IMG/VR virus record: IMGVR_UViG_3300020041_000048
Coordinates: 1 to 5,221 of that record
Strand: one strand, 5' to 3'
Length of the DNA: 5,221 bases
Source of the DNA: a virus
The translations under genes and the position numbers were made by a program. Of the stretch, positions 1 to 5,221 are shown piece by piece. How positions within the stretch are numbered: the stretch's first letter is position 1; the number at the start of each line of letters is the position of its first letter. The notes below the pieces were generated by a model. The model was not told the DNA's origin. It searched no databases and saw nothing but the letters and a program-made list of their open reading frames with translations.

Positions 1-121
1 GGCTTTCTTGAGGACATACCGGGCAACGTAAGCACAGGTTTCCCAGTTAACCTGACCAACCAAAACATAGCCGATAGGCTTCCGGATGAAAGGGGTGTCA
101 TACTCCCCTTTCTGTTCTACC
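1..121. repeat. Terminal redundancy, copy 1; exact duplicate of 5101-5221. Assembly overlap of a circular 5100-nt genome.
   Basis: Base-by-base comparison of 1-121 with 5101-5221 shows identity. A single ORF reads continuously through the junction. Confidence 0.95.
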
Positions 122-717
122 ACACTCCAGGCCTTTTGTAAAGCCTCAGAATAGTAATATCGATATCCAACGTCGCCGCGCTGGATATCCTGCACGGGAA
201 CAAGGTCATGCAAGTGGAGACCAAAAACTATTGCATGATAGTGAGGGCGAAAGGTGGTAGAGCCATACTCACCACACATAAAATACCGAATGTGGTCATC
301 CGGGAAGGCTTTCCGAAGGCGCTTCCAGAAAAGCTGCATGTGACGCTTCTCCAAACTGAGAGACTGCATCGCCTCTCCGGTCTCCGGATCAGAATACCAA
401 TGGCGAGGTACATGTTCTTCGTCATAGGTCAAAGTCAGGAAGTAAGCGGAATCATGATATTCGAGTTCCATCATACAGCGGTTAGCCCATTCACGAGAGC
501 GGGCTATGCGGCAGCCTTCACACTTGCCGCAAGGAATCTCAACCCAGTCAAGCCAGGTCTTTTCAGCGTAAGCAGAAATCTCGGGAACATCGGACGTACA
601 GATGCGACCTTTTCGCAATTCCAGGTGATGAACGCCATAGGGAACTATCTTCATTTCAGCCTTGCCATTCTTGGTAAAACCGACTTGAAAACCCTTAAGG
701 GGATGAAAACATGACAA
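1..717 (-). CDS. VP4: Replication initiation protein (Microviridae VP4 / HUH rolling-circle endonuclease), N-terminal 239 codons. It runs off the left edge and continues at 5100 on the circle.
   Basis: Manual minus-strand translation is open from 717 to 1: (TTG)SCFHPLKGFQVGFTKNGKAEMKIVPYGVHHLELRKGRICTSDVPEISAYAEKTWLDWVEIPCGKCEGCRIARSREWANRCMMELEYHDSAYFLTLTYDEEHVP...RYFMCGEYGSTTFRPHYHAIVFGLHLHD...VGQVNWETCAYVARYVLKKA. Hallmarks present: the CxHP N-terminus, PCGKCxGCR, FLTLTY (motif 1), RPHYHAI (HUH motif 2) and AYVARYVLKK (catalytic Tyr motif 3). There is no in-frame ATG after the upstream TAA. TTG at 717-715 has GGAG at 728-725 with a 7-nt spacer. The ORF track missed it because it has no stop inside the window. 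Confidence 0.9.
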   Translation of the reverse strand, partial: MSCFHPLKGFQVGFTKNGKAEMKIVPYGVHHLELRKGRICTSDVPEISAYAEKTWLDWVEIPCGKCEGCRIARSREWANRCMMELEYHDSAYFLTLTYDEEHVPRHWYSDPETGEAMQSLSLEKRHMQLFWKRLRKAFPDDHIRYFMCGEYGSTTFRPHYHAIVFGLHLHDLVPVQDIQRGDVGYRYYYSEALQKAWSVVEQKGEYDTPFIRKPIGYVLVGQVNWETCAYVARYVLKKA

Positions 718-785
718 ACAATCACTCCAATCGCTACACTCTTAGAGCCGCAAGCTTTTCCGTACTCGGGGCCAGGGAGGTGTCA

Positions 786-822
786 GTGGGAACCAATATA
801 TCAAGATAGTATTGGTTCCCAC
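786..822 (-). promoter_or_regulatory. Perfect 13-bp stem with 11-nt loop in the VP2-Rep intergenic region. Candidate replication origin (nick site) or transcript-end structure.
   Basis: Plus strand GTGGGAACCAATA (786-798) / loop tatcaagatag (799-809) / TATTGGTTCCCAC (810-822). On the sense (minus) strand the loop reads CTATCTTGATA followed by TATT. No T-run follows it on the sense strand, so it is not a canonical intrinsic terminator. Confidence 0.5.
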
Positions 823-847
823 ACCCTCCACCTGACAGCCTCAGTCG

Positions 848-1831
848 TCAGCGCTTTTTGCGCTTCTTTGAAGCATCCTTACCAGAAACAGCACCGGGCA
901 ACACGTTGGCAAAATAATCAAAGATGCTCTTACCCCAAGGTAAATTAGCATTTTGAATATCCTCAACAGCCTGAGTAGCAAGACCACCAAAAGCATTCCA
1001 ACCATTATTCGGGAAAGCTTCTTTGATATCAAACTCCTGTTTAAAGCCTGCCTGCTGTAAATCTTTATTCACCTCAGCATTAAAGGCGGCAATCTCCTTT
1101 TGCGTCATAGACTGCACGTCATAACCATACTTTTGCGCAGCAGCATGGATGGAGGCGGCAACCTTCTGAGCGGCGGCAGACTGGTCTGCGGCATACTTTG
1201 TACCAGCTAAATGAGCATCAGCAGTATAACGTTGAGCAGCGGCAGAAATAGTAGCCGTATTAAGCTGAGTTTGTGCCTGAAGTTCGGAAGTATATTTGGA
1301 CATAGCCGTATATTTATCCGCGATAGCCTGATTAGACTGAGCAGAAACACGGGTGCCCTCAAGGCTTAAAAAAGAACTAAGCAAACTCCCAAACAAGCCA
1401 GCAATAGCACCAGTGGCACTATTATCAACGCTGCCCATAGCACCGGACGGGGCACCGGAGCTAGCCGTTGCGCCAGAAGTAACAGCGGCACCGCTACCAC
1501 CAGTGACAGAAAGAACGGGATTAAGGCCAGCAGCAATTAGGTCACGCACCTCTCGTTGATGGGCGGTGGAGCTCATACGCTCCTGCCAATCTCTATTTTT
1601 TTGGGCCTCTTGACTGTTGTACCGACGCATGGTTTCGTACTGCGCTTCCTGCCACTTCCGGAGTTCTTCTGCCTGTTGAGCGCTGGCGGCGGTATTGCTG
1701 CCCGCAATACCTTGGAGGGCGCCAGTTATAGATCCAGTAGTGTTAAGTCGGTATTTATCAAGAGACCCTGGTCTTACAATAGCACCAGGGGAGGCAGTAG
1801 TCAAGGCCGATTTGGCCGAATTCATCGCCAT
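848..1831 (-). CDS. VP2: Minor capsid / DNA pilot protein VP2 (functional analogue of phiX174 H), 327 aa
   Basis: ORF track 848..1831. ATG at 1831 is preceded by AAGAGGTGA (GAGG 1842-1839, 7-nt spacer), 11 nt after the VP1 stop. It contains the pilot-protein signature STAHQREVRDLIAAGLNPVLS, followed by a G/S/A-rich linker, a hydrophobic segment GAIAGLFGSLLSSFLSL, an Ala/Gln-rich helical repeat region and a basic KKRKKR C-terminus. Confidence 0.88.
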   Translation of the reverse strand: MAMNSAKSALTTASPGAIVRPGSLDKYRLNTTGSITGALQGIAGSNTAASAQQAEELRKWQEAQYETMRRYNSQEAQKNRDWQERMSSTAHQREVRDLIAAGLNPVLSVTGGSGAAVTSGATASSGAPSGAMGSVDNSATGAIAGLFGSLLSSFLSLEGTRVSAQSNQAIADKYTAMSKYTSELQAQTQLNTATISAAAQRYTADAHLAGTKYAADQSAAAQKVAASIHAAAQKYGYDVQSMTQKEIAAFNAEVNKDLQQAGFKQEFDIKEAFPNNGWNAFGGLATQAVEDIQNANLPWGKSIFDYFANVLPGAVSGKDASKKRKKR

Positions 1832-1842
1832 AATCTCACCTC

Positions 1843-3534
1843 TTAGTGATGGTCGATAAGGCCAGGGATACTATACATAGGCATAGGCCGAGTAGCCTTA
1901 CACTGGATGTAGAGATCGGCAAACATCTGATTAGACGCACTAGAAGTAACAGCAAGTACACGGTCAACATTGGTCTTATCCTCACGAATCCACGCATCAG
2001 ACAACTTGGGGAGCTGGGTATACTCGTCGGCAAGATGCCAAACATCAAGGGAGGCCGGAGCCTTGGAACGCATTTCAGCAGCAACACGGGACGGCTTGTA
2101 ACGGTAATCGGCCCAGGCTTCCTGATAACCAAAAACCTCATCATCCTGGGCGGTGCCCTGGGCGTAAATTTCCTTGTTCAGAATAGGCTGCTCACCGATA
2201 TTGGCGAAAACCGGGAAATAGTAGTCCAGGCGGTCACGACGAGACCAAAAACGCTCAAGGCCCTGCTGATAGGTATGGTCATAGCGGGCGACCATGATGC
2301 CGATCACAAAACCATGCTCAACAAAAGACTTAATGAAATCGCCGTGAACATCGGTAGTAACAGAAAAGGCAGCCGTATCACCGAGAGGAGTACCATCAGC
2401 CTGGGTTGCAGAGTTCTGCACCACCTGATTGATATTAACAGGTATACGGTTGCCGCCAAGATACTCAGGACGCTGGAGGCGAGCATCAGGACTGGTAACA
2501 CCGAAGTGAGATTTAAGGATTTCAATGTAACGAGTACCTCCTCTAGCGTCTTTCTCATAAAGTTTCTGGACCTGAAAGGCCATGCGCAACTGGTTGATAG
2601 TGGCCGCCGTCACAGAACCAGACTGAAGGGCCCACAGGTTGTCAAAGTACAACGTACCATCACGGGAAGAACCGGAGCCAAAAGACATACCGGTAGAGGT
2701 AGAATTAACCTCAGTAGCAGAGGCACCAGTACTGCCAAAGTCGAAAGTCTGCTTAATACTAGAATAATCGGTATTGCTCTCAACACCAGAAGCCCAGGCA
2801 GACATAGGGGACTTAAAGAGAGAATGATCAACACGATCGGCAAGAGAAACAACGGGAAGGTTACCACCCTGGCCGACAGGAATGGTTACATCAGGGCCTT
2901 TCTGCGGAGCAGGCAGAGCGGAAGTGAAGTAGTCATGGAACTTGGCGGCCTTGAAGGGCATACCGCCTTTGACAACATCGGTGATATAGTTGGTACCATT
3001 GGAACCTGCAAGGGTAGCATCATCCACAGGGATGTTGAGGGGGTCAGAGAGGTTCTCATCACGGAACCACTCATTCATGATGAGGGCGTAGGCGCGGAAG
3101 GGGAGGGCATTAACAGAGAGGTTGGCAACACCAGTAGGGATGCCCATGTAGTCGGCAATGGAACCAATAGACCAGCCACCAGAGGGCGCAGTTACCTGGG
3201 GGACAGAGTACTCAGTCTTAGGAATCCAAGCGGACTGTGTATTCTCACCCATCAGCTCACGCCAATGCTGCCAGACAATACGGTTAGGCACGAAGTAAAA
3301 ATAGGTGTCGAGATAAAGATTGTCCATCATGGGAGTGAGCAAGGTTTGGAGGCGGGCCACCATAGAAGTCTTCAACTGGAAAGTGTCTCCAGGTAAAACT
3401 TCATCGACATAGAAGGGGATAACGTCTCCGACGTTAAAACTGAGTTTAACGCTATGATCACGCCGAAAAGTGCTACGAGCAATATCAAGGTTAGTAGGAT
3501 TAAGAGCAAATCTTGTATTTTCATTACGAGACAA
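1843..3534 (-). CDS. VP1: Major capsid protein VP1 (Microviridae F-protein family). It is 563 aa from TTG 3534; the maximal ORF extends to GTG 3606 (587 aa).
   Basis: ORF track 1843..3606. Family hallmarks: FALNPTNLDIARSTFRRDHSVKLSFNVGDVIPFYVDEVLPGDTF, RLQRPEYLGG, FGYQEAWADYRYKPSRV. TTG at 3534-3532 is in frame and has GGAGG (3546-3542) 7 nt upstream. The resulting N-terminus MSRNENTRFALNP resembles typical gokushovirus VP1 N-termini. GTG 3606 has no SD and lies inside a hairpin. Confidence 0.92.
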   Translation of the reverse strand: MSRNENTRFALNPTNLDIARSTFRRDHSVKLSFNVGDVIPFYVDEVLPGDTFQLKTSMVARLQTLLTPMMDNLYLDTYFYFVPNRIVWQHWRELMGENTQSAWIPKTEYSVPQVTAPSGGWSIGSIADYMGIPTGVANLSVNALPFRAYALIMNEWFRDENLSDPLNIPVDDATLAGSNGTNYITDVVKGGMPFKAAKFHDYFTSALPAPQKGPDVTIPVGQGGNLPVVSLADRVDHSLFKSPMSAWASGVESNTDYSSIKQTFDFGSTGASATEVNSTSTGMSFGSGSSRDGTLYFDNLWALQSGSVTAATINQLRMAFQVQKLYEKDARGGTRYIEILKSHFGVTSPDARLQRPEYLGGNRIPVNINQVVQNSATQADGTPLGDTAAFSVTTDVHGDFIKSFVEHGFVIGIMVARYDHTYQQGLERFWSRRDRLDYYFPVFANIGEQPILNKEIYAQGTAQDDEVFGYQEAWADYRYKPSRVAAEMRSKAPASLDVWHLADEYTQLPKLSDAWIREDKTNVDRVLAVTSSASNQMFADLYIQCKATRPMPMYSIPGLIDHH

Positions 3535-3569
3535 GTTAATACCTCCAGTCAGTAACGGTTGTTCAAAAG

Positions 3570-3590
3570 GAGGGGCCCATGGGGCCCCTC
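3570..3590 (-). terminator. GC-rich hairpin (9-bp stem, 3-nt loop) followed by CTTTTG on the sense strand. Possibly a leaky terminator or an mRNA/ssDNA structural element upstream of VP1.
   Basis: Plus strand GAGGGGCCC (3570-3578) AT-G GGGCCCCTC (3582-3590). Sense strand reads GAGGGGCCC-CAT-GGGCCCCTC-CTTTTGAAC. The T-run is only 4 nt, so terminator assignment is weak. Confidence 0.3.
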
Positions 3591-3604
3591 GCTCTCTGTT
3601 GTTC

Positions 3605-3625
3605 ACACGGCCAGGGCGGCCGTGT
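3605..3625 (-). other. GC-rich hairpin (8-bp stem, 5-nt loop) in the VP3-VP1 intergenic region
   Basis: ACACGGCC (3605-3612) / AGGGC / GGCCGTGT (3618-3625). It overlaps the GTG at 3606 that opens the maximal VP1 ORF. Confidence 0.45.
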
Positions 3626-3668
3626 AGGCTACTTTAATCAGATTCAGCCAATGTCAGGAATATGGAAT

Positions 3669-4181
3669 TTAACCAGCGGGTGAGGCTGGCGCGGGGTCTG
3701 TCTCACCTCCTTTCGGGCCCTGTGAGGCCGCTGGCGGCTCACCAGCGAGATTTTGAGAGGCGGGTGGTGTAACCATACCCATAGCCTCCAACCAGCTCTC
3801 AGAGCCTGCCTGGGCGAGCCAAGCATGGAAAGATTGGCCGAACTTCTCACGGGTTTCGAGGGGTAAGCTCATAAACGTCTGCTCGGCCTCTATCATGTGA
3901 TTGAGCAGCCCGGCATAGGTCTGGGGCATCTGGCTGAAATCACCAAACATGCCTTGCACCTTTTGCAGGGCGGCAGTATCACCAGCATTGAACCTGTCCA
4001 TGATTTTATGGAGGTCAACGGAATCTTTGTGGCTCTGGATGAAAGCGTAGAGGTCCTCTTTACCACTCTCCTTGAGGGCCATAACGCCGAAGCGGTCGAA
4101 CTCGGGGGAATAGAGAATCTTTTCGCCGGAGCCGGGCTCAGAGCAAAAATGCTCCTGATCACGATGCCAAGTCTGAAACAT
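3669..4181 (-). CDS. VP3: Internal scaffolding protein VP3, 170 aa
   Basis: ORF track 3669..4181. ATG 4181 has AAGGAGGA upstream (GGAGG 4193-4189, 7-nt spacer) and overlaps the upstream stop as TGATG. The core HKIMDRFNAGDTAALQKVQGMFGDFSQMPQTYAGLLNHMIEAEQTFMSLPLETREKFGQSFHAWL fits the gokushovirus scaffold pattern as I recall it (xGDF..mP.t..e.....i.Ae..F..LP...R..F). It sits immediately upstream of VP1, as expected. Confidence 0.82.
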   Translation of the reverse strand: MFQTWHRDQEHFCSEPGSGEKILYSPEFDRFGVMALKESGKEDLYAFIQSHKDSVDLHKIMDRFNAGDTAALQKVQGMFGDFSQMPQTYAGLLNHMIEAEQTFMSLPLETREKFGQSFHAWLAQAGSESWLEAMGMVTPPASQNLAGEPPAASQGPKGGETDPAPASPAG

Positions 4182-4450
4182 CAGACATCCTCCTTCTGCT
4201 GCATAGAGCGGAGAACCTCCGCGCCGTCGGAAATGAGCTCGTGGAGCTGGGCCGGAATGAGAACACCTTTATCGGAATCGAACTCACCAATCCGGAAAAG
4301 CTGGAAATCGGAAGCGTGAGTAAAGAGCACGCCCTTAGATTCCATAATGGCGTTGGCAAAGTTGCGAGCAGCGATATAGTCATTCTGCTCAGTGTTGAGG
4401 CCGAAGAAACCGGAACGCAGATCACGAATAGCATAAACGTTAAGCATCAT
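4181..4450 (-). CDS. Small conserved gokushovirus nonstructural protein (VP5/ORF5-position family, function unknown), 89 aa
   Basis: This is the 133-aa track ORF 4181..4582 trimmed to ATGATG at 4450, which has GGAGG (4464-4460) 9 nt upstream. MMLNVYAIRDLRSGFFGLNTEQNDYIAARNFANAIMESKGVLFTHASDFQLFRIGEFDSDKGVL matches my recollection of a recurring microvirus small-protein pattern (Y.I.D.....F......N...A.R.F........H..DF.L..IGEFD...G). The 44 residues upstream of that ATG are W/S/F-rich and have no SD. Confidence 0.65.
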   Translation of the reverse strand: MMLNVYAIRDLRSGFFGLNTEQNDYIAARNFANAIMESKGVLFTHASDFQLFRIGEFDSDKGVLIPAQLHELISDGAEVLRSMQQKEDV

Positions 4451-4625
4451 TTTTATCATCCTCCAAAAAACCAGAAAGCTCAATGAGCCGAATTTGCAGT
4501 TCCAGGGCGAGGAACTCATAAAAATCGAGCTCCATATCGAGAGAGCGCCAAACTTTGGCGGCCAGCTCGTAACAGTCGGCATCGAGATTCAGCCGGACAC
4601 AGACGGTAGCACGTTCATCATTCAC
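4440..4625 (-). CDS. Hypothetical 61-aa acidic protein, no family recognised
   Basis: ORF track 4440..4625. The GTG start at 4625-4623 is embedded in ATGTGA, the last codon plus stop of the upstream peptide gene. GGAGG (4639-4635) lies 9 nt upstream. The ORF fills what would otherwise be a 171-nt gap in a very compact genome, and its 3' end overlaps the next gene's start by 11 nt. Confidence 0.5.
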   Translation of the reverse strand: MNDERATVCVRLNLDADCYELAAKVWRSLDMELDFYEFLALELQIRLIELSGFLEDDKNDA

Positions 4626-4735
4626 ATCCTAATACCTCCGCGATAGATTTTAGGGTTCACATTGATACGCTTGGAATTGACGGCGGTGTGACGAAAAACC
4701 TGCCTATCCTGAGAACGCTTCATTTTTCGAGCCAT
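4622..4735 (-). CDS. Small arginine/lysine-rich DNA-binding (packaging) peptide, 37 aa; J-protein / gokushovirus ORF8-like
   Basis: Not in the ORF track because it is too short. Manual translation: ATG 4735-4733, 2 nt after the Rep stop TAA (4740-4738), with GGGAG (4748-4744) 8 nt upstream. Product is MARKMKRSQDRQVFRHTAVNSKRINVNPKIYRGGIRM, stop TGA 4624-4622. A basic N-terminus, the FRxTA motif and the C-terminal RGGIR(M/L) are typical, as I recall them, of the small basic proteins found in many gokushoviruses. Confidence 0.75.
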   Translation of the reverse strand: MARKMKRSQDRQVFRHTAVNSKRINVNPKIYRGGIRM

Positions 4736-4737
4736 GA

Positions 4738-5221
4738 TTACAACTCCCTTCTCAAATTTTTTATACGGTTATGGAGCACGCGCTCCTGGGTCTCGAGAAT
4801 TTCTTCGTAAGTCATAGTAGACTGGGCCAGCTTGGCCTTCTTGCCTTCCTCGGCAAAGTGCTTGCGCTTGGCCTTAATCTCAGCCATAAGCTCAGGTTGT
4901 TCCAAATCAAAAAGCTTATCGAAATACTTAGGGGGACGAATCTTGCGGCCACCATCAGGAGTGGAGATAGAAATAGTATCATACTCCATGCACTCGGGAT
5001 GGTCTTCGTACCATTGGCGGCCAATACCAGGACGGCGGGACATATCGACATACTCTGGTTGGATGTTAAACGTCTGGTAGACATCAGCATCGGGACCAGA
5101 GGCTTTCTTGAGGACATACCGGGCAACGTAAGCACAGGTTTCCCAGTTAACCTGACCAACCAAAACATAGCCGATAGGCTTCCGGATGAAAGGGGTGTCA
5201 TACTCCCCTTTCTGTTCTACC
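4738..5221 (-). CDS. VP4: Replication initiation protein VP4, C-terminal portion (same gene as 1..717; 5101-5221 duplicates 1-121). Full CDS is complement(join(4738..5100,1..717)), 359 aa.
   Basis: The track ORF 4738..5163 begins at an internal TTG only because the window ends; the frame is open to 5221 and in phase with 1..717 (717+363 = 1080 nt). Sequence: ...VGQVNWETCAYVARYVLKKASGPDADVYQTFNIQPEYVDMSRRPGIGRQWYEDHPECMEYDTISISTPDGGRKIRPPKYFDKLFDLEQPELMAEIKAKRKHF..., a typical VP4 C-terminal domain (SRRPGIG, PPKYFDK). Confidence 0.9.
   Translation of the reverse strand, partial: VEQKGEYDTPFIRKPIGYVLVGQVNWETCAYVARYVLKKASGPDADVYQTFNIQPEYVDMSRRPGIGRQWYEDHPECMEYDTISISTPDGGRKIRPPKYFDKLFDLEQPELMAEIKAKRKHFAEEGKKAKLAQSTMTYEEILETQERVLHNRIKNLRREL
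5101..5221. repeat. Terminal redundancy, copy 2 (identical to 1-121)
   Basis: Exact 121-nt identity with the window start. Confidence 0.95.

Follow-up and report, generated by a model that had tools for sequence, protein, structure and literature searches.

A conserved hairpin and TGACACC box upstream of Rep form a probable viral-strand replication origin in gokushoviruses

The stretch of DNA analysed here (the window, 5,221 nt) consists of a circular gokushovirus genome of 5,100 nt followed by a terminal repeat of 121 nt, in which positions 5101-5221 repeat positions 1-121. Every gene of the genome lies on the minus strand of the window, and the Rep (VP4) gene was reconstructed as a circular open reading frame that crosses the circle junction (Table 1). 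A hairpin had been located in a 130-nt gap between VP2 and Rep in the preliminary description, and this placement was confirmed, the size of the gap presuming that Rep starts at the TTG at 717. This start codon is preceded by GGAG and retains an N-terminal C..P motif of Rep that is invariant in 16 Reps. The Rep proteins of GenBank relatives are annotated from an ATG at 654. As a whole, the gap folds with an energy of -22.8 kcal/mol (z = -3.8). Promoter and terminator scans of the coding strand between 600 and 950 gave no match, and a search of the intergenic region against Rfam returned no credible family, the best being mir-3156 with 21.8 bits against a gathering score of 76. A TAGCGA hexamer in the gap, similar to the sso 'CS-6' sequence, was dismissed as a chance occurrence; the surrounding 30 nt are missing, by deletion, from MG945361 and MG945820. 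A second intergenic region, between VP3 and VP1 at about 3560-3668 of the window, contains two hairpins and is 97% conserved.

Table 1. Features of the VP2-Rep region and of the Rep gene, in window coordinates
Feature	Position	Strand	Basis or remark
Rep (VP4) gene, N-terminal 239 codons	1..717	(-)	circular ORF reconstruction; crosses circle junction
Rep (VP4) gene, C-terminal part	4738..5100	(-)	continuation beyond circle junction
Rep catalytic motif YVARYVLKK (Y230, Y234)	~16-30	(-)	within N-terminal gene part
VP2-Rep intergenic region	718..847	(-)	130 nt; contains the element
VP2 stop codon	848-850
Whole conserved origin-like element	775..834	(-)	60-nt covariance-model match: 5' flank, hairpin, TGACACC box
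Hairpin 5' arm, coding (viral) strand	810..822	(-)	reads GTGGGAACCAATA; perfect 13-nt inverted repeat
Hairpin loop, 11 nt	799..809	(-)	CTATCTTGATA on coding strand
CTTGAT, predicted nick-site core	800..805	(-)	conservation and analogy to phiX174/pC194
Hairpin 3' arm, coding strand	786..798	(-)	reads TATTGGTTCCCAC; stem covariation
TGACACC box, candidate Rep-binding ('bind') half	779..785	(-)	directly 3' of hairpin; predicted binding

The stem is perfect over 13 bp, as first described, with arms that are 100% complementary and separated by 11 nt, and these arms form the longest perfect inverted repeat of the window. When the longest perfect stem with a loop of 3-20 nt was counted in 200 dinucleotide-preserving shuffles of the 5,100-nt genome, a stem of 13 nt was never obtained and the maximum, 12 nt, was reached once. 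With DNA energy parameters, the hairpin is also the most stable 50-nt window of the coding strand. The earlier statement that it is the strongest structure in the genome therefore holds for the coding strand, but by a narrow margin (-13.5 kcal/mol versus -12.8, -12.1 and -12.0 kcal/mol for the next three windows). The significance of the hairpin is its conservation rather than its folding energy. An outer pairing of TGTCA with TGACA had also been suggested; both sequences are present (781-785 and 833-837), but their pairing is not kept among close relatives, and in one sub-clade the upstream TGTCAG is replaced by GAAAAT. A GGAGG/CCTCC pairing seen in the minimum-energy fold was likewise rejected, as it is not conserved among close relatives.

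The Rep encoded on the same replicon belongs to the HUH, two-tyrosine type. It matches PF23343 (REP_ORF2-G2P) with E = 1.8e-14, no helicase domain was matched in the Pfam search, and neither the HUH residues H159 and H161 nor the tyrosines Y230 and Y234 vary among 16 Reps. Its N-terminal region is rich in Cys (C63, C66, C69). Both the HUH motif and the two-tyrosine motif YVAxYVxKK are shared with protein A of phiX174, to which Rep aligns by BLASTP with E = 5e-4, PHYHAI being paired with LHFHAV and YVARYVLKKA with YVAKYVNKKS.

To follow the element across relatives, a covariance model (R1) was used, which matches the window once, on the minus strand, over the full model length (57.2 bits, E = 1.3e-12). 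An initial scan with the 15-mer TACTATCTTGATATA had returned mostly chance matches in large contigs and was informative only where a flanking stem was present. Among 78 genomes picked by Rep similarity alone (31-54% identity), the model found the element in 67 (69 matches at E <= 1e-3 in 67 loci), and a separate scan combining a regular expression with a hairpin search found it in 54. The element is single in each of the 67 genomes, except in redundant contigs longer than one genome unit. Many of the approximately 11 genomes with no R1 match are incomplete contigs. For 48 genomes its position relative to Rep could be determined: the element lies at most 400 nt upstream in 35 of them and more than 1.5 kb away in 6. 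The coding strand carries it in about 94% of genomes; in 11 (about 6%) it is antisense to every gene, and these 11 represent at least five lineages (L180, L252, L253, L279, L292, L293, L297, L320, L337, L382 and L400). The cultivated gokushoviruses Chp2 (2891-2953) and phiMH2K (3285-3345) contain correctly placed hairpin homologues on the plus strand, with loops reading CTACTTG(A/T)T, although their model matches are weak (E = 0.03-0.06). For SpV4, the covariance model gave no convincing element.

The preliminary description had proposed that related genomes be aligned to test for a conserved loop within a covarying stem, and both were found: the loop motif is kept far beyond the close relatives, and in sets of 60-69 relatives the paired stem positions covary. 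Close relatives show one compensatory stem change (AATA/TATT to AGTA/TACT). In a plain MAFFT alignment, 166 cells were changed on both sides of a pair, compared with 83.5 +/- 7.9 in shuffles (0 of 500 reached this value), and the covariation score was 0.369, compared with 0.115-0.239 in slid registers; these controls, shuffled and slid alike, ignore phylogeny. In the model-fitted alignment, all 14 of 14 stem pairs covary and pairing is present in 83.7% of cells, a share that drops to 30-43% in slid registers.

Loop and box are conserved although the stems of relatives are unrelated. The loop is identical in approximately 35 close relatives and in approximately 20 distant microviruses of 4.0-4.8 kb with unrelated stems. 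CTTGAT is invariant in 60 non-redundant elements, of which TTGAT was fixed by the pattern used to select them and the preceding C was free to vary; some variants of the element read CTTGTT instead. Similarly, alignment A4 shows little or no variation in TGACA(C), of which GACA was fixed by the selection pattern and the preceding T was free. The distance between the two parts is independent of stem length (7-17 bp): in 43 of the 54 Rep-selected genomes, GACAC begins 15 nt after TTGAT, and in the other 11 it begins after 16 nt; in the window the TGACACC box begins 14 nt after TTGAT. The box accompanies the hairpin even where the element is inverted with respect to rep or more than 1.5 kb away from it. 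At the level of sequence, the conserved unit is bipartite, comprising the loop CTTGAT and a TGACAC box at fixed spacing. Such an arrangement corresponds to the bind-plus-nick organisation described for double-strand origins (review PMC5714925).

Other copies of the loop motif were known from the preliminary description, and their presence was verified: CTTGATAT occurs at 798-805 and again at 3482-3489, inside the VP1 coding sequence, both on the minus strand, and CTTGATAA occurs at 1755-1762. The VP1 copy, which had been named as a possible alternative cleavage site, has neither hairpin nor TGACAC box, and its DNA sequence drifts synonymously: 10 of 22 close relatives have CTTGAC here, GAC in place of GAT. 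The CTTGATA copies of VP1 and VP2 were set aside as chance. Altogether, the coding strand contains nine TTGAT sites, only one of which is combined with a hairpin and box, and TGACAC occurs only twice in the genome.

Among the closest known systems is phiX174 (Bullavirinae), a member of the same family, Microviridae, whose 30-bp viral-strand origin reads CAACTTG^ATATTAATAACACTATAGACCAC. Its record annotates rep_origin at A4306, within CAACTTG^ATATTAATAAC inside gene A, and cleavage at G4305/A4306 is attributed to Tyr343/Tyr347 (preprint). The phiX174 Rep is a homologous two-tyrosine HUH enzyme (YVAKYVNKK, as against YVARYVLKK in the window), and the CTTGATAT core is identical on the viral strand (8/8). 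Beyond these 8 nt the two origins have nothing in common, the full 30-bp CAACTTGATATTAATAACACTATAGACCAC being absent from the element of the window, and the downstream AT-rich spacer and ACACTATAGACCAC of phiX174 are unlike the TGACACC box both in sequence and in spacing. The phiX174 origin is also located within the Rep gene (gene A) and has no flanking inverted repeat or hairpin, whereas the element of the window is intergenic; origin architecture is therefore not conserved across the family.

The likeness to the phiX174 core noted in the preliminary description is real, but the best match is to origins of the pC194 type, in which the TATCTTGATA nick region equals the loop of the window over 10 nt (10/10). 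The pC194 origin reads TTCTTATCTTGATAATAAG / TTCTTTCTTATCTTGATAATAAGGG, and the nick in pC194 is placed at G^A. In these pC194/pUB110-type (Rep_1, PF01446) plasmids the dso is likewise intergenic and upstream of rep, and a short inverted repeat, CTTAT...ATAAG, surrounds the motif in pC194. Across pC194-type Rep_1 plasmids, the conserved sequence at which the dso is nicked is CTTGATA (PMC10378824). The plasmids nevertheless differ in having a stem of only about 5 bp and no TGACAC box, in being Firmicutes plasmids rather than phages, and in their Rep, which uses Tyr and Glu rather than two Tyr for catalysis (PMC5703833); the Rep of the window matches PF23343, not PF01446. CTTGAT(A), the nick core of phiX174 and of pC194-type plasmids, is thus also present in the loop of the window.

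In its predicted layout, the element resembles the stem-loop origins of CRESS-DNA viruses (circo-, gemini- and nanoviruses), where the loop of an intergenic hairpin with a covarying stem presents the nick motif of an HUH Rep, the nick being nearer the 3' end of the loop and a Rep-binding sequence adjoining the stem. Their loop motif (TAGTATTAC or TAATATTAC) is unrelated to CTATCTTGATA, the CRESS nonanucleotide (T/N)A(G/T)TATTAC is not found in the loop of the window, and their Rep combines a single catalytic Tyr with a fused SF3 helicase instead of having two Tyr. This likeness is one of working layout and does not imply homology. Among microviruses, hairpins upstream of Rep are also described for the roodoodoo- and reekeekeeviruses, with an identical loop and compensatory stem substitutions in conserved Cap-Rep intergenic hairpins (Olo Ndela et al. 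2023, PMC9865509). Those viruses form other, very small clades, and their hairpins were not connected with the CTTGAT nick core or with a TGACAC box. No earlier account of the present element was found in the literature searched, which was queried for gokushovirus stem-loops with nicks and for Microviridae hairpins with origins of replication.

Taken with the motifs of Rep, the conserved loop and box indicate that the element is probably the viral-strand (plus-strand) rolling-circle origin, at which Rep would nick and religate, with cleavage predicted between G802 and A801. Rep, through its HUH motif and its two catalytic tyrosines, would recognise a bipartite site on the double-stranded replicative form, made up of the TGACACC box beside the inverted repeat and of CTATCTTGATA, presented as single strand in the loop after extrusion or melting of the 13-bp repeat. 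Both cruciform extrusion and the binding of Rep to TGACACC are steps that we infer. One tyrosine would then cut the coding strand at G802/A801, after which Rep would remain attached to the new 5' end, A801, and the 3'-OH of G802 would prime the host polymerase. After one round, the second tyrosine would cut the regenerated site on the displaced strand, and the old strand would be ligated to a circle for packaging.

In viromes of the gut and the environment, gokushoviruses rank with the most abundant ssDNA phages, and their replication origin has, to our knowledge, hitherto been undefined. If the element is indeed the viral-strand origin, it provides a precise and testable nick site and a minimal origin of 60 nt for biochemistry and for gokushovirus replicons or vectors. 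It would also serve as a family-wide marker, whether through covariance model R1 or the pattern CTTGAT-N14-TGACAC, giving a natural zero coordinate and a strand for the annotation of thousands of metagenomic microvirus genomes. An evolutionary link between Microviridae and pC194-type plasmids would follow from the common nick core, the presentation of which differs (hairpin or linear, intergenic or intragenic), and the packaged strand would become predictable, which suggests that some microviruses are negative-sense.

Several other functions were weighed against that of a viral-strand origin. The hairpin might instead be a complementary-strand (minus-strand) origin that, on incoming viral ssDNA, starts second-strand synthesis through primase, a PriA-type primosome or RNA polymerase, as at the phiX174 n' site or a plasmid sso. 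It does lie on the strand predicted to be packaged, polarity and skew fit either type of origin, and the phiX174 complementary-strand origin (PriA n' site, F-G intergenic) is also a hairpin on the viral strand. That site, however, lacks CTTGAT, overlaps a terminator, is host-specific and is read as a structure by host PriA, and known ssi and sso elements are longer, imperfect and host-specific. The conserved part of the element, by contrast, is the loop CTTGAT, the nick core of homologous Rep enzymes, and the motif with its box at fixed distance recurs in phages from gut, freshwater, marine and Chlamydia/Bdellovibrio settings, a breadth of sources that favours a phage-encoded reader over diverse host primosomes. 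The phiX174 ori(-), an intergenic viral-strand hairpin, is needed for replication (preprint), and Olo Ndela et al. discuss their microvirus hairpins as possible minus-strand initiation sites, a role left uncertified there (PMC9865509). The two-hairpin region at about 3560-3668 offers an alternative candidate for priming, and on balance we regard a minus-strand origin at the VP2-Rep hairpin as unlikely. A signal bound by Rep or capsid protein, such as an operator repressing the promoter of Rep or a packaging mark, with the nick elsewhere, would suit an element found mostly just upstream of rep and containing a TGACA box that resembles the sigma-70 -35 hexamer (TTGACA); dso-bound RepU of pUB110 silences the adjacent rep promoter in this manner (PMC5703833). 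Yet TTGAT, hairpin and box are combined nowhere else in the genome. TGACA was rejected as a -35 hexamer for rep, given that the scan yielded no -10 partner, that box and hairpin stay together in inverted elements and in those distant from rep and that the hosts are too diverse. Packaging in phiX174 is itself coupled to the origin, and autoregulation is compatible with origin function. A regulatory or packaging signal acting in place of an origin seems quite improbable.

The remaining candidates fare worse. A transcription terminator or mRNA-stability hairpin ending the VP1-VP2 transcript, a transcript-end role having been raised in the preliminary description, would account for the stability of the hairpin and for its place directly behind the VP2 stop codon, but the site has no T-run, no terminator-like site was detected between 600 and 950, and the 11-nt loop is conserved in sequence, whereas terminators keep structure and not loop sequence. 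In the 11 inverted genomes, moreover, the element is on the non-transcribed strand with respect to all genes, by which this function is contradicted and largely refuted; we consider it very improbable. Some gokushoviruses integrate at dif, and an intergenic sequence resembling an imperfect palindrome could conceivably be a XerC/XerD dif-like site for lysogenic integration, as in enterobacterial gokushovirus prophages. The geometry is 13-11-13 rather than 11-6-11, the E. coli dif consensus gave no match with up to 3 mismatches, and the arms vary freely around a conserved centre, the opposite of dif sites, which makes this possibility a negligible one.

The inverted genomes also bear on the packaged strand. 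Enrichment of NNT is a mark of the strand that is single-stranded (PMC3278643), and the strand bearing the element carries the T-skew of ssDNA, including in the 11 inverted genomes. At four-fold sites, the A-T skew is +0.52 to +0.75 in 11 of 11 inverted genomes, compared with means of -0.45 and -0.39 in genomes with the element on the same strand as the genes, although approximately 10% of same-strand genomes also have a positive value and the skew therefore indicates the packaged strand imperfectly. That the synonymous A/T skew is flipped in precisely the inverted genomes is independent support for a negative-sense reading. It is, in our judgement, an evenly balanced proposition that the hairpin and box set the displaced and packaged strand and that about 6% of gokushoviruses package the non-coding strand, as negative-sense Microviridae, of which we know of no description. 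In a replicate set, the four inverted genomes had the four highest A-T skews of 102.

The candidate plus-strand origin, a hairpin with a CTTGAT loop accompanied by a TGACAC box (775-834, minus strand), lies in the gap between VP2 and Rep, which extends from 718 to 847 and, as expected, measures 130 nt given a TTG start of Rep. A perfect 13-nt inverted repeat (786-798 and 810-822, 11 nt apart), the longest in the genome, forms the hairpin and reads GTGGGAACCAATA-CTATCTTGATA-TATTGGTTCCCAC (arm-loop-arm) on the coding strand; a stem of 13 was reached in none of 200 dinucleotide-preserving shuffles, in which the maximum was 12. The preliminary description regarded this as the strongest structure of the genome, and its local energy was indeed the best, but only by a narrow margin (-13.5 versus -12.8, -12.1, and -12.0 kcal/mol in 50-nt windows), and energy alone is insufficient to single out the hairpin. 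TTGAT, found here 90 nt from the Rep start, occurs at nine sites on the coding strand, and only the 786-822 site has both hairpin and box. The motif copies noted from the sequence were confirmed at their positions; in 10 of 22 close relatives the VP1 copy has drifted synonymously to CTTGAC and is therefore without DNA-level constraint. The suggested outer pairing of TGTCA with TGACA was not conserved; a sister sub-clade has GAAAAT where the upstream copy would stand. CTGTCAG at 833-839 (minus strand), 10 nt upstream of the hairpin, is an inverted copy of the TGACA box (779-785) that is also present in some relatives. The only other TGACAC in the genome is held by an 11-bp imperfect hairpin, GAAAGGGGAGTATGACACCCCTTTC, within the Rep coding sequence (88-112, equivalent to 5188-5212, minus strand), which has no CTTGAT beside it and is probably a coincidence.

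Positions 1-121 are repeated exactly at 5101-5221, a 121-nt terminal redundancy from which a circular genome of 5,100 nt follows. Every gene is on the minus strand, the gene content is that of a gokushovirus, and the nearest GenBank genomes are three entries named "Microviridae sp." from human and pig faeces, with 87-90% identity. For Rep, the most likely start codon is the TTG at 717, after a GGAG. This start keeps an N-terminal M-x-C-x-x-P, and all 16 diverse Reps that were aligned share its C3 and P6; in the GenBank relatives Rep is annotated from the ATG at 654, with the loss of 21 conserved residues. MG945361 and MG945820 have ATA at the equivalent codon, and a non-canonical, probably weak Rep start codon may be a trait of this clade. 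An ATG-initiated ORF of 168 aa antisense to Rep (208-714, plus strand) had no match in Pfam; it is probably no gene but a side effect of the Rep reading frame.

Genes of the window and hairpins of its VP3-VP1 intergenic region
Feature	Position	Strand	Detail
VP1	3606->1843	minus	Pfam Phage_F, E = 1e-169
VP2	1831->848	minus	
Rep/VP4	717->1, then 5100->4738 (across circle junction)	minus	PF23343, E = 1.8e-14
ORF5-like gene	4582->4181	minus	
VP3 scaffold gene	4181->3669	minus	
Hairpin 1, VP3-VP1	3605-3625	minus	ACACGGCC-gccct-GGCCGTGT
Hairpin 2, VP3-VP1	3570-3590	minus	GAGGGGCCC-cat-GGGCCCCTC, then TTTT

The stretch from ACGACTGAGGCTG to CACTGACACC, which takes in the hairpin with its flanks, is better conserved across the three GenBank relatives than the adjoining coding DNA, with an unchanged loop and a sole stem change that is compensatory (AATA/TATT to AGTA/TACT); the same two stem versions are found in ~35 IMG/VR contigs of the clade. 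Beyond these, a scan of IMG/VR with CTATCTTGATA-N(6-20)-TGACAC returned ~20 contigs of 4.0-4.8 kb in which the loop is identical, the stems (7-13 bp) are unrelated, and TGACAC follows 12-13 nt past the loop. These contigs encode homologues of Rep and VP1 (phmmer E = 1e-21 to 1e-133) in varying gene orders, and the element lies between genes in almost every one. A motif-independent sample of 78 loci was fetched on Rep similarity alone with the 16-Rep alignment, comprising 3 close relatives of the window and 75 loci at 31-55% identity to its Rep. A simple scan (a perfect stem of 6 bp or more enclosing TTGA[TC] in its loop, and GACA[CG] nearby) recovered the element in 54 of the 78, with stems of 7 to 17 bp and the start of GACAC 15 nt (43 loci) or 16 nt (11 loci) from TTGAT. 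A covariance model built from a plain MAFFT alignment of 60 non-redundant elements gave 69 matches at E <= 1e-3, CTTGTT loop variants among them, in 67 of the 78 loci, so that the loop motif is conserved among relatives as had been predicted; each genome had a single match, except two contigs with a duplicated end, and the unmatched loci were mostly linear, possibly incomplete contigs. Some IMG/VR contigs carry two copies (L272 at 655-714 and 5175-5234, L277, L296, L207, and L218) and appear to be chimeric or assemblies exceeding one genome unit; the copies in L218 occupy both strands, and those in L272 differ in stem sequence, both still pairing.

The MAFFT alignment, which was not fitted to any structure, has invariant C-T-T-G-A-T and T-G-A-C-A columns, and at least 90% of sequences have C after the latter. 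Of these columns, the selection pattern had fixed TTGAT and GACA; the leading C of the first and the leading T of the second were free. Between lineages the stems are visibly unrelated, and covariation with a conserved loop, proposed earlier as a check, was observed in both alignments under controls that leave phylogenetic relatedness in. Both sides change in 13 of 14 pairs of the MAFFT alignment, with 166 cells changed on both sides against 83.5 +/- 7.9 after shuffling (0 of 500 reach 166) and a covariation score of 0.369 against 0.115-0.239 with a slid 3' partner. In the model-fitted alignment of the Rep-selected sample, which is biased towards the model's structure, all 14 pairs covary, 83.7% of cells are paired (30-43% when slid), and 185 cells are changed on both sides (64.8 +/- 7.3 shuffled). 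In long-stem versions of the MAFFT alignment the GTG of GTGACAC takes part in the stem (CAC...GTG). Given this pairing and a spacing that is constant despite stem length, the distance between TTGAT and GACAC seems to be set along the strand, not from the stem base.

The loop matches known nick sites. In the phiX174 record the origin of viral-strand synthesis is annotated at 4306 within CAACTTG^ATATTAATAACACTATAGACCAC, and a 2026 preprint again gives G4305/A4306 as the cleavage site of Tyr343/Tyr347 and finds synonymous changes across the origin detrimental. Among Rep_1 plasmids, CTTGATA is conserved as the dso nicking site (PMC10378824), and the pC194 origin reads TTCTTTCTTATCTTGATAATAAGGG (PMC7072734). 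The window loop matches the pC194 origin over TATCTTGATA (10 nt), where the motif is also set within a small inverted repeat, CTTAT...ATAAG. Nicking of pC194 reportedly occurs exactly at G^A. In a BLASTP match to phiX174 protein A (E = 5e-4), PHYHAI and YVARYVLKK of the window Rep fall opposite LHFHAV and YVAKYVNKK, respectively, and both tyrosines are invariant among the 16 Reps, an active-site conservation that is consistent with a conserved cleavage core. Double-strand origins generally comprise a nick locus and an adjoining bind locus (PMC5714925), a layout that a TGACAC box at a constant distance along the strand, independent of stem length, would fit; this constancy suggests that core and box may be recognised as a single unit. 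The nick core is thus common to the element, phiX174, and pC194, whereas the architecture is closer to pC194 and CRESS-type stem-loop origins than to the intragenic origin of phiX174.

In the first two samples, seven genomes carry the element antisense to both Rep and VP1 (L180, L279, L292, L293, and L297, circular and complete; L252 and L253, linear), representing at least 4-5 lineages by BLASTP of VP1 and Rep. In ssDNA phages, NNT codons are enriched through C-to-T deamination of the single-stranded genome (PMC3278643), and A-T skew at four-fold degenerate sites of VP1 and Rep, read on the coding strand, was therefore chosen as the measure. The mean skew of 67 same-strand genomes was -0.45, and that of the window -0.82 (T 49%, A 5%); all seven inverted genomes lay at +0.52 to +0.75, with only 7-21% T, and the nearest same-strand relatives of these lineages at -0.6 to -0.8. 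A replicate set collected with CTTGATGTAA-N(9-11)-TGACAC held 120 loci, all but one from microvirus-size contigs. Of its 102 previously unsampled loci with a VP1 match, 98 were same-strand genomes, averaging -0.39 with a maximum of +0.58; the 4 inverted ones (L320, L337, L382, and L400) took the top four places at +0.62 to +0.72. All 11 inverted genomes thus show a reversed synonymous A/T skew in their genes (+0.52 to +0.75), and T-richness tracks the element, not the genes, as expected if the element-bearing strand is displaced and packaged. Positive skew is also seen in ~10% of same-strand genomes (e.g. L273 at +0.70), and host codon usage also affects skew. The pattern suggests that the 11 genomes may package the non-coding strand, and they are the most novel by-product of the origin analysis.

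Because plus- and minus-strand origins both act on the packaged strand, skew and polarity fit the two equally. A minus-strand origin is nevertheless unlikely, given that the conserved part of the element is the Rep nick core, that the element persists in phages of very different sources, and that the VP3-VP1 region offers another place for that function. The nearest report is that of Olo Ndela et al. (2023), in which Cap-Rep hairpins that are conserved and covary are described for two other clades of microviruses, with a tentative tie to minus-strand initiation. An mRNA-level role is disfavoured by the inversion of the element relative to Rep and VP1 in some genomes, which was also among the specific tests that contradicted a terminator; a pure operator or packaging signal and a dif site were likewise contradicted by specific tests.

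The plus-strand origin proposed in the preliminary description is supported by the nick core, covariation, single copy, drift of the VP1 copy, and strand polarity, and we consider it probable that the element is the gokushovirus plus-strand origin. It is best described as a predicted CTTG^AT nick core presented by a hairpin and accompanied, at fixed spacing, by a TGACAC box, and, judged from sequence, would best be placed in the known class of HUH-Rep rolling-circle origins. Literature searches on hairpin origins and on stem-loop nick sites of gokushoviruses found no account, and the papers retrieved on hairpins and origins of replication in Microviridae leave the element undescribed; subscription journals were thinly covered, and an older description may exist, for example in the sequence papers on Chp1, Chp2, or SpV4.

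Position relative to the Rep start could be determined in 48 genomes: 35 have the element within 400 nt on the upstream side, 7 have it at 400-1,500 nt on that side, and 6 have it elsewhere. Of the cultivated phages, Chp2 has CTAGCGTATAACAG-tctacttgat-CTGTTATACGCTAG-gtgatagc at ~2903-2948 (plus strand), between VP3 and ORF8/ORF4 (Rep), with a covariance model E of 0.058, and phiMH2K has GTTCGGCTAC-ggaccctacttgttgtaa-GTAGCCGAAC-tcacag at 3285-3345 (plus strand), between Vp5 and Vp4 (E = 0.028); SpV4 gave no convincing match to the element. A second, highly conserved noncoding region, between VP3 and VP1 (~3560-3668, minus strand), shows 97% identity among genomes otherwise 87-90% identical and is a candidate terminator and/or complementary-strand origin. 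The region also implies a VP1 start somewhat downstream of the GTG at 3606; the Pfam match of VP1 runs from residue 42 on, with no ATG nearby.

Follow-up and report, generated by a model that had tools for sequence, protein, structure and literature searches.

A small coding gene of one gut gokushovirus lineage, inserted between the J-like and VP5 genes, with a predicted ribbon-helix-helix-like fold

Few phages are more common in human and animal guts than microviruses, whose core genes number only six or seven. Their small accessory ORFs are few, nearly all lack an assigned function, and they are frequently left unannotated. We asked whether one such ORF, which we call ORF61, is a real gene and what its product might do. 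The DNA analyzed here (the window; 5,221 nt, positions 1 to 5,221 of IMG/VR record IMGVR_UViG_3300020041_000048) comprises the full 5,100-nt genome of a gokushovirus (Microviridae) plus a direct terminal repeat of 121 nt, and every gene in it lies on the minus strand. The VP4 initiator gene is split by the linearization point. ORF61 (positions 4440 to 4625, minus strand) has as its upstream neighbor a gene for a basic J-like/VP8 peptide of 37 amino acids (4622 to 4735; phrog_10695, E = 1.2e-5; charge of +9.6), which binds and condenses DNA. Its downstream neighbor encodes the 89-amino-acid VP5 (4181 to 4450; Pfam Phage_ORF5, PF20577, E = 1.4e-17; phrog_1670, E = 3.4e-23), an analogue of protein C of phiX174. 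Genes for the VP3 scaffold (3669 to 4181), the VP1 capsid protein (1843 to 3606), and the VP2 pilot protein (848 to 1831) complete the minus-strand set. A related IMG/VR record, L012 (IMGVR_UViG_3300020029_000002; 10,492 nt), has a pair of related genome copies, spaced by about 5.15 kb.

ORF61 runs for 61 codons from a GTG start (4625 to 4623) to a TAA stop (4442 to 4440). Its start overlaps the TGA that ends the J-like gene in a shared GTGA (4622 to 4625), a coupling junction kept in the window and in its three GenBank relatives, and an in-frame TAG two codons 5′ of the GTG makes this the earliest possible start. A GGAGG Shine-Dalgarno sequence (4635 to 4639, minus strand; spacer of 9 nt) lies within codons of the J-like gene that specify RGG. 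Although it shows no variation across 12 aligned loci, the J coding sequence constrains the same bases, and the J-like C terminus that contains these codons, YRGGIR, is also found in outgroups; the GGAGG is therefore not independent evidence of a gene. The 3′ end of ORF61 (4440 to 4464, minus strand) is likewise shared with the start signals of VP5: the VP5 GGAGG (4464 to 4460), 9 nt upstream of the VP5 start, lies within ORF61, and VP5 begins with two consecutive ATG codons (4445 to 4450), so that the genes overlap by 11 nt from the first (4450 to 4448) or by 8 nt from the second. The predicted product is a 7-kDa protein with 15 Asp/Glu against 6 Lys/Arg residues, a pI of 4.08, and a charge of −9.5. 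Each of the features for which the original prediction singled out this ORF (its length, the overlap of GTG and upstream stop, the GGAGG 9 nt upstream, the 11-nt downstream overlap, and the acidic composition) is correct on inspection of the sequence. Base composition and third-position usage in ORF61 are the same as in the rest of the genome. Given that 56 ORFs of at least 30 amino acids occur in the window, the length of ORF61 alone is not significant; significance comes instead from its pattern of substitution.

The relatives available for this purpose were three GenBank genomes (87 to 90% nucleotide identity), 25 IMG/VR loci, one contig binned in a metagenome-assembled genome (MAG), and 247 protein clusters. 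Codon positions were compared among the 16 loci that carry all 61 codons intact (15 relatives and the window), all of which differ in nucleotide sequence. Variable columns fell at 35 of 61 third positions, compared with 15 first and 9 second positions (chi-square P = 9e-7), and against the most divergent relatives third positions took 14 to 19 of the 19 to 29 differences. The pooled Nei-Gojobori dN/dS was 0.086 in the ORF61 frame, close to the values of the J-like gene (0.04) and VP5 (0.07); in the other frames of the region it was 1.0 and 2.7 (sense) and 1.1, 0.23, and 4.4 (antisense). The dN/dS comparison had been suggested with the original prediction, and it places the constraint in ORF61's own frame and not in the frame that would extend VP5, for which the ratio is 1.0. 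Protein identity stays at 91 to 95% across the deepest split of a tree built from the flanks, and an insertion of five codons in one cluster (P0114) is in frame. ORF61 is thus protein coding and under purifying selection, and we consider it very probably a real, translated gene. The proposed coupled chain from the J-like gene through ORF61 and VP5 to VP3 stands, with the substitution pattern establishing that ORF61 is a coding member of it.

Could the frame instead be open by chance and conserved for another reason, such as an element acting in cis as DNA or RNA, or an overlapping N-terminal extension of VP5? Several observations point that way. Synonymous diversity is low in the first 30 nt of ORF61, and the last 36 nt are invariant in the 16 copies; a stretch of 70 nt is invariant among the three GenBank relatives; one of these, MG945467, is annotated with a long form of VP5; and the ORF61 frame has a stop at codon 4 in one relative and is destroyed in four others. 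However, the invariant ends are accounted for by the two coupling junctions, where the same bases serve two genes. Changes concentrate at the third positions of ORF61, and the extended VP5 (a 133-amino-acid ORF, 4181 to 4582, minus strand) was rejected because family matches begin only at its residue 45, most relatives stop the extension after 26 to 33 codons, and its dN/dS is about 1. A structured RNA was likewise set aside, since folding of the region is no better than that of shuffled sequence (z = 0.38). Stop codons in close relatives, or constraint confined to the alternative frame, had been named in advance as signs against a gene: the first is seen in part, in the relative with the stop at codon 4 and the four with a destroyed frame, and the second is not. 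Since the constrained frame is ORF61's own, these five broken copies indicate that ORF61 is dispensable rather than noncoding. The reading of ORF61 as no gene at all is largely refuted by the codon-position pattern, and we regard it as highly improbable.

A replication origin within ORF61 was also considered. An AT-rich motif in ORF61, CTCGATTTTTAT, resembles the origin core of phiX174. This candidate was dropped in favor of a likelier origin hairpin elsewhere (786 to 822), which also speaks against ORF61 being conserved as a cis-acting element. That hairpin is a perfect 13-bp inverted repeat (786 to 798 and 810 to 822) in the VP2-VP4 intergenic region, set within a longer imperfect palindrome (770 to 835 of the window). 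Within the window, no repeat was found that links the ORF61 region to intergenic regions, and a scan for promoters and terminators returned matches only at chance level.

Searches for relatives of the protein bear out the earlier statement that its family is not recognizable: ORF61 is a strict orphan. No family match was found in scans of Pfam, PHROG, NCBIfam, and PADLOC. A phmmer search of 1.84 billion representative proteins (50% clusters of about 15 billion proteins) matched only ORF61's own cluster and a 59-amino-acid frame-fused derivative, while tblastn against 50,697 phage records found ORF61 only in the three close GenBank genomes, which annotate neither ORF61 nor the J-like gene. In one of these records, MG945467, VP5 is annotated as an over-long ORF of 134 amino acids (locus L001, 3507 to 3911) and VP3 carries an extension of 236 amino acids. 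Of the 247 protein clusters that contain ORF61 homologues, the best 120 are all at least 91% identical; some homologues, identical proteins among them, sit on contigs as long as 4.67 Mb. Among species-representative genomes, a single contig (5.5 kb, binned in a Clostridiales MAG) carries ORF61. A prophage of the Enterogokushovirus type was considered and rejected, with no dif-like site in the window and no matches in 5,426 E. coli genomes.

In the next-nearest phages VP5 is only about 50% identical and ORF61 is missing: little separates the J-like gene from VP5, 16 nt in MG945237 and 57 nt in PP511569. Judged as a possible gokushovirus core gene, ORF61 matches no model and is absent from both of these genomes. 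Because the outgroups pass from J straight into VP5, ORF61 is best seen as a lineage-specific insertion in an accessory slot, confined to a single narrow group of gut gokushoviruses. In Microviridae, the mean length of small accessory proteins without an assigned function is about 65 amino acids (Kirchberger, Martinez and Ochman 2022, PMC9239249), and ORF61 resembles the accessory ORFs of that study in being short, restricted to a lineage, placed between core genes, and oriented like the other genes. It differs from them in that its coding status is demonstrated by substitutions, a fold is proposed for it, and the turnover of its slot is documented.

That turnover is considerable. Residues 1 to 52 of ORF61 are retained in 23 of 28 relatives; in the other 5 of 28 the copy is not intact, as a result of a stop codon, a deletion, or expansion into 37-nt tandem repeats. 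The full 61-amino-acid form is intact at 16 loci (15 relatives and the window), and two relatives have a 59-amino-acid form with a shortened tail. In three relatives residues 1 to 55 are followed by a different acidic tail (…EKEEAT) and then by an insert of 100 to 280 nt, and in two others residues 1 to 52 are followed by a repeat array. As for the broken copies, the stop at codon 4 is found in one GenBank record, marked UNVERIFIED; one relative has a frame break after residue 36; and three relatives lack codons 3 to 23 and have in-frame TAG stops. The state of ORF61 differs even between genomes with near-identical flanks (intact in L006, truncated in L020, broken in L027), and the broken forms have diverged from each other. 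ORF61 is therefore dispensable, at least in some settings.

The breaks trace to codons 33 to 40 (CTCGATTTTTATGAGTTCCTCGCC; 4506 to 4529, minus strand), a unit that alignment, translations, and Tandem Repeats Finder identify as expanded into a 37-nt array in relatives. The array, with a 14-nt subunit (ATTTTTACYAGTTT) visibly derived from ORF61 codons 32 to 40, is present in 2.5 to 3 copies and either breaks or trails ORF61 (L027, 700 to 810; L019, 625 to 717; and also L020, L023, L024, L026, and L028); such 14/37-nt direct repeats thus occur in relatives that have lost ORF61. It looks like decay driven by slippage, although the 92 to 94% identity of the array unit over several genomes means that it may have a role in cis.

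Other contents of the slot are of a different kind. At locus L016 (IMGVR_UViG_3300045988_004030), an insert of about 280 nt separates ORF61 from VP5 and holds an ORF of about 57 amino acids with AAGGAGG and an ATG start (3192 to 3365, minus strand of the locus), which is antisense to the phage genes. This ORF is followed by a perfect hairpin, GAAGAAGCAAC…GTTGCTTCTTC; only the 3′ end of an insert of this type and the hairpin remain in L017 and L023. The antisense ORF has no match in Pfam, NCBIfam, or PADLOC, and its best PHROG match has an E value of 0.014. Since the genes of microviruses are reported to lie all in one orientation (PMC9239249), an antisense gene here would be unusual. In a more distant phage, Dulem virus 162 (PP511417), the J/VP5 slot is occupied by an unrelated hypothetical ORF of 81 amino acids (L032, 659 to 904) that overlaps its neighbors by 4 nt on each side, which indicates that the cargo of the slot varies between gokushovirus lineages. 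The J/VP5 junction is a fast-turnover slot, with loss, tail swaps, repeat expansion, an antisense cassette, and unrelated cargo.

What kind of protein does ORF61 encode? The original prediction drew attention to a pattern like that of ribbon-helix-helix (RHH) proteins. Two AlphaFold2 runs, one from the single sequence (pLDDT of 72) and one from a shallow alignment of 44 sequences (pLDDT of 69), both gave two helices, at residues 16 to 28 and 35 to 57/60 (codons 16 to 57, 4455 to 4580, minus strand), with a free N terminus of low confidence. The best rows of the fold search are type II antitoxins (MazE-mt9, ParD, TacA, PrpA, KacA, and Rv0298), and about 21 of the top 50 rows for the second model are RHH proteins (including omega, PutA-RHH, CopA_SO, KacA, and YiiF) at root mean square deviations of 7 to 10 Å; the same helix pair also matches TraM. 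Among ESM-Atlas neighbors of residues 1 to 52, 9 of the 10 best named ones belong to RHH families or their clan (RHH_1, RHH_3, RHH_6, and TraY), with scores of 0.86 to 0.89, which, being below 0.9, serve as leads only.

The N-terminal strand of an RHH fold does not appear in the monomer models, in which pLDDT is low over this segment, and we infer it from residue conservation in codons 5 to 12 (R-A-T-V-C-V-R-L; 4590 to 4613, minus strand). Across 119 clusters, V8, V10, and L12 never change, T7 and C9 do (C9 to R, S, L, F, or P), and 118 of the 119 retain R5 and R11. Such alternation suits a strand that buries one face and keeps the other for function, and it agrees with what is expected of an RHH strand, in which core hydrophobic residues alternate with outward polar or basic ones.

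We compared ORF61 with the RHH (MetJ/Arc/CopG) superfamily, as represented by CopG of pMV158, omega of pSM19035, Arc and Mnt of P22, ParD, TacA, and MazE-mt9. Like these proteins, which span about 45 to 60 residues, ORF61 has a predicted strand, a 13-residue helix, a short turn, and a second helix; its putative strand alternates between buried and exposed residues with Arg and Thr facing outward; and its structural and language-model neighbors are RHH proteins. Unlike them, it is without detectable sequence or profile similarity to the superfamily. It has no match to an RHH family in Pfam (E ≤ 1) or NCBIfam, searches of the PDB by single sequence and by profile returned nothing at E ≤ 10, and a Foldseek search found nothing. 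Alignment by hhalign to an RHH_1 profile gave a probability of 0.1%, a weak negative given that the profile, 19 sequences from hits in Clostridia-class genomes, is narrow. The turn between the helices also differs, being S28-L29-D30 (109 clusters have D at position 30, and 9 have N) where RHH proteins usually have G-x-S/T/N. An aspartate can cap a helix, yet it is unusual beside a phosphate. Finally, helix B runs for about 23 to 26 residues, roughly double what is usual in RHH proteins, and leads into an acidic tail. The RHH-like pattern thus gains weak but concordant support from the fold search, the ESM-Atlas neighbors, and the alternating strand, while every test of sequence or profile similarity went against it. 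On balance the fold is probably RHH-like, a judgment we make with moderate confidence and as one of resemblance rather than of demonstrated membership.

The strongly negative charge of the product had been taken to fit a protein-binding, DNA-mimic, or assembly role better than DNA binding. The acidity is real, but the argument drawn from it is weak: acidity is common among RHH antitoxins, which nonetheless bind their operators through the ribbon, and in its overall acidity ORF61 is like them. The DNA-mimic and assembly-chaperone roles are conjectural.

The explanation that we favor, again with moderate confidence, is that ORF61 is a coding accessory gene for an RHH-like dimeric regulator or partner-binding protein at the J-like/VP5 junction. 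Under this model, ORF61 would have been inserted at that junction in one narrow lineage of gut gokushoviruses, would be translated from a polycistronic message through GTGA coupling to the J-like gene, and would pass ribosomes on to VP5 through the 11-nt overlap. Residues 5 to 12 would form a strand that pairs with that of a second subunit, followed by helix A (16 to 28), helix B (35 to 57), and the acidic tail; the two hydrophobic faces of helix B make dimerization most likely. In the putative homodimer, the two-stranded ribbon would display R5, T7, residue 9, and R11. Within the infected cell, such a protein might act as a small regulator by binding to DNA, by using helix B and the acidic tail to bind a partner protein, or by doing both, and it would be a component neither of the virion nor of its assembly. 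The relatives that have lost it amid near-identical flanks would then reflect a gene that is beneficial and nonessential.

That the protein acts specifically as a DNA-binding regulator in the manner of CopG or omega is a possibility that we hold tentatively, by analogy. CopG of pMV158 is encoded in one operon with an HUH rolling-circle initiator, and ORF61 likewise shares an operon with such an initiator; unlike CopG, it lies downstream of the initiator rather than upstream. It further differs from CopG-type repressors in that no operator was found for it, and its ribbon, dimer, and DNA binding are putative. More speculatively, and in our view improbably, ORF61 could be the first RHH regulator of Microviridae, a CopG/omega-like dimer on the replicative form, maybe at or near its own coding DNA, that tunes the initiator and late genes toward a persistent, noncollapsing infection; alternatively, it could be an orphan antitoxin against an abortive-infection toxin of the host. 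We found no literature linking RHH proteins to Microviridae.

The behavior of the J/VP5 slot as a hot spot favors a reading in terms of counter-defense, in which ORF61 would be a protein-binding conflict gene. The product, RHH-like or simply helical, would be an orphan antitoxin-like or antidefense protein whose helix B and acidic tail neutralize a toxin or defense protein of the host, or a protein of a competing phage, without binding DNA. The top structural matches are indeed type II antitoxins, which ORF61 also resembles in acidity, and both its presence or absence among near-identical flanks (L006, L020, and L027) and the alternative cargo of the same slot in relatives are typical of phage accessory and conflict loci. 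However, type II antitoxins such as ParD and TacA have an adjacent cognate toxin, whereas ORF61 adjoins only core genes (phrog_10695 and PF20577), which are also found in phages without it, and PADLOC returned no match. Furthermore, the tail is swapped or shortened in seven relatives that retain the core, and the near-invariant R5 and R11 on the putative ribbon fit the reading of DNA better. Taken together, this reading seems to us rather doubtful.

A role tied to the neighboring core genes is less probable still. ORF61 adjoins and is coupled to both VP8 and VP5 and is similar to them in size, and its charge is nearly opposite to that of the J-like peptide (−9.5 versus +9.6). It might accordingly serve as a charge-neutralizing chaperone that is made in equimolar amounts with VP8 and keeps this basic peptide off host nucleic acids until packaging; the GTGA coupling would yield near-stoichiometric synthesis of the two. 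Yet ORF61 has no homology to VP8 or VP5, and most gokushoviruses, the nearest outgroups included, keep VP8 and VP5 without it. In L024 and L026, moreover, ORF61 is broken while J is 100% identical, and the conserved residues of ORF61 are mainly those of the hydrophobic core and the two arginines, not the acidic ones alone. We therefore think a chaperone of this kind very unlikely and retain the RHH-like regulator or partner-binding protein as the better account.

With ORF61, one small unannotated microvirus ORF is established as coding and given a candidate fold, and the J/VP5 slot offers a handle on how 5-kb phages gain and lose regulatory or conflict functions. Should ORF61 prove to encode an RHH regulator, Microviridae would gain a first dedicated regulator of transcription or copy number, one that could bear on the persistence of gokushoviruses in their hosts. 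One further feature of the locus is a near-perfect palindrome, GCCGCCAAAGTTTGGCGC, at 4552 to 4569 of the window (ORF61 codons 22 to 27), which is constant in the three GenBank relatives, bears synonymous changes in the IMG/VR loci, and is probably incidental.
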